DNA of 64,000 nucleotides from NCBI GenBank assembly GCA_963778745.1, contig CAVZVP010000007.1, positions 75,150 to 139,149 on the forward strand. Direction: 5' to 3'. This document shows, piece after piece, positions 1-64,000 of the stretch. The notes beneath the pieces were generated by a model. That model worked only from the letters and a program-made list of their open reading frames with translations, had not been told where the DNA came from and searched no databases. The DNA is from an uncultured Alphaproteobacteria bacterium. Lineage in GTDB: Bacteria > Pseudomonadota > Alphaproteobacteria > Rhizobiales > Xanthobacteraceae. Position 1 is the first letter of the stretch, and every line of letters starts with the position of its first letter. The position numbers were made by a program, and so were the translations under genes.

Positions 1-260
1 GCCTCACCTGGCTCGCGCTCGAGCCATTGACCGGGCGGACGCATCAGTTGCGGGTGCATTGCGCCGAGATGGGCTGGCCCGTCCTCGGCGACAATATTTA
101 CGGCCGCGCGCCGCGCGTCGGCGGGCCACCGCTGCATTTGCATTCGCGCGAGATCGTGGTGCCGATTTCCAAGAACAAGCCGCCGGTCAAAACGATAGCG
201 CCGGTGCCCGCGCACATGCGCGAGGCGATGACGGCGTGCGGGTGGACTGAATCTCAGTAA
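1..260 (+). CDS. RluA-family pseudouridine synthase, C-terminal fragment (5' end upstream of window)
   Basis: ORF 27..260 stays open to the window edge; GRTHQLRVH ... LHLHS motifs match the conserved C-terminal core of RluA/C/D-type synthases. Confidence 0.7.
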
Positions 261-877
261 AGCTCCGCCTTAATCCGCTCCGGCATCGCGCGATCGTAGG
301 CTTCGCCGCCGAGTCTGCCCTGGCTGAGTTCCGCCACGATGGTGCCGGTCGACGGCAGGCTCTTGCGGTCGATCTTGGTCTCCGCGTCCCACAGCTTCGA
401 GCGCACGATCGCCTTCGAGCAATGGAAATAGACGCTTTCGATGTGGACGATGAGCACGCAGCGCGGCAGCTTGCCGTTGACCGCGAAGCTTTGCATCAGT
501 TCCGGATCGATCGAGATCGATGCGCGGCCGTTCACGCGCAGGGTTTCGCCCACGCCGGGAATTAGAAATAGCAGCGCGATGCGCGGGTCGCGCACGATGT
601 TGCGGAAGCCGTCGATGCGGTTGTTGCCCGGGCGGTCGGGAATCGCGATGGTCTTATAGTCGAGGATGCGCACAAAGCCGCGTGCGTCGCCCTTGGGCGA
701 ACAGTCGAGTCCCTCCGGCCCGCTGGTCGCCACCGCCACGAACGGCGCCGCTTCGATCAATTTGCGGTAGCTGCCGTTGATGTGGTCGATTTCCTTGATG
801 ACGGAGTTCGGATTCTTTTCGCCGTAGAGCGCTTGCAGCTGCTCCATGGTCGTTATCAGATGATCGCTCGTGCCCAT
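254..877 (-). CDS. PPOX-class (pyridoxamine 5'-phosphate oxidase-like) FMN-binding protein
   Basis: 207-aa ORF with good coding composition; split-barrel-like core (PFVAVATSG ... [19 protein letters not shown]). Confidence 0.65.
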
Positions 878-889
878 GTTCCGTTCCCC

Positions 890-2116
890 TTACTCTGCCA
901 GCAGTTGGTGGCCGTCGTGCCCCATCATCGTGAGATCGAGAATAGCACCCGGCACGACCGGTGCCGCAAGCTTGACCGAAGTGAATTGCTCGGTGTGGCC
1001 GACGCCGCCGCGTTCGGTCAATACCAGGTGCCGCTGGCCTATTTGCGCGTCGAGATGCGCGCGTAACGCCGTCTCGCCCTTTTCGCGTAAACGTCGGGCG
1101 CGTTGCTTGACGATATCACGATTAAGCTGCGGCATGCGCGCGGCCGGCGTGCCGGGCCTTGCTGAGAATGGAAAGACGTGCAGTTGCGTCAGCTTGCATG
1201 CATCCACCAAATCGAGCGAGCGCGCGAACATGGCCTCGGTCTCGGTCGGGAATCCGGCGATGATGTCGGCGCCGAACACGACATCGGGCCGCAGCCCGCG
1301 AATCTGATCGCAGAAACTGATCGCTTGCTCGCGCGTATGACGGCGCTTCATGCGCTTGAGGATGAGATCGTCGCCAGATTGCAGCGACAGATGCAGATGC
1401 GGCATTAGCCGCGGCTCATTCCCCAAGGCGTCGAGCAGATCGGCGTCGGCCTCCACCGAATCAATCGAGGACAGCCGCAAACGGGCCAGATCGGGAATCT
1501 CCTTGAGAATACGTTTGACCAGCGTGCCCAGCCGCGGCGCGCCAGCAAGGTCCGCGCCGTAGCTGGTGATATCGACGCCGGTGAGCACCAGCTCACGATG
1601 GCCGTGCGCGACCAGGCGGCGCGACTGCGCCACGCAGTCGTCGATCGGCAGCGAGCGCGAATTGCCGCGCCCGAACGGAATGATGCAGAACGTGCAGCGA
1701 TGGTCGCAGCCGTTCTGCACCTGCAGGAAAGCGCGGGTATGGCCCTCGATGCAGTCGACCGCGTGCGCGACGTGCCGTTTCACCACCATTATGTCAGAGA
1801 CGGTGACGTGCTGACTTTTATCGGCCCACGATCGCGGGTCGAGCTTTTCCTCGTTGCCCATGACGCGATCGACCTCGGGCATCGCCGCGAACGTACCCGG
1901 CTCGGTCTGCGCCGCGCAGCCGGTGACGATAATGCGCGCCTGCGGCCTTTCGCGCTTGATACGTCGAATATTCTGGCGCGCCTGCCGCACCGCCTCGGCG
2001 GTAACCGCGCAGGTGTTCATCACCACCGCATCGCCAAACCCGCCCGCTGCGCGCCGGATCACTTCCGATTCGGCGATGTTGAGCCGGCAGCCGAAGGTGA
2101 CGACATCGATGCTCAT
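890..2116 (-). CDS. mtaB: tRNA methylthiotransferase MtaB (radical SAM)
   Basis: N-terminal MTTase motifs ([15 protein letters not shown]), radical-SAM [10 protein letters not shown]-terminal TRAM-like part; 4-nt overlap with dapF. Confidence 0.85.
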
Positions 2117-3003
2117 GCCAGGCCCGCCTTGCCGAACAATGCAGCATCGAACTTGCCGGCGAATTCGAACTGTACTGGCCCGGTCATCAGCACGTGGTCG
2201 TCGCTCTCACGCCACTCGATGGTGAGGTCGCCGCCCGGTAGCTTTACGTTCACTTTTTTATTGGTGCGCTTGAGCCGCGCGGCGGCGACCGCGGCGGCGC
2301 AGGCCGCCGAGCCGCAGGCGCGCGTCAGGCCGGCGCCGCGCTCCCAGGTACGGATGACGATGGCGTCGCGCGAGACGATGTGCGCTAGCGTGATGTTGGC
2401 GCGCTCGGGAAAAATCGGATGGTTCTCCAGCATCGGCCCGAACTTTGCGAGGTCGTAGGCGCTCACGTCGTCGACCCAGAAGATGGCGTGCGGATTGCCC
2501 ATGTTCACCACCGCCGGCGAATGCATGATCGGCTTGTCGATCGGGCCGATCTGCAATTCGATGGCGCGGGTGTCGCGGAATTCTTCTGCCAGCGGAATCT
2601 CGTTCCACTTGAAGCGCGGTGGACCCATGTCCACGGTGAACAACCCGTCGGCGCCCTTCCAGCAATTGAGAATGCCGGTGGTGGTCTCGAAGGTGAGCGC
2701 GCTCTTGCCGCTCTCCTTCGACACCAGGTCGGCGACGCAGCGCATGCCGTTGCCGCAGGCGCCGGCTTCCGAACCGTCATTATTGTAGATCCGGATAAAG
2801 GCATCGGTGCCGGGAGTGCGGGGCGGATAAAGCGCCATGAGTTGGTCATAGGGAGCGCCTTCGGGTACTGCCGCCGCGCGCACCTCTTCGGGCGCGATCG
2901 CGCCGCCGCGCGTACGCAGATCGACCACGACGATCTCGTTGCCGATGCCGTTCATCTTTACGAAGGATTGGTTGGCGAGCGCGCCCAAATCATCGCCTAT
3001 CAA
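2113..3003 (-). CDS. dapF: diaminopimelate epimerase
   Basis: 296 aa; NGIGNE start motif and both catalytic Cys motifs ([18 protein letters not shown]). Confidence 0.9.
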
Positions 3004-3135
3004 TTCGGCCAGGACGGGGCTTCTGCCCGCCTTTCGCCCGGTTTATATGGCGAATAAACGCCGATTGGCCAGAGGCGTATGATAGCATGCCGCAAATTGC
3101 CGGGAACGCCGCACCCAAAGAACGGAGACCCCCTG

Positions 3136-3726
3136 ATGTCGTGCATGCGCATAGCGGCGCCTGTCTTGCTCGCTTTGGCATTCGCTTTGACCGCGAGCCC
3201 GGCACCCGCACAACGCGCCGCGCCGAATGGATTGGATACGCCGGCGCCGCCGCTGCAACCGGGCGATGCCTTCGGCGAGGAAGTAACGCTGCCGGAACGG
3301 ACGATCGTTTACCTGAACGGCCAAAGCAAATGGGATGCCGCCTTCGAAACGCTGGTGGACGCCTTCAAATCGCTCGGCGAGTATCTCGACAAGCAGGGCA
3401 TCAAGCCGGCCGGCGCAGCCATGACCATCTACACCGAGACCGACGATGCCGGCTTCGCGTTCAAGGCCGCGGTGCCGATCGCGGCGGCTCCGGAAAATCC
3501 GCCGAAGGGCGACATCGCCATCGGCCAGACGCCATCCGGCAAGGCGTTCAAATTCGTTCACCGCGGCTCCTACGACGCCATGGACTCGACCTACGAGGCG
3601 ATCACCAACTATCTCGACGATAAGCATCTCGAGGCGAAGGACCTGTTCATCGAGGAATATGTCACCGATCCGGTAAAGACCGACGCGGATCACTTGGTGG
3701 TCAACGTTTTCGTTCCAGTGAAATAG
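3136..3726 (+). CDS. secreted GyrI-like (effector-binding fold) domain protein
   Basis: ATG 3136 preceded by GGAGA; signal peptide MSCMRIAAPVLLALAFALTASPAPAQ; GyrI-like C-terminal half (FKFVHRGSYDAMDSTYEAITNYL). Confidence 0.6.
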   Translation: MSCMRIAAPVLLALAFALTASPAPAQRAAPNGLDTPAPPLQPGDAFGEEVTLPERTIVYLNGQSKWDAAFETLVDAFKSLGEYLDKQGIKPAGAAMTIYTETDDAGFAFKAAVPIAAAPENPPKGDIAIGQTPSGKAFKFVHRGSYDAMDSTYEAITNYLDDKHLEAKDLFIEEYVTDPVKTDADHLVVNVFVPVK

Positions 3727-3790
3727 CGCATGATCCCGAAAAGTGGGAACCGGTTTTCGGACAAGATCATGCGCAAGAAAGGCTAAGACG

Positions 3791-4489
3791 ATGTCGATAT
3801 CGCGTGCTGTGTTCTGTGCTCTCGTGATCGCCGCTGCGGCGCCAGCGCCCTTCTCGGCGCAGGCCGCCGAGAAGATCGATAAACTGGTGACGGTCACCGG
3901 CGAGGGTAAAGTCGTGGCGGCGCCCGATAACGCGGTGATCCGCCTCGGCGTCTCCAGCCAAGCCAAGACCGCGCGGGCGGCCAGCGATGCCAACGCCAAG
4001 GAGATGACCGTCGTGCTGGCGGCGATTAAGGAAAGCGGCGTCGCCGATCGCGATATCCAGACCACGTCGCTGTCGCTGCAGCCGCAATACGATCCGAAGC
4101 AGACCGGCGCCGCGCGCCTGACCGGCTTCCAGGTGAGCAATCAGGTCACGGTCAAGATCCGCGACGTCGGCAGATTGTCCGCCGTGCTCGATCGCGCGAT
4201 CGCGGCCGGCGCCAACGAGATGTCGGGCATCGAATTCGTCGTGTCGGAGCAGGCCAAGCTGCTCGACCAGGCCCGTGCCTCAGCCATCGCCGACGCCCGC
4301 CGCAAGGCCGAGCTCTATGCCAATGCCGCCGGCATGAAAGTCGGCCGCGTCATGGCAATCGCGGAAGAGGGCTCGGCTCCGTCGCCGCACCTGTACCAGC
4401 CGATGCGCGCAGGCGCAGCGCCCGCGATCGCCCCCGGCGAGCAGACGCTGCGAGCCGTGGTCACGGTCAGCTATGAATTAACCTCGTGA
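3791..4489 (+). CDS. SIMPL/DUF541 periplasmic protein (BP26/Omp28-like)
   Basis: Signal peptide, then VTVTGEGKV...APDNAVIRLGV and C-terminal GEQTLRAVVTVSYEL, typical of SIMPL family. Confidence 0.75.
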   Translation: MSISRAVFCALVIAAAAPAPFSAQAAEKIDKLVTVTGEGKVVAAPDNAVIRLGVSSQAKTARAASDANAKEMTVVLAAIKESGVADRDIQTTSLSLQPQYDPKQTGAARLTGFQVSNQVTVKIRDVGRLSAVLDRAIAAGANEMSGIEFVVSEQAKLLDQARASAIADARRKAELYANAAGMKVGRVMAIAEEGSAPSPHLYQPMRAGAAPAIAPGEQTLRAVVTVSYELTS

Positions 4490-4509
4490 ATCCCGCACCT
4501 TGACTTGAA

Positions 4510-4541
4510 GGCGGGCCAACCTTAGGTTCCGCCCGCTTTTA
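4510..4541 (+). terminator. rho-independent terminator after SIMPL gene
   Basis: GCGGGC ... GCCCGC stem followed by TTTT, about 20 nt after the stop. Confidence 0.5.
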
Positions 4542-4643
4542 CTTGAGACTTGAAGTTCCAGTTCCGCCGCCCGGTCCCTGAGAGGCTGGAGGCCACCGCC
4601 CGACAGCGCAATGCGCCCTCGGGCGTAAAGGTGTTTGTAAACG

Positions 4644-6191
4644 ATGTTCGATTCACTGTCGGAAAAACTGGGCGGCATTCTCGACCGCCTCACCCGCCGC
4701 GGCGCGCTTAGCGAGGCCGACGTTGACGCGGCGCTGCGCGAAGTGCGCCGGGCACTGCTCGAGGCCGACGTCGCGCTCGACGTGGCGCGCGCTTTCACCG
4801 ACAACATCAAGAAGCAGGCGGTCGGCGTTGAGGTGATGAAATCCGTCACCCCCGGCCAGATGGTCGTCAAGATCGTGCACGACCAGCTGGTCGCCACGCT
4901 CGGCGCCGATAGTCAAGGCATCGATCTTGCCGCCGCGCCACCGGTCGTCATCATGATGGTCGGCCTGCAAGGCTCCGGTAAAACCACCACCACCGCGAAA
5001 GTCGCTCGCCGCCTCACCGACCGTCAAAAGAAAAAAGTTCTGATGGCCTCGCTCGACGTGCGCCGGCCGGCTGCGATGGAGCAGCTCGCGGTGCTCGGCC
5101 GCGAAGCGGGCATCGACACGCTGCCGGTGGTCGAAGGTCAGCAACCACCACAAATTGCCAAGCGCGCGCTCGAAGCCGCCCGCCTCGGCGGCTACGACGT
5201 GGTGCTGCTCGACACCGCCGGCCGCACCACGCTGGACGACGCCATGATGAGCGAAGCGGCCGAGGTCAAGCGCGCCGCCAATCCGCACGAGGTGCTGCTG
5301 GTGGCCGACGCCCTCACCGGCCAGGACGCGGTCAATCTGGCGCGCGCGTTCGATGAGCGCGTCGGCCTCACCGGCATCGTGCTCACCCGCGTCGATGGCG
5401 ACGGCCGCGGCGGGGCCGCGCTGTCGATGCGCGCGGTCACCGCCAAACCGATCAAGCTGATTGGCACCGGCGAGAAACTCGACGCGCTGGAAGAATTCGA
5501 CCCCGCGCGCATCGCCGGCCGCATCCTCGGCATGGGCGACATCGTCGCGCTGGTGGAAAAAGCCACCGCCAATATCGACGCCGAAAAAGCCATGCGCGCG
5601 GCCGAGAAAATGCGCAAGGGCAAGTTCGATCTCGGCGACCTGCGCGAACAACTTCAGCAGATGCAAGGCATGGGCGGCATGAGCGGCCTGCTCGGCATGT
5701 TGCCCGGCGTGGCCAAGATGAAGAACCAGATCGCCGCCGCCGGCCTCGACGACAAGCTCGTGAAGCGGCAGATGGCGATCATCGATTCGATGACGCCACA
5801 GGAGCGCCGCAACCCGGACATTCTCAAAGCCAGCCGCAAGAAGCGCATCGCGGCCGGCTCCGGCACCACGCCGGAGGCGATCAACAAGCTTTTGAAAATG
5901 CACCGCGGCATGGCCGACATGATGAAGATGATGGGCAGCGGCAAGCGCGGCCCGCTCGCCGGCCTGGCGCAAGCCATGGGTTTCGGCTCCGCTATGCCGA
6001 CCCCGGAGCAGATGGCGGAAATGGCGAAAAACATGCCGCCCGGCACACAACTGCCGCCCGGCATGCCGGGTCTGCCGCCGACCATGCCGAAATTGCCGCC
6101 GAATTTCCCCGGCACGCCCGGCCTGCCGGGCCTGGGTGGAAAGTTTCTTGGATTGCCGGGCGGTCTGCCCGGTCTCGGAAAAAAGAAGTGA
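4644..6191 (+). CDS. ffh: signal recognition particle protein Ffh
   Basis: 515 aa; N domain [10 protein letters not shown] domain [10 protein letters not shown] / DTAGR / TRVDGD, Met-rich M domain, Pro/Gly-rich tail. Confidence 0.95.
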
Positions 6192-6231
6192 TCAATGTTC
6201 AAAAAGTCGACGCCTAAGAAAGGAACCTGAA

Positions 6232-6699
6232 ATGTCTCTCGTCATCCGCATGGCCCGCGCCGGAACCAAGAAGCGGCCGGTCTATCACATCGTCGTCGCC
6301 GACTCGCGTAGCCCACGCGACGGCCGCTTCATCGAGCGGCTCGGCTATTTCAACCCGCTGCTGCCGAAGGATAAGACCGAGCGGCTCAAGCTCAATCTCG
6401 AGAAGGTGCAGGCCTGGATGAAGAAGGGCGCGCAGCCGTCCGACCGTGTGACGCGCTTCCTCGATGCCGCCGGCATCGTGAAGCGTGAAAAGCGCAACAA
6501 TCCGGAAAAGGCGGTCCCGCGCAAGGAACGCAAGGCCAAGGAAGAGGAAGCCACCAAGGCCAAGGAAGCCGGCGACGCGGCGGCCAAGACGGCGGCCACG
6601 GTCAAGGCCGCTACCGAAAAGACCGCTGCGGACAAGGCCGCTTCGGATAAAGCCGCAGCCGACAAGGCCAAGGCAGCCGAAGCGCCGGCGGCGAGCTGA
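6232..6699 (+). CDS. rpsP: 30S ribosomal protein S16 with Ala/Lys-rich C-terminal extension
   Basis: [42 protein letters not shown] is canonical S16; internal ATG at 6232 preceded by AGGAA. Confidence 0.9.
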
Positions 6700-6713
6700 C
6701 GCTCCGCCTCGCC

Positions 6714-7235
6714 GTGGCCGACCGCATCCGCGTCGCTCGCATCGGTGCCGCGCACGGCATTCGCGGCGAGGTGAAGCTGTGGTCGTTCACCGAGGACCCG
6801 CTGGCCGTCACGAATTACGGCCCGCTGGAAACCGAGGACGGCGCGCGGCGCTTCGAAATCGAAGCGGCGCGGCTGGCCAAGGATCATCTGGTCGCGCGGC
6901 TCAAAGGGGTCGGCGACCGCAACGCAGCGGAGCCATTGCGCAACACGGATTTATTCGTGCCGCGCGACCGCTTGCCCCCGATCGCGGAAGCCGACACGTT
7001 CTATCACGCCGACCTCGTCGGCCTCGCCGCGGTGAGCGAAGACGGCGCCGCGCTTGGCACCGTCAGCGCGATTCATAATTTCGGCGCGGGCGATCTGATC
7101 GAGATCGATCGCGCCGCCGGCGGCGAGCCGTTGCTGCTGCCGTTCAACGAGATGACGGTGCCAACCATTGATCTGAAGGCGGGTCGCATCGTCGTCGTGC
7201 CGCCAGCCGAGATCGAGGCAAAGGAAGAAGACTGA
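6714..7235 (+). CDS. rimM: 16S rRNA processing protein RimM
   Basis: GTG start; [16 protein letters not shown] and PRC-barrel C-terminus; conserved rpsP-rimM-trmD-rplS order. Confidence 0.85.
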
Positions 7236-7237
7236 CG

Positions 7238-7951
7238 ATGTGGCGCGCGAGCATCCTCACGATTTTTCCGGAGATGTTTCCCGGCCCGCTCGGCGTCAGC
7301 TTGGCCGGCAAGGCGCTCGGCTCGGGCATCTGGTCGCTCGACACCCACGACATCCGCAACGCCGCCACCGACAAACACCGCACCGTGGACGATACGCCGG
7401 CCGGCGGCGGCCCCGGCATGGTGATGAAGGCGGACGTGCTGGCGCGCGCGCTCGATACCGTTCCGCATGACCATCGCCCACGCCTGCTGATGAGCCCGCG
7501 GGGAACACCGCTGACGCAGCGAAAGGCGGCAATGCTGGCCGTCGGGCTAGGCGTCGTGATCGTCTGCGGCCGCTTCGAAGGCGTCGACGAACGCCTGATC
7601 AAGGCCCGCAAACTGGAAGAAGTCTCGCTCGGCGATTTCGTGCTCTCCGGCGGCGAGCCGGCGGCGATCGCGTTGCTCGATGCCTGCGTGCGGCTGTTGT
7701 CTGGGGTCATGGGCAAGGAGGCCTCGATCGACGAGGAGAGCTTCGCCGACGGCCTCTTGGAATACCCGCAATACACGCGGCCCCCGGTGTTCGAGGGCGA
7801 GCCGATCCCGGATGTGCTGTTGGCGGGCGACCACAGCAAGATCGCGCAATGGCGCCGCGCCGAGGCCGAACGGCTCACCCGGGAGCGCCGCCCGGACCTC
7901 TGGGCGGCCTATTTGGCCCGTAAAAAGCCCCAAAACGGGCCCAAAACCTGA
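7238..7951 (+). CDS. trmD: tRNA (guanine37-N1)-methyltransferase
   Basis: 237 aa; [40 protein letters not shown] motifs. Confidence 0.9.
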
Positions 7952-8052
7952 GGGTGACAACCGCTGAGCTTTGTCGTAGAAGCTCGCCCAACCCATTCAG
8001 ACCAGACAAGACCGCGCGCCGGTTGCTGGCGCTGCCGACGGAGAGTTAAGCC

Positions 8053-8448
8053 ATGAACATCATCCAGCAGATCAATAATGAGCAGGTCGAGAAACTCTCG
8101 GCCGGCAAGACCATTCCCGACTTCGCGCCGGGCGACACCGTGCTGGTCAACGTCAAGGTGGTGGAAGGAGACAAAAGCCGCATCCAGGCCTACGAGGGCG
8201 TCTGCATCGGCCGCTCGGGCGGCGGCATCAACGAGAACTTCACCGTGCGTAAGATTTCCTACGGCGAAGGCGTTGAGCGCGTATTCCCGCTCTATGCGCC
8301 GATGATCGATTCGATCAAGGTCGTGCGCCGCGGCAAGGTGCGCCGTGCCAAGCTCTATTACCTGCGCGGTCTGCGCGGCAAGAAGGCGCGCATCGAAGCA
8401 CAAGCGACCGGCGGGCCGGAAGCGGCCGAGGCCGCCGCCAAGGAATAA
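8053..8448 (+). CDS. rplS: 50S ribosomal protein L19
   Basis: 131 aa; [10 protein letters not shown] ... [10 protein letters not shown] ... [21 protein letters not shown]. Confidence 0.95.
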
Positions 8449-8472
8449 TCGCAGCCATGCGATGATGCAGGA

Positions 8473-8500
8473 AGGGGCCGCCGTTCGGCCCCTTTTTCTT
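8473..8500 (+). terminator. rho-independent terminator after rplS
   Basis: AGGGGCCG-ccgtt-CGGCCCCT stem-loop followed by TTTTTCTT. Confidence 0.6.
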
Positions 8501-8551
8501 GAGGCTTGGCGACGTTAGATAGCGCATAATGCCGTAACGGAGAGTGAGACG

Positions 8552-9958
8552 ATGGCGAAACCGCGCACCCTCTACGATAAGATCTGGGACGACCATCTGG
8601 TGGACGAGGCACCGGACGGAACCTGTCTGATCTATGTCGACCGCCATTTGGTGCACGAGGTGACCTCACCGCAGGCCTTCGAGGGTCTGCGCACGGCGGG
8701 CCGCAAGGTGCATGCGCCCGACAAGACGCTCGCCGTGGTCGACCACAACGTGCCGACCTCCGACCGCAACAAGCCCAATCCCGATCCGGAAAGTGCCGAA
8801 CAGATCGCGGTCATGGCGCAGAACGCCAAGGACTTCGGCATCGAATATTTCAACGAGTTCGACAAGCGCCAGGGCATCGTCCACATCATCGGCCCCGAGC
8901 AGGGCTTCACGCTGCCCGGCACCACCATCGTGTGCGGCGATAGCCACACGGCGACGCACGGTGCCTTCGGCGCGCTCGCCTATGGCATCGGCACCTCGGA
9001 AGTCGAGCACGTGCTGGCGACGCAGACGCTGATCCAGAAGAAATCGCTGAACATGCGCGCGGTGGTCGACGGCCAATTGCCGCAGGGCGTCACCGCCAAG
9101 GACATCATCCTCGCCATCATCGGCGAGATCGGCACCGCCGGCGGCACCGGTTACGCGCTGGAATATGCCGGCGAGGCGGTACGCGCCTGCTCTATGGAAG
9201 GGCGCATGACCATCTGCAACATGTCGGTGGAAGGCGGCGCCAAGGCGGGCTTCGTCGCGCCCGACGAGAAAGCCTACGCCTATCTCAAGGACAAGCCGAA
9301 AGCACCCAAAGGCAAGGCCTGGGACGAGGCCATGCGCTATTGGGAAACTCTCTCCTCCGACGATGGCGCGCATTTCGATCGCGAGATCAAGCTCGATGCC
9401 GCCAAGCTGCCGCCGCTGGTCACCTGGGGCACCAGCCCCGAGCAGGTGGTGACGATCGCCGGCCGCGTTCCGGTGGCTGCCGATATCGCGGACGAAAAAA
9501 AGCGCGTCGCCGCCGAACGCTCGCTCGGTTATATGGGACTCAGCGGCGGCGAGAAGATCACCGACATCAAGCTCGACCGCGTGTTCATCGGCTCATGCAC
9601 CAATGGCCGCATCGAGGATCTACGCGACGTCGCGCGCGTCGCTGCCGGCAAGACGGTGAACGCCAATGTCTATGCGATGATCGTGCCCGGCTCCGGACTG
9701 GTGAAGGAGATGGCGGAAGCCGAAGGGCTCGACAAGATTTTCAAGGCCGCCGGTTTCGACTGGCGCGAGCCGGGCTGCTCGATGTGCCTCGCGATGAACC
9801 CGGACAAGCTCAAGCCGGGCGAACGCTGCGCCTCCACCTCGAACCGCAACTTCGAAGGCCGCCAGGGCTACAAGGGCCGCACGCACTTGGTGTCGCCCGC
9901 TATGGCGGCAGCCGCCGCAATCGCCGGGCATTTCGTCGACGTGCGGGAGTGGAAGTAG
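8552..9958 (+). CDS. leuC: 3-isopropylmalate dehydratase large subunit
   Basis: 468 aa; aconitase-family motifs [52 protein letters not shown]. Confidence 0.95.
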
Positions 9959-9981
9959 CGCGACGACGACGTTCAAAATTC

Positions 9982-10012
9982 AAAAGGCCCGCCAAATACG
10001 GCGGGCCTTTTT
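9982..10012. terminator. bidirectional terminator hairpin between leuC (+) and small secreted-protein gene (-)
   Basis: AAAAGGCCCGCC-aaatac-GGCGGGCCTTTT with A-run and T-run flanks. Confidence 0.6.
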
Positions 10013-10024
10013 ATTTCAGCGCTG

Positions 10025-10384
10025 TCACCAGCAACGCCAGGCGCGGCGCAGAACCCAGTGATGATTGTGCCAGCGGCGCACGGGCGCCCAGCCGCAGCTC
10101 GGGGCGGCGTAATAGTCGTCGTAATATCCATACGGATAGCCGCCCCAGCCCCAAGCCGGGCCAAAGCCAAAGACGACACCGGGTCGCCAGCCACGGCCCC
10201 ATCCACCACCGCGCCACCCACCGCCACCCCAATGGCCACCGCCACCACTCCAATGGCCGCCGCCGCCATGGAAGTGGCCGCCGCCATGGCCGCCATGACG
10301 TTGCGCTGCGGCGGGACCGGGCGTCATGGCGAACGCGCCGGCGATCAGGGCCGCGATTGCAAAAACTTTCACGAGTTTCGACAT
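10025..10384 (-). CDS. small secreted Gly/His/Trp-rich protein with C-x20-CW C-terminus
   Basis: Signal peptide MSKLVKVFAIAALIAGAFAMTPGPAAAQ; GGHW/GGGW-rich mature part; ends SC-x20-CW. Confidence 0.6.
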   Translation of the reverse strand: MSKLVKVFAIAALIAGAFAMTPGPAAAQRHGGHGGGHFHGGGGHWSGGGGHWGGGGWRGGGWGRGWRPGVVFGFGPAWGWGGYPYGYYDDYYAAPSCGWAPVRRWHNHHWVLRRAWRCW

Positions 10385-10445
10385 GGATAACCTCCACTGC
10401 CCCCAGACTAAGAAACGTTTGTCACGGAAGTTCCCTGCGCGCTGA

Positions 10446-10694
10446 TTATTGCCACCAGCATTGTTGCTGCGGGACGATCACCGGCCCGCTGACGCGGTAT
10501 TCCTTTGCCAGCCAGGCGCGGCAATAGCGTTTGGCGTTCGGGCCGGGACGGATCTGCCGCGGGTGGATGGTGATGCGCGGCCGCGATTGTGCGGCTAATT
10601 CATTTGTCGAGACCTCGGCCAAAGCCGGCCACATCCCAGCGCTCAAGCCGAACATTACCGCCAGAAGCGCAAAGAACGTCCATTTCCTCGGCAT
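10446..10694 (-). CDS. small secreted protein with C-x20-CWW C-terminus
   Basis: Signal peptide MPRKWTFFALLAVMFGLSAGMWPALAE; only two Cys, spaced exactly as in the neighbouring gene. Confidence 0.5.
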   Translation of the reverse strand: MPRKWTFFALLAVMFGLSAGMWPALAEVSTNELAAQSRPRITIHPRQIRPGPNAKRYCRAWLAKEYRVSGPVIVPQQQCWWQ

Positions 10695-10795
10695 CGTCTA
10701 AGCCCTACCCGCCACGCACAACGCCAAACGGTCGCTCTTTCGTGACCCGCCGTCAACCGCTTGGTTGTCGCGGCGTCCTGCCCTAGAACGTTGGT

Positions 10796-11221
10796 ATGAA
10801 AGGCCAATTTGACGATCCTTTGGCCTGGCGCGGGGCGGCGGCGCCTTCGCTCGGCGAAATCGAGGCGCTGGCGGCGGACGCTTATGCCCGCTTGCCCGAG
10901 CATTTCCGCAACCTTTGCGAAAATCTCATCATCCAAGTGGCCGATTTTCCGAGCGAGGAAGTCCTAAATGTGATGAACGTCGAGACAGAATTCGACCTGC
11001 TCGGGCTGTTCCAAGGTGTTGGCCTGCCGTTTCAGTCGACCAGTGTTCTGGAGCCGCTGCCCAACATGGTCTGGCTCTATCGCCGCCCGATCCTCGACTA
11101 CTGGGCCGAGCACGAGGAGAGCCTGGGCGCCATCGTCACCCACGTGCTGGTGCACGAGATCGGCCATCATTTCGGGCTCTCGGACGACGACATCGAAGCG
11201 ATCGAGGCGAGCGCCGACTGA
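10796..11221 (+). CDS. minimal zincin-like metallopeptidase (DUF1025-type)
   Basis: 141 aa; C-terminal HEIGHHFG zinc motif in the typical context VTHVLVHEIGHHFGLSDDDI. Confidence 0.75.
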   Translation: MKGQFDDPLAWRGAAAPSLGEIEALAADAYARLPEHFRNLCENLIIQVADFPSEEVLNVMNVETEFDLLGLFQGVGLPFQSTSVLEPLPNMVWLYRRPILDYWAEHEESLGAIVTHVLVHEIGHHFGLSDDDIEAIEASAD

Positions 11222-11235
11222 ATGGAGCAAGACAC

Positions 11236-11676
11236 ATGAAAATCGACGGCCGCTGCCATTGCGGCTATCTCAGCTTCGAAGCCGAAGCCGATCCGCAAAA
11301 TGTTTCGATCTGCCACTGTACAGATTGCCAGAGCGGTTCGGGCACGGCGTTCCGCACCAGCATCCGCGCGCCCGGCAAGACTTTCAAAATGCTGAGCGGC
11401 ACGCCGACGCTCTTCCTCAAAACCACGGCCGACAGCGGTAACCATCGCCTGCAGGCCTTCTGCCCGACCTGCGGCACACCGATTTATTCCACCGCGCCCG
11501 GCGACAATCCGGACGCTTACATGATCCGCACCGGCACGTTGCGCCAGCGCGATCAACTCATCCCGCGCCAGCAAAACTGGTTCCACTCGGCGCGTCCCTG
11601 GGTCACGGAACTGGCGTCGATCCCGCGCAACGAAAAAGGCCGCCCAGCCAAGCCGAGCTTAAGCGCGGACTCATAA
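11236..11676 (+). CDS. GFA (glutathione-dependent formaldehyde-activating/CENP-V) family protein
   Basis: ATG 11236; Cys-rich zinc motifs GRCHCG ... CHCTDCQ ... FCPTCGTPI. Confidence 0.8.
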   Translation: MKIDGRCHCGYLSFEAEADPQNVSICHCTDCQSGSGTAFRTSIRAPGKTFKMLSGTPTLFLKTTADSGNHRLQAFCPTCGTPIYSTAPGDNPDAYMIRTGTLRQRDQLIPRQQNWFHSARPWVTELASIPRNEKGRPAKPSLSADS

Positions 11677-11780
11677 ACGATCAGCCAAATGCCGGCGCGG
11701 ATGCGCCGTCGTGATTATGCACCCTGAAACTCTCTCGCATCCGGCCATGACGATGCGGCATCGATAAGGTTGATCAGTCG

Positions 11781-11870
11781 TCAAATGCCAATCCCGATCA
11801 AGTAATGCCACCCAACAACGGCAACGCAAAAAATACAGATTGACAGTACAACTTTGCGATTGGCTGACAT
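11781..11870 (-). CDS. possible 29-aa hydrophobic peptide (MSANRKVVLSICIFCVAVVGWHYLIGIGI)
   Basis: Short ORF in an AT-rich non-coding island; one predicted TM helix; weak RBS; overlaps an alternative 73-aa ORF (11798..12019). Confidence 0.2.
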   Translation of the reverse strand: MSANRKVVLSICIFCVAVVGWHYLIGIGI

Positions 11871-12039
11871 TTTACTCTCGTATCTATTTGCCGGGAGATC
11901 TCCATTCCTTCGCGGGCAACAGTCTCGTCCAGACCGGCGCGCACAAAGGCTACTCCCGCATGGGGCGTGAGAAAAGTCAGCAACGCTGTCGCACAAATTC
12001 CAATGATCGAGTGCGTCACACCGTACAGGCGCTACAAGG

Positions 12040-12423
12040 ATGAAAAGCCTTGCTGGCATTGGGGATGCCGTGAGAGACGATTGCGGATTCCAAGGCGTAG
12101 ACCAGCCGCGCAAACCGCTCATCGATTGCTCGGCGCGCGGGCCGAATTTCATTCGCGGTCAGGATAATTCGCGCGCCTGCGAGCGTTGCCCGCGCGGACA
12201 GGTGTCGAATTCCGATCAAACGAAGTGCATCGTCCCCGGCCGGGGAAGCAAGCCGCGCATCATCGGCCCGAACACGCCGCCGCCGCCACCGCCGCCGCCG
12301 CCGAGGATCAAGCAGCCGGGATTGAAGCAGCCGGGACTCCAGCGACCGCAGATAAAGCCGCTGCGGCCAGCGCTTCGCCCGCAACGCTGTGCCGTGGTGC
12401 GTGGCAAAACGATTTGCAATTAA
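12040..12423 (+). CDS. hypothetical Cys- and Pro-rich protein (possible gene remnant)
   Basis: 127-aa ORF without signal peptide; CxxC-containing segment, P9 run encoded by a CCG microsatellite (12276-12303), duplicated KQPGL. Confidence 0.25.
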   Translation: MKSLAGIGDAVRDDCGFQGVDQPRKPLIDCSARGPNFIRGQDNSRACERCPRGQVSNSDQTKCIVPGRGSKPRIIGPNTPPPPPPPPPRIKQPGLKQPGLQRPQIKPLRPALRPQRCAVVRGKTICN

Positions 12424-12542
12424 CAGTGGTTCGTCGCCGCCGCGATCAGCGGCTCGCATGAGTCCAATCGAAAACATGCGTTTGATCGGCCGGCGCGATA
12501 GGTGCGATAATTGCAAGCTTCGCAACCCGAAAGGCCGGCCGC

Positions 12543-12869
12543 ATGATCGTCACCGTTTTCCGCTCCCGCTTGATGCCGGACGTGCGCGAGGAATACGTAG
12601 CGCTCGTCGATCGCATGGTCGAACTCGCGGCGACCATCCCCGGCTACATTTCGCACAAGGGGTTCTTCGCCGAGGATGGTGAGCGCGTCACCATCGTCGA
12701 GTTCGAGTCGGAGGAGGCGCAGCGCGTCTGGCGCATGCACTCGGAGCACCGGGTCGCGCAGCGCAAGGCCAAGGAAATCTACTACGAGAGCCATTCCGTG
12801 CAGGTTTGCCAGCTCATCCGCGAGGCCCGCTTCAAACGCGAGCCGGCCCCGCTGAAAAAAACGCCTTAA
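12543..12869 (+). CDS. antibiotic-biosynthesis-monooxygenase (ABM) fold protein
   Basis: 108 aa; ferredoxin-like ABM pattern (IVTVFRSRL ... VTIVEFESEEAQRVWRMHSEH). Confidence 0.7.
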   Translation: MIVTVFRSRLMPDVREEYVALVDRMVELAATIPGYISHKGFFAEDGERVTIVEFESEEAQRVWRMHSEHRVAQRKAKEIYYESHSVQVCQLIREARFKREPAPLKKTP

Positions 12870-12967
12870 CCCTACCTTGACCTGCGCGCGCTATGCCCGC
12901 AATTAAAGGCCGGCAAAAGATTGGCCGGCACGGCCGCCCGAGTATCTCCGGCAAGGACTTGATCGAG

Positions 12968-13573
12968 ATGGACAAATTCACCACGTTGGAAGGCGTCGCC
13001 GCGCCCTTGAAGATGATCAATGTCGACACCGACATGGTCATCCCCAAGCAATACCTGAAGACCATCAAGCGCACGGGCTTAGGCAAAGGCCTGTTCTCCG
13101 AGCTGCGCTACAAGGACGACGGTAGCGAAAACCCGGATTTTGTGCTCAACAAGCCGGCCTATCGCAAGGCCAAGATTTTGGTCGCCGGCGACAATTTCGG
13201 CTGCGGCTCGAGCCGCGAGCACGCGCCCTGGGCGCTGATGGATTTCGGCATTCGCTGCGTGATCTCGACCGCGTTCGGCGACATTTTCTACAACAACTGC
13301 TTCAAGAACGGCGTTCTGCCGATCCGCGTCAGCCCTGAGGATCTGGAGAAGCTGTTCGACGACGCCGAGCGCGGCTCCAATGCCACGCTCTCGATCGACC
13401 TGGAAAAACAGGAAATCCACGGCCCCGACGGCGGCGTGGTCAAGTTTGAAATCGATTCGCACCGTAAGCACTGCATGCTCAACGGCCTCGACGATATCGG
13501 GTTGACCAAGCAGAAGCAGAGCAAGATCGAAAACTACGAGGACAAAGCCAAAGCGGCGCGGCCGTGGGCGTGA
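12968..13573 (+). CDS. leuD: 3-isopropylmalate dehydratase small subunit
   Basis: Internal ATG 12968 ([14 protein letters not shown]); [17 protein letters not shown] motif. Confidence 0.9.
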
Positions 13574-13899
13574 GGCTCGCGGCGCTCGCGGTTTTGTGCG
13601 CGCTCGCAGCTTAGCCGGCGCTGGCGCAGAAATTCACCGAGGACGGCCTGCGCGAATGCGAGAAGCTCGCCGCGGTCAAGTTCAAGCGGGAAAATCCGGC
13701 GTTCAAAAAGTTCGCGATCGCGCGCGCCGACGTCGAAGAAGACAAGTTCGCCAACAAGGTCGGCACGCAATTCGTCTCCACCGTCTATCACGGCAAGGTG
13801 GTCTATCAGGCCGGCGGCGAACCGGCTGACGTGCGCTTCATCTGCCTGCACGGCGGGCTCGGCAAGGACGCGGTATTTGTCTACACCTTGCCGCGTTGA
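13570..13899 (+). pseudogene. small secreted protein gene interrupted by in-frame TAG inside its signal peptide
   Basis: GTG 13570 overlaps leuD stop (GTGA). Reads [17 protein letters not shown](13612-13614)-PALAQKFTEDGLRECEKL...VFVYTLPR-TGA. No alternative start after the TAG, so absent from the ORF track. Confidence 0.5.
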
Positions 13900-14007
13900 A
13901 CCCCGGAGTTTCTCACGCAACCGTGATGTGAGCCGGACGTTGTCGCGCCGCAAGTTCGCAGTATCGTGAATAGCAACACGAAAAAACGTCAACACGGGAG
14001 GCTTACG

Positions 14008-14754
14008 ATGCCCAAGCATGACTCTGTCGACTGCAACCGCCGCGCAATGCTCGGCGCGGGCGGCGCGCTGATCCTGAGTGCAACGCTGTTGCCGGCGTGG
14101 TCGTTCGCCCAGCCGAGCGGCGGCAAATCGCGCATCGGCATCATCGGCTCGGGCCACATCGGTGGCACGATCGGCGGACTATGGGTTAAGGCGGGGCATC
14201 CGGTGATGTTCTCATCGCGCCATCCCGAGGAGTTGAAGGACATGGTTGCGGGCCTTGGCGCCCTCGCCCAGGCCGGCCCCGTCGACAAGGCCATCGCCTT
14301 CGGCGACGTCGTCTTCATTGCGGTGCCTTATGGCGCGCTGCCGCAGGTCGGCCGCGACAACGCCGCGGCGCTCAAGGGCAGAGTCATGCTCGATGCCTGC
14401 AACGCCACAGCCGCGCGCGACGGCGCGATCGCGGAAGAAGTCGAGCGCGACGGCATCGGCGTCGTTTCGCAGAAATATCTGGCCGGCACGCGGCTCGTGC
14501 GCGGCTTCAACACGATGTCCTATATGACCTTCGCGAAGGAGGCGAACCGCCCCGATCCCAGGCTAGCGATCCCGATCGCCGGCGACGATGCGGAGGCGGT
14601 GCAGGTCGTGAGCGGGTTGGTGCGCGACGCCGGCTTCGATCCCGTCGTGGTCGGCAAGCTGGCGGATGCGAAGCGGTTTCAGCGTGGCGGCCCGGGCTAC
14701 GGCCAGCCGGTGAGCGCGGCGGAGCTTAAGCAGAAACTGAACCTGGCGCCGTGA
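14008..14754 (+). CDS. Tat-signal NADP-binding oxidoreductase (F420-dependent NADP reductase-like Rossmann protein)
   Basis: ATG 14008 after GGGAGG; twin-arginine leader CNRRAMLGAGGALILSATLLPAWSFA, then IGIIGSGHIGGTIG dinucleotide fold. Confidence 0.75.
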   Translation: MPKHDSVDCNRRAMLGAGGALILSATLLPAWSFAQPSGGKSRIGIIGSGHIGGTIGGLWVKAGHPVMFSSRHPEELKDMVAGLGALAQAGPVDKAIAFGDVVFIAVPYGALPQVGRDNAAALKGRVMLDACNATAARDGAIAEEVERDGIGVVSQKYLAGTRLVRGFNTMSYMTFAKEANRPDPRLAIPIAGDDAEAVQVVSGLVRDAGFDPVVVGKLADAKRFQRGGPGYGQPVSAAELKQKLNLAP

Positions 14755-16046
14755 ACTTACTTCGGCGCTGGATCGCGCGAGCGATGCCGGCAACGCCGCA
14801 AGAACGCGCGGCGGCGCTGTGGTCGTTCGCCTATTTCTTCATGCTGCTGGCCAGCTATTACGTGCTGCGGCCGCTGCGCGACCAGATGGGCATCGCCGGC
14901 GGCGTCAAGAACCTGCCATGGCTGTTCACCGCGACCTTCGTGACGCTGCTGGTCGCCCAGCCGCTTTACGGCGCGCTGGTGGCAAAATTGACGCGCGCGC
15001 GGTTCATTCCCATCGTCTATCACTTCTTCGCCGCCAATCTGGCGTTGTTCTGGCTGCTGCTGACGCTTAGCGTCGAGACCGCGATCGTCGCGCGAATATT
15101 CTTTGTCTGGGTGAGCGTGTTCAATTTGTTCGCGGTCGCGGTGTTCTGGTCGTTCATGGCCGACCTGTTCGACGCCGAGCAGGGCAAACGCCTGTTCGGC
15201 TTCATCGGCGCCGGCGGCACGGCCGGCGCGCTACTCGGTCCGGTCATCACGATCGCTTTGTCGGTGCCGCTCGGCCCGACCAATCTGCTGATCGCCGCGA
15301 TTGTCTTGCTCGAAGCTGCGGTATTCTGCGTCTACCGACTCGAGCGCGCGGCCACGGCGCACGCTGGAGCGCCGGCAGCCGAACCGCCAAGGATCGGCGG
15401 CGGCGCGTTCGCCGCGCTGGTCGAAATGTTCCAATCGCCTTATCTGCTCGGCGTCGGCGCGTGGGTCAGCCTGCTGTCGTTCGGCGCGACCATCGTCTAT
15501 TTCGAACAGGCCCACATCATTTCGACCACGGTGCACGGCGCCGGCGCCCAGACGCGAATTTTTGCTAGTATCGATCTCGCGGTGAGCCTGCTGACATTGG
15601 CGACGCAGGTTTTCGCCACCGGCTGGCTGCTCAAGCGCTTCGGCACGGGCATCGCAGCGGGTGCGCTACCGCTGGTCTATGTCGTTGGCTTCGCCGCGCT
15701 GGCCGTGTCGCCGAGCCTAGCCGTCGTCTTGACCCTGCAAGTTGTGCAGCGCTGGATGAATTTCGCCATCGCCAACCCGGCCCGTCAGGTATTCTTCACC
15801 GTGGTGACGCGCGAAGAAAAATACAAAGCCAAGAACCTGATCGACGTCGTGATCTATCGCGGCTCCGACGCGTTGTACGGCTGGGTGTTTGATAGCCTTC
15901 AGTTCTTGGGACTGAAACTGGGCGCCATCGCACTATGCGCGCTGCCGGTGACGGCCGGCTGGCTGGTACTGTCAGCGGCTTTGGGACGGACTCAGGAACG
16001 CCGTGCCGAGCGGCTTGCCGCTACGGTGACAGCGCAGGGAGGCTAA
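14751..16046 (+). CDS. TLC/ATP:ADP-antiporter-like MFS transporter
   Basis: 431 aa, about 12 TM; YYVLRPLRDQ (cf. Y..LR..KD) and FWSFMADLFDAEQGKRLFGFIGAGG (cf. FW.FAN....EAKR.Y) resemble TLC-family signatures; GTGA overlap with upstream gene. Confidence 0.65.
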   Translation: MNLLRRWIARAMPATPQERAAALWSFAYFFMLLASYYVLRPLRDQMGIAGGVKNLPWLFTATFVTLLVAQPLYGALVAKLTRARFIPIVYHFFAANLALFWLLLTLSVETAIVARIFFVWVSVFNLFAVAVFWSFMADLFDAEQGKRLFGFIGAGGTAGALLGPVITIALSVPLGPTNLLIAAIVLLEAAVFCVYRLERAATAHAGAPAAEPPRIGGGAFAALVEMFQSPYLLGVGAWVSLLSFGATIVYFEQAHIISTTVHGAGAQTRIFASIDLAVSLLTLATQVFATGWLLKRFGTGIAAGALPLVYVVGFAALAVSPSLAVVLTLQVVQRWMNFAIANPARQVFFTVVTREEKYKAKNLIDVVIYRGSDALYGWVFDSLQFLGLKLGAIALCALPVTAGWLVLSAALGRTQERRAERLAATVTAQGG

Positions 16047-16047
16047 T

Positions 16048-16941
16048 ATGGCGATTAATATCACGCGGCGAGAATTCGCGGTGTTGGCAGGCTCGGCGCT
16101 GCTGGCGCCGCCCGCGCTCGCCCAAAGCGATGCGCTCGTCACTCGCGCCATTCCGAGCAGCGGCGAACTCCTGCCGGCGGTCGGCCTCGGCACTGCGCAG
16201 GTTTTCGACACCGCCAATGCGGCGACCCGGCGCCAGGCGGCGGAGGTGGTGCAGGCTTTGATCGCGCACGGTGGCCGGCTGATCGACACGGCGTCGACTT
16301 ACGGCGATGCCGAAAGCGTGTTGGGCGACGTCATCGCGCCCGCCGGGCTGCGCGACAAACTTTTTATCGCCAGCAAGGTCGAGCAGCCTGACGCCGCCGA
16401 GCTCAAGCGCTCGCTGGAACGGCTCAAGACCGCAAAGCTCGATTTGCTGCAGCTCCACAATGTGCGCAATTCGCGCCAGTCGCTGGCGCAGTTCAAAGAA
16501 TGGAAGGAAAAGGGAGTGTGCCGCTATATCGGCATCACGTCGACTTTTCACGGCGACTTCGCGGCGCTTGAAGCGGTGCTCGGGCGCGAGAAACCCGATT
16601 TCGTGCAGATCGACTATTCGCTCGACAACCGCATCGCGGAAAAACACATTTTGCCGCTGGCGGCCGAGGTCAAAGCCGGCGTGCTCACCGCCCTCCCCTT
16701 CGGCCGCGCCCGCCTGTTCCAAGCCGTGCGCGGCAAGGAGATTCCCGATTGGGCCAAGGGCTTCGCCGCCAGCTGGGCACAGTTCTTCCTCAAATATTTG
16801 CTGAGCGATCCGCGCGTGACCGCCGTCATTCCCGGCACTGGCAATGCGGCGCACATGACGGACAATCTCGGCGCGATGCGAGGGCCGCTGCCCGACCCCG
16901 ACCAGCGGCGAAAGATGGTCGCCTTCGTCGAGGCGCTCTAG
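16048..16941 (+). CDS. Tat-signal aldo/keto reductase
   Basis: MAINITRREFAVLAGSALLAPPALAQS twin-arginine leader; AKR core (GLGT ... IDTASTYGDAE ... LDLLQLHN); GGAGG RBS inside the end of the transporter gene. Confidence 0.85.
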   Translation: MAINITRREFAVLAGSALLAPPALAQSDALVTRAIPSSGELLPAVGLGTAQVFDTANAATRRQAAEVVQALIAHGGRLIDTASTYGDAESVLGDVIAPAGLRDKLFIASKVEQPDAAELKRSLERLKTAKLDLLQLHNVRNSRQSLAQFKEWKEKGVCRYIGITSTFHGDFAALEAVLGREKPDFVQIDYSLDNRIAEKHILPLAAEVKAGVLTALPFGRARLFQAVRGKEIPDWAKGFAASWAQFFLKYLLSDPRVTAVIPGTGNAAHMTDNLGAMRGPLPDPDQRRKMVAFVEAL

Positions 16942-18487
16942 CCGCTAGAGCAGCGAACTCGGCTTGAGGACGCTGCCCCCGCTGGGTCGTTAGCGCCGGA
17001 GCCCAGGAGAACATCCAGGCCAGGAGATAAAATCCGATCGCCAGCAGATAGAGGAAGGCAAATCCGAAATACATCGGATTGTATTCCATCAAGCCGCCGA
17101 ACAACGCCCCCATCAGATTATATGTGAGCGCGGTGGAGATGTTGATTTTGGCCCGGCTGATCAACGTCGAGAAGACGATCCCCGAGAAGAACAGCGGGAT
17201 GGTCAGCAGCACGCAGCTCACCGTCAGGCTCGTCAAGGGCGAACTGAAAGCGATGAGCGCGTCGTTGCGCGCATAGACATAGCCGACCAGCAGGCTGACC
17301 ATGAGCCCGATATAGGCGAAGCCGGTGCGCTGAAAGACTTTGCGCTGGACGATGAGGTTGGCGAGAAACGCCATCTGCAGAACCATGACGATGGTCGCCG
17401 CGATCACATACCAGGTGCCGCCGAGATGCAGCCCCATTTCGGTGATGGCCTTGGTCTCCACCAGCATGAAGCCGGAACCGAGGAAGAAAAACGGCAGATA
17501 GCCGCGGTCGACCGGTTCGGTTAGGCCGATGGTCTTGCGGAGCAGCAGCGCCAATCCGAGCGCGATCATATAGCTGACCGGATAAGTGCGCTGGATCATG
17601 TAGAAGAACGGCCAGTCGTCGGTCGGGATGCTAGCCTCCGGATAGGACTGCGCGAAATGATCCGAGAGATTCGTGAAACCGAGCGCCGCGAAGCTCGTCG
17701 CGGCCGGCATGATCACGTCGTGGCCCTTCTGCATGAAGGCCGTGGTCATATGCGAGTCATAGAGCACGCGAACCGCCAGCGGCTTTCCGGCGCCCGGCAG
17801 GTCTTGCAGAATGTGCGATAGCTTAAAGCCCAGCGAGTCATTGGGCAGCGCGAAGGCGATGGACAGCACGCCGTCCGGCTTGAGCAACTTGAAGGCTTCC
17901 GCGATCCCCTCGCGCGTATAGACGTAGGAATCCACACGCAGGTTGGAGGCGTGACTGAGCGCGGTGTGGGAATCCAGCACGCCGTAAATGATCAAGTCGT
18001 ATTTCTGCTGCGTGGTACGGAAGAAATTGCGCGCATCGTTGATGGTAAGCGTGACGCGCGGGTCGTCGTAGGGATGCTCGAGATGATAATTCTTGCCGAG
18101 ATAGGCGATGGCCGGATCGATCTCGATCGCATCCACGTGCGACCCGCCCATGCGTAGCGCCGCCGCAGCGTCGTTGCCGCTGCCGGCGCCGACAATCGCG
18201 ACGCGCTCGGGATTTTTCTTGAAATTGAACGGAAATTCATAATAGGCCCGGACATAGCGGTCCTCGTCGGACTCATGTCCGCGCTGGCTCTCCTCCAAAT
18301 TGTAGACCTTTTGATGCTAGTATCCGCCCGACAGGATCTGCATCAGGCCGTCCGGCTTGGCCGTGCGCTCGAGCAATTGATACGGCGAATAAATCCGCTG
18401 AGAAATGTTTGCCGTAATCCGATTGTGCTGCCGCTGCCACTGGCGCGGCTTCGTTATTCGCCGGTAAGCTGACGGCCGAAACACCAT
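16826..18487 (-). pseudogene. spermidine-synthase-like domain fused to C-terminal polytopic membrane domain, interrupted by in-frame TAG
   Basis: Same frame reads MVFRPSAY...SPYQLLERTAKPDGLMQILSGGY-TAG(18317-18319)-HQKVYNLEES...VAIVGAGSGNDAAAAL...; about 7 TM helices follow; 3' end overlaps the convergent AKR gene by 116 nt. Confidence 0.7.
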
Positions 18488-18515
18488 GACGTCGCAAGCC
18501 TCTTAGGCCATCCCC

Positions 18516-19211
18516 ATGAACGCAACCGAAATCAGAGTCCTGAGCACGCACGCCGCTCTCGACGTGCTCAACGAGATCGGCCCCAAGTTTGAGCGCGCGA
18601 GCGGCTACCGACTGTCGTTCGGTTACGACCCGGCCAAGGCGGTCAAGCGCCAGGTCGAGAATGGCGCCGCCTTCGACGTCGCCATCGTGACGCGGCCGGT
18701 GTTCGACGACCTCGCCGCCCAGGGCAAGATGCTGGCCGAGACACGCGCCGATATCGGCCGCTCTGGCTTGGGCGTGTCGGTGTGCAAGGGCGCGGCCAAG
18801 CCCGACCTTACGACGACCGAAGCATTCAAGCGCGCGCTGCTCGCCGCCAAGTCAGTGGTGCGGTCTATAGAAGGCACCAGTGGCATTTATTTCGGGACGT
18901 TGCTCGACCGCCTTGGCATCGCCGAGACGATGCGCGGCAAGATCGTGCTAGGGCCGAGCGGGCGCGTCGCCGAATTGGTCGCGCGCGGCGAAGCGGAAAT
19001 GGCGATCCAGCAGATCCCCGAACTGCTGCCGGTGGCCGGCGCGCAATATGCCGGGCCGTTTCCGCCGGAACTGCAGCTCTACTCGGAGTTTGTGGCCGGC
19101 GTCGCCACCGCCAGCCAACACCGCGAAGCCGCCGCGGCCTTCGTCAAAGCCCTGACCACGCCGGAAGCAGCCGCGCTGTTCACGGCCGCCGGGCTTGAAC
19201 CGATCGCTTAG
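18516..19211 (+). CDS. ModA-like type 2 periplasmic-binding-fold protein without signal peptide
   Basis: 231 aa; starts directly with the beta-strand IRVLSTHAAL; molybdate-binding-like fold signature; no leader. Confidence 0.6.
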   Translation: MNATEIRVLSTHAALDVLNEIGPKFERASGYRLSFGYDPAKAVKRQVENGAAFDVAIVTRPVFDDLAAQGKMLAETRADIGRSGLGVSVCKGAAKPDLTTTEAFKRALLAAKSVVRSIEGTSGIYFGTLLDRLGIAETMRGKIVLGPSGRVAELVARGEAEMAIQQIPELLPVAGAQYAGPFPPELQLYSEFVAGVATASQHREAAAAFVKALTTPEAAALFTAAGLEPIA

Positions 19212-19274
19212 TAGCCATTCGCCGGCGCGCCAAGGGTCGCTATGCTGGCACGATAGCTGCCGCAGGAGAGTGCG

Positions 19275-20429
19275 ATGACGCGACCGTTCGAAGGAATCCG
19301 GGTGATCGACGTCACCCATGTGCTGGCAGGGCCGTTCGCCGCCTATCAGCTCGCCGTGCTTGGCGCCGACGTGATCAAGGTTGAGCACCCCAACGACCCC
19401 GACCAGAGCCGCGGCGCCGGCACCGACAAAGAACTCAATCGCCGCAACATGGGCACGGCGTTTCTGACGCAAGGCTCCAACAAGCGCTCGATCACGCTCG
19501 ACCTGAAGCAGGAGAAGGATCGCGCTATTCTGAAGAAGCTGGTCTTAACCGCCGACGTGTTTGTGGAGAACTACCGGCCCGGCGCATTCGAGGCGCTTGG
19601 CCTCGGCTACGAAGCGCTGGCCGCGATCAATCCGCGGCTGATCTATGCTTCGTTTTCGGCCTTCGGCCAGAGCGGGCCACGCGGCCCGCAGACCGCCTAT
19701 GACCACGTGATCCAAGCCACCTCCGGCATCATGGCGATGACCGGGACGAAAGAAGTCAACCCGATCAAATTCGGTTCGCCGGCGATCGACTACGCCACCG
19801 GCATGACGGGTGCGTTTGCATTGTCGGCCGCGCTGTTCCAGCGCGAGCGCACCGGCAAGGGCCAGCGCATCGATATGGCCATGCTCGACGTGGCGATGAT
19901 CCTGATGAGCTCGCACCTCACCGGCTATCTGCGCAACGGCGTGCATCCGAAGCCGCACGGCAACCGCCATCCGCACGCCACCAACGGCGCGTTCGCCACC
20001 AAAGACGGCTTAGTCATGCTGGGCGCCAGCAATCTGCGTCAGCAGGCCCGGCTTTGGAAGCTGTTGGGGCGGCCCGACATGGTCAAGAAGACCATCGACG
20101 AACGCGATGCCGACCACGCCCGCGAGATCGCGGTGCTGGAGAAGATCATGCTCACCCGCAGCGCCGATGAATGGGAAGTTTTCCTGCAAGCCAACCACGT
20201 GCCGGCCGCGCGCGTGCGCAGCATGGGCGAGGCAATCGCCGATCCGCAAATCGCGAGTCGCGGTGTCATCCATCGCCACGCTGGCGGCGCCGGCATCGAG
20301 GGCGGCTTCGGCGTGCCGCTTGCCGCCTTCACCTTCGCGCACGGCGGTCCGCAAATCGATACGCCGCCACCCACGCTTGGCCAACACAATGACGAGATTT
20401 TCAAAGAGCTCGAGCGCGGCCGGAATTGA
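19275..20429 (+). CDS. type III (CaiB/BaiF family) CoA-transferase
   Basis: 384 aa; GIRVIDVTHVLAGPFAAYQLAVLGADVIKVE is the family N-terminal signature. Confidence 0.9.
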   Translation: MTRPFEGIRVIDVTHVLAGPFAAYQLAVLGADVIKVEHPNDPDQSRGAGTDKELNRRNMGTAFLTQGSNKRSITLDLKQEKDRAILKKLVLTADVFVENYRPGAFEALGLGYEALAAINPRLIYASFSAFGQSGPRGPQTAYDHVIQATSGIMAMTGTKEVNPIKFGSPAIDYATGMTGAFALSAALFQRERTGKGQRIDMAMLDVAMILMSSHLTGYLRNGVHPKPHGNRHPHATNGAFATKDGLVMLGASNLRQQARLWKLLGRPDMVKKTIDERDADHAREIAVLEKIMLTRSADEWEVFLQANHVPAARVRSMGEAIADPQIASRGVIHRHAGGAGIEGGFGVPLAAFTFAHGGPQIDTPPPTLGQHNDEIFKELERGRN

Positions 20430-20487
20430 GCGAGGAACTTTCCGTCCGGCGATCGCGTTGACACACGTGTGACCATTGATAGAATTT

Positions 20488-20895
20488 TGGAGATCGTGTG
20501 CGTGACGTGCTGCGAGGACAGATCGATCACCTTGACCGAGCTGTCGCCGTCTCCCCAGACTTCATGATGGCTGACGGTCAGCACGCCGTCGGGGCACGAG
20601 GTGTCGTTGTTACCGGTAAAACCGACGAATCCACCCGTGAGTTGCGTCAAGGCCGTATTCGTCGTGGTGTCGATAAGGTCGACAGTTTTATTGGTGTGGT
20701 CGCCGAGGATGTAAATTCCGATGACGGGATCGACAAAGCTGATTTCGAAAGATTGGATTTTCTGACCGCCCGGCAGGGAGATAACCGCTACCGGCGCGAA
20801 TGTTTCGTCGACAGCCCCCACGGGGGCGTCGCAACGCCAAACAACGCTGAGGGTACAGCAAGGGTAAGATAGACGAGCAGCCGAGAGCAGTTCAT
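20488..20895 (-). pseudogene. beta-propeller (YVTN/YncE-like) protein remnant: frameshifted and 3'-truncated
   Basis: ATG 20895 after GGAGG encodes signal peptide MNCSRLLVYLTLAVPSALFGVATPP. Frame slips 1 nt at the C5/G5 run (20815-20826) into VGAVDETF...KVIDLSSQHVTHTIS. It then reads without a stop into the antisense of the CoA-transferase gene. Confidence 0.55.
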
Positions 20896-21043
20896 TGCTT
20901 CCTCCGTGTTGCCATTACCCCCCGGCTCAACGGAGCGCTCGAATGCTATTCGGCTACGGGCCGCCGATCAACTCGAAGTCGAATCGCGGTTTTTGAATAA
21001 AAACTCCGTAACATTGCGATTTCGCGCTTGGAACAAAAAACCG

Positions 21044-21164
21044 TCACTTCGCGTTTGCGCCCGATTTTTTCACCAGCGCGGACGTGCACGTCATCGGAAT
21101 TCAGCGCCGCGTTGAGCTTGCCGACGATCAGACGCGGCGTACCGGCCAGCACTGACGCCAACAT
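21044..21164 (-). pseudogene. Bug/TctC-family gene remnant (C-terminal about 40 codons with internal deletion)
   Basis: AGTPRLIVGKLNAALNS and, in another frame, ALVKKSGANAK-stop. 32 nt (21048-21079) match the 3' end of the intact Bug gene (25377-25408) with 1 mismatch. Confidence 0.55.
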
Positions 21165-22087
21165 CAGGCGTTCCAGAGTGCGCGGAACTCCGTCGCCACG
21201 ACTTTTTCGTAGGGCACATCCCCGCCGAGGATACCGACGTCGCGGGCGAACCGGTTCATGCCGGCGACGAAACTTTCCGAGATCGCTGCGTCGTAATACG
21301 GCAGGTCGCGGTGGATCAACTCGACGATCAGCTCCGCCTCGGCCGGTGGAAACAGCTTGCAGCCGACCTCGGCTGCGAGTGTGACGTTTTTCTTGAGCGC
21401 GTTCTGCGTCTTGACGATGGCGCGCACCGCCGCGGCCGCGATCTCGGGCGATTTGTCGATCAAGCGCTGCGTGGCCGCGATCGACGCCATGGTGTAGTCG
21501 AAACACCCTTGCGGCCCGTCGCCGCGGCGCACGTCGAGCACGACCGTTCCGACGCTGCGGCGAACCGCCACTTCGGCACCCATGCCATTGGCCCAAAAGC
21601 CGTCGATCTTTCGTTCCTCCAGCGCCTTTGCCGCGGTCAGGCCGAAATTCACGCCAGCGCCGATCGCGCCCGGGACCGGCGCGATCTTGACCCCGTCGCG
21701 CTCAAGATCGATGCCGGCCGCAATCAGCAGACGACGCAGCCCCATCTCTACCCAGGGCGCGGCGCCGATGCTTTTGCCCTTGACCACGCCGACATCGCCG
21801 CGCTGGGCGGCAAAATCATTATGCATGACCAGAAACCAGTACATGCCCTGCGCCTGCGCGCAGATCAGCTTGACGCCGTCCCATTGCGGGAAAGCGGCCA
21901 GCGCCGAATGGGCCGACCCGCCGATGAAATCCACCGCCCCGTCGCGCAAGGCCATGTAGGCCTTGTCGATTGGGAAAATCATCTCCAGCGTGACGTCGAG
22001 GCCCTCATCGCGAAAGAATCCGAGGTCGACCGCGGCCTCCGCCGGAAAATAAGAATTCGAGATCATGTCCGGCACGGCGATTTTCAT
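21164..22087 (-). CDS. NMT1/THI5-like (NitT/TauT-type binding fold) protein, no signal peptide
   Basis: 307 aa; begins MKIAVPDMISNSYFPAEAA with no leader; overlaps the FAD monooxygenase gene by 4 nt. Confidence 0.65.
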   Translation of the reverse strand: MKIAVPDMISNSYFPAEAAVDLGFFRDEGLDVTLEMIFPIDKAYMALRDGAVDFIGGSAHSALAAFPQWDGVKLICAQAQGMYWFLVMHNDFAAQRGDVGVVKGKSIGAAPWVEMGLRRLLIAAGIDLERDGVKIAPVPGAIGAGVNFGLTAAKALEERKIDGFWANGMGAEVAVRRSVGTVVLDVRRGDGPQGCFDYTMASIAATQRLIDKSPEIAAAAVRAIVKTQNALKKNVTLAAEVGCKLFPPAEAELIVELIHRDLPYYDAAISESFVAGMNRFARDVGILGGDVPYEKVVATEFRALWNA

Positions 22088-23316
22088 GACGCACTCTCAA
22101 GCGTCATCGCCGCGACGCGCCGCTGGCTCGCCAGCATCGACGTGCGCATCAGGAATTGCCGGGCGCGCGCCGGATCCACCGCGATCTCGCGCAATTCGCC
22201 GAGATTGCGCCGGCGCGCTTCCGGCTCGTATGCCTCGAGGCGCTTCTTGTTGGCGATCGATTGCTCCTGCACGATTTCGACAGCGACGGTACGGCGCTGG
22301 CGGCTGTAGAGATCGAGTAACTCGTCAGGCGCGCCGTCGAGAATGACCTGCGCGAGCTTTTCCGCCAGATTGGCCGCATCCTGGATGCCGCCATTGAGGC
22401 CCATGCCGCCGATCGGATTATTGACGTGAGCGGCGTCGCCGGCCAGCAGCACGCGGCCTTTGCGGAACGTCTCAGCGACGCGCTGGTGCGTCACGTAAAG
22501 ATTGTGATGCACGATATCGTAAGCGCGCGGCGACGGGAAAAACGATTGCATGCGCGCCTGCACACCGGCATCACTCATGACGTCGGCTTCCGACTGCTCG
22601 GACCCGGCGGGGAATACCGTGCGCCACAGACCGGGCGGACCGTCGGCGGACACCTTGAAGCAATTGCACCAGGCGCCGCGATCGGCAAAATAGCTGCGGT
22701 AGCAAAGCCCGAATTCGGCCTCGAAATCGTATGGCGTCGTCAATACAAGGAAGCGCTCCGGCCAGGTAAAGCCCTCGAATGGAATGTCGCACTGCTTGCG
22801 CACAATGCTGCGGCCGCCGTCGGCGCCAATGAGATAGCGGCCCTCATGCGTCTTAACTCCCTCGGGTCCGCGCACCTCGACTGTGACCGAGCCCTCGGTC
22901 TGCGTCACGTCAACGACCTCATGGCCGAACAGCACCTCGACATTCGGGAGTTTTCGGATCCGATCGAGGATCAGCTTGGCGGTCTTGAACTGCTCACATT
23001 GAACGACATACGGATAACGCGTGTCGTCCTTGAGCAGCGCGTGATCGAATTGCGCCACCAGTTCGTTGCTCGGCCGGTCCCAGAACTGGAAGATCGGCGC
23101 CACCAGTCCGACCCGCGCCATGTCCTCCGCAAGCCCATCCACGGCGAGAAGTTCAAGCGTCGCCGGATGAGTGGTCGCGGCGCGCGGATCGGCCTGCGGC
23201 CCGGCATTGTCGTCGAACAGACGCACGCGCAAACCGCGCCGGCCAAGCAGCCAGGCGCATAGCAATCCGACCGGGCCGCCGCCCGCAATAAGAACCGGGT
23301 CGCTGTCTTCGTCCAT
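22084..23316 (-). CDS. FAD-dependent aromatic-ring-type monooxygenase
   Basis: 410 aa; VLIAGGGPVGLLCAWLLGRRGLRVRLFD (GxGxxG) and LLAGDAAHVNNPIGGMGLNGGIQDAANL. Confidence 0.85.
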   Translation of the reverse strand: MDEDSDPVLIAGGGPVGLLCAWLLGRRGLRVRLFDDNAGPQADPRAATTHPATLELLAVDGLAEDMARVGLVAPIFQFWDRPSNELVAQFDHALLKDDTRYPYVVQCEQFKTAKLILDRIRKLPNVEVLFGHEVVDVTQTEGSVTVEVRGPEGVKTHEGRYLIGADGGRSIVRKQCDIPFEGFTWPERFLVLTTPYDFEAEFGLCYRSYFADRGAWCNCFKVSADGPPGLWRTVFPAGSEQSEADVMSDAGVQARMQSFFPSPRAYDIVHHNLYVTHQRVAETFRKGRVLLAGDAAHVNNPIGGMGLNGGIQDAANLAEKLAQVILDGAPDELLDLYSRQRRTVAVEIVQEQSIANKKRLEAYEPEARRRNLGELREIAVDPARARQFLMRTSMLASQRRVAAMTLESAS

Positions 23317-23415
23317 ACCTCGAAACCCTTACTCGAACGAGGAATTTAGATCAGCCTTCGATCCTAGCGTAAGATGAATTGCGTTCGAGCAGCAGCCCAT
23401 TTTTAGGGGTCGTAC

Positions 23416-24381
23416 ATGCGCAACCGAGCGGCTCTAGTCTTTGCCATAACATTGGCCGCCCTCGCCTCCATAACGGCCAGCCGCGCCGACGAGTGGCCAA
23501 ACAGACCCATACGCGCGATCATTCCATTGAGCCCGGGAAGCGCAGCCGATGTCATTCCAAGAATTGTTTTCGAAGAATTGTCGGCTCAGCTCGGCCAGCC
23601 GATCATTGTCGAAAACAAGCCGGGCGCAAGCGGCACGATCGCCGCGCGTGCCGTCGCCATGGCGGATCCCGACGGCTATACGCTGCTGGCGCATTCCTCG
23701 GCTCACATCATCGCGCCTTCTACGGTGGCGAATTTGCCGTACGATCCGATCGAGGATTTTGCCGCGGTCGCGCCGCTTGGAAATTTGCCCAATGTGCTCG
23801 TCATTTCGCCGTCGAAAAATATCAAAACCGTACAAGAGCTCGTCGCCCTTGGAAAAACCCGGCCCATCACGTTCGGCTCGATTGGAGTCGGCAGCCCTAT
23901 CCACCTGACGATGGAGCGTTTTCGACTAAGCGCCGGCTTCAAGACGGAAGCGATCACATTCAAGGGCGCCCCGGAAGCCATGGTCGAGGTCATGACCGGC
24001 CGTGTCGATGTGTACTATGCGCCGGTTCTGGCGGCACTGCCGCTCATCAAGGACGGCAAAGTTCTGCCGTTGGCCGTCAGCAGCCCGACACGCGCGCCCA
24101 CGCTTCCCGACGTGCCGACGACACTTGAATCCGGCTTCCCAAATTCCGCGTACCGGTTCTGGATCGGCGTGTTTGCCCCCGCCAAGACGCCGCCTAATAT
24201 CGTCAACAAGTTGAATGCAGAAATTCAAAAGGCGCTGCAAACGCCCGCCGTCCGCGAAAAGCTCGCCAAGCTCGGCGTGCAACCCATGGCGATGAATGCC
24301 GGTGCGTTCGACAAGTTCGTGAAAGAGGAACTCGAGATCAATGCGGAACTTGCCAAAGCCGCAGGGATCTCGGCGCGCTGA
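23416..24381 (+). CDS. Bug family tripartite tricarboxylate transporter substrate-binding protein (TctC-like)
   Basis: 321 aa; signal peptide, WPNRPIRAIIPLSPGSAADV, ENKPGASGTIA, FGSIGVGSPIHL. Confidence 0.85.
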   Translation: MRNRAALVFAITLAALASITASRADEWPNRPIRAIIPLSPGSAADVIPRIVFEELSAQLGQPIIVENKPGASGTIAARAVAMADPDGYTLLAHSSAHIIAPSTVANLPYDPIEDFAAVAPLGNLPNVLVISPSKNIKTVQELVALGKTRPITFGSIGVGSPIHLTMERFRLSAGFKTEAITFKGAPEAMVEVMTGRVDVYYAPVLAALPLIKDGKVLPLAVSSPTRAPTLPDVPTTLESGFPNSAYRFWIGVFAPAKTPPNIVNKLNAEIQKALQTPAVREKLAKLGVQPMAMNAGAFDKFVKEELEINAELAKAAGISAR

Positions 24382-24455
24382 CGTTGCAACCTTAGGACTT
24401 CCGGGGCGGCCGGCGAATTGATATCATTGCACTTCGCGGCTGTGACCTTAGCGAC

Positions 24456-25343
24456 ATGAAGGACACCATTCCGATGGCCCAGGACAAGCCCCTCGTCAGG
24501 ATTGCGCCGAACAACCCGGTATTCGACCTCCCCGTCATCGTCGGCATCGAGGAAAAATTGTTCGATAAAGCCGGGCTCGACGTTCGCTTTATCGCAAGCT
24601 ACGCGGACCGCGAAAAGGACAGCGTCGAATTTCCGGTCATGGCGCGCATGAAGGAGCAGATGTTCGATTGCGGCTCGGCTGACAGCTATAATGTCTGCGA
24701 ATGGGCTAGCATTGACCGGCTGGAGAAAGGCAAGCGCGGCGGCAATATCGCGGCGTTGCGCGCTTCGGTGGCGGCGCAGGCGATCATCACCTTCGATGAG
24801 ATGCTACAAGTGCCGCGCGATCTTGCCGACATCCCGGTCGTGGTACAGGAGTTGACCGGGTCGCATTACACTACGCTGCAGATGCTTGAGAGCGCCGTCG
24901 GCGCCAAACATGTCAACATCGCACGCGGCGGCTTGCCGCAGAAGCGCTACGCGGGACTCAAAGATGGGACCTATCGCGTCGTCACGGTGATGGAGCCGTT
25001 CATTAGCCTCGGCCTCAAGGATGGCGCGCATATCATCGCGGCGTCATTTTATCGCGGCGGCGAAGTGATCGCCGCCGACCTCAGCGCCGAGCAACGCAAG
25101 GCCTATTACGATGCGGAGAACCTGGCGGTCGATCTCATCAATGCCGATTTCTACAAATACGCCCACCACGTCGCGGCCCATACCAAAGGCGCCTTGCAGC
25201 CGAACGAACTGCTCAAGGCCTTCGTGCGTTACAAGCACGTCGACTACTACGACTCGACGCTGTTCGGTCGGACTTACGATTGGATGAAGGCGCGCGGCCT
25301 CACCGAAGGCCAAAGCGAGCATTCCGCTTTTGTCGTCGGCTAA
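24456..25343 (+). CDS. NMT1/THI5-like binding-fold protein, no signal peptide (distant paralogue of 21164..22087)
   Basis: 295 aa; no leader; alternating beta/alpha pattern of type 2 binding proteins; alternative start ATG 24474. Confidence 0.55.
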   Translation: MKDTIPMAQDKPLVRIAPNNPVFDLPVIVGIEEKLFDKAGLDVRFIASYADREKDSVEFPVMARMKEQMFDCGSADSYNVCEWASIDRLEKGKRGGNIAALRASVAAQAIITFDEMLQVPRDLADIPVVVQELTGSHYTTLQMLESAVGAKHVNIARGGLPQKRYAGLKDGTYRVVTVMEPFISLGLKDGAHIIAASFYRGGEVIAADLSAEQRKAYYDAENLAVDLINADFYKYAHHVAAHTKGALQPNELLKAFVRYKHVDYYDSTLFGRTYDWMKARGLTEGQSEHSAFVVG

Positions 25344-25372
25344 ATTTCGTTGCAAAATATTGAACGAGACGA

Positions 25373-26350
25373 TTAGTTCGCGTTTGCGCCGGATTTTTTC
25401 ACCAGCGCCGACCACTTGGTTTCCTCGCGGTCGATATCGGCGGAGTATTGCTCCGGCGTGGTCGGCAGCGGCTCGGCGCCTTCAGTGGCGATGCGCTTGT
25501 GCACCTCGGCGGACTCCAGCGCCTTGCGCAGCGCGGCGTTGAGCTTGTCGACGATCGGGCGCGGCGTGCCGGCCGGCGCGACAATGCCGTAATGCAAGAC
25601 CGCCTCGAAGCCAGGCAGCCCCTGCTCAGCAACCGTCGGCACGTCGGGGAATATCGGCGAGCGCGACAAGCCGGTGACGCCGAGCGCGCGCAGCTTGCCC
25701 TCCTTGACCAGCCCGATGGCCGGCGGCAGCGAGGAAAAATAGATCGACACATGATTGCCGAGCAGGTCGGTGAGCGCCGGCCCCGAGCCCTTGTAGGGAA
25801 TATGCGTGAGCTCGATGCCGGCATTTTCGGCGAACAGCACGGTGCCCAGGTGAATGCCGCTGCCTTTTCCGGCGGAAGCGTAATTGAGCTTGCCCGGCTG
25901 CGCCTTGGCGAGCGCGATCAGTTCCTGCACGTTGTGCGCGGGCAGTGACGAGTTGACTAAAACGATGAGCGGGCTGGTGGCGATGAGCCCGACCGGCGCG
26001 AAATCCTTACGCGGGTCGTAGCCGACATTCGGATAAAGCGTGGGATCGATGGCAAGCGTGCCGGTGCCGCCGAGCCCGAGCGTGTAGCCGTCGGGCGCGG
26101 ACTTGGCAACCTGGCGGGTGCCGAGCGAGCCGCCGGCGCCGCCATGGTTCTCGATCACGATTTGCTGGCCGAGCACTTTGCCCATGGGTTCGGCCACCCC
26201 GCGGGCCAACACGTCGTTGCCGCCGCCCGGGGCATAGGGAACGATCAGTGTGATCGGGCGATTGGGATAGTCGATCGCCTGCGCGCTCGCCGTGAGCGGC
26301 CAGGTCGCGGCCGCGCCGCCGAGAAGCGTTAAGACATCGCGCCGTCGCAT
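25373..26350 (-). CDS. Bug family tripartite tricarboxylate transporter substrate-binding protein (TctC-like)
   Basis: 325 aa; Tat/Sec-like leader MRRRDVLTLLGGAAATWPLTASAQA, YPNRPITLIVPYAPGGGNDV, ENHGGAGGSLG. Confidence 0.85.
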   Translation of the reverse strand: MRRRDVLTLLGGAAATWPLTASAQAIDYPNRPITLIVPYAPGGGNDVLARGVAEPMGKVLGQQIVIENHGGAGGSLGTRQVAKSAPDGYTLGLGGTGTLAIDPTLYPNVGYDPRKDFAPVGLIATSPLIVLVNSSLPAHNVQELIALAKAQPGKLNYASAGKGSGIHLGTVLFAENAGIELTHIPYKGSGPALTDLLGNHVSIYFSSLPPAIGLVKEGKLRALGVTGLSRSPIFPDVPTVAEQGLPGFEAVLHYGIVAPAGTPRPIVDKLNAALRKALESAEVHKRIATEGAEPLPTTPEQYSADIDREETKWSALVKKSGANAN

Positions 26351-26365
26351 CGCCCCCTCCCCTGG

Positions 26366-27262
26366 TTATTTCGCTGCGATCGCCTCCGCGATCGCCACCG
26401 TGCGGCGCGCCATATCCGCGTGAAGCCGTTCGACCATGCGGCCGTCGATCGAGACCACGCCCTTGCTCTTGTTCTCGGGCAGATCGAAGGCGGCGATCAA
26501 CTTGCGCGCCAGCGCGACCTCCTCCGGCGACGGCGAGAACGCGGTATTGCAGGGCGCGATCTGGTTGGGATGGATCAGCGTCTTGCCGTCGAAGCCGAGC
26601 TCGACGCCCTGCTTGCACTCCGCGACGAAGCCGTCGGCATTGCCGATGTCGTTATAGACGCCGTCGAGAATATCGATGCTGTAGATGCGCGCCGCCGCGA
26701 CGCAGGTCGAAAGCCAGCCCAGCATCGGGGCGCGGCCGGGTACCAGGCACGCGCGGGTGTCCTTGGCGAGATCGTTGGTGCCCATTACGAAGCCGGACAG
26801 GCGCGATTCGGAATCCTTCGCCTCAGCGGCGATCGACAGGATGTTGAAGATGGCGAGCGGCGTCTCGATCATCGCCCATATCCGCGTCTTATGATCGGTG
26901 CCCATGTCGAGCAGGCGGCGGCCGATCATCTCAAGCATTTCCGGGTTCGATATTTTCGGCACCAATATGGCGTCGGGCGCGGCATGGGCGGCGGCGGCCA
27001 AGTCATCGGCATGCCAGGGCGTATCGACGCCGTTGACGCGGATAAAGACTTCGCGCGTGCCGAAGCCGCCGGCCTTGACCGTATCGACGACCTGCGCCCG
27101 CGCGGCTTCCTTGGCGTCGGGCGCCACCGAATCCTCGAGGTCGAGAATGACGCCGTCGGCGGACAGCGTTTTGGCTTTTTCCAGGGCGCGGGCGTTGGAG
27201 CCCGGCATATAGAGCAGACTGCGGCGCGGACGGATGGTCATGCCGCCAACTCTATCGGCCAT
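26366..27262 (-). CDS. HpcH/HpaI-CitE family CoA-ester lyase (malyl-/citramalyl-CoA lyase-like)
   Basis: RRSLLYMPGSNARALEKAKTLSADGVILDLEDSVAP is the CitE-like N-terminal signature; alternative start 27241. Confidence 0.85.
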   Translation of the reverse strand: MADRVGGMTIRPRRSLLYMPGSNARALEKAKTLSADGVILDLEDSVAPDAKEAARAQVVDTVKAGGFGTREVFIRVNGVDTPWHADDLAAAAHAAPDAILVPKISNPEMLEMIGRRLLDMGTDHKTRIWAMIETPLAIFNILSIAAEAKDSESRLSGFVMGTNDLAKDTRACLVPGRAPMLGWLSTCVAAARIYSIDILDGVYNDIGNADGFVAECKQGVELGFDGKTLIHPNQIAPCNTAFSPSPEEVALARKLIAAFDLPENKSKGVVSIDGRMVERLHADMARRTVAIAEAIAAK

Positions 27263-27309
27263 CGGAAAACTATCAAGCCGTGCGGATGCCCGAACTTAAT
27301 CAGCACCGA

Positions 27310-28920
27310 TTACTTTGCGGCCGCATCTTGCGGCTTGAGGATCTTGTAAAGCTGGAAACGGTCGCCGTCGTCGATCAGCTTCAGCCGCGTGGGATCGGGA
27401 TTGGCCGCTTCGTCCTCGGTGAATAGAACGTAGAGATAATCGAATTTCGGCCAGTTCAGCCAGAAAGCCGGCATCCAGGGCAGCGGCCGGTCAGCCGCCT
27501 GGATGAGCTGCGCTACCGCCGGCGGCGTGCCGTCCCGCCGGTCGGCATAGTCGCGAAATTCCGGACGCACGTGCAGCACCTGCTTGCCGGCCACGGTGAA
27601 CACCGTGGTGACCAGCGCGGAGCGCTCGATGGTGGCGATGCAGGCGGCGTGCACGAGACCAAGGTCATGCACGTCCTCGCCGAGCGCGCGGTCGGCATAG
27701 GCGACGAAGACCTTTGAGCCGCGCGCAATACGGCGCACCGAGGAGCGGAACTCGCTGGTCGAATCCGACAATTGCGACCAGTTGTAGTCGATCTCGATCA
27801 GTCGCGCGGTGACAATAACGATCAGCAAGACCAGGAAAGCCTGCCGCACCAGGCGGTGGCGTAGTTCGAGATCGCCGCAGGCAAACAGCATGAAAGCGAC
27901 GCCGATCGGCACGCGCTGATCGGTCATGTAGGTGTCGAACATGATGCGTGGCAGCGGGAAATACACTGCTGCACCGACCACGATCAACGCAAAGACCAGC
28001 GGATGAAAGCGCATGACATTGCGGCGGACCGCCCACACCATGCTGGCGACCATGACGGCGATGAGTGCGAAGGCGGTGGTGTCGGAATAATTGCTGACGA
28101 CGTACATCAAGCCGTCCATCTTGCCGCGCTGATCCCAATAGGTGAGGCCGACAAGATCCATGGTCGGGCTGGCAATGAGCAGCGGCGCTGTCGCGAGAAA
28201 CGGCAGACCGCTGGCGACGAAATCGACGATGCGACGAGGCCAGGGTTCTCGCCGCCGGTCCCACAGCCGCGATATCTCGAACGCGAGCACGCCGATGCCG
28301 TAAATGCCGAGCGCCGAGAGATGGCAGAAGAACAGCGCAGGGACGCAAGCCATCGACAGCGCGAAGCGCGCGGGCCAGGCGCGCTCGCGCAAGGCGACCC
28401 AGCCGGCCAGCGCCCACAGCGCGATGCCGATGCCGAAAAGGTAGTTCATCAATCCGACCAGGAAGACGTAATTATAGACCAGCGGAATGGCGAACAACGG
28501 GAACACCGACCAGCGGCCGATCAGCGCCCGGTTCAACGCCAAGGTCCCCGAGATGATGAGCGTGAACATCCCGACGATAAACACCTGGCCGGCCAAATAG
28601 ACGTTCATGACGCGCGCCAGCAACGGCACGATCAGGTCCATGGTCAAGTTGGGTATCACCTGCCAATCGACCTCATAGAAACGGGCGAGCTCCGGGTTCT
28701 TCGACAGCGTTCCGATCACATGCATGCGGGCAAGGTGATTGACGTAGTCCGACAGCGGCGGTAGCGGATGCGTCCAAATCGGGATGGAAATGAGCAACAT
28801 GAGCGCCGCGAACAGCACGGCGATTTGTAATGGCGAGAAGCCACGCGCGCGGACACGCGCCCTTGGCAAATGGGAGAAAATTGGCTTGTTCGGCTGGAGC
28901 ATGCGCGGTCTTATTTTCAT
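27310..28920 (-). CDS. polytopic membrane protein with C-terminal soluble domain, function unknown
   Basis: 536-aa ORF; at least 10 hydrophobic segments, then about 170 aa hydrophilic C-terminal domain. Confidence 0.55.
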   Translation of the reverse strand: MKIRPRMLQPNKPIFSHLPRARVRARGFSPLQIAVLFAALMLLISIPIWTHPLPPLSDYVNHLARMHVIGTLSKNPELARFYEVDWQVIPNLTMDLIVPLLARVMNVYLAGQVFIVGMFTLIISGTLALNRALIGRWSVFPLFAIPLVYNYVFLVGLMNYLFGIGIALWALAGWVALRERAWPARFALSMACVPALFFCHLSALGIYGIGVLAFEISRLWDRRREPWPRRIVDFVASGLPFLATAPLLIASPTMDLVGLTYWDQRGKMDGLMYVVSNYSDTTAFALIAVMVASMVWAVRRNVMRFHPLVFALIVVGAAVYFPLPRIMFDTYMTDQRVPIGVAFMLFACGDLELRHRLVRQAFLVLLIVIVTARLIEIDYNWSQLSDSTSEFRSSVRRIARGSKVFVAYADRALGEDVHDLGLVHAACIATIERSALVTTVFTVAGKQVLHVRPEFRDYADRRDGTPPAVAQLIQAADRPLPWMPAFWLNWPKFDYLYVLFTEDEAANPDPTRLKLIDDGDRFQLYKILKPQDAAAK

Positions 28921-29084
28921 CCTTCAGTCGTCGATTGCACCTGAACATCCAATGAATAAGCCGGGGTCCCCGTGGCGGAATGTCATAAAACAGGGCCCTG
29001 CCGCCGTGAAAGGGGCGATTTCGGGCAAGCCGTTTGCTTGGTTTCCGGGGGATAGCCAATAAATTAGGCAGCGTTCAGCGAAGA

Positions 29085-29759
29085 ATGGCGATGATCTTTC
29101 CGCAACGTTTGATCGATGGCTACAACGCCTTCGCCGGCGGCCGGCTGCGGCGGGAGCAGGACCGCTACCGGGAACTGGCCGAAGTCGGCCAGTCGCCGCA
29201 GATCATGGTGATCGGCTGCTGCAATTCGCGTGTCTCGCCGGAAGTGATCTTCGACGCCAGCCCCGGCGAGCTGTTCGTCATGCGCAACGTGGCCAATATC
29301 GTGCCCCCTTACGCGCCGGACGAGCGCGCGCACGGCGTGTCGGCGGCGCTCGAATTCGGCGTCGGCGCATTGCGCGTGAAGCACATCGTGGTGCTCGGCC
29401 ATGCCCGCTGCGGCGGCGTGCGCGCCTTCGCGGAGGAGCGCGAACCGCTGTCGCCAGGCGATTTCATCGGCAAATGGATGGCGTTGATGGCGCCGGCCGC
29501 CGAGAAGCTTGGGCCGCCCGGCGAGCTATCGCCGGCCGACTATCTCACGCGGCTTGAACAAGCCAATATCGCCAACAGCCTCGACAATTTGATGACCTTC
29601 CCGCGCCTCGCCAGACTGATCGAGAAAGGCAAGATCGCGACCCACGGCGCCTATTTCGGCGTTGCCACCGGCGATCTGTCGGTGCTGGATAAAGAGAGTG
29701 GGGAGTTCCGGCGCGTGGTCACGGAAGGGGCCGCTCCATCTGGCGTATTGAGATTCTGA
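29085..29759 (+). CDS. beta-class carbonic anhydrase (motif variant CCNSR)
   Basis: QSPQIMVIGCCNSRVSPE ... VVLGHARCGG zinc-ligand motifs; the normally conserved Asp of C-x-D-x-R is Asn (AAT 29223-29225). Confidence 0.85.
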   Translation: MAMIFPQRLIDGYNAFAGGRLRREQDRYRELAEVGQSPQIMVIGCCNSRVSPEVIFDASPGELFVMRNVANIVPPYAPDERAHGVSAALEFGVGALRVKHIVVLGHARCGGVRAFAEEREPLSPGDFIGKWMALMAPAAEKLGPPGELSPADYLTRLEQANIANSLDNLMTFPRLARLIEKGKIATHGAYFGVATGDLSVLDKESGEFRRVVTEGAAPSGVLRF

Positions 29760-29781
29760 CGACAATCAATACTTCCGCTCA

Positions 29782-29799
29782 TTCCCGCGCAAGCGGGAA
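29782..29799. repeat. REP-like GC hairpin (TTCCCGC-gcaa-GCGGGAA) downstream of the carbonic anhydrase gene
   Basis: Perfect 7-bp stem; same family as hairpins at 29841 and 37078. Confidence 0.6.
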
Positions 29800-29840
29800 A
29801 CCAGAAACGTAATTGGAAGGCTAGCAGACTGTCGCCCTGG

Positions 29841-29860
29841 GTCCCCGCTTTCGCGGGGAC
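29841..29860. repeat. REP-like GC hairpin (GTCCCCGC-tttc-GCGGGGAC) immediately downstream of asd
   Basis: Perfect 8-bp stem, 1 nt from the asd stop; probable terminator role. Confidence 0.6.
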
Positions 29861-29861
29861 A

Positions 29862-30896
29862 TCAAGCCGCCTTGCGCTTGGCCTGGATCAGCTTGCGGTT
29901 GATCAGCACTTCCGCGATCTGCACGGCGTTGAGCGCAGCACCCTTGCGCAGATTATCCGACACCACCCAGATCTCCAGACCGTTGTCGACGGTCGCGTCG
30001 GTGCGGATGCGGCTGATGTAAGTGGCGTCCTCGCCGACGCACTCGTACGGCGTCACGTAGCCGCCGGGCTCATGCTTGTCGATCACCAGGCAGCCGGGTG
30101 CGCTGCGCAAAATGGTACGCGCTTGCTCGACGCTGATCGGCTTTTCGAACTCGATGTTCACGGCTTCGGAATGTCCGACGAACACCGGCACCCGGACACA
30201 AGTTGCCGTGAGCTTGATCTTGGGATCGAGAATCTTCTTGGTCTCGACCACCATCTTCCATTCTTCCTTGGTGTAGCCGTCCTCCATGAACACGTCGATG
30301 TGCGGGATGACGTTGAAGGCGATGCGCTTGGGAAACTTCTTGGTCTCGACCTCGCCGAGCGTGAACACCGCCTTGGTCTGCGAGAACAGCTCGTCCATCG
30401 CCTCCTTGCCGGCGCCGGACACCGATTGATAGGTCGCCACCACCACGCGCTTGATCGTGGCCTTGTCGTGCAGCGGCTTGAGCGCGACCACCAGCTGGGC
30501 AGTCGAGCAGTTCGGATTGGCGATGATGTTCTTCTTGCGAAAGCCAACGACTGCGTCGGCGTTCACCTCAGGCACGATCAGCGGCACGTCCGGGTCCATG
30601 CGCCAGGCCGACGAATTGTCGATCACCACCGCGCCCTTGGCTGCGATCTTGGGCGACCATTCCTTCGACACAGCACCGCCCGCCGACATCAGACAGATGT
30701 CGACGTCGGAGAAATCGTAGTGATCGAGCGCCTTCACCTTCAGCGTCTTGTCGCCGAATGAGCAATCCTGGCCCACGCTCTTGCGCGAGGCGAGCGCCAC
30801 CACTTCGTCGGCAGGGAAACTCCGCTCGGCCAGAATGTTGAGCATCTCGCGCCCGACATTGCCGGTGGCACCGACCACGGCGACCTTGTAACCCAT
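29862..30896 (-). CDS. asd: aspartate-semialdehyde dehydrogenase
   Basis: Start at MGYKVAVVGATGNVGREM (30896); active-site IANPNCSTAQ; 344 aa. Confidence 0.95.
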   Translation of the reverse strand: MGYKVAVVGATGNVGREMLNILAERSFPADEVVALASRKSVGQDCSFGDKTLKVKALDHYDFSDVDICLMSAGGAVSKEWSPKIAAKGAVVIDNSSAWRMDPDVPLIVPEVNADAVVGFRKKNIIANPNCSTAQLVVALKPLHDKATIKRVVVATYQSVSGAGKEAMDELFSQTKAVFTLGEVETKKFPKRIAFNVIPHIDVFMEDGYTKEEWKMVVETKKILDPKIKLTATCVRVPVFVGHSEAVNIEFEKPISVEQARTILRSAPGCLVIDKHEPGGYVTPYECVGEDATYISRIRTDATVDNGLEIWVVSDNLRKGAALNAVQIAEVLINRKLIQAKRKAA

Positions 30897-31004
30897 TGTT
30901 AACGCTCCGAAATAAATTCCGCACTGCACCCAGCCCCGGGACAACCGGATGGCAGGGCTTCTAAGCGAGAACTGAGGGGAAAACAACGGCGACATGATGG
31001 AGAA

Positions 31005-31793
31005 ATGGCCGTGCATCCGGCCTTGCATTCTTGGCGCGACGAACTGCCGGCGGCATTCGTGCAGGGGCTCGCGGCTCTGTGCGGGCTGGCTGTGCTGTCG
31101 CTATTTTGCGCCTGGATCTTCCAATCGCCAAAAACGATCAGTGTCATCACACCGAAGCATCAATCGGACTGGATCGAGATCGAGCGGCCGTTCCCGGCTT
31201 TCGCGCTGTCAATCCCGGAAGCCGCCGATGTGCCGTCGAGCTATGCCATTCGCCGCCACGCCGAGGGCGCCGGCCGCAAGGACATCCTGACACTCGGCGA
31301 ACCAAACGGCGTTGCACCCAATCTGCAAATCGAAGTCTACCGGCCGGGCAGCGAGATTGGCCGTTCCGCCGATGCGCAAGCCACGATCGCGGCGGCAGCG
31401 GCCGCGCTCGGACCGGTTGCGCTGCGGCCCACCGATGAGCCGCTGGCGAGCAAATTCGGTCCGCTGTCGCTCGTGGCCTTCGATACCTCGAAAGGTGTGG
31501 CCAGCCACTGCCTCGCCTTCGTGCGCGCCTACGACGATCCGCGACTGCAATTGTCCGGCTGGTTCTGCCAAGGCGGCGAGCCGATCCAACCCAGCACGCT
31601 GGCCTGCGCGCTCGACCGGCTGACACTGCTCTCCGCCGGAAGCGAGCCGAAAGTGGGCGCCCTGTTCGCGCAAGCCGAACTCAACCGCAGCTACTGCGGC
31701 CAGCGCGATCCAATTCTGGCGTCGACGCCCAAATACACGCTGTTGTGGAAGGCGCTGGCGAGCCGCCCGGAGCCGCGGCGTATCGGCCGTTGA
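31005..31793 (+). CDS. hypothetical membrane-anchored protein
   Basis: 262-aa ORF, one N-terminal TM (LAALCGLAVLSLFCAWIF), reasonable coding composition. Confidence 0.5.
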   Translation: MAVHPALHSWRDELPAAFVQGLAALCGLAVLSLFCAWIFQSPKTISVITPKHQSDWIEIERPFPAFALSIPEAADVPSSYAIRRHAEGAGRKDILTLGEPNGVAPNLQIEVYRPGSEIGRSADAQATIAAAAAALGPVALRPTDEPLASKFGPLSLVAFDTSKGVASHCLAFVRAYDDPRLQLSGWFCQGGEPIQPSTLACALDRLTLLSAGSEPKVGALFAQAELNRSYCGQRDPILASTPKYTLLWKALASRPEPRRIGR

Positions 31794-31949
31794 GCGGATC
31801 TTCTCCAATAACGCGAAAATTCGGCTCCGCCGCATTCGCGGGGCCGCTTTCTTAAAGATTCCGCGCAACAATTAGCTGCGATTCGCCCTATTGCTGCGAA
31901 CGGAAGCCCGCTAAACTGCGTTGCAACATAGAGCCCCGGCGAGGACCCC

Positions 31950-32312
31950 ATGCGCTTGAAGATATTTGCCACCGCTTTTGCCGTTACCGTGGCCTTGGCC
32001 CTGCTGGCCGCCCCGGCCGATGCGGCGGCGAAGAAGAAGCGCGTGGTTGCCACCACCGGACACACCGTGTTCGTGAGCCGTGACGAAGACGGCCGCAGCC
32101 GCACCCGCGTCATCATTCAAAAGCGGTCTTATCTCGACCCCGGCACCGAAACATTCCCGGGCGAGAACACCGGCAACAGCTATGTTCAATTGCCCAACCA
32201 GCGCGCGGCGGGCGTGATCGACAACACCATCTTCGGCCTCAGTAACACCCAATCGCCGTTGCCCGGCCCATGGACCCTGCCGGGCAAGAATAATCCCTGG
32301 TTGCAGTACTAG
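31950..32312 (+). CDS. hypothetical secreted protein
   Basis: Signal peptide MRLKIFATAFAVTVALALLAAPADA; 120 aa. Confidence 0.55.
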   Translation: MRLKIFATAFAVTVALALLAAPADAAAKKKRVVATTGHTVFVSRDEDGRSRTRVIIQKRSYLDPGTETFPGENTGNSYVQLPNQRAAGVIDNTIFGLSNTQSPLPGPWTLPGKNNPWLQY

Positions 32313-32336
32313 GCTCAGCTGCAGGCCCCGAAACGA

Positions 32337-32362
32337 AAACGCGGCCGATTGGCCGCGTTTCT
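32337..32362. terminator. bidirectional terminator hairpin between convergent genes
   Basis: AAACGCGGCC-gatt-GGCCGCGTTT flanked by A- and T-runs. Confidence 0.6.
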
Positions 32363-33476
32363 TATTTTTGAGCAATTGCCTCCAGCTCTTCCAAGATCGC
32401 AGAGCCCATCTCCGACGTTGAGACGACCGTTGAGCCCTCGGACTTGATATCGGCGGTGCGTAGACCCTTGGCCAAAGTGGCGGCGATCGCATGGTCAATC
32501 ATGTCGGCTTGCTTGCCGAGATTGAACGAATAGCGCAACGCCATGCCGAACGAGGCGATCATCGCGATCGGGTTGGCGATGCCTGGCCTGCGATGTCGGG
32601 CGCCGACCCGTGCACTGGCTCGTAGAGCGCTTTGCGCTTCTTGGTTTTGGGGTCGACTTCGCCTAATGACGCCGACGCCAGCATGCCGAGCGAGCCGGTG
32701 AGCATGGAGGCCACGTCGGACAGCATGTCGCCGAACAGATTGTCGGTGACGATGACGTCGAACTGCTTCGGATTGCGCACCAGCTGCATGCCGCCGGCAT
32801 CGGCCAGCATGTGCTCGAGCTGCACGTCCTTGTATTCGCGCGCGTGCAGCGCCGTCATCACCTCGTTCCAGAGCACGCCCGATATCATGACGTTGCGCTT
32901 TTCCATCGAGGTAACCTTGTTGCGCCGCTTGCGCGCCAGCTCGAAGGCGACGCGCCCGATGCGCTCGATCTCGTAGGTGTCGTAAACCTGGGTATCGATG
33001 GCGCGCTTCTGGCCGTTGCCGAGATCGGTGATGGTCTTCGGCTCGCCGAAATACACACCACCGGTCAGCTCGCGCAAAATCATGATGTCGAGGCCCTCGA
33101 CCAGCTCGCGCTTGAGCGAGGACGCATCGGCGAGCGCCGGATAGGTCACCGCCGGACGCAAGTTGGCGTAGAGCGCGAGATCCTTGCGCAGGCGCAACAG
33201 GCCGGCTTCCGGCCGCGCCTCGTAGGGCACCTTGTCCCATTTCGGCCCGCCGACCGCGCCGAAGATCACGGCGTCGGCGGCTTTCGCCTTTTCCATGGTG
33301 GCGTCGGTGACGGCGACCCCGTGGGCGTCGTAGCAGCAGCCGCCGACCAGCGCCTCCTCGGTGGTGAACTTGTCGGGACCCTTCTTGTTGAAGAAGTCGA
33401 TGACGCGTTTCACTTGCGCCATCACTTCGGGGCCGATGCCGTCGCCGGGGAGCAGAAGGAGATTGTGGGTAGCCAT
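32362..33476 (-). pseudogene. leuB: 3-isopropylmalate dehydrogenase, single-nt frameshift near 3' end
   Basis: [18 protein letters not shown]...[13 protein letters not shown] in one frame, [20 protein letters not shown]...EAIAQK in the next. Junction at ~32582, where GGCGATGCCTGG appears to lack one C of a CCC run. Confidence 0.9.
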
Positions 33477-33621
33477 GTACGCCTCGCCATTACTGAACTC
33501 GCGCGGAGTGCTAACGGTCCGCGCCGCGCTTGGCAAGGCGCGGCGGGGCTGGACGCATGGCGAAGAAATCGCGAGACTGAGACTAACCCAGGCGCTCAAA
33601 AAGCCGGGAAACAGGGAGACG

Positions 33622-34104
33622 ATGATGATTCATACAGTGGCGAAATTACTGGGCGCGGCGGTGCTCGCGGTGACGCTGGCGCCGGCCTTGTCTCATGCCG
33701 TCGAACTCGATCCGAAGGCGGTCGTTTACAAGCTGCCGGACCAGATCAAATGGGGGCCGGTGACGCCGGCCGGCAATCAGCAGGCCGTGCTGTTCGGCGA
33801 TCCGACCAAGCCGGGACTCTATGGTGTGCTCAACAAATGGACGGCCGGAAACCATTTCAGCAAGCCGCATTTCCATCCGCACGACCGCTTCATCACCGTG
33901 ATCTCGGGAACCTGGTGGGTCGGTAGCGGGCCGAATTGGGACCCCGCCAATGGCAGCGTGCCGATGCCCGCCGGCTCGTTCATCACCCACTACGGCAAGC
34001 AAGTACACTGGGACGGCGCCAAGGATGTCGACGCGGTGCTATTGATTGTCGGTGATGGACCGGCAACGACGACGCCGTTCGTGAGCGCCGACCAGCTCAA
34101 GTAA
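33622..34104 (+). CDS. secreted cupin-domain protein
   Basis: ATG 33622 after GGGAGA; signal peptide; cupin motifs ([16 protein letters not shown] ... HWDG). Confidence 0.6.
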
Positions 34105-34106
34105 AG

Positions 34107-34881
34107 CTACAGCCCGCTGAACCAGTTGTAGCCCTGGTTTTCCCAGTAGCCGCCGTGGTCGGTGTTGGTCACTTCCATCGCCACCACGTATTTCGGGTTC
34201 TTGAAGCCGAGCTTGGTGGGCATGCGGATCTTCATCGGGAAGCCGTAGGCGCGCGGCAATATCTTGTGGTCGAACTTGAACGACATCTGCGTCTGCGGAT
34301 GCAGCGCGGTCGGCATGTCGATGGTGTTGGTGTAGCCCTCGGCGCATTTGAACCAGATGTATTTGGCGCGCGTGTCGGCGCCGATGAGCTTGAGGAAATC
34401 GGACAGCACGCGCGCCCTGCCAGGAGCCGATGGCGCTCCAGCCTTCCACGCAGACATGGCGCGTGATCTGCGAGACCTCGGGCAGCGCGTGCAGCTCGGC
34501 GAGCGTCCACGGCTTCTTGTTGTCGACCAGGCCGGCGATTTCCAGTTTGTAGGCGTTGCCGTCCACTTCCGGCGCCTCGTCCTCGTCGTAATAGGCGTTG
34601 AACGGGAACGGCCGCTTGATGGCGCTCTCCGGGAAGGTCGGCGCGAGTTTCGTGCGGCTGAACAAAGCAGCCTGCGCGCCGTCGTTGAACGAGGAAATCT
34701 TGCGCAGCACGCCTTCCGCGGTGTCGCCGTCGATGATGTCGCAGCCGGTGAGGAAGGCGAGCGCGCCGAGGCTCGCCGCCCCGCGCAGGAAGCCGCGCCG
34801 CGCCGGATCGGGCATCAGTTTGGCGGCATCCTTGATCAGCAGCTTGGGATCGACGCCGGGAATGATTTTGCTCTGGCGCAT
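34107..34881 (-). pseudogene. Tat-exported molybdopterin (sulfite-oxidase family, YedY-like) oxidoreductase, frameshifted
   Basis: Leader RRGFLRGAASLGALAFLTGC. ITRHVCVEGWSAIGSWQGA in one frame continues as VLSDFLKLIGADTRAKYIWFKCAEGY in another; junction ~34411 in a GCGCGCG run. Confidence 0.8.
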
Positions 34882-34885
34882 GATG

Positions 34886-35502
34886 TTATTTCCCCACGAT
34901 CATGGCGCGCAGGCTCTTCGGCACCAGCAGTGCCAGCGCTACATGCACGCAGAGGAATCCGACGATCGCGCTCATTGCGACAAAATGCACGTAGCGGGCA
35001 AAATCGTAGCCGCCGAACAGCGCGGTCAATTCCTGAAACTGCACCGGCTTCCAGATCGAGAGCCCCGACAGCACGATCAGGATGCCGCACAAGATCACGC
35101 CGGCATAGAGCACCTTCTGCACCGCGTTGTAGTGCGAAAGGTCATCATGCGAGAGCTTGAAGGTGAGCGCAGCCTTGGCGTCGGCAATACCTGCGACGGA
35201 TAGATCGGCAACAGCTTGCGCCGGAAGCGGCCGGTGGCGAGACCGAGCGTGACATAGACGATGCCGTTGATCACCAGCAGCCACATGGCGGCGAAATGCC
35301 AGAGCAGCGCACCGCCCAGCCAGTTGCCGAGCGCGATGTGCTTGGAAAATTCAGAAATGGAACAGCGGCGAGGCGTTGTAGATCTGCCAGCCGGAACCGA
35401 TCATCACCAGGATCGCCAGCGCGTTGATCCAGTGGCAAACGCGCACCCAGCCGGGGTGAATGGTCGTGTCGGCGGGCGTGGTTGTCATGGTGTCGGCGGT
35501 CA
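34886..35502 (-). pseudogene. cytochrome b (b561/Ni-hydrogenase cyt b type) membrane partner, two frameshifts
   Basis: Three frames in series: MTADTMTTTPADTTIHPGWVRVCHWINALAILVMIGSGWQIYNASPLFHF, then EFSKHIALGNWLGGALLWHFAAMWLLVINGIVYVTLGLATGRFRRKLLPIYPSQV, then IADAKAALTFKLSHDDLSHYNAVQKVLYAG...MIVGK. Junctions at ~35352 and ~35188. Confidence 0.7.
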
Positions 35503-35604
35503 TCGCGAACCTGAGTTGGCATCAGCATCCTAACCAGTCTATGCCCGAAGGTGTATACGGCGCGTCCGGGCTCGTGGATGCACGAGCCCGGATGTCCGCT
35601 AGGA

Positions 35605-35847
35605 TTATTTCTTCCTGACCATATCGTCCTTGGCCGTAGCGTCGTCCTTCTTCATCGAGTCCTTGGCCATGCCGTCGTCCTGTTTCATCGTGTCCTTCGA
35701 CATCGTGTCTTTAGACATCGTGTCCTTCGACATGGTGTCCTTGGACATGGTGTCCTTCTTCATGTCGTCGGCGAAAGCCGCCGGCGCCAGCGGGGTCATG
35801 GCCAAACCGGCCGCGATCAGCGCCGACAGTAGAATGCTCTTTTTCAT
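35605..35847 (-). CDS. secreted pentapeptide MXKDX-repeat protein
   Basis: ATG 35847 after AGGAGGA; signal peptide MKKSILLSALIAAGLAMTPLAPAAFA; (KDTMS)x5 plus degenerate MxKDx units. Confidence 0.7.
   Translation of the reverse strand: MKKSILLSALIAAGLAMTPLAPAAFADDMKKDTMSKDTMSKDTMSKDTMSKDTMKQDDGMAKDSMKKDDATAKDDMVRKK
35687..35761. repeat. 15-bp tandem repeat x5 (coding for the KDTMS units)
   Basis: catcgtgtccttcga / catcgtgtctttaga / catcgtgtccttcga / catggtgtccttgga / catggtgtccttctt. Confidence 0.9.
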
Positions 35848-36002
35848 TTCGTGTCCTCCTGAGGAATGAACTTGGCAATTCATCGCTAACACAGGGGCTT
35901 AAACACGTCCTCATCAGTTTCCCGTTGCCGCAAGCTAGCGTTTGGCTCACGGTTTTGTGAGAATGGCCAAGCCGGGCCGCACCGGAAGAAGGAGCCGCAA
36001 CG

Positions 36003-37067
36003 TTGAGCCAATTGCCCGCCGCCAAGACCAACTTAGGCAATTTTTTCGAGGACTTCCGCCTCGGCCAGGAAATCCGCCACGCCACGCCGCGCACTGTCAC
36101 CCTCGGCGACGTGGCGCTCTATAACGGCCTGTTCGGGGCGCGCTTTGCCGTGCAGTCGTCCGACGCCTTTGCCGCCAAGATCGGCTATCCGCGCTCGCCG
36201 CTCGACGATCTGCTGGTCTTCCATGTGGTGTTCGGCAAGACCGTGCCGGACATTTCGCTCAATGCCGTGGCCAATCTCGGCTATGCCGATTGCCGCTTCC
36301 TCAAAGCCGTCTATCCCGGCGATACGCTCAATTCGGTGTCGCAGGTGATCGGGCTGAAGGAGAACTCCAACCACAAAACCGGCATCGTCTATGTACGCTC
36401 GCGCGGCTTCAATCAGACCGGCGACACGGTTCTCGATTACGCGCGCTGGGTGATGGTGCGCAAGCGGGACGAAGCGGCGGCCGCGCCGGGCGATAAAGTG
36501 CCCGAGCTGCCGAAGCACGTGGAGCCCGCCTTGCTCGGCGCCGCCTGCCCGCCGATCGATACTACGGCCTACGACACCGTGCTGTCCGGCAGCCCGCATC
36601 GCTTCGGCGACTACAAAGCCGGCGAGAAAATCGATCACAGCATCGGCATTACCGTCGAGGACGCCGAACACATGATCGCGACGCGGCTTTATCAGAACAC
36701 AGCGCGCATTCATTTCGATCACTTCACCGAAAGCAAAGGCCGCTTTGGCAAGCGGCTGATCTATGGCGGCCACGCCATTTCGCTGGCGCGCGCGCTCTCA
36801 TTCAACGGGCTCGGCAACGCGTTCCACGTGGCGGCGATCAATGGCGGGCGTCACGTGGCGCCGCTCTTTGCCGGTTGCACGGTATTCGCCTGGTCCGAAG
36901 TGCTGGCTACCGCCGAAGTGCCCGGCCGCAAGGATGTCGGCGCGCTGCGCCTGCGCACCGTCGCCACCAAGGATCGCAGTTGCGCGGATTTCCCGCTTAA
37001 GCGCGGCGAGGAGTACGACCCGGCGGTGATCCTCGATCTCGACTACTGGGTGCTGATGCCGCGGTAA
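36003..37067 (+). CDS. double hot-dog MaoC-family enoyl-CoA hydratase (mesaconyl-CoA hydratase-like)
   Basis: 354 aa, TTG start; two MaoC-like halves, size and layout as in Mch-type hydratases. Confidence 0.75.
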   Translation: MSQLPAAKTNLGNFFEDFRLGQEIRHATPRTVTLGDVALYNGLFGARFAVQSSDAFAAKIGYPRSPLDDLLVFHVVFGKTVPDISLNAVANLGYADCRFLKAVYPGDTLNSVSQVIGLKENSNHKTGIVYVRSRGFNQTGDTVLDYARWVMVRKRDEAAAAPGDKVPELPKHVEPALLGAACPPIDTTAYDTVLSGSPHRFGDYKAGEKIDHSIGITVEDAEHMIATRLYQNTARIHFDHFTESKGRFGKRLIYGGHAISLARALSFNGLGNAFHVAAINGGRHVAPLFAGCTVFAWSEVLATAEVPGRKDVGALRLRTVATKDRSCADFPLKRGEEYDPAVILDLDYWVLMPR

Positions 37068-37077
37068 CTTCTCCTTC

Positions 37078-37095
37078 TCCCCGCTCTTGCGGGGA
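37078..37095. repeat. REP-like GC hairpin (TCCCCGC-tctt-GCGGGGA) between convergent genes
   Basis: Perfect 7-bp stem, same stem sequence class as 29841-29860. Confidence 0.6.
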
Positions 37096-37102
37096 AAGAT
37101 GA

Positions 37103-37990
37103 TTACGCACTCGCCCGCAGATGGTCCACAAGCTGCCGCGCATAAGGCGGCAGCGTGTCGATGTCGCGCACGCAGATCGACAATTCGCGCAACGCCCAGG
37201 GGTCGGTAAGACGAACCGAACTGATCGCCGTGTTGCGTTCGGTCCGCTTCACGGTAGTCTCCGGCACGATGCCGACGCCGACATTGGCTTCGACCAGACG
37301 GCAAATGGCGTCGAAGCTGCGCAACTGCACGCGTAGCCGCAACGGCCGGCCGACGCGGTTCGCCTTGTCGGCGAGGAAGCGCTGGATCGCGCTGGCGCGG
37401 TCGAGGCCGACCATGTCGTAATCGAGCACCTCGGCAAAACCGATACGCGAGCGGCTGGCGAGCGGATGATTGCGCGCGACCACCAGCACGAAGCGGTCGC
37501 TGCGGAACGGAAACGTATGCAGGCCGCCGTAATCGACGGTGCCGGCGACGATGCCGATATCGCCCGAGCCGTCCGCGATCAGGCCGACGATCTCGTCGCT
37601 CAGGCGCTCCTCGAGATCGACGCTGATATCGGGGTGGGCCATCAGGAACGAACTCAGCGTCTCCGGCAGAAATTCGGTGAGCGCATTGGTGTTGGACAGC
37701 ACCCGCACCTGGCCGGCGAGTCCGCGCGCATAGGGGCTCAAGTCCTCCTGCAGACGCTCGCTTTGCGCGAGAATCGAGCGTGCATGTTGCAACAGCGTGC
37801 GTCCGGCCTGGGTCGGCGTCACGCCCGCCCGGCCCCGCACCAGTAATTCGGTACCGAAAGCGAGCTCCATCTTGCGGATACGGGTCGAGGCGGCGGCCAG
37901 CGCCAGATTGGAGCGCACCGCGCCATGGGTGATGCTGCCCGCTTCGACGATATGGCGGAACAGGTTGAGATCGGTGAAGTCGAAGCGCAT
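37103..37990 (-). CDS. LysR-family transcriptional regulator
   Basis: 295 aa; N-terminal wHTH (LNLFRHIVEAGSITHGAVRSNLALAAASTRIRKME) plus LysR substrate-binding domain. Confidence 0.9.
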   Translation of the reverse strand: MRFDFTDLNLFRHIVEAGSITHGAVRSNLALAAASTRIRKMELAFGTELLVRGRAGVTPTQAGRTLLQHARSILAQSERLQEDLSPYARGLAGQVRVLSNTNALTEFLPETLSSFLMAHPDISVDLEERLSDEIVGLIADGSGDIGIVAGTVDYGGLHTFPFRSDRFVLVVARNHPLASRSRIGFAEVLDYDMVGLDRASAIQRFLADKANRVGRPLRLRVQLRSFDAICRLVEANVGVGIVPETTVKRTERNTAISSVRLTDPWALRELSICVRDIDTLPPYARQLVDHLRASA

Positions 37991-38010
37991 CCGGGGATAC
38001 TACCTTCTTA

Positions 38011-38035
38011 TTTTACGAAGGCAGGCTACGTAAAA
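38011..38035. promoter_or_regulatory. candidate LysR box (TTTTACG-N11-CGTAAAA)
   Basis: Perfect 7-bp inverted repeat with 11-nt spacer, 21 nt upstream of the LysR start, in the divergent LysR/sdhC intergenic region. Confidence 0.35.
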
Positions 38036-38299
38036 CACATATTGCACCGCGATAATTAGAGGCGCAAGCTTCGTAATTGATGAAGTAGCTGGTTTTGGCT
38101 GCCGGTCAAGGCTGAAAGCGCCTATCGGCAGTCGATGCCACGTAAAGCGGGGTCCCGCAGTCTCACGCATCGAAACTGTGGCGGCGCTGCTTTGACTTCT
38201 GTCAATGGATGCTGCGACGCGGACGGATAGGGCTTGCGAACCGCTCACGATCGTCGGCACGATCAACTAGCAAAGTTTGAGCGCTTCTGGAGAAGAACG

Positions 38300-38728
38300 A
38301 TGACCGAGCTTGAGGCGGGTTCGACAGCAGCACCGCGACGGCCCCGTCCGGTCTCTCCGCACTTGCAAGTCTACAAACTGATGCTGACGTTCGTGATGTC
38401 GGGGTTTCATCGCATCAGCGGCGCCGTGTTGTATTTCGGTATGCTGCTGATCGCCTGGTGGCTGATCGCGGCGGCATCCGGCCCCAACGCCTACGCCAAC
38501 TTCGAATGGTTCATGGGCAGTCTGATCGGACGGCTGGTGTTGTTCGGCTACACCTGGGCTTTGCTCCATCACATGCTCGGCGGCATCCGCCACCTGATCT
38601 GGGACCTCGGCCTCGGCTTCGAACCTACCGAGCGCGAGTTTCTGGCGCTGGCGACCATTGTCGGCTCGATCTCGCTCACGCTCATCGTCTGGGTGGTCGG
38701 CTATCTCGCCATGGGAGGCCCACGATGA
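38300..38728 (+). CDS. sdhC: succinate dehydrogenase cytochrome b556 subunit
   Basis: PVSPHLQVYKL ... HRISGAVL ... HHMLGGIRHLIWD motifs; start ATG 38300. Confidence 0.9.
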   Translation: MTELEAGSTAAPRRPRPVSPHLQVYKLMLTFVMSGFHRISGAVLYFGMLLIAWWLIAAASGPNAYANFEWFMGSLIGRLVLFGYTWALLHHMLGGIRHLIWDLGLGFEPTEREFLALATIVGSISLTLIVWVVGYLAMGGPR

Positions 38729-39114
38729 AGGATAATCAGATGCGCACGCCGATGAGCCGCGTGCGCGGGCTCGGCGCCGCTCATACCGGCACGCAAGATT
38801 TCTGGCGTCAGCGATTGACTTCGGTCGCCGGCATTCCGCTTTGCATCGCGGCGATCGTCATTGTCATCGGGCTGCTCGGGCGCAGCCACGCGGCAGTCGT
38901 GCAAATTCTCGGATCGCCGATCGTTGCGATCATCATGCTGCTGTTCATCATCAACATCGTCTACCATATGTGGATTGGCATGCAGGAGATCATCGTCGAT
39001 TACGTGCACGAGGATAAGCTCAAGCTCGCGACCTTGTTGGGCAATACGTTCTTCTGCTTTGCCATCGGTTTGGCGAGCGCCTTCGCGATCCTCAAACTCT
39101 CGTTCGGAGTTTAA
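38725..39114 (+). CDS. sdhD: succinate dehydrogenase membrane anchor subunit
   Basis: ATGA overlap with sdhC; [14 protein letters not shown] ... [15 protein letters not shown]. Confidence 0.9.
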
Positions 39115-39119
39115 GCGTC

Positions 39120-40949
39120 ATGGCCACGAACGGAAAATCCAACGGTGCGCCTGCGGTCGGCGGCAAAGCTTACCCGATCGAGGATCACAGCTACGACGTG
39201 GTGGTGATCGGCGCCGGCGGCTCCGGCCTGCGTGCCGTGGTCGGCTGCAGCGAGGCCGGCCTGCGCACGGCCTGCATCACCAAGGTGTTCCCGACCCGCT
39301 CACACACCGTTTCCGCGCAAGGCGGCATTGCCGCCGCACTCGGCAACATGGGCGAGGACGACTGGCGCTGGCACATGTACGACACCGTCAAGGGCTCCGA
39401 CTGGCTCGGTGACCAGGACGCCATCGAATATCTCTGCCGCAACGCGCCGAACGCGGTGTACGAGCTGGAGCACTGGGGCCTGCCGTTCTCACGCCGGGAA
39501 GACGGCAAGATCTATCAGCGCCCGTTCGGCGGCATGACCACGCATTACGGCAAGGGCACCGCGCAGCGCACTTGCGCCGCCGCCGACCGCACCGGCCACG
39601 CTATGCTGCACACCATGTACGGCCAGGCGTTGCGTCATTCCGCGGAATTCTACGTCGAATATTTCGCCATCGACCTGATCAAGGACGAGGAGGGCCGCTG
39701 CCGCGGGGTGGTGGCGCTCAATATGGACGACGGCACCATCCACCGCTTCAGCGCCAATATGGTCATCATCGCCACCGGCGGCTATGGCCGTATCTACTTC
39801 ACCTGCACCGGCGCTCACGCCCAAACCGGCGATGGTAATGCCATGGTGCTGCGCGCCGGCTTGCCGTTGCAGGATATGGAATTCGTGCAATTCCATCCGA
39901 CCGGCATCTATGGCGCCGGCTGCCTGATCACCGAAGGCTCACGCGGCGAAGGCGGCTATCTGGTCAATTCCGAAGGCGAGCGCTTCATGGAGCGCTACGC
40001 GCCGTCGGCCAAGGACCTCGCCTCGCGCGACGTGGTCTCGCGTTCGATGACTATTGAGATCCGCGAGGGGCGCGGGGTCGGCAAGGACAAGGACCACATC
40101 TACCTACACCTCGACCATCTCGACCCCAAGATCCTGCACGAGCGGTTGCCGGGGATTGCGGACCTGGCGCGCATCTTCGCGGGCGTCGACATCACGCACG
40201 AACCGATTCCAGTGTTGCCGACCGCGCACTACAACATGGGCGGCATTCCCACCAATTTCCACGGCGAGGCACTGACCAAGAAGAACGGTAATGCCGATAC
40301 CGTGATCCCGGGCCTGATGGCGCTGGGTGAGGCGGCTTGCGTCTCGGTGCACGGCGCCAACCGGCTCGGCTCGAATTCGCTGATCGATCTCGTGGTGTTC
40401 GGCCGCGCCGCCGCTCTGCGCTGCGCCGAACTACTTAAGCCCGGCGACAAACAGCCCGACTTGCCGAAGGATTCCGCCGAGTACGCGCTCACTCGGCTCG
40501 ACAAGTATCGCAATGCCTCCGGCGGCACGCCGACCGCGCAGTTGCGGCTCAGAATGCAGAAGGTGATGCAGAACAATTGCACAGTGTTCCGCACCGGCGA
40601 GGTGCTGGACGAAGGCCACAAGCTGATCCATGACGTCCACGCCGCCATGGCCGACCTCCACGTCACCGACCGTTCGCTGATCTGGAATTCCGATCTGATC
40701 GAGACGCTCGAACTTGACAACCTGATGGCGCAAGCCGTCGTCACCATGGATTCGGCGAAGAACCGCACCGAAAGCCGCGGCGCCCATGCGCGCGAGGACT
40801 TCCCCAATCGCGACGACAAGGACTGGATGAAGCACACGCTGGCGTGGATGGACGACAAGGGCAAGGTGAAAATCGACTACCGCCCGGTGCATACCTACAC
40901 GCTCACCAACGACGTTGCCTACGTCGAACCAAAGGCCCGCGTCTACTGA
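39120..40949 (+). CDS. sdhA: succinate dehydrogenase flavoprotein subunit
   Basis: 609 aa; [24 protein letters not shown] (FAD-His), [15 protein letters not shown]. Confidence 0.97.
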
Positions 40950-40988
40950 CGCGAGACGGCCCCCTGACCCAAAACGCGGATAGTCGAC

Positions 40989-41768
40989 ATGGTTGAATTT
41001 ACGCTACCGAAGAACTCCAAGATCACGCAAGGGAAGACTTGGCCGCATGCGCCCGGGGCCACGCATGAAACCGAGTTCCGCATCTACCGCTGGAACCCGG
41101 ATAACGGGGAAAATCCGCGCGTCGACACCTATTACGTCAATCGCGACGACTGCGCGCCGATGGTTCTCGACGCGCTGATCTGGATCAAGAACAACATCGA
41201 CCCGACGCTCACCTTCCGCCGCTCCTGCCGCGAGGGCGTGTGCGGCTCCTGCGCCATGAACATCGACGGCACCAATACGCTCGCCTGCACCAAGGCGATG
41301 GACGACGCCAAGGCGCCGGTGCGGATTTATCCGCTGCCGCACCAGCCGGTGGTGAAGGACCTGGTGGCGGATCTGAAGAATTTCTACGCGCAATACGCCT
41401 CTATCGAGCCCTGGCTGCACACCACGACTCCGACGCCCGAGAAGGAATGGAAGCAGAGTCACGAGGACCGCACCAAGCTCGACGGCATGTACGAGTGCAT
41501 CCTGTGCGCCTGCTGCTCGACCTCGTGCCCGAGCTACTGGTGGAATTCGGATCGCTATCTCGGTCCGGCGGCGCTGCTGCAGGCCAATCGCTGGGTGCAG
41601 GACAGCCGCGACGAGGCGACCGGCGAACGGCTCGACAATCTCGAGGATCCGTTCCGGCTCTATCGCTGCCACACCATCATGAACTGCTCGAAGGCCTGCC
41701 CGAAGGGCCTCAACCCGGCGAAGGAAATCGCCGTGTTGAAGAAGGCGATGGTCGACCGGCAAGCTTGA
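40989..41768 (+). CDS. sdhB: succinate dehydrogenase iron-sulfur subunit
   Basis: 259 aa; three Cys clusters [33 protein letters not shown]. Confidence 0.97.
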
Positions 41769-41776
41769 GGCTTCGT

Positions 41777-41823
41777 GTCCCGGGCGCGGCGCTGCGTGAA
41801 ATGACGCGCTGCAGACCCGGGAT
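41777..41823. repeat. imperfect palindromic intergenic element (GTCCCGGG ... CCCGGGAT)
   Basis: Outer arms TCCCGGG/CCCGGGA pair; inner part GC-rich and partly self-complementary; lies just after the sdhB stop. Confidence 0.4.
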
Positions 41824-41880
41824 CGTTGCAAATTCCGAATTTGTAAATGACTCGGAACGGCGGCGCACGACTGCGCCGGC

Positions 41881-42300
41881 CTAATTACATTTGTGCTCGG
41901 ACAGGCAAAGCTTCTCCAGCTCGGGATACGGATTGTAGGCGGCCTTGCCGCACTGCTCCTTGGTCGCATCGACCAGTTGATTCAAATGGCCTCCGTAAAA
42001 ATAAGCGATGCGGTCTTTGCTGCCCGGATAGTTGCGCTGGTAATCCCGTGAATTGGAGCGAATGCAGACGGCGTAGCGGCTGTCCTTGCCGACCGGGACC
42101 AAAGCCGGCTCAGTAATAAAGGCATCGCGCACATTGGTCGGATCGATGAGGACATGCATGAGCGAGTTGATGATTTCCTGCTTGTATTGCGCAGGAAATA
42201 TATTCGGATCGACTTCGTCGGCTTTCTTGTCGCCCGCGCAACTCGCCAGCGCGCCGGCAACGATCGCGATCAGGAACCAGTTTCCGGCTGGCCGGCTCAT
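41881..42300 (-). CDS. lipoprotein, function unknown
   Basis: Only the last 139 codons of ORF 41881..43476 are coding: MSRPAGNWFLIAIVAGALASC lipobox, lower-GC K/N/Y-rich mature part. Confidence 0.6.
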   Translation of the reverse strand: MSRPAGNWFLIAIVAGALASCAGDKKADEVDPNIFPAQYKQEIINSLMHVLIDPTNVRDAFITEPALVPVGKDSRYAVCIRSNSRDYQRNYPGSKDRIAYFYGGHLNQLVDATKEQCGKAAYNPYPELEKLCLSEHKCN

Positions 42301-42311
42301 CGGAACTCCGC

Positions 42312-43547
<1,236 letters not shown>

Positions 43548-43634
43548 ACGATGCCGGTCCCTGCGCCTGACCGTCCTTAAATCATTGAAAGCGCGGGGAC
43601 TATAGGCGGAATGACCGCCCGTGCAAGACGGGCC

Positions 43635-43955
43635 CTACTTGGTTACGTCCTCATAGACGTCCATATCCGCGCTGCCTTGCAGAATGGCGCGCCAGCCTTG
43701 TAGGAACGTGCGCACCATCGGGTCGCTCGCCACCTTGTGGCGGTTGAGTTCGAGCGCGGAGTGCGCCGCATATTCGATTTCGACCAGGAGCTGAGCGCGG
43801 TCGTCGACATTCTGCAGCACACGGAAGCTGGCGCCGCCGAGCGTCCGGTAGAACGGCGCAGCGCTTTGGATAAGCGCGAGCACCTGCGCCGGGTCACCCA
43901 GCGCCCGCATCTTGATTTGCAGTACCCGTCTGATGTCTTCCTCAGGCTCTGCCAC
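43635..43955 (-). CDS. hypothetical protein (small alpha+beta)
   Basis: 106-aa ORF with balanced composition; no recognisable motif. Confidence 0.45.
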   Translation of the reverse strand: MAEPEEDIRRVLQIKMRALGDPAQVLALIQSAAPFYRTLGGASFRVLQNVDDRAQLLVEIEYAAHSALELNRHKVASDPMVRTFLQGWRAILQGSADMDVYEDVTK

Positions 43956-44091
43956 AGGCTCCTCCCAGCGCGAATCGGCGCGATTTTAGCATTGCGCGGG
44001 CCGATGCTGTCATGAAAGCGTAACACGGACCGTCGTCAGTGGGACAAATGCCGTCACAATCCACAACGGCTGGCTGGGCAACCTTACTCGG

Positions 44092-44862
44092 TCAGAGTTC
44101 GGTTTTTCGCTTCCGCAATCCGACAATGAAATCGTGGCCGGGCAGCGCGAAGCGCTCGATGGCGCGCTCGACGGCCTCGTCGCTGAGCCGCGTGCGCGGC
44201 CAGCGATAGATCAGACCGTGCACCACCCAGATGATCAGGAAGGTGAACACTCCGGCGAATATGGTGTCGCTGAAGAAGTGCGCTCCCACCATGATGCGCA
44301 CCGCCGCCATGCCGATACCCAGCGCCAGTGCCCCGCCATAGGCGAGCGCCCGCCAGGGCGGCGGCACGAGTGTCGCCGGTGCGATGGTCCAGAACGCGCC
44401 GGAGACGTCGCCGGAGACGAAGGAACAGTTGCCGGGGCAGTCGCCGCGCGGATCCCACCAGGCGACGAAATGCAAGGGGCCGCCGAATTGCGTCACCTCG
44501 ATCGGCCGCGGGCGGGCCCAGTGATCCTTCAGGATGATATTGGCGACGAGCCCCGGTCCGAGCGCAAGCGTCGCCATCAGGAACAGAATTGCGCGGCCTG
44601 ACAGCAAAAGCCGGCGGCGTGGCAGAAGCAGTTTGAATGCCAGCGCCGCGACGACCGGGATGATGATCGCGGTCCCCACCCATAGTCCGATGTCGCGCGC
44701 GAGCTGCAGAGGTTGCGAGAGGCGCAGCGAGAAATTGTAGCCGTTTTCCACCATCGCGTTGAACGGCGCGGAGATCATCAGATCGAGCTGCGGAAATAGC
44801 CCGAACACCACGCCGACCACAGCGGCCAGGCCAAGCGCAACAATCAGTCCGGACCGGTTCAT
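44092..44862 (-). CDS. PAP2-family membrane phosphatase
   Basis: Start MNRSGLIVALG (44862); acid-phosphatase motifs KDHWARPRP, SFVSGD, VRIMVGAHFFSD. Confidence 0.75.
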   Translation of the reverse strand: MNRSGLIVALGLAAVVGVVFGLFPQLDLMISAPFNAMVENGYNFSLRLSQPLQLARDIGLWVGTAIIIPVVAALAFKLLLPRRRLLLSGRAILFLMATLALGPGLVANIILKDHWARPRPIEVTQFGGPLHFVAWWDPRGDCPGNCSFVSGDVSGAFWTIAPATLVPPPWRALAYGGALALGIGMAAVRIMVGAHFFSDTIFAGVFTFLIIWVVHGLIYRWPRTRLSDEAVERAIERFALPGHDFIVGLRKRKTEL

Positions 44863-44917
44863 GGTTTTTTCCGTAAGCGCGGCCTGCGGTCTAGCCGAGC
44901 AAGGCCGCAAAGGGAAG

Positions 44918-45364
44918 TCAGCGGCCGCGCCACCGGCCGGCATTGCGGCCGGCTATCAGCCAATAGGTAAAACCGAACACCACGCCGACCGCGGCCGCGA
45001 TCTCGGCCTCGCGTGAAATCGGCGGCGGCGGTCGGTCGATCGATTCCTCGTAAGTTGCGGTCAAGCCCGCGCTGTAATAGCCGAGCAGCAGGATGGCGGC
45101 GCCGGCCGCCGTATGGATCAGGAGCGAGCGGAAGGAAAACGCTTCGGCCAGCACGACGGCGATCAGAATGGGCAAAAAACCGACCATGACGGTAACGCCG
45201 GAGGCAAAGGCCGCGGTGAGCCAGAAGAACGCGTGCTCGACCGGATCGGGACCGAGGATGTGCAGTTCGAGACCGAGCAAAGCGATGGCGGCGGCGATGC
45301 CGCCGGCCGCCGTCGCCATGAACAAGGCGAAAAGGATCACGATGATGCGACCAAGAAGCGCCAC
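44918..45364 (-). CDS. hypothetical membrane protein
   Basis: 148 aa, 4 hydrophobic segments. Confidence 0.5.
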   Translation of the reverse strand: MALLGRIIVILFALFMATAAGGIAAAIALLGLELHILGPDPVEHAFFWLTAAFASGVTVMVGFLPILIAVVLAEAFSFRSLLIHTAAGAAILLLGYYSAGLTATYEESIDRPPPPISREAEIAAAVGVVFGFTYWLIAGRNAGRWRGR

Positions 45365-45367
45365 CGG

Positions 45368-46600
45368 TTAGTCCGTCATCGCCATGGCGCGCAACGCCAT
45401 GCGTTCGCGCGCGGAGAGCTTCTCGGTCGCGCTCTTGAGCTGGCCGCAGGCCGCCAGAATATCGCGGCCGCGCGGTGTGCGCACCGGCGAGGCATAACCG
45501 GCGTCGAACACCACTTGCGAGAATTTTTCGATCTGCTCCCAATCGGAACATTCGTATTTACTGCCCGGCCAGGGATTAAACGGAATGAGATTGATCTTGG
45601 CCGGAATGCCTTTGAGCAAGCGCACCAGCGTTTTGGCATCGTCGATCGAATCGTTGACGCCCTTGAGCATGACGTATTCAAAGGTGATGCGTTTGGCATT
45701 GGAGGCTCCCGGATAGTTGCGGCAGGCGTCGAGCAATTGTGCGATCGGATATTTGCGGTTGAGCGGCACCAGTTCGTTGCGCAACTCGTCGCGCACCGCG
45801 TGCAGCGACACCGCCAGCATGCAGCCGATCTCGGCGCCGGCACGCTCGATATTCGGCACCACGCCCGAAGTGGAGAGCGTAATGCGGCGCTTGGAGATGG
45901 CGATGCCGTCGCCGTCGGCGACGATCAGCAGCGCATCGCGTACGGCATCGAGATTGTAGAGCGGTTCGCCCATGCCCATCATCACGACATTGGTGATGCA
46001 GCGGTCGCCGGTCGGGATAACGCCATCCGTTGGCCGCACGGCGCCCGGCCAATCTCCCAAGCGATCCCGCGCCATCATCACCTGGCCGACGATCTCGTCG
46101 GCCGTGAGATTGCGCACCAGGCGCTGGGTGCCGGTATGGCAGAACGAGCAGGTGAGCGTGCAGCCGACCTGACTGGAGACGCAGAGCGTGCCGCGCTCGG
46201 TGTCGGGGATGTAGACGCATTCGACTTCATGCGGACGTTCGCCTTGCGTCTCGCCCGGCAGACGCAGCAGCCATTTGCGCGTGCCGTCGACCGAGATCTG
46301 CTCGGCCACCACTTCGGACCGATCGAGCGTGAAGCGCTCGCTGAGCACCGCGCGCAATTCCTTCGAGACGCTGGTCATAGCGTCGAACGAGGTGGGGCCG
46401 CGGAAATAGATCCAGTGCCAAAGCTGCTGCACACGCATCTTGCGCTGCGCTTCCGGCACGCCGATCGCGCCCAAGAGCGCGGCGAGCTGCGCGCGCGTGA
46501 GACCGACCAGCGACGGCTTGTCCGGCGCCACATAGCGCTCAAGCGGCGTCTTCTCGATGAAAGGCGCCGCGGCCGGTGTGATTTCGTTTGCGCTTGTCAT
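45368..46600 (-). CDS. rlmN: 23S rRNA/tRNA (adenine-C2)-methyltransferase RlmN
   Basis: 410 aa; [17 protein letters not shown] radical-SAM motif, MGMGEPL, C-terminal catalytic Cys context DILAACGQL. Confidence 0.95.
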
Positions 46601-46660
46601 GGGCTCCGGTCGTCATATCCGCTCGCGGCGGCATTGACGACAATATAGGGCGCGGACGGC

Positions 46661-47266
46661 CTACTTACACTCCTCCGCCACCTTGTCGAGCGCTGGGCCT
46701 AACCCCTTCAACGAATAGGTATCAGTGGTCTTGGTGCCGTGCGAGGACACGCTTTTGACCACCAAGTCGGCGCCCTTGCGCATGGCCTCGACCATTTGCG
46801 CTTCTTCGGCGGCGTTCTTGACCCAGGCGCCGTCGTTCTCAATGTACATCATGTAGCGAGCCGAACCGATGGTAGCGCTCGCATCGACGCCGGGCTTCTG
46901 CGGATAGCCGACGATCATCGACACCTCATTTCTCACCTTCTCGGCCGGACGGGTCGAGACGAAGGCATAGGACGGATCGCGTTTTCGCCCCGCCGGTTCG
47001 GTCGCCGCCGAGGCCGGCTTCGCCAGCGCGAAGCAAACCTTCTTGCCGCCGGGCGTCGCTGCGTAGGCGCCCCAGTCGCCGAATTGGCCGAGCAGCACCG
47101 CCTGTTCGGTGGGTTCGGCCTTCGGCGGTTTTTTCTGCGCTTCAACAGCCGGCTTCTTCTGAGCCGGCTTGGGTTGCTGGGTCTGCGCATAGGCCGCTGT
47201 GCCACAAACCATGGCGGCGGCGGTCAGCATTGCAATCGCGGGGCTTTGCCAAAACTTCTTCGTCAT
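46661..47266 (-). CDS. invasion-associated locus B (IalB) family protein
   Basis: Signal peptide, Pro/Lys-rich linker, FGDWGAY...KKVCFALAKP core. Confidence 0.7.
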   Translation of the reverse strand: MTKKFWQSPAIAMLTAAAMVCGTAAYAQTQQPKPAQKKPAVEAQKKPPKAEPTEQAVLLGQFGDWGAYAATPGGKKVCFALAKPASAATEPAGRKRDPSYAFVSTRPAEKVRNEVSMIVGYPQKPGVDASATIGSARYMMYIENDGAWVKNAAEEAQMVEAMRKGADLVVKSVSSHGTKTTDTYSLKGLGPALDKVAEECK

Positions 47267-47473
47267 CGGGCCCTACCGGTTGCAGTGAATGACGGCGGTC
47301 ACGCCGCCCCCTTAAAGAACAGCTGGATATTAGCTCGTTAGAGGCGAATATCGACAAGGTGAAGGCGGCAATCCGGCGCCCCCGCGAAACTATAGACTTA
47401 AACTTGGCGCCGCCAAACCTGCCAAAGAGCGTGCTAGATAGCTTGGCACACCGATGTATTCAACCGAGCGACC

Positions 47474-48448
47474 ATGAAAGCACTGCTCTGCACGCGCCTG
47501 GGAACGCCCGACGACCTTGAACTCGTCGAGCTTGCCGACCCCACGCCCGGTCCGGGCGAAGCGGTGGTGCGCGTCAAGGCGGCGGCGCTGAACTTCTTCG
47601 ATAATCTGATCATCGCCGGCAAATACCAGCACAAGCCGGCGTTCCCGTTCTCGCCCGCGGCCGAGTTTGCTGGCGAAGTCGAATCCGTCGGCGACTGCGT
47701 CGCCGGGTTTTCGCCGGGCGACCGCGTCATCGGTAACATTGGCTGGGGCGCCGCGCGCGAGAAGGTCGCCGTCGAGGCCTCAAAGCTCGTTGCCATGCCG
47801 ACGGGTCTGGATTTCGACCGCGCCGCCGGCCTCACCGTCACCTACGGCACCACGATGCACGCGCTCAATGACCGGGCCAAACTCAAGCCGGGCGAGACAC
47901 TGGCCGTGCTGGGTGCCGCCGGCGGCACCGGCCTCGCCGCGGTCGAGATCGGCAAACTCATGGGGGCGCGCGTCATCGCCTGCGCATCGTCCGATAAAAA
48001 AGTTGCCTTCGCGCGTCAGCATGGCGCCGATGATGGGGTGAATTATGCCGCATCTGATCTCAAGAACGCGCTGCGTCAGCTGACCGGCAGCAAGGGCGTC
48101 AGCGTGGTCTACGATCCGATTGGCGGCGCGCAGGGCGAAGCAGCATTGCGCGGCATGGATTGGGGCGGGCGCTATTTGGTGATCGGCTTTGCCGCCGGCG
48201 ACATGCCGAAACTGCCGCTCAATCTGGTGCTGCTGCGTAGCTATGACGTGATCGGCGTCTACTGGGGCGCCTGGATCCTGCGTGACCCGCAAGGCCATCG
48301 CGCCAACATGACGCAAATCCTCGATTGGTGCGCGCAGGGCAAATTGTCGTCACACGTGCACGCGGTTTATCCGCTCAAGGAAGCGCCGGCCGCGCTCAAG
48401 GCGATCGCTGCCCGCCAGGTGATGGGCAAGGCAATCTTGCGGCCTTAA
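47474..48448 (+). CDS. NADPH:quinone oxidoreductase (MDR/zeta-crystallin family)
   Basis: 324 aa; GETLAVLGAAGGTGLAAVEIGKLMGARVIA nucleotide-binding motif. Confidence 0.85.
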   Translation: MKALLCTRLGTPDDLELVELADPTPGPGEAVVRVKAAALNFFDNLIIAGKYQHKPAFPFSPAAEFAGEVESVGDCVAGFSPGDRVIGNIGWGAAREKVAVEASKLVAMPTGLDFDRAAGLTVTYGTTMHALNDRAKLKPGETLAVLGAAGGTGLAAVEIGKLMGARVIACASSDKKVAFARQHGADDGVNYAASDLKNALRQLTGSKGVSVVYDPIGGAQGEAALRGMDWGGRYLVIGFAAGDMPKLPLNLVLLRSYDVIGVYWGAWILRDPQGHRANMTQILDWCAQGKLSSHVHAVYPLKEAPAALKAIAARQVMGKAILRP

Positions 48449-48816
48449 AGCTTTGCCAAGGCGTCGCGCGCCGCCTGACGATGAATCGGGGTTATGTGCG
48501 TGGCTACCAGATTGACCGCGGCCGCCAGCACCGCGGCATCATCGGTGAAGCCAATCACCGGCAGCACGTCGGGAATGGCATCGACCGGCAGGATGAAATA
48601 GGCGAGCGCGCCGACCAGCGTCGCCTTCACCGGCAGCGGCGTATCGCGGTCGAAGGCGCAGTAATAGGCGGCGAGCAAATCCTCGGCGAACGGAATTTGC
48701 GCGAAGACGCGCTGCAGCTTGCGCCAGAAACTGCGGCGCAGGGCGCTCTCATCGTCCTCATTGTTTTGCCAGAAGTCGCTGCGTGCGAATGCCATCGCAT
48801 TAATGTGGGCGGCCAA
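48445..48816 (-). CDS. YkvA/DUF1232 family membrane protein
   Basis: GALAYFILPVDAIPDVLPVIGFTDDAAVL is the DUF1232 signature. Confidence 0.65.
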   Translation of the reverse strand: MAAHINAMAFARSDFWQNNEDDESALRRSFWRKLQRVFAQIPFAEDLLAAYYCAFDRDTPLPVKATLVGALAYFILPVDAIPDVLPVIGFTDDAAVLAAAVNLVATHITPIHRQAARDALAKL

Positions 48817-48834
48817 AACGGCCGCCGCAAGGTG

Positions 48835-49419
48835 CTAGGCGGCGCGCGCAATGAGCCGCTGGATTGTGCCGTCGGCCGCCCGCGCGACCGTTCCATCAAA
48901 CAGAATCTCCTGCCCGGCCAAGGCGCGGCGCACATGATCGCTAACATAGGCCGTGAACAGCCGGCCATCCTTTTCGCGGCGGTCGGCATTCTCGGTTATG
49001 CGGAAGCTCATGTAAATCACGCCGCCCGGCTTGAGGATCTCCAGCATACGGCCGACCGCCGGCGCAATTTCCTCGCGCGGCAAATGCATGATGACGGTCT
49101 CGCAGCATACATTGTCGAAATGCCCCGCCGGAATTCCGCTCAACTCGGGCAGCGTGACCTTGTTGTATTCGATGTGCGGAAAGCGGGCGCGCGCTTGCGC
49201 CAAAAGGCCCTCCGACAGGTCATAACCGAAGGTCGGGAATCCGTTGGCAGTAAGCCAGGCCGCATCGCGTCCGCTGCCTGAACCGATATCGGCGGTGAGG
49301 CCGGGCCGGAAAAATTGCCGGAACAGCGCATACAAATCGGCCGGTTCATTCTCGGTGAGCCAGCGCTGCACAAAGGCCGGCGCTGCCGAGTCATAGGTGG
49401 CAAGCGTTGTCTTATCCAT
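48835..49419 (-). CDS. class I SAM-dependent methyltransferase
   Basis: 194 aa; motif I ADIGSGSGRDAAWL, motif post-I/II present. Confidence 0.75.
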   Translation of the reverse strand: MDKTTLATYDSAAPAFVQRWLTENEPADLYALFRQFFRPGLTADIGSGSGRDAAWLTANGFPTFGYDLSEGLLAQARARFPHIEYNKVTLPELSGIPAGHFDNVCCETVIMHLPREEIAPAVGRMLEILKPGGVIYMSFRITENADRREKDGRLFTAYVSDHVRRALAGQEILFDGTVARAADGTIQRLIARAA

Positions 49420-49421
49420 GC

Positions 49422-49712
49422 TCAGCCGGCGAGTTTATCCATCGTCTCGGCGAGCTTGATGTCAAGTTCGGTCACCCCGCCGGCGTCGTGGGTCGACAGC
49501 GTCACCTCGACGGTCTTGTAGACGTTGAACCACTCCGGATGGTGGTCCATTTTTTCCGCCACCAGCGCCGCCCGCGTCATGAAGCCGAAGGCCTGGTTGA
49601 AATCCTTGAACACGAATTTCTTGGCGATCGCGTCACGGCCGGCCACCTCGGACCAGCCGGCGAGCTTGCCCAAGGCGGCCCTGCGGGCGTCTGCAGTCAA
49701 TTTCTGCGCCAT
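49422..49712 (-). CDS. phhB: pterin-4-alpha-carbinolamine dehydratase
   Basis: 96 aa; [27 protein letters not shown] signature. Confidence 0.9.
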
Positions 49713-49805
49713 GACATTGCCCTCCTAGGCGAACGCGCAACCCTCGCAAAGGGTCCGCCGCGATATTACCTCTTAAGCGGCAATCCCGACCATATGAGGC
49801 ATTTC

Positions 49806-50924
49806 ATGTCCTGGTCATTGAACATCGGCAAGGTGGCCGGCACGGTTGTGCGTATCCATTTGACCTTCCTGCTGTTTCTCGCCTGGATTTTCGCCGCCAG
49901 TTATAGCCAGGGCGGCGCGGCCACCGCCTGGGACAGCGTCATATTCATGGTGCTGCTGTTCCTCTGCGTGCTGCTGCACGAGTTCGGCCACATCTTCACC
50001 GCGCGCGCCTTCGGCGTGGCGACGCCCTATGTGACATTGCTGCCGATCGGCGGCGTCGCGCAACTCGAGCGCATTCCGGAGGAGCCGGGGCAGGAATTTC
50101 TGATTGCGATCGCCGGCCCGCTGGTGAACGTGGTCATCACGATCCTGCTGGTGGCGATCGGCGGCGCGACGTTGCAATCGAACGCCGCGGCCGGTCTCGA
50201 CAATACGCAATTTTCGCTGATCGACCGACTGGCGGCAGTGAACGTGTTCCTGGCTTTGTTCAACATGATCCCGGCCTTCCCGATGGACGGCGGCCGCGTG
50301 CTGCGCGCGCTCTTGGCAAGCCGCATGGGCTATGTGCGGGCGACCGAAGTCGCCGCCGCCATCGGCCAGTTCGTCGCCTTCGCGCTCGGGTTTATCGGCC
50401 TGATGTACAATCCGATCCTGATCTTCATCGCCATCTTCGTCTATCTCGCAGCTTCGTCGGAAGCGCACATGGTGGCGCTGCGCGCCGCTTCGCGCGGCGT
50501 GCCGGTGAGCCACGCCATGGTGACCCATTTCGAGACGCTGACGCCCGAGGAACATCTGGACGCGGCGGTGCAGACCTTGCTGCAAACCGGTCAGGGTGAA
50601 TTCCCGGTGGTCGATGCTGCCGGCAAGCCGATCGGCGTGCTCGGCCGCGGCGACCTGATCCGCGCCATCAAGCAGCGCGGCCCCGACGCGCGCGTAGCAG
50701 GCGCCATGATTGCTAATATGCCGACCCTCGGCCACCGCACAACCCTTGAGCAGGCGTTCAAGCTGCTGCAGCAGAAGCAGGCGCCGGCGGTCGGCATCAC
50801 CGATGCCGGCGGTAAGCTGGTCGGGCTGGTCACCGGCGAGACCATCGCCGAAATGATGATGCTGCAGGAGGCATTGTCGCGCGGCAGCCAGGCCGGGCCC
50901 TGGGGCCGTCCGGCCGGGGCGTAA
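49806..50924 (+). CDS. site-2 protease (M50) family protein with tandem CBS domains
   Basis: ATG 49806; LLHEFGHIF and NMIPAFPMDGGRVL motifs; C-terminal CBS pair. Confidence 0.8.
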   Translation: MSWSLNIGKVAGTVVRIHLTFLLFLAWIFAASYSQGGAATAWDSVIFMVLLFLCVLLHEFGHIFTARAFGVATPYVTLLPIGGVAQLERIPEEPGQEFLIAIAGPLVNVVITILLVAIGGATLQSNAAAGLDNTQFSLIDRLAAVNVFLALFNMIPAFPMDGGRVLRALLASRMGYVRATEVAAAIGQFVAFALGFIGLMYNPILIFIAIFVYLAASSEAHMVALRAASRGVPVSHAMVTHFETLTPEEHLDAAVQTLLQTGQGEFPVVDAAGKPIGVLGRGDLIRAIKQRGPDARVAGAMIANMPTLGHRTTLEQAFKLLQQKQAPAVGITDAGGKLVGLVTGETIAEMMMLQEALSRGSQAGPWGRPAGA

Positions 50925-50973
50925 TAGCGGCCTACCCGATGAGCCGCCTGGCCGGTTTCGGCTCGATTCCTGC

Positions 50974-51658
50974 ATGCTCCGCGACGCAAAGATTGGCGAT
51001 GCAAATGAGCGCGCGCTAGTCTTGCCGGCCGGGAAGGCCGCAAAGATCGCGTCGAAAGGGCTGGCATGCACGATATCACACGGGATCTGGACAGCCGCGA
51101 AACGACCGACTGGGTCAGCGTGGACGTGCTGGCCGGCCTCTACGCGCAGGGCATCCTCGCCGAGCACTTCCGCTGGGCAGAGCTGGAGCAGCTTGTCTAT
51201 TCCGCTGATCGCTGGGAGCGCCGGTTGGTCGGCTCAACGGTGGCGAACGTCCCGCATGGCTTGCCGCGCCGCGCCGTCAGGAGCTGGCTCGTACTCCCGG
51301 TTTGACGCTCATCAAATCGCTGATCGGCGACGCAGAGCCGGACGTACAGAAGGCACTTTCGTGGGCGCTTCGCTCATGGTGGGAGGTCGACCCGTTCGGC
51401 ACGCGCGAGTTCATCCGCCAGGAGGCGATGCGCGCTCGATCGGAGAATGACGGCCACCGCGCTTGGGTGATGCGCGACGCACTGACCCTGCCCGGCATCG
51501 ACACCGGCTTCATCGAGGAGATCCGCGACCGGCTCGAGGGCGTTCGCCGGACCCCCGGCGCGCCGTCGACCAGCGCCGCGGCGGAGATCGCGGCCCAGTT
51601 CAAGGGTCTGCAGGAGCTGGCAGGCGCCGCCGTCGCCCAGCAGGGGAGCCGTTTCTAG
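50974..51658 (+). pseudogene. DNA alkylation repair (AlkD-like HEAT-repeat) protein, N-terminally truncated and frameshifted
   Basis: WVSVDVLAG...SADRWERRLVGS in one frame, LTLIKSLIGDAEPDVQKALSWALRSW in another (junction ~51250, another ~51008). Only about 45 codons are available upstream instead of about 100. Confidence 0.5.
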
Positions 51659-51675
51659 TGACCGGTAACGCTTAA

Positions 51676-54230
<2,555 letters not shown>

Positions 54231-54289
54231 CCGGTGGCGACGAGACACCGGCGTGACGGCACAGCCACTGGAGAGCGGGAGCCGCGTGA

Positions 54290-55372
54290 CGTCGTTCGGC
54301 TTCGAGCCAGTCGAGCCGCGCCATCGGCGAGACGCTTCGACCTCTACACCGGCAACGCCAACCCGCGAGCTGGCGCGCAAGATCGCGCGCTACCTGGACG
54401 TCGACGCTGGGCCAGTGCGAGGTGTTCGAGTTCGCCAACGAGAACATCTTCGTCAAGATCCTGGACAACGTCCGCGAGCACGACGTCTTCCTCGTCCAGC
54501 CGACCTGCTCGCCGGTCCAGAAGTCGATCATGGAGCTGCTGATCATGATCGACGCCTTCAAGCGCGCGAGCGCCGGGCGCATCACGGCCGTCGTGCCCTA
54601 CTACGCCTACGGCCGCTCGGACAAGAAGGACCAGCCGCGCGTGCCCATCACGGCGCGCCTCATCGCGGACATGATCAGCGTCGCGGGCGCCGACCGGCTG
54701 CTCACGATGGACCTCCACCAGGGCCAGATCCAGGGCTTCTTCAACATCCCGGTCGACGAGCTGACCGCCGTCCACCTGCTCTCGCAACCACTTCATCCAG
54801 AAGCGACCTCGAGGACCTGGTCGTGGTCACGGACCTCGGCTTCGCCAAGCGCGCCCGGACGTTCGCCGAGATCCTCGACGCGCCGCTGGCCATCATCGAG
54901 AAGCGCCGCCACGGCAACGACGACCGGGCCGAGGTGCTCAACGTCATCGGCGAGGTCAAGGGCAAGCGCGCCATCATCGTCGATGACGAGATCGACACGG
55001 CGGGCACGCTGATGGAGATCGACCCGCGCGCTGGAGCGCGAAGGCGTCACCGAGATCTACGCCTGCGCCACCCACGGCGTGCTGTCCGATCCGGCGATCG
55101 ACCGCATCCGCGACTCCGAGCCTGACGCGAGGTGGTCATCACCGACACCATCCCGCTGCCGCCCGCCAAGCAGCTGTCGCAAGATCAAGGTGCTGTCCGT
55201 CGCGCCGCTCATCGGCGAGGCCATCCGCCGCATCCACCGCGGCGAGTCGGTCGGCGCGCTGTTCTCGGCCGAGATCAAGCTCGTCCAGGAGATGGTGCTG
55301 TGGGACGAGCGGGTCGCCGAAGGCGCCCGCGACGACATCCGCGAGCCATCGCTTACGATGCAGCGAACATGA
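54290..55372 (+). pseudogene. prs: ribose-phosphate pyrophosphokinase, reading frame broken at least 7 times
   Basis: LYTGNANP / ELARKIARYLDV / FEFANENIFVKILDNVREHDVFLVQ...MELLIMIDAFKRASAGRITAVVPYYAYGRSDKKD...DLHQGQIQGFF / DLVVVTDLGFAKRA...IIVDDEIDTAGT / KIKVLSVAPLIGEAIRRIH, across alternating frames. 5' end approximate. Confidence 0.8.
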
Positions 55373-55606
55373 GTCTGCGTCTCTATCGCCCGGGTCCCGA
55401 CGGCCTCGAGCCGAGCCCCGGTCGAAGTCCGGACCTGGCGCAGCCGTCTGCGCTCGCGACGTTGGAAGCCGGCGGCTTTGGACAACCCGGAGTTCGCGCC
55501 GACCAGCCAGCGGCTGGCCGTCATCTTCTGGCTGGCGCTCGCGCTGCTTACGTTCGTGACCATCCTGGTCGGCTACGGCGTGGGTCTGTGGCACCTGCCC
55601 GCGTGA
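55369..55606 (+). pseudogene. possible small C-terminally membrane-anchored protein (frameshifted)
   Basis: ATGA overlap with prs stop. MSLRLYRPGPDGLEPSPG, then in the next frame EVRTWRSRLRSRRWKPAALDNPEFAPTSQRLAVIFWLALALLTFVTILVGYGVGLWHLPA. Confidence 0.25.
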
Positions 55607-55621
55607 GGGGCACGACTGCTG

Positions 55622-58600
55622 TTGCGCTGCTCTAACTGCGGTACCGAAAACCAGCCGGGCGCCAAGTTCTGTCTCGAATGCGGGACAGCGCTGGCCGCTG
55701 TCTGTCGTAACTGCGGGGCAGGACTGTCGGCGTCGGCCAAGTTCTGCCAGGAGTGCGGCACGCCGACCGGCGAAGTTCCTGCGCTGGCGAACGGCCAGGC
55801 TGCGCACGCAGAAGCGGCGCCGATCGCCGAGCTCCGCCTCGTTTCCATCTTGTTCGTCGACCTCGTCGGCTTCACCTCGCTTGCCGAGAAACGGGACGCC
55901 GAGGAGACGCGCGAGCTGCTCGGCCGCTACTTCGAGCGGCGCGCGAGATCGTCGGCCGCTACGGCGGAACGATCGAGAAGTTCATCGGCGACGCGGTCAT
56001 GACGGTGTGGGGCGCGCCGGTCGCCCACGAGAACGACGCCGAGCGCGCTGTGCGCGCCGCCCTCGACATCGTCGGCGCAGTGCCGACGCTGGCCGAAGGC
56101 CTCGAAGCGCGCGCCGGCGGTGCATGACCGGCGAGGCGGCAGTGACCATTGGCGCGACGAACCAGGGCATGGTCGCCGGCGACCTGGTCAACACGGCCAG
56201 CCGGCTGCAGTCGGTCGCGCCGCCCGGGAAGTGTCCTTGTCGGTGAGGCCACCCACCGCGCCGCCAGCGCGGCCATCGTGTTCGAGGCGGCAGGCGAGCA
56301 GTTGCTCAAGGGCAAGCAGGCGCCGGTGGCCGCATACCGCGCCGTACGGGTCATAGCCGAGCGCGGCGGTCGCGGTCGATCGGACAGGCTCGAAGCGCCG
56401 CTGGTCGGTCGCGAAGACGAGCTGCGCCTGCTCAAGGAGCTGTTCCACGCAACCGCTCGCGAGCGGCGGGTCCGGCTCGTGTCGGTGACCGGCCAGGCCG
56501 GTGTGGGCAAGAGCCGCATCACGCGCGAGCTGTCGCGCTACATCGACGGCATCGTCGAGACCGTCTACTGGCACCAGGGACGCTCACCGGCGTACGGCGA
56601 GGGGATCACCTTCTGGGCACTGGGCGAGATGGTCCGCGAACGCGCCGGCCTCGCCGAGTCGGACGACGAGGCGACCACCCGCGCGCAGCCTCGCTGAGAC
56701 GGTCGCGACCTGGGTGCCCGACGAGCAGGAGCAGCGCTGGATCGAGCGCGCTCTGCTAGCCCTGCTGGGCATCGAAAGCGCCGCTCAGAACACGCGCGAA
56801 GAGCTCTTCTCGGCGTGGCGGACGTTCTTTGAGCGCATCGCGGCGGTCGGGCCGGTCGTGCTCGTGTTCGAGGACCTCGAATGGGCCGACCCGGCCTGCT
56901 CGACTTCATCGACCACCTGCTCGACTGGAGCCGCAGCCTGCCACTGTTCATCGTCACGCTCTCGCGGCCCGAGCTCATCGATCGCCGCCCTGAGTGGGGC
57001 GCCGGCCGGCGCAACTTCGTCTCGATCGGCCTCGAACCGCTGCCTGAGCCTCAAATGCGAGAGCTGCTCGGCGAGCTGGTGCCCGGCCTGCCCGAGCGCG
57101 CCGCACGCTCGATCGTGGCGCGCGCCGACGGTATTCCGCTGTACGCGATGGAAACCGTGCGCATGCTCGTCGCTGAGGGCAAGCTGGTCGAAGCCAAGGG
57201 TGCGTACCAGCCTTCGGCCGACTTGTCGACGATCGCCGTGCCGGAGACACTTCACGCGCTGATCGCCGCGCGCCTCGACGCCCTCGAGCCTGTCGAGCGC
57301 AGCCTTATTCAGGTTGGCGCCGTGCTCGGCCAGAGCTTCACCCTTGGTGCGCTGGCCGCCGTTGCCGCCCTGTCGGGAAGCTGACATCGAAGAGCACCTG
57401 CGCAACCTGGTCCGACGTGAGCTTCTCATCCACGAGTCGGATCCGCGATCGCCCGAGCGTGGGCAATACGCCTTCGTCCAGGCGCTCATCCGCGAAGTCG
57501 CCTACGGCACGCTGGCCAAGGCCGATCGCCGCGCACGACACCTTGCCGCGGCGCGCTACTTCGAGTCAATGGGCGAGGACGAGCTGGCCGGCGCGCTGGC
57601 CGCCCACTACCTCGCTGCCTACCGCGCCTCAGCTGCCGGCCCCGAGGCCGATGCGCTGGCGGCTCAGGCACGCATCTCGCTAAAGGCAGCTGCTTCGCGC
57701 GCGGCGGCGCTGGGCAGTCCCGACCAGGCGGAGAGCCATTTCCTGGCGGCCGTCGACGTGACCGACGACCCGGCCGAGGCCGCCGACCTGTTGGAGCAGG
57801 CTGGTTTGGCCGCGCGCAGCGCCGGCCGGCACCAGGCCTGCCGAGGATCACCTGCGCGAGGCCATTGAGCGCCATCGCCAACTGGGTGACCGCGTCGGCA
57901 CAGCGCGGGCCGTCGGCAGACTTGGGTTGGCGCTGATTCCGGCTCATATCCCGCAAGCGATCGAGGTCCTGGAGCCGGCGGTCGACGAGTTCATCGATCT
58001 CGGCGACAGCGAAGAGCTGGCCATGATCGAACACCAGCTGGCGCGGGCTCATTGGCTCAGCAACAGGAACGAGCCGGCCCTCGTCTATGCCGACCGCGCT
58101 CTCGGCCGCGCCGAACGCATCGACTCCACCGCCCTCATCGCCGACATCCTCATCACCAAGGGCTCGTTGGTGCAGGCGAGTGGTCGCGGCCATGAAGGGG
58201 TCGCTCTGCTGCGGGCGGGCAAGGAATTGGCCGAGGCTAATGAGCTGACAGCGACCGTTACCCGCGGACTTCTTAACCTGAGCGCTTCTGGCAATGGCAT
58301 TGACCCGCGCCAGTCGTATCTCGATGCCCGCGAAGCGGTCCAGCTGGCACGTCGTTACGGGCTGCGTACGACGCTCTACACCGCCGGAGGCAATGCCATC
58401 GAGTCGGCTGTTTCGGTTGGCGAGTGGGCGTGGGCTGCGGCCGAGGCAGAACGGCTGATGACCGAAGACATCGAAGCCGTCGATCGCTTCGTCGTCTACC
58501 GCGGCGCCGAGGAGTTGAGAGCCTTCCGTGGCGAGCCAGTCGAGCAGATGCTGGCCGAACACGCCCACTTCATCAGCGGCGACGAGAACCCTGTCAATCA

Positions 58601-59102
58601 GTCCAACTACTCGGCCGCCAAGGCAGCGTACGAGTTCAGTACCGGCCTTTACCGCCCCGCGGCCGACAACTGGGAACGATCTGCCCAACTGAACTTCACC
58701 AACGCGCCCAGCGACTTGCCGCGCGCGGTCCGCGCCGCCCTGTGGATGAGCGACGTTGCGCTGGCGCAACGCCTGATTGGCGAGTACGAGGCGCTGCACG
58801 TGTTTGGAGCCTTTCCGAGCGCTTGGCGCGCGACCTACGCTGCCGGCGTGGCCGCGCTCCAGGGACGCCGAGACGAGGCCCTCGCTCTGTTCGCCGACGC
58901 CCAACTCAAATGGCCTGCGGCCAGCGTCATCTTCGAAGGAGCGCTGATCGGCATCGACATGCTCTTGACTCTCGACGCCGACGAACCGGCCGCACGCATG
59001 GCCGCGGAGACGTCAAGAGCCACCCTCGCCGAGTTGGGCGCTAAGCCCTTTGTTGAGCTAATTGACCGGTTGCTGGCAAAACCGGCTGCCGATTTCATCT
59101 GA
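55622..59102 (+). pseudogene. double zinc-ribbon + class III adenylate/guanylate cyclase + AAA(P-loop) ATPase + TPR-like protein, frame broken at least 7 times
   Basis: RCSNCGTENQPGAKFCLECG...CRNCG...AKFCQECG; cyclase LRLVSILFVDLVGFTSL, GTIEKFIGDAVM, GDLVNTASRL; Walker A VTGQAGVGKS; long helical-repeat C-terminus intact from ~57840 to stop 59102. Confidence 0.8.
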
Positions 59103-59112
59103 GAGGGCGGCA

Positions 59113-59555
59113 GTGACCGCACCGGCCAGCTGATCGCCTTCATCCGTTCGAGCGGCGCGCGCCCGCTGCGCTTCCTGGTTGTCGGTGGCGTCACCTTCGT
59201 CCTGCAGTACGGACTGCTGCTGCTGTTCGAAGCACCCGGATTGGACCCGAACGTGGCCTACGCGCTGGCCCTGGCTGTGGCCGTCCAGTTCAACTTCGTG
59301 GTCAGCCAGCTGCTCGTCTGGCCCGATCGTCCGCTGCACATCACGCTGGGCGATGTCTTGCGCCGCTGGGTCAGCTTCATCGCCATGATCGCGCTATCAC
59401 TGGTCATCAACCTGGGCGCTTTCATCATTGCCCGGGCGTTCGTCTCCGACCTGCCCGCCGCCGCCATCGGCGTGGCCGCGTCGACAGTCATCAAGTACCT
59501 GTCGCTGGACCGCTACACCTTTTCGAAGACGAACAGGTTGTTCAAGCCGAATTGA
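59113..59555 (+). pseudogene. GtrA-family membrane protein (probable frameshift at ~59128 near the start)
   Basis: Frame open from 59103 reads ...LIAFIRSSGARPLRFLVVGGVTFVLQYGLLLLF...KYLSLDRYTF but has no start codon. GTG 59113 lies in another frame and stops after 6 codons. Confidence 0.6.
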
Positions 59556-60061
59556 AAGCGCTGCCAGCGCTCCAGCTTGAAATCGGGCGCCGGGAAGATG
59601 TCGACCGTCTTTTCTGCTTTAAAGCCGTAGTGCTCATGCACAGCGATGCCGTCGACGAGGCGCAGTGCCGATAGCACATGCAGGATCGAGTCGACGCGGG
59701 CTGAAGGCACCGTCGCCACGATCCGACCACCAGGTTTGAGCATGCGCGAGCAGGCCGACGCCAGCTCCGCTTGCCGATCGGGCGGGATGTGCTCTAACAC
59801 GGCGAACATCGTGATCAGATCGGCGCGAACGTCCTGCGGCACAGCCTCTGGGAAATTGCCCGGGCACAGCTCGTAGTTGGGCCCAGTTTCGTGCTTCTCC
59901 AGGGCGGGGTCCACGCCGACGCCGCGGCCGATCAGCCCGTGCCACTCCTTGAACATCGCACCATCGGCGCAGCCCACGTCGACAACGACGTCGCCCTGCT
60001 TGACGAAGGGCCGGCCACGCTTGATGCGCGCCGACTGCAGGTAACGGTCGAGAAACTTCAT
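59513..60061 (-). CDS. class I SAM-dependent methyltransferase
   Basis: Real start MKFLDRYL (60061), ATGA overlap with the GT2 stop; VVDVGCADG motif I; upstream part of ORF 59513..60574 is out-of-frame overlap with the GT2 gene. Confidence 0.7.
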   Translation of the reverse strand: MKFLDRYLQSARIKRGRPFVKQGDVVVDVGCADGAMFKEWHGLIGRGVGVDPALEKHETGPNYELCPGNFPEAVPQDVRADLITMFAVLEHIPPDRQAELASACSRMLKPGGRIVATVPSARVDSILHVLSALRLVDGIAVHEHYGFKAEKTVDIFPAPDFKLERWQRFQFGLNNLFVFEKV

Positions 60062-61231
60062 GGCACCCGCGTCCCACGCTGCGGGATCTCCATCAGGCTG
60101 GCGAGGAACGCGACCAGCCACAGTTGAACGGCGGCAACGAACCCGGTCAGCGACAGGGCAAAGACACGCACCACGCTCGGGTCGGGCAGCGGGCCAAAGT
60201 TGACCGAAACCCACTGGTACACGGACCACGCCATGCCCATCAGGGTAACGATGAAGAGCACGACTCCAAAGACCAACAGCCGCTCGGGCGACAGTGCACG
60301 TAGAAACGCGGAATAGCGCGTGGACGGTGGCAACAGGCCGCGCAGCGTGGCATAGCGACGGGCCACCGCGGCGAACGTGATGCTCTGGACGCCTATCAAT
60401 ACCGCCATGCAGGCGGCAATGAATGTGTTGATGCCAAGCGTCGAAGCACCCAGCTTGATATCGCCGGGGAAGAGTACGAGAACCCCGGCCAGGCCGACCG
60501 CCAAGAGCACCAATCCGGGATACAGGAACAGCCAGCGCGGGCTGTAGATCAGCAGGAATCGCAGGTGGCGCCAACCGTCGCGCCAGGTGTTGAGGTGGGG
60601 CGGTCGGGATCGGCCGTCCTTCGACAGCGTCGTCGGCACCTCGGTCATCCGATAGTCGGCCAGCGCAGAGCGAACGACCATCTCGCTGGCGAACTCCATG
60701 CCGGTCGTCGACAGCCCCAGTTCGCGGATACGGTCGCGGTTGAAGCCGCGCAGGCCGCAGTGGAAATCGCCGATGGGGATGGAGAAGAACAGCCGGCCCA
60801 AACCGCTCAAGACCGGGTTGCCCAGGTACTTATGCGACGCCGTCATCGCTCCCGGCGCGATGCCGCCCTTGAAGCGATTGCCCATCACGACGTCGTAGCC
60901 CTCGCGCAGCTTCTCGACAAAGGGCATCAGCGACGAGAAGTCGTAAGACTGTGTCGGCGTCGCCCATGATCACGTAGCGGCCGCGCGCCGCCTCGATACC
61001 ACCCAGCAGCGCCGACCCGTAGCCACGTTGCGGCACCGGCACCATGCGCGCCCCTTCGGCGACGGCGATGTCGCGCGAGCCGTCGGTGCTGCCGTTGTCC
61101 GCGACCACGACCTCGCCGTCGACGTGATTGTCGGCAAGGAACTGGCGCGCCTGGCGCACGCACGCGGCGAGCGTCTCCGCCTCGTTGAGGCAGGGCATCA
61201 GGATGGTCAGTTCGAGATCCGGCTCCGCCAT
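60058..61231 (-). pseudogene. family 2 glycosyltransferase with C-terminal TM helices (polyprenyl-phosphate glycosyltransferase, GtrB/ArnC/DPM1-like), one frameshift
   Basis: MAEPDLELTILMPCLNEAETL...VVADNGSTDGS...YVIMGDADT in one frame, YDFSSLMPFVEKLREGYDVVMGNRF... plus 4 TM in the next; junction ~60950. Confidence 0.8.
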
Positions 61232-61233
61232 CT

Positions 61234-62829
61234 CTAGTAGCTGATCCAGGTCCAGCCGAATAAGTGGGCGGTCGCGAACTGGAAGATCCAGAGCACGCCC
61301 CACAGATTCACCAGTACGCCCGCGCCGACCAGCAACGCCTCATACCACTGCACTTTGCGGCCGATGGCGATGAAGATGAGCAACAGCATGTAGGGCATGT
61401 AGTCGAGCGTGTAGCGGTAGCCGAATTGGGCGTAACCGGTGGCCGCGAACGTCGCGTTGGACACCGCGATGACCAGGATCGCCGCCCACGCGGCGAGCAC
61501 CAGCCGATCCCGCGCGATCACTGCCGCGATCAGTGCGGCGACGATGGCGGCGGCGAAGGGCAGCAGGTGTAGTCCGGTCGCGTACAGATCGTTGCCCCAC
61601 TTGGGATCGGCGAAACCTTGCACCAGGGCGCGGAAGATCAAGAAGCTGCACGAAGCAAAAAGGCCGAAGGCAATCAGCAGCGCCAGCGGGCGCGCGTATT
61701 TCTTGAGATGGATGAACGGAATCAGCAGGATGGCCGGCGTCGTCACCCACGTCGCGAGTGCCCACCATGACGGCCAGATGAACGGGGGCGTGTCCGCCAC
61801 GTTCGGCATCTGCTCGAAGAACGCTTGCACGTGCAGGTGGAAATAGTTGATCGAGGCGATGCCGTAGGGCCACGAGCTGGCGAGGTGGATCTGATGGAAC
61901 TGCTCGCTGTACGTATAGCCCGTCTCGAACGGGCTGCCGAAGCGGGCGTAGTTGAGCGCGGCGCCGAGCAGGATGAATGGCGCCACGCCGAGTGCCAGCT
62001 TCACCAGCGGCTTGATGTTCAGGCGCTGTAAGAGAGGAACTCCGGGGGCAGCGTTCAGCCACTCGTTGGCGAAGTAGATCAGCGGGAAGATGCCGCCGAA
62101 GACGGTCGTCGGTCGGCACAGGAATGCCGCGCCGACAAAGGCACCGGCCAGGATGGGACTGCGCCTGACGAGCGTCGCCCAGATCGACAGCATGATGAAG
62201 AAGAAGGCGGTGGTGTGGGCGAAGTGCCAGACGCCGCCGTCGGACGCGCTGTACCAGTAGGTCGTGCCGAAGGCGGCCAGCACGGTCAGCACGAACTGCG
62301 TCCGCCGGTTCTCGACAAAATGGCGAATGATCGCGAACGCAACGACCGCCGCGAGCGCGCCGATGACACATGAGATCAGAGTCTGGTTGACGTCGAGTCC
62401 GAAGAAGAACGCAAAGGGGATCAGGAGGATCGCCGGGCCCAGAGAGTGCTGCATGTAGCTCAGGCAGTTGGCCGTGATGCGCGGGTTGACGACGTCCGCA
62501 TACGACGCCGGGCCGCGCGGGTCGTTGACAGGCAGGCAGAAGCCCTGGCCGTCGTACAGGACCCGTTCGAGAACGCTCAGGTTGCGCGTGTACTCCGCGG
62601 TCATGTCGAGGTGGCCGTGGATCATGTTGTTGGCCTGCGACAGCTGGAAGTCGTACGCAGTCTTGTGCGGCCCCAGTGCCCAATAGACAAGGAACGTGGC
62701 AACGAAGACGAGGATGCTCGCCTTGATCGCGTACTTGCGCTCTTGAGTCAGCTCGTAGCGCCAGCCGATCGCCGGCAGGGTCAGGGCGCGGACATTCGGC
62801 GACGGTTGTCCGGTCTGGGAATCAGCCAT
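61234..62829 (-). CDS. GT-C-fold-like polytopic membrane glycosyltransferase (ArnT/PMT/GT39-like by topology)
   Basis: Start MADSQTGQ (62829) avoids overlap with the divergent gene. 531 aa, at least 12 TM, first large loop with acidic/aromatic motif region. Placement after GT2 and near GtrA. Confidence 0.6.
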   Translation of the reverse strand: MADSQTGQPSPNVRALTLPAIGWRYELTQERKYAIKASILVFVATFLVYWALGPHKTAYDFQLSQANNMIHGHLDMTAEYTRNLSVLERVLYDGQGFCLPVNDPRGPASYADVVNPRITANCLSYMQHSLGPAILLIPFAFFFGLDVNQTLISCVIGALAAVVAFAIIRHFVENRRTQFVLTVLAAFGTTYWYSASDGGVWHFAHTTAFFFIMLSIWATLVRRSPILAGAFVGAAFLCRPTTVFGGIFPLIYFANEWLNAAPGVPLLQRLNIKPLVKLALGVAPFILLGAALNYARFGSPFETGYTYSEQFHQIHLASSWPYGIASINYFHLHVQAFFEQMPNVADTPPFIWPSWWALATWVTTPAILLIPFIHLKKYARPLALLIAFGLFASCSFLIFRALVQGFADPKWGNDLYATGLHLLPFAAAIVAALIAAVIARDRLVLAAWAAILVIAVSNATFAATGYAQFGYRYTLDYMPYMLLLIFIAIGRKVQWYEALLVGAGVLVNLWGVLWIFQFATAHLFGWTWISY

Positions 62830-62957
62830 TCGGGCCGGAGTGTGCCACAGCGCAGGCAACGACCGATGCCTGACTAAGGTTTCACGAGACGGCCCGTTGT
62901 GGGGCAGACGGTCGGCCGGCCGCGTATGATCGGCGCTCGTCACAAGGCAGGAGCGAC

Positions 62958-64000
62958 GTGGCCAACGACGAACCGCCGGCCCGTCAGCCGGGCTATCGAC
63001 CACCCGACAATCGACCCACTCCGGCGCCGGAAGGGGCACAGCCGAGCGCCAGCCGGCTGAGTGTTGACGTCGCGCCGCGCTACATCCGGCTGCAGCCGGG
63101 CGAAGTTGTGACGGCGACGATCAAGGTCCGCAACATGGGCTCGGTGGTCGACGAGATCACGCTCACGCCGCGCGGCGAGGCGGCTGCCTGGATAACGGTC
63201 GCGCCCGACACGCTGAACATCTACCCCAGCACCGAGGGCGAAGCGACTATCCGCTTTGCCCCGGCCCGTGCGCCGCGCCCGCCGGCCGGCCTGTTCGCCT
63301 TCGAAATCGCCGTCAACTCCGACCGCCAGCCGGCCTCGTCGATGGTCTACCGCGGCTCGGTCGAGCTGGGCGCCTACGACAGCCTGACGGCAGCCGCCAC
63401 CGGCACCACTTTCCTGTCCGGCCGGCGCGACGCGATCCTGCCCATCAAGGTGCGCAACCAGGGCAACCGCCCGACCAACGTGCAGGTGTCCGCGGCCGAC
63501 CTGCCCGGCGCCAACGTCATCCTGTCGGCGCCCGCCTTCGCCCTCGAGCCGGGCGGCGAGGCGACGGTGTGGGCGACGATCAGGCCGCGCTCCGGCTTCA
63601 TGTCCGGCCCGCCGCGCCAGTTCCCCTTCACCATCTCGGTCAGCAGCGACTACTCCGCGCCGCTGACCATCGACGGCCGGATGGAGCAGCAGGCCCGCTT
63701 CAGCCGCAAGCGCCTCGTCGCCGTGGGCGTGCTGGCCGCCGTCCTGCTCACCGTCGGCGGCGTCTTCGGGGCCAACGCGCTGGGCCTGCTGCCACCACTT
63801 ACCGGCAGCGGTCCCACGCCGACGCCGGCGGTGACCGCCAGCGCCGCCATCACACCGCCGCCGTCCGGACAGTCGACAACCGGGCCAACAACTGGGCCGA
63901 CCGACAAACCGACAGGTGGCCCGACGGCGAGCGTGGAGGTAACCAACGGGCCAACGCCGACGATTACCCCTTCGCCGACACCGACTACTGATCCATTCGC
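62958..64000 (+). CDS. membrane-anchored surface protein with two Ig-like (CARDB/NEW3-type) domains and Pro/Thr-rich tail; 3' end outside window
   Basis: Not in the ORF track because it has no stop. GTG 62958 after GGAG. Twin modules ...GEVVTATIKVRNMGSVVDEITL... and ...AILPIKVRNQGNRPTNVQV..., TM LVAVGVLAAVLLTVGGVF, then TPTPAVTASAAITPPPSGQSTTGPTTGPTDKPTGGPT. Confidence 0.6.
   Translation, partial: MANDEPPARQPGYRPPDNRPTPAPEGAQPSASRLSVDVAPRYIRLQPGEVVTATIKVRNMGSVVDEITLTPRGEAAAWITVAPDTLNIYPSTEGEATIRFAPARAPRPPAGLFAFEIAVNSDRQPASSMVYRGSVELGAYDSLTAAATGTTFLSGRRDAILPIKVRNQGNRPTNVQVSAADLPGANVILSAPAFALEPGGEATVWATIRPRSGFMSGPPRQFPFTISVSSDYSAPLTIDGRMEQQARFSRKRLVAVGVLAAVLLTVGGVFGANALGLLPPLTGSGPTPTPAVTASAAITPPPSGQSTTGPTTGPTDKPTGGPTASVEVTNGPTPTITPSPTPTTDPF

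Follow-up and report, generated by a model that had tools for sequence, protein, structure and literature searches.

A divergent nucleotide-transporter relative encoded beside NAD(P)-binding oxidoreductases with export signals: a candidate nicotinamide cofactor exchanger in free-living Proteobacteria

The window that we analyzed is a stretch of 64,000 nucleotides from a contig of an uncultured alphaproteobacterium (Xanthobacteraceae). Within it, three genes follow each other on the + strand without spacing, in the order that a sequence-only reading of this DNA had described. Their open reading frames run from 13966 to 14754 (gene 1), from 14751 to 16046 (gene 2), and from 16048 to 16941 (gene 3). 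The features that matter for our argument are:

14008..14754, + strand: gene 1, a predicted exported FNO/STEAP-fold NADP(H)-binding oxidoreductase (the open reading frame opens at GTG 13966)
14008..14109, + strand: leader of gene 1, MPKHDSVDCNRRAMLGAGGALILSATLLPAWSFA followed by Q, with the twin-arginine codons at 14038-14043 (read from the sequence)
14751..16046, + strand: gene 2, a predicted 12-helix MFS-fold transporter of a divergent TLC/NTT (TC 2.A.12-like) subfamily, with a GTG start
16037..16042, + strand: Shine-Dalgarno sequence GGGAGG of gene 3, within the end of gene 2
16048..16941, + strand: gene 3, a predicted exported aldo-keto reductase (AKR), with a match to PF00248 and the catalytic tetrad
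16048..16122, + strand: leader of gene 3, MAINITRREFAVLAGSALLAPPALA followed by Q, with the twin-arginine codons at 16066-16071 (read from the sequence)

The junctions between the genes are as tight as had been claimed. The GTG start codon of gene 2 (14751-14753) shares bases with the TGA stop codon of gene 1 (14752-14754) in a GTGA overlap, and the start of gene 3 is coupled to the end of gene 2: the Shine-Dalgarno sequence precedes the TAA stop codon of gene 2 at 16044-16046, and the ATG of gene 3 is at 16048. The sequence motifs that had been cited are all found in the three translations. Two of the start codons deserve comment. For gene 1, the alternative start ATG 14008 has GGGAGG upstream (13996-14001), and from the sequence it seems more likely to be the true start than GTG 13966. 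For gene 2, many database models begin at the internal ATG 14784 (419-420 amino acids), but the 11 residues before this ATG are conserved in the family consensus and in those tblastn matches that extend to query residue 1, which makes a start at the overlapping GTG plausible.

Gene 1 matches PF03807 (54 bits), and its nearest relatives in the PDB are 4huj, the NADPH domains of STEAP3/4, and FNO. It has the GxGxxG and the Ser-Arg motif that go with the FNO (F420_oxidored) fold. Across 22 aligned members of its subfamily, the glycines of GxGxxG (G10, G12, and G15) never vary, and the Ser-Arg motif for the 2'-phosphate is largely conserved (S33 in 20/22 and R34 in 18/22). The family name F420_oxidored should not be taken literally for gene 1: we searched for the F420 biosynthesis genes cofH and cofE in the source genome, which is 94% complete, and found neither, so we rejected the idea of an F420-dependent enzyme. 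Gene 3 is an AKR both by its match to PF00248 (119 bits) and by its Asp-Tyr-Lys-His tetrad (D45, Y50, K75, and H102), which is invariant in the alignment of the 25-member AKR subfamily (alignment A2). Judging from these residues, AKRs of the gene 3 type are catalytically intact. We also considered the idea that the exported Rossmann and AKR proteins lack catalytic activity and merely bind ligands for an importer, which the invariant tetrad makes unlikely.

Both enzymes are probably exported to the periplasm. Their N-termini (NRRAMLGAGG...SFA/Q in gene 1 and TRREFAVLAG...ALA/Q in gene 3, with the slash at the predicted cleavage site) combine a twin-arginine, a hydrophobic core, and an AxA-type site, as expected of Tat substrates. 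Leaders were called with regular-expression heuristics throughout. By this approach, 65 of the 72 FNO proteins that neighbor relatives of gene 2 have a twin-arginine and, after it, a hydrophobic stretch and an AxA-like site, 66 of 73 AKR neighbors have a leader of the form TRR[ED]F...AxA, and all six extended SDR neighbors (6/6) have a twin-arginine leader. The twin-arginine leaders that had been noticed on genes 1 and 3 are thus conserved in about 130 homologs, and the source genome encodes TatC (236 bits). Furthermore, among the 32 AKR, FNO, or SDR-type open reading frames of the source genome, genes 1 and 3 are the only ones with a twin-arginine leader. The curated HMMs for Tat signals (PF10518 and TIGR01409) are short and insensitive, and they do not match genes 1 or 3 at E ≤ 0.1; a partner enzyme at another locus, P0275, scores 20.8 bits against PF10518, which is below the cutoff of 22.7. 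Some partners have Sec-type or lipoprotein leaders instead (at loci L101, L102, L113, L114, L182, and L192).

The family of gene 2 is harder to recognize. It had been described as a 12-TM protein, and its AlphaFold2 model (pLDDT 94.2) does have 12 long helices and a central loop. This is in line with the 6+6 arrangement of the major facilitator superfamily (MFS), and the sole Pfam family of gene 2 is PF07690 (MFS_1), at 33.9 bits versus a cutoff of 33.4. PF03219, which represents the TLC family, does not match gene 2 itself even at E ≤ 10, nothing relevant was found in NCBIfam, and a sequence search of the PDB with gene 2 alone gave no match at E ≤ 10, so a family profile was needed. This profile (A1) matches NTT1 from Chlamydia pneumoniae (9j3n, E = 1.2e-21) and the plastid transporter AtNTT1 (9j3j, E = 2.7e-17), while its best match outside of the NTTs is OxlT (E = 2e-5). 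The alignment between the profile and the NTTs spans the whole length and includes the charged motifs that are the signature of the NTTs (those in TM1, in the stretch FW..(D/E)......KR(L/F), and in K.K..ID....R). Also, of 62 relatives of gene 2 (36-85% identity), 43 match PF03219 at E ≤ 0.01, with the best at 2.9e-15. The two top hits of the AlphaFold2 model in Foldseek are NTT1 structures (9j3o and 9j3j, with TMq of 0.81 and 0.78 and E-values of 7e-12 and 1e-10), and other MFS structures have E-values of 1e-7 or above. The Foldseek E-values of the NTT1 structures were about 10^4 better than that of any other MFS structure. The nearest Atlas clusters of gene 2 carry the TLC annotation, and in databases its family goes by the names "AAA family ATP:ADP antiporter" and "NTP/NDP exchange transporter." On the strength of the profile and the modeled fold, we place the gene 2 family among the TLC/NTT nucleotide transporters, as a divergent branch. 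The sequence-only reading had called gene 2 TLC-like rather than a generic MFS protein, and this stands for the family, given the profile, the fold, and the Pfam matches of relatives; it does not stand for the Pfam assignment of gene 2 itself, which is to PF07690 alone.

The association of this transporter with exported enzymes is widespread. Among 80 species-representative loci from GTDB, at least one of the enzymes adjoins the transporter in 71: there are 49 loci with both FNO and AKR partners, 11 with FNO only, 2 with FNO and an SDR, and 9 with AKR only. Such recurrence is far beyond chance. The three-gene synteny, which the earlier reading had seen in a single genome, is kept across the Alpha-, Beta-, and Gammaproteobacteria, and the association extends further, as relatives of the transporter also adjoin other exported NAD(P)-binding folds. 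Distant relatives (38-48% identity) adjoin extended SDRs, classical SDRs, or AKRs with Tat leaders; overall, the neighbors away from the closest relatives include extended and classical SDRs and NmrA-like proteins, with Tat, Sec, or lipoprotein leaders. Gene order and partner folds change while the linkage holds down to 38% identity of the transporter. In a quick tree, every enzyme-linked transporter falls in one clade of 59 rows, within which the fold of the partner switches repeatedly; partners accompany 51 of these 59, and for the other 8, no exported enzyme lies within 1.3 kb. Exported NAD(P) enzymes that represent at least five folds recur beside this transporter clade, and as far as the sequences indicate, what these partners have in common is NAD(P) binding and an export signal.

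The association can also be viewed from the side of the enzymes. Of 401 sampled genomes, 8 encode an FNO protein with a leader, and the transporter is present in every one of the eight, which come from four lineages; leaderless FNO paralogs occur in genomes without it. The AKR subfamily with Tat leaders is found in 37 of the 401 genomes, and 22 of these 37 have no such transporter, with nothing TLC-like nearby. Our systematic sampling covered the Pseudomonadota, and a second phylum-level search, centered on G458, returned the same genomes. Within this phylum, the pairing of transporter and enzyme is found in many free-living bacteria from soil and from leaves (the phyllosphere), and the hosts include cultured and tractable bacteria such as Methylobacterium and Variovorax. 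Around the 80 loci, we found no conserved catabolic or regulatory gene flanking the module; the commonest flanking family is TctC, at 14 of the 80.

What does the transporter carry? A carrier that is encoded beside exported NAD(P)H enzymes suggests that a nicotinamide cofactor is passed across the inner membrane, and we put the probability that the product of gene 2 exchanges NAD(P)(H) in support of periplasmic oxidoreductases at about one half (0.5). Under this explanation, the three genes would form a self-contained and horizontally mobile unit. Two NADP(H)-type oxidoreductases (the FNO/STEAP-fold protein and the AKR) would reach the periplasm by means of their twin-arginine leaders, and the carrier would take the nicotinamide dinucleotide itself over the inner membrane. 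In its most economical form, and by analogy to the NTTs, this would be a counter-exchange of NADPH out against NADP+ in. An exchange of the 4- for the 3- species would be favored by the inside-negative membrane potential, and the exported enzymes could thereby turn over in a compartment where the cofactor pool is otherwise absent. Alternatively, the carrier might work in the other direction and harvest periplasmic NADPH. We infer both the transport substrate and the direction, and our guess is that the two enzymes act on reactive carbonyls or quinones. A broader version of the idea is that Methylobacterium, Variovorax, Xanthobacteraceae, and other free-living Proteobacteria keep a periplasmic pool of NADP(H) by means of an NTT-family NADPH/NADP+ exchanger; this is somewhat less than an even bet.

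Those predictions of the earlier reading that can be computed (family, leaders, and synteny) were borne out. Its central proposal, in which cofactor handling falls to the transporter, is one that we too can only infer, and it is weakened by the 22 genomes that encode the Tat-leader AKR without the transporter, which imply that the AKR can function alone. Also, Tat could deliver the partners with NADP already bound, in the manner of glucose-fructose oxidoreductase (GFOR), in which case a supply of cofactor would be unnecessary. To our knowledge, the characterized NTTs are all importers, from parasites or organelles, and this counts against an exchanger as well. Literature searches on Tat-exported AKRs, on NAD(P)H in the periplasm, and on the export of NADPH turned up no description of the module.

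The explanation that competes best with a cofactor exchanger, although we think it less likely, is that the carrier moves the substrate or product of the enzymes, by importing a product or exporting a precursor, and moves no nucleotide at all. The reductases would act on an external aldehyde, quinone, or sugar derivative and would obtain their cofactor via Tat. Operons with genes for both a periplasmic enzyme and an MFS importer are common, gene 2 itself is recognized as MFS_1 alone, and both the Tat leaders on most of the partners, which fit a preloaded cofactor, and the 22 genomes just mentioned are as this explanation would have it. But the transporter clade stays constant while its partners vary in fold (FNO, AKR, extended SDR, classical SDR, and NmrA-like), and because the partners change fold, a shared substrate seems less parsimonious than a shared cofactor. 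Furthermore, neither downstream catabolic genes nor a regulator are conserved, and the nearest characterized relatives of the carrier are all nucleotide carriers. Finally, partners with Sec or lipoprotein leaders cannot bring a prebound cofactor across the membrane, so they require a source of cofactor on the outside.

It is more improbable that the cargo is not NAD(P)(H) but some other nucleotide or adenine-containing cofactor, such as ATP/ADP or FAD/FMN. The carrier might scavenge external nucleotides, or it might supply another cofactor to exported Rossmann proteins in the periplasm. Kinship with carriers of ATP/ADP and of a broad range of nucleotides, along with the database names for the family, would fit this, and relatives with the FNO/STEAP fold contact flavin or deazaflavin. 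On the other hand, AKRs and SDRs are known as families that use NAD(P)(H) and not ATP or flavin, both the AKR tetrad and, in the FNO protein, the NADP-type Ser-Arg motif are conserved, and the F420 biosynthesis genes cofH and cofE were not found in the source genome. As for the idea that unrelated genes were transferred together on a mobile segment and have no functional tie, the module has a patchy distribution in its genus (11 of 36 genomes), shows 77-84% identity between Alpha- and Betaproteobacteria, and is slightly richer in GC than its flanks, but the overlap of stop and start codons, the persistence of the linkage down to 38% identity with altered gene order and partner folds, and the presence of the transporter in 8/8 genomes with an exported FNO protein make this very improbable.

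The textbook view is that the periplasm is free of nicotinamide cofactors. Because of this, periplasmic enzymes of the NAD(P)H type have been ascribed to tightly bound NADP, as in GFOR, or have been left as puzzles. If a cofactor exchanger does exist, then it would be a new route for exporting reducing power, beside those based on DsbD-type proteins and on quinols, and it would explain how NAD(P)H-dependent enzymes turn over after their export by the Sec, Tat, or lipoprotein pathway. It would also provide the first function for the many NTT homologs of free-living bacteria, to which no role could be assigned at the time of a 2017 survey (PMC5381601). An NADPH/NADP+ exchanger could aid redox biocatalysis in the periplasm or with whole cells. 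Direct tests of the idea are feasible in hosts of the cluster such as Methylobacterium and Variovorax.

Several known systems face a similar problem or resemble part of the proposed solution. The ceramide reductase CerR of Caulobacter is periplasmic and has a conserved site for NADH, so it poses the same problem as the enzymes that we describe; no transporter is linked to it, and its authors propose that electrons are transferred from a membrane complex. (When we searched the PDB with the extended SDR partner P0275 for kinship to CerR/NDUFA9, we found only a weak match to a sterol dehydrogenase.) Bfe of Shewanella oneidensis, from the MATE family, is reportedly an inner-membrane exporter of FAD, which provides the periplasm with a cofactor of the adenine dinucleotide type. 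The role that we propose for gene 2 would be analogous, although Bfe belongs to an unrelated family of transporters, its cargo is a flavin, and its client enzymes are not known to be clustered with it. GFOR from Zymomonas mobilis is the only NADP example among the Tat substrates in a 2026 review of Tat (PMC13673990). Like the predicted products of genes 1 and 3, it is an NADP-dependent enzyme that is exported by Tat, but its NADP does not dissociate and is recycled by a ping-pong reaction, it has no known transporter partner, and its fold is GFO/IDH/MocA rather than AKR or FNO.

The closest comparison is with the NTT/TLC carriers themselves, such as Npt1/NTT1 of Chlamydia, Tlc1 of Rickettsia, and AtNTT1 of plastids. 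These share with gene 2 a 12-helix fold of the MFS type, and they operate by counter-exchange, which by analogy we propose for gene 2. Nevertheless, gene 2 is only about 15% identical to the known NTTs and is shorter (about 430 versus about 500 amino acids), its hosts are free-living Proteobacteria from soil and the phyllosphere instead of parasites or organelles, and unlike the known NTTs, it is linked on the genome to genes for exported oxidoreductases. Two members of the family, PamNTT4 from Protochlamydia amoebophila and CtNpt1 from C. trachomatis, carry NAD (cited in PMC5381601), and they provide a precedent both for a dinucleotide as the substrate and for its exchange against an adenine nucleotide. 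Those two carriers bring NAD+ from the host into the parasite, while the traffic that we propose would run between the cytoplasm and the periplasm of a single cell and would involve NADP(H).

The three genes of the module lie end to end and are followed by a convergent ORF:

13966-14754, forward strand: gene 1, an FNO-family protein (PF03807, F420_oxidored; 54 bits in Pfam)
14751-16046, forward strand: gene 2, the transporter (only PF07690, MFS_1, matches in Pfam; 33.9 bits, cut-off 33.4)
16048-16941, forward strand: gene 3, an aldo/keto reductase or AKR (PF00248; 119 bits in Pfam)
16826-18298, reverse strand: spermidine-synthase-like / methyltransferase ORF (PF01564)

The junctions read as the sequence-only reading had them: the TGA of gene 1 (14752-14754) is overlapped by the GTG of gene 2 (14751-14753), and GGGAGG (16037-16042) lies within gene 2, ahead of its TAA (16044-16046) and the ATG of gene 3 (16048). 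The probable start of gene 1 is ATG 14008, with GGGAGG ahead of it at 13996-14001. Over 116 nt (16826-16941), the 3' ends of the PF01564 ORF and the AKR gene overlap. Upstream of the module are leuC, a GFA gene, leuD, and a small ORF; the interval between leuD and gene 1 (13570-13899, forward strand) resembles a small secreted-protein gene, without a clean ORF. The source assembly is 4.25 Mb and 94% complete, and the nearest relatives in the databases bear the names Pseudolabrys or Xanthobacteraceae.

Gene 2 is a divergent relative of the TLC/NTT nucleotide transporters that Pfam's own model overlooks. Its motifs had suggested this in the sequence-only reading, and the hunch was right for the family, because the family's profile, the predicted fold, and the relatives' Pfam matches agree, but gene 2 itself does not match PF03219 (TLC) even at E <= 10. 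The family has 9,116 representatives of 50%-identity clusters at E <= 1e-3. We aligned 62 full-length members (36-85% identity to gene 2); scanned singly, 43 match PF03219 (E <= 0.01; best 2.9e-15) and 56 match MFS_1. Against solved structures, the profile of this alignment finds NTT1 from Chlamydia pneumoniae (E = 1.2e-21) and Arabidopsis (2.7e-17), and then OxlT (2e-5); the alignment to NTT1 covers the full protein length and pairs the signature charged motifs. An AF2 model from the same alignment (pLDDT 94.2) has 12 long helices, and a Foldseek search of the PDB with it ranks two NTT1 structures first (TMq 0.81 and 0.78; E = 7e-12 and 1e-10), with every other MFS protein at E >= 1e-7. In the nearest ESM-Atlas clusters, 37-61% of members have TLC. 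Public annotations of the family vary: "AAA family ATP:ADP antiporter" at JGI, and "MFS transporter" or "NTP/NDP exchange transporter" at NCBI and UniRef.

Gene 1 has the FNO/STEAP NADPH-domain fold, and in its subfamily all members keep GxGxxG and most keep the Ser-Arg motif. We found neither cofH nor cofE in the 94%-complete source genome, so the family's name is no evidence that gene 1 uses F420. Gene 3's AKR subfamily, as aligned, keeps the catalytic Asp-Tyr-Lys-His tetrad without exception. Both proteins begin with twin-arginine (RR) leaders (NRRAMLGAGG...SFA-Q and TRREFAVLAG...ALA-Q), and the genome encodes TatC. The Tat-signal HMMs of Pfam and NCBIfam match neither protein, so the Tat assignment stands on the motif and its conservation. 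The source genome has 7 AKR-, 2 FNO-, and 23 SDR-type ORFs, and RR leaders are confined to genes 1 and 3 (leaders were called throughout by regular expression and by eye). In a heuristic tally of enzymes within 400 nt of a transporter, 66 AKRs have RR leaders, 2 have Sec-like leaders, and 5 have none (all five are at a locus end, with the N-terminus cut off). The corresponding numbers for FNO proteins are 65, 3, and 4; all six extended SDRs have RR leaders, and the classical SDRs are one RR and one Sec-like. The export pathway switches inside one FNO-like orthologue group: some partners in Methylobacterium and genus g129 have Sec-type leaders without RR, such as FSRVAALAALAVVAVTPVMA (loci L101, 531-1364; L102, 635-1477; L192, 1489-2271), and their close relatives have RR leaders.

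The arrangement, which had been proposed as an operon, recurs outside the source genome. FNO and AKR genes flank the transporter at 49 of 80 species-representative loci (from Xanthobacteraceae, Variovorax, Casimicrobiaceae, Rhodoferax, Xenophilus, and others); another 11 have FNO only, 9 have AKR only, 2 have FNO and an extended SDR, and the remaining 9 lack a partner within 1.3 kb. The order varies (FNO-transporter-AKR or transporter-AKR-FNO), and the outer flanks are not conserved (the commonest flanking family, TctC, is at 14 of the 80 loci). The transporter has a patchy distribution in the genus (11 of 36 genomes), and wherever the contig allows, the FNO gene adjoins it. Transporters are 77-84% identical between Alpha- and Betaproteobacteria (Variovorax, Casimicrobiaceae; L014-L075), which points to horizontal spread of the module. 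With patchiness and the GC content (0.63-0.67 in the module, about 0.59-0.60 in the flanks), there are three such signs.

Next to transporters at 38-48% identity are other NAD(P) enzymes that are predicted, from their leaders, to be exported (first four lines), and best-scoring loci from 401 Pseudomonadota genomes add more:

L094: two extended SDRs (PF01370), each with an RR leader
L095: one extended SDR (PF01370) with an RR leader
L096: an AKR with an RR leader; likewise L181, its AKR known from the C-terminus
L182: a classical SDR with an N-terminal signal or anchor
L106 and L113: SDRs (PF00106)
L103: an extended SDR
L114: an NmrA/NAD_binding_10 protein with a lipobox

In the 401-genome sample, AKR-FNO flanks the transporter in all five Methylobacterium genomes, and AKR alone flanks it at some loci. 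A quick ML tree, whose topology is only indicative given several long branches, places all enzyme-linked transporters in one 59-row clade (SH-aLRT 96); 51 of these rows have a partner, and the partner folds are interleaved. The seven outgroup rows have no partner; among them is a subfamily whose neighbors are CotH and ManC genes.

That more distant subfamily (L120-L126, from genus g106, genomes of 1.3-3.1 Mb; E about 1e-62 to the profile) often has two copies per genome. At L121, the one locus scanned, the transporter lies between CotH-kinase-like and mannose-1-phosphate guanylyltransferase/isomerase genes, with no exported oxidoreductase nearby; neighbors at L122-L125 are similar in size. This subfamily may have a different function, possibly linked to nucleotide sugars. 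A 40%-identical relative, P0209 (L183/L184, 3001-4317), has a 4-nt overlap with an upstream gene for a leaderless HAD-family hydrolase, and a VWA-domain gene comes next, again a context without an exported reductase. At L115/L116, a divergent serine beta-lactamase-family gene (PF00144; reverse strand), whose product has a signal-peptide-like N-terminus, is upstream of a more distant relative. Weak profile matches within open frames of 890-1175 amino acids (G106:C15:2313-3446, G062:C120:43847-45091, and G428:C4:120141-121139) may be the NTT-HEAT fusion proteins of Major et al. 2017.

From comparative evidence we suggest, with a probability of about 0.5, that carriers of this type move NAD(P)(H) between the cytoplasm and the periplasm. 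The partners have no common fold nor, presumably, a common substrate; they are alike in binding NAD(P) and in carrying an export signal. Several have Sec or lipoprotein leaders, which cannot take a pre-bound cofactor across, and no downstream pathway is conserved with the module. Also, the only characterized relatives of the transporter carry nucleotides, NAD included (PMC5381601). By analogy with the NTT family, the most plausible form would be an NADPH/NADP+ counter-exchanger; that it runs outward would follow from an electrogenic argument of our own.

The chief alternative, a carrier for the substrate or product of enzymes that Tat exports already loaded with cofactor, seems to us a tentative second choice. 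It is favored by the prevalence of Tat leaders among the partners and by the 22 of 401 genomes that have the AKR subfamily without the transporter (37 have the AKR, 22 the well-scoring transporter clade, and 15 both; sampling in the analysis as a whole covered Pseudomonadota plus a few metagenomic contigs, and related genomes are not independent). We inspected the stand-alone AKR loci in 20 of those 22 genomes: by eye, 18 have an RR leader, and no TLC, FNO, or SDR gene adjoins any of them. Leader-bearing FNO copies occur in eight of the 401 genomes, from four lineages (G000, five Methylobacterium, G421, and G119), all with the transporter, and leaderless FNO paralogues occur in genomes without it. 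The transporter thus looks like an accessory to the exported enzymes, one on which the exported FNO protein seems to depend and the AKR does not. A carrier for another nucleotide would also suit the characterized relatives, but with NAD(P) binding common to all partners we consider it improbable. Mere co-transfer of the genes we regard as very improbable.

On periplasmic NADPH supply, we found nothing in the literature searched. GFOR is still the sole NADP entry in a 2026 review of Tat (PMC13673990), and the paper on Caulobacter CerR states outright that the lack of NADH in the periplasm is a problem yet to be solved. A 2017 survey reported NTTs in free-living bacteria, without assigning a function or mentioning linkage to such a module (PMC5381601). 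The module's parts belong to known families; as a conserved module with this implied function, they appear to be undescribed.

Follow-up and report, generated by a model that had tools for sequence, protein, structure and literature searches.

The 64,000-nucleotide stretch of DNA analysed here (referred to below as the window) is almost certainly an artificial join of DNA from two organisms, rather than a product of biology: positions 1–51105 belong to a Pseudolabrys-like alphaproteobacterium and positions 51107–64000 to a Limnocylindria-like member of the Chloroflexota. Pseudolabrys is a genus of Xanthobacteraceae (Hyphomicrobiales), and both lineages are common in soil. The original prediction had also read the structure as a chimeric join and not as an integrated island, and this is borne out by three observations: the native continuation differs for each side, the right side is a single collinear block of Chloroflexota DNA, and the quality of the consensus shifts at the joint. 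The most likely source of the window sequence is a long-read metagenome assembly. The features on which this interpretation is based are listed in Table 1.

The two parts differ in composition, with a GC content of 0.628 for positions 1–51105 versus 0.676 for positions 51106–64000, reaching 0.694 in the first 6.8 kb to the right of the joint. The comparison of tetranucleotide profiles that had been proposed as a check revealed a clean switch of signature at the joint, each side matching its own reference genomes (r = 0.994 for the left side against Pseudolabrys-like contigs and 0.992 for the right side against the Chloroflexota contig L009). All eight left-hand chunks were correlated more strongly with the left side (r = 0.98–0.99) than with the right (0.91–0.93), and both right-hand chunks more strongly with L009 (0.98) than with the left side (0.93). 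GC content dips to 0.645 at 58–63 kb; a return to alphaproteobacterial DNA was considered for this region and rejected, as the region is collinear with a Chloroflexota metagenome-assembled genome (MAG) and shares its tetranucleotide signature. Separate taxonomic classification of the two sides, also proposed beforehand, gave a Pseudolabrys-like left side and a Chloroflexota right side.

The joint and its two flanks

The joint was positioned by alignment to relatives of either side. L008, a Pseudolabrys-like soil contig from JGI, aligns with positions 49286–51105 of the window at 94% nucleotide identity with a single gap, and two Chloroflexota contigs, L001 (1.06 Mb) and L002 (0.72 Mb), align at 84–86% from position 51107 on. 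The last base with alphaproteobacterial support is thus 51105 and the first with Chloroflexota support 51107, base 51106 being ambiguous. A four-way alignment showed the switch to be blunt, without overlap, spacer or microhomology, and the bases around the joint are fully explained by two genes, both severed mid-gene: a glutaminase gene cut after codon 13 and an AlkD-like gene lacking about 75 codons. The abrupt lineage switch predicted for positions 50925–51070 is therefore present, but it lies 35 bp to the right of that interval, which contains a native alphaproteobacterial spacer (50925–51065) followed by the start of the glutaminase gene. Only one truncated gene had been predicted at the joint; the truncation of the AlkD-like gene stands, but the glutaminase stub (51066–51104) was overlooked, so that there are two. 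The predicted loss of 50–60 codons from the N-terminus of the AlkD-like protein was correct in kind and too small in size: in L002 the gene starts at position 9222 and homology to the window at 9446, which places window position 51107 at 224 nt (about 75 codons) into the gene.

Searches for features that might accompany a biological insertion were all empty, as predicted for tRNAs, N-spacers and direct repeats: no tRNA was found across the 64-kb window, the window sequence contains no N characters, and no meaningful repeat was detected at the joint or within 800 bp of the interval 50925–51070. A 45-mer spanning the junction was not found in GTDB representative genomes or JGI metagenomes. The reading frame by chance runs on across the joint, giving rise to a spurious 80-codon fusion ORF (51066–51305) composed of the 13 glutaminase codons and the middle of the AlkD-like gene, which a gene caller would report as a hypothetical protein.

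On the left, the last intact alphaproteobacterial gene encodes a site-2 (M50) protease with 97% amino-acid identity to a soil-metagenome protein (P0121) and 90% identity to a protein labelled Pseudolabrys sp., and it has no frameshift relative to its homologue in L004. In six related contigs (L003–L008), the native order is M50 protease, a spacer of about 150 bp, glutaminase (a glutaminase-STAS-cNMP protein of 618–620 aa in relatives), bipA/typA and a GNAT acetyltransferase. Residues 1–13 of the L008 glutaminase match window positions 51066–51104 with 100% identity (tblastn). The left-hand gene list had been described as typical of Hyphomicrobiales, and this description agrees with the 90–97% identity of the M50 protease to Pseudolabrys-like proteins and with spot checks, which showed ffh (with an Rfam ffh leader), trmD, leuC, sdhA, sdhB, argG and rlmN to be full-length. 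Seven left-hand genes beyond the 44.1–50.9 kb set considered below are single ORFs with full-length Pfam coverage. The Rfam ffh sRNA/leader (RF01793, 52.9 bits) lies at 4582–4633, directly upstream of ffh (4644–6191). A 194-aa SAM-methyltransferase gene (48835–49434), located between the DUF1232 and pterin-4a-carbinolamine dehydratase genes, is shared by the window and L003 and missing from L004–L007, indicating that it is a strain-variable gene of the Pseudolabrys-like lineage.

On the right, the window is collinear with Chloroflexota (Limnocylindria-like) genomes from 51107 to about 63830, at 80–86% nucleotide identity, and the native order in both L001 and L002 is parA-parB-gyrB-AlkD-like-gyrA-prs. 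A database with one genome per GTDB species was searched with the intact 531-aa membrane protein (61237–62856, minus strand); two loci were matched, L009 and L010, both in a single MAG, "uncultured Chloroflexia bacterium MFD00392.bin.2.278". Between positions 51171 and 63830 the window is collinear with L009, at about 81% nucleotide identity, so that the whole right side is a single stretch of Chloroflexota chromosome with its native order preserved (12.7 kb). The gyrA and prs products had been said to carry peptide signatures that are not alphaproteobacterial; all four peptides quoted are present, and the frame-corrected GyrA is 87–91% identical to Chloroflexota GyrA, many of the named matches being "Candidatus Limnocylindrales". 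The broader label of Chloroflexota/Actinomycetota-like DNA can accordingly be narrowed to its first half, there being no need for Actinomycetota. In NCBI, some near-identical GyrA of the Chloroflexota type (P0035, P0036 and P0117) bear the labels Candidatus Caenarcaniphilales, Deferrimicrobium or Sulfotelmatobacter; they probably stem from other MAGs that are contaminated or mislabelled. Further to the right, ORFs 60058–60927 and 60830–61303 overlap in different frames, and the product of the gene at 60061–61231 may be a family 2 glycosyltransferase (GT2), a label read from the sequence; a Pfam scan of part of this gene (60058–60927) returned no family, and none was returned for the membrane protein.

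Table 1. Features at the joint and on either side of it (window coordinates).
Feature	Position	Strand	Basis
Site-2 (M50) protease with CBS domains, 372 aa, last intact alphaproteobacterial gene	49806..50924	+	Pfam PF02163, PF00571
Native spacer, M50 protease to glutaminase	50925..51065	.	Within the 94% alignment to L008; also covered by L003–L007
Start of glutaminase-STAS-cNMP gene, 13 codons MHDITRDLDSRET (codons = 51066–51104), severed at the joint	51066..51105	+	tblastn
Breakpoint	51105..51107	.	Alignments of left and right relatives
AlkD-like gene, 3' part (DNA_alkylation, PF08713), about 75 N-terminal codons missing, 1–3 frameshifts	51107..51672	+	L002 homology, Pfam, frameshift-aware alignment
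gyrA, full length, 16–17 frameshifts (mostly one extra base), 0 stops	51676..54250	+	Frameshift-aware alignment
prs (ribose-phosphate pyrophosphokinase), 8–9 single-base insertions	54294..55369	+	Pfam PF13793, PF00156, PF14572
Short conserved Chloroflexota gene, product of 76 aa in L001/L002, 1 frameshift	55369..55594	+	L001/L002 comparison
Large regulator (double zinc ribbon, AAA_16 ATPase, TPR), 8 frameshifts, 0 stops; L009 copy intact, 1169 aa	55622..59130	+	Pfam, frameshift-aware alignment
SAM-dependent methyltransferase, inside the Chloroflexota-collinear block	59513..60100	-	Pfam Methyltransf_23/25/11; L009 collinearity
Homologue of a 390-aa L009 protein, 91% identical, 1 frameshift	60061..61231	-	Frameshift-aware alignment
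Polytopic membrane protein, intact; 87–88% to MFD00392.bin.2.278 protein	61237..62856	-	Frameshift-aware alignment
Beginning of another Chloroflexota gene, product of 763 aa in L009; runs off the window	62911..64000	+	L009 comparison

Frameshifts on the Chloroflexota side

On the right, genes are broken up over different reading frames, a feature that went unnoticed in the original prediction. Frameshifts were counted with a purpose-built, frameshift-aware alignment of protein to DNA against the intact genes of L009. The right side contains about 35 in all, almost all consisting of one extra base: 16 in gyrA, 8 in prs, 8 in the regulator with zinc-ribbon, AAA_16 and TPR domains, 1 in the GT2-labelled gene and none in the membrane-protein gene; against L002, gyrA has 17 and prs 9. 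Their density peaks beside the joint. The same method, applied with short-read JGI homologues to the last eight genes of the left side (44.1–50.9 kb), found no frameshift in 5769 coding nucleotides, versus 24 in the approximately 3.6 kb of gyrA and prs (Fisher p = 1e-10). By this proxy, consensus quality differs between the two sides. It had also been stated that GTG and TTG starts become frequent to the right of the joint; this cannot be used, as the frameshifts break the right-hand frames and render mechanically assigned ORF starts meaningless. Two homology-free detectors of frameshifts, a GC3 frame plot and a GC3-filtered tiling of open frames, proved too coarse in high-GC DNA, and plain tblastn was abandoned for counting, as its gapped HSPs merged across frames; it was kept only for the 13-codon glutaminase stub.

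The indels of the gyrA–prs segment are highly asymmetric, with 24 window-specific insertions (21 of them of a single base) against one deletion. The insertions do not lie in homopolymers, and platform errors of the homopolymer type were rejected on this ground. Once their frames are corrected, gyrA, prs and the regulator gene contain no stop codon, and the corrected GyrA agrees with the 60 other GyrA sequences of the alignment at each of their 426 invariant columns, of which individual relatives miss 0–4. The inserted base is the alternative allele of a relative at the adjacent column in 18 of the 21 single-base cases (86%); for example, the window reads CG where one relative carries C and another G. 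Random insertions were simulated and run through the same alignment procedure as a control. They matched an alternative allele in only 18% of cases (observed versus simulated, p = 3e-11), leading to the rejection of aligner bias as the source of this pattern. Fifteen of the 21 single-base insertions in gyrA–prs create a CpG.

Long runs of frameshifted housekeeping genes are also a feature of the pseudogene-rich, decaying DNA seen in reductive evolution. Bacterial gene decay is, however, deletion-biased, and the window shows none of the signs of relaxed selection that were sought (stops, changes at invariant residues and a deletion bias). It differs from decaying DNA in having no stops and almost no deletions (1 versus 24 insertions), in its unchanged invariant residues, and in insertions that stack alleles, and a second locus, L010, displays the same pattern of frameshifts. 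The allele matches at 18 of 21 insertions, taken together with the absence of stops, the 0 of 426 invariant changes and the 24:1 excess of insertions, thus argue for errors rather than decay, and the right-hand frameshifts would be consensus errors arising from mixed strains ("allele stacking"). We know of no mutational process that inserts an alternative allele in tandem.

It is unlikely, though conceivable, that the right side is instead uniformly low-coverage raw long-read sequence carrying random platform errors (such as those of insertion-rich PacBio CLR reads) and not a mixed-strain consensus. The dominance of insertions, their location outside homopolymers and their greatest density beside the joint would all be compatible with this, but random errors would not coincide with the relatives' alternative alleles (86% in the window, 18% in the simulation), nor would they leave the 1.6-kb membrane-protein gene clean, a gene that is also error-free in L010. 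Under either reading the join is still an artefact.

L010 is a public contig of 1.58 Mb. Relative to L009, its gyrA has 22 frameshifts, its regulator gene 31, its GT2-labelled gene 9 and its membrane-protein gene none, the protein encoded by the latter being identical to that of L009 at 541 of 543 positions. MFD00392.bin.2.278 therefore holds the gyrA-prs-regulator-GT2 locus on two contigs (L009 = CAWAAF010000006.1 and L010 = CAWAAF010000002.1), the L010 copy having about 63 frameshifts relative to the L009 copy; this doubling of single-copy genes is strain redundancy or contamination.

Origin of the join

The mechanism favoured here would be as follows. The right side is most probably the consensus of a Chloroflexota population that was heterogeneous, with both alleles written in tandem where strains differ, producing single-base insertions that break the frames; the left side is a clean consensus, from a well-resolved population. 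The link between the two may have been created by a chimeric read or by an error in the assembler graph, yielding a chimeric contig. A repeat-mediated misassembly was considered and rejected: no repeat is shared at the joint, which is more readily explained by a chimeric read or a blunt concatenation than by a misjoin at a repeat.

Blunt concatenation of two contigs from a contaminated bin accounts for the sequence just as well. According to this reading, which is a serious possibility although somewhat short of even, the contigs of a multi-contig bin were placed one after another with no spacer between them, and no assembler join took place; the left contig would end 40 nt into the glutaminase gene, and the next, a Chloroflexota contaminant of the bin, would begin inside the AlkD-like gene. 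A blunt joint without overlap, repeat or microhomology, the severing of the glutaminase and AlkD-like genes at arbitrary positions, and a consensus quality that differs per side, as it would for separate contigs of different populations, are all consistent with such a concatenation. That the junction 45-mer does not occur uninterrupted in GTDB representative genomes or JGI metagenomes points the same way, but is uninformative, as the window's own proteins are likewise missing from those collections. A binning error would also be required, placing a contig with a GC content of 0.68 and a Chloroflexota signature together with an alphaproteobacterium at 0.63, and no feature of the sequence separates a concatenation from a chimeric contig.

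A genuine transfer between phyla appears very improbable. It would have brought at least 12.9 kb of Chloroflexota chromosome into the glutaminase gene of a Pseudolabrys-like host by illegitimate recombination, followed by decay. The sole support for such an event is the contiguity of the two parts in the sequence as given, although contact would be possible, both lineages being present in soil. The abrupt change of composition and taxonomy within syntenic host DNA does resemble that at a horizontally acquired genomic island. However, there is no integrase, tRNA target, flanking repeat or other mobile-element signature; the cargo is origin-proximal core housekeeping DNA from the donor chromosome in donor gene order; consensus quality changes at the boundary; and host DNA does not resume in the 12.9 kb available, the window ending inside Chloroflexota-collinear DNA. 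Transferred genes in decay would, moreover, be expected to show relaxed selection, but there are no stops and none of the 426 invariant GyrA sites is altered; the 24:1 excess of insertions runs against a deletion-biased decay, and 18 of the 21 inserted bases duplicate an alternative allele. Still more remote is a combined scenario, in which the Pseudolabrys-like host truly carries at least 13 kb of Chloroflexota DNA from near the chromosomal origin, with gyrA and prs, inside its glutaminase gene and the stacked alleles were introduced during polishing by reads from co-resident Chloroflexota. An inter-phylum transfer of core gyrA/prs DNA would be remarkable if true; the evidence here is against it.

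Artificial joins of this kind have precedents. Multi-phylum chimeric contigs are a documented class of error of long-read metagenome assemblers; they betray themselves by sudden shifts in GC content, coverage and gene taxonomy, or by single-copy genes that do not belong (10.1101/2025.04.22.649783). The window resembles them in its shift of GC content and gene taxonomy at one point and in the presence of a second organism's single-copy core genes, and frame-corrupting indels are also described in that paper. They were, however, defined by read clipping and a change in coverage (10.1101/2025.04.22.649783), whereas the join described here is known from sequence alone, and a plain concatenation looks identical. 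The window equally resembles a contaminated MAG bin, in that two unrelated soil lineages occur in one record, with a foreign gyrA and prs that the host must have elsewhere; a foreign contig in such a bin, however, usually has a record of its own, whereas here the foreign DNA is continuous with the host DNA, without a spacer.

These results matter for quality control and not for biology, as DNA of two phyla shares a single record: everything to the right of position 51106 (12.9 kb) should be removed or split off from the alphaproteobacterial genome ahead of work on its gene content, horizontal transfer, single-copy markers or pseudogenes. They also provide a test for mixed-strain consensus error, as opposed to gene decay, that does not require reads, based on frameshifts confined to one side of a taxonomic breakpoint, nearly all of them +1, with invariant residues left intact and the alternative allele of relatives repeated.

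Related assemblies may be similarly affected. The "MFD" in the name of MFD00392.bin.2.278 would point to the long-read Nanopore project Microflora Danica, in which Nanopore reads were assembled with Flye in meta mode and polished with one round of Medaka (PMC12313526). Split genes are present in L001/L002 (ftsW, a PBP gene and secA) and in L003 (rlmN, an ADH gene, the glutaminase gene and folD), contigs belonging to ENA assemblies ERZ25039554 and ERZ25039517, which suggests similar indel errors in those assemblies.
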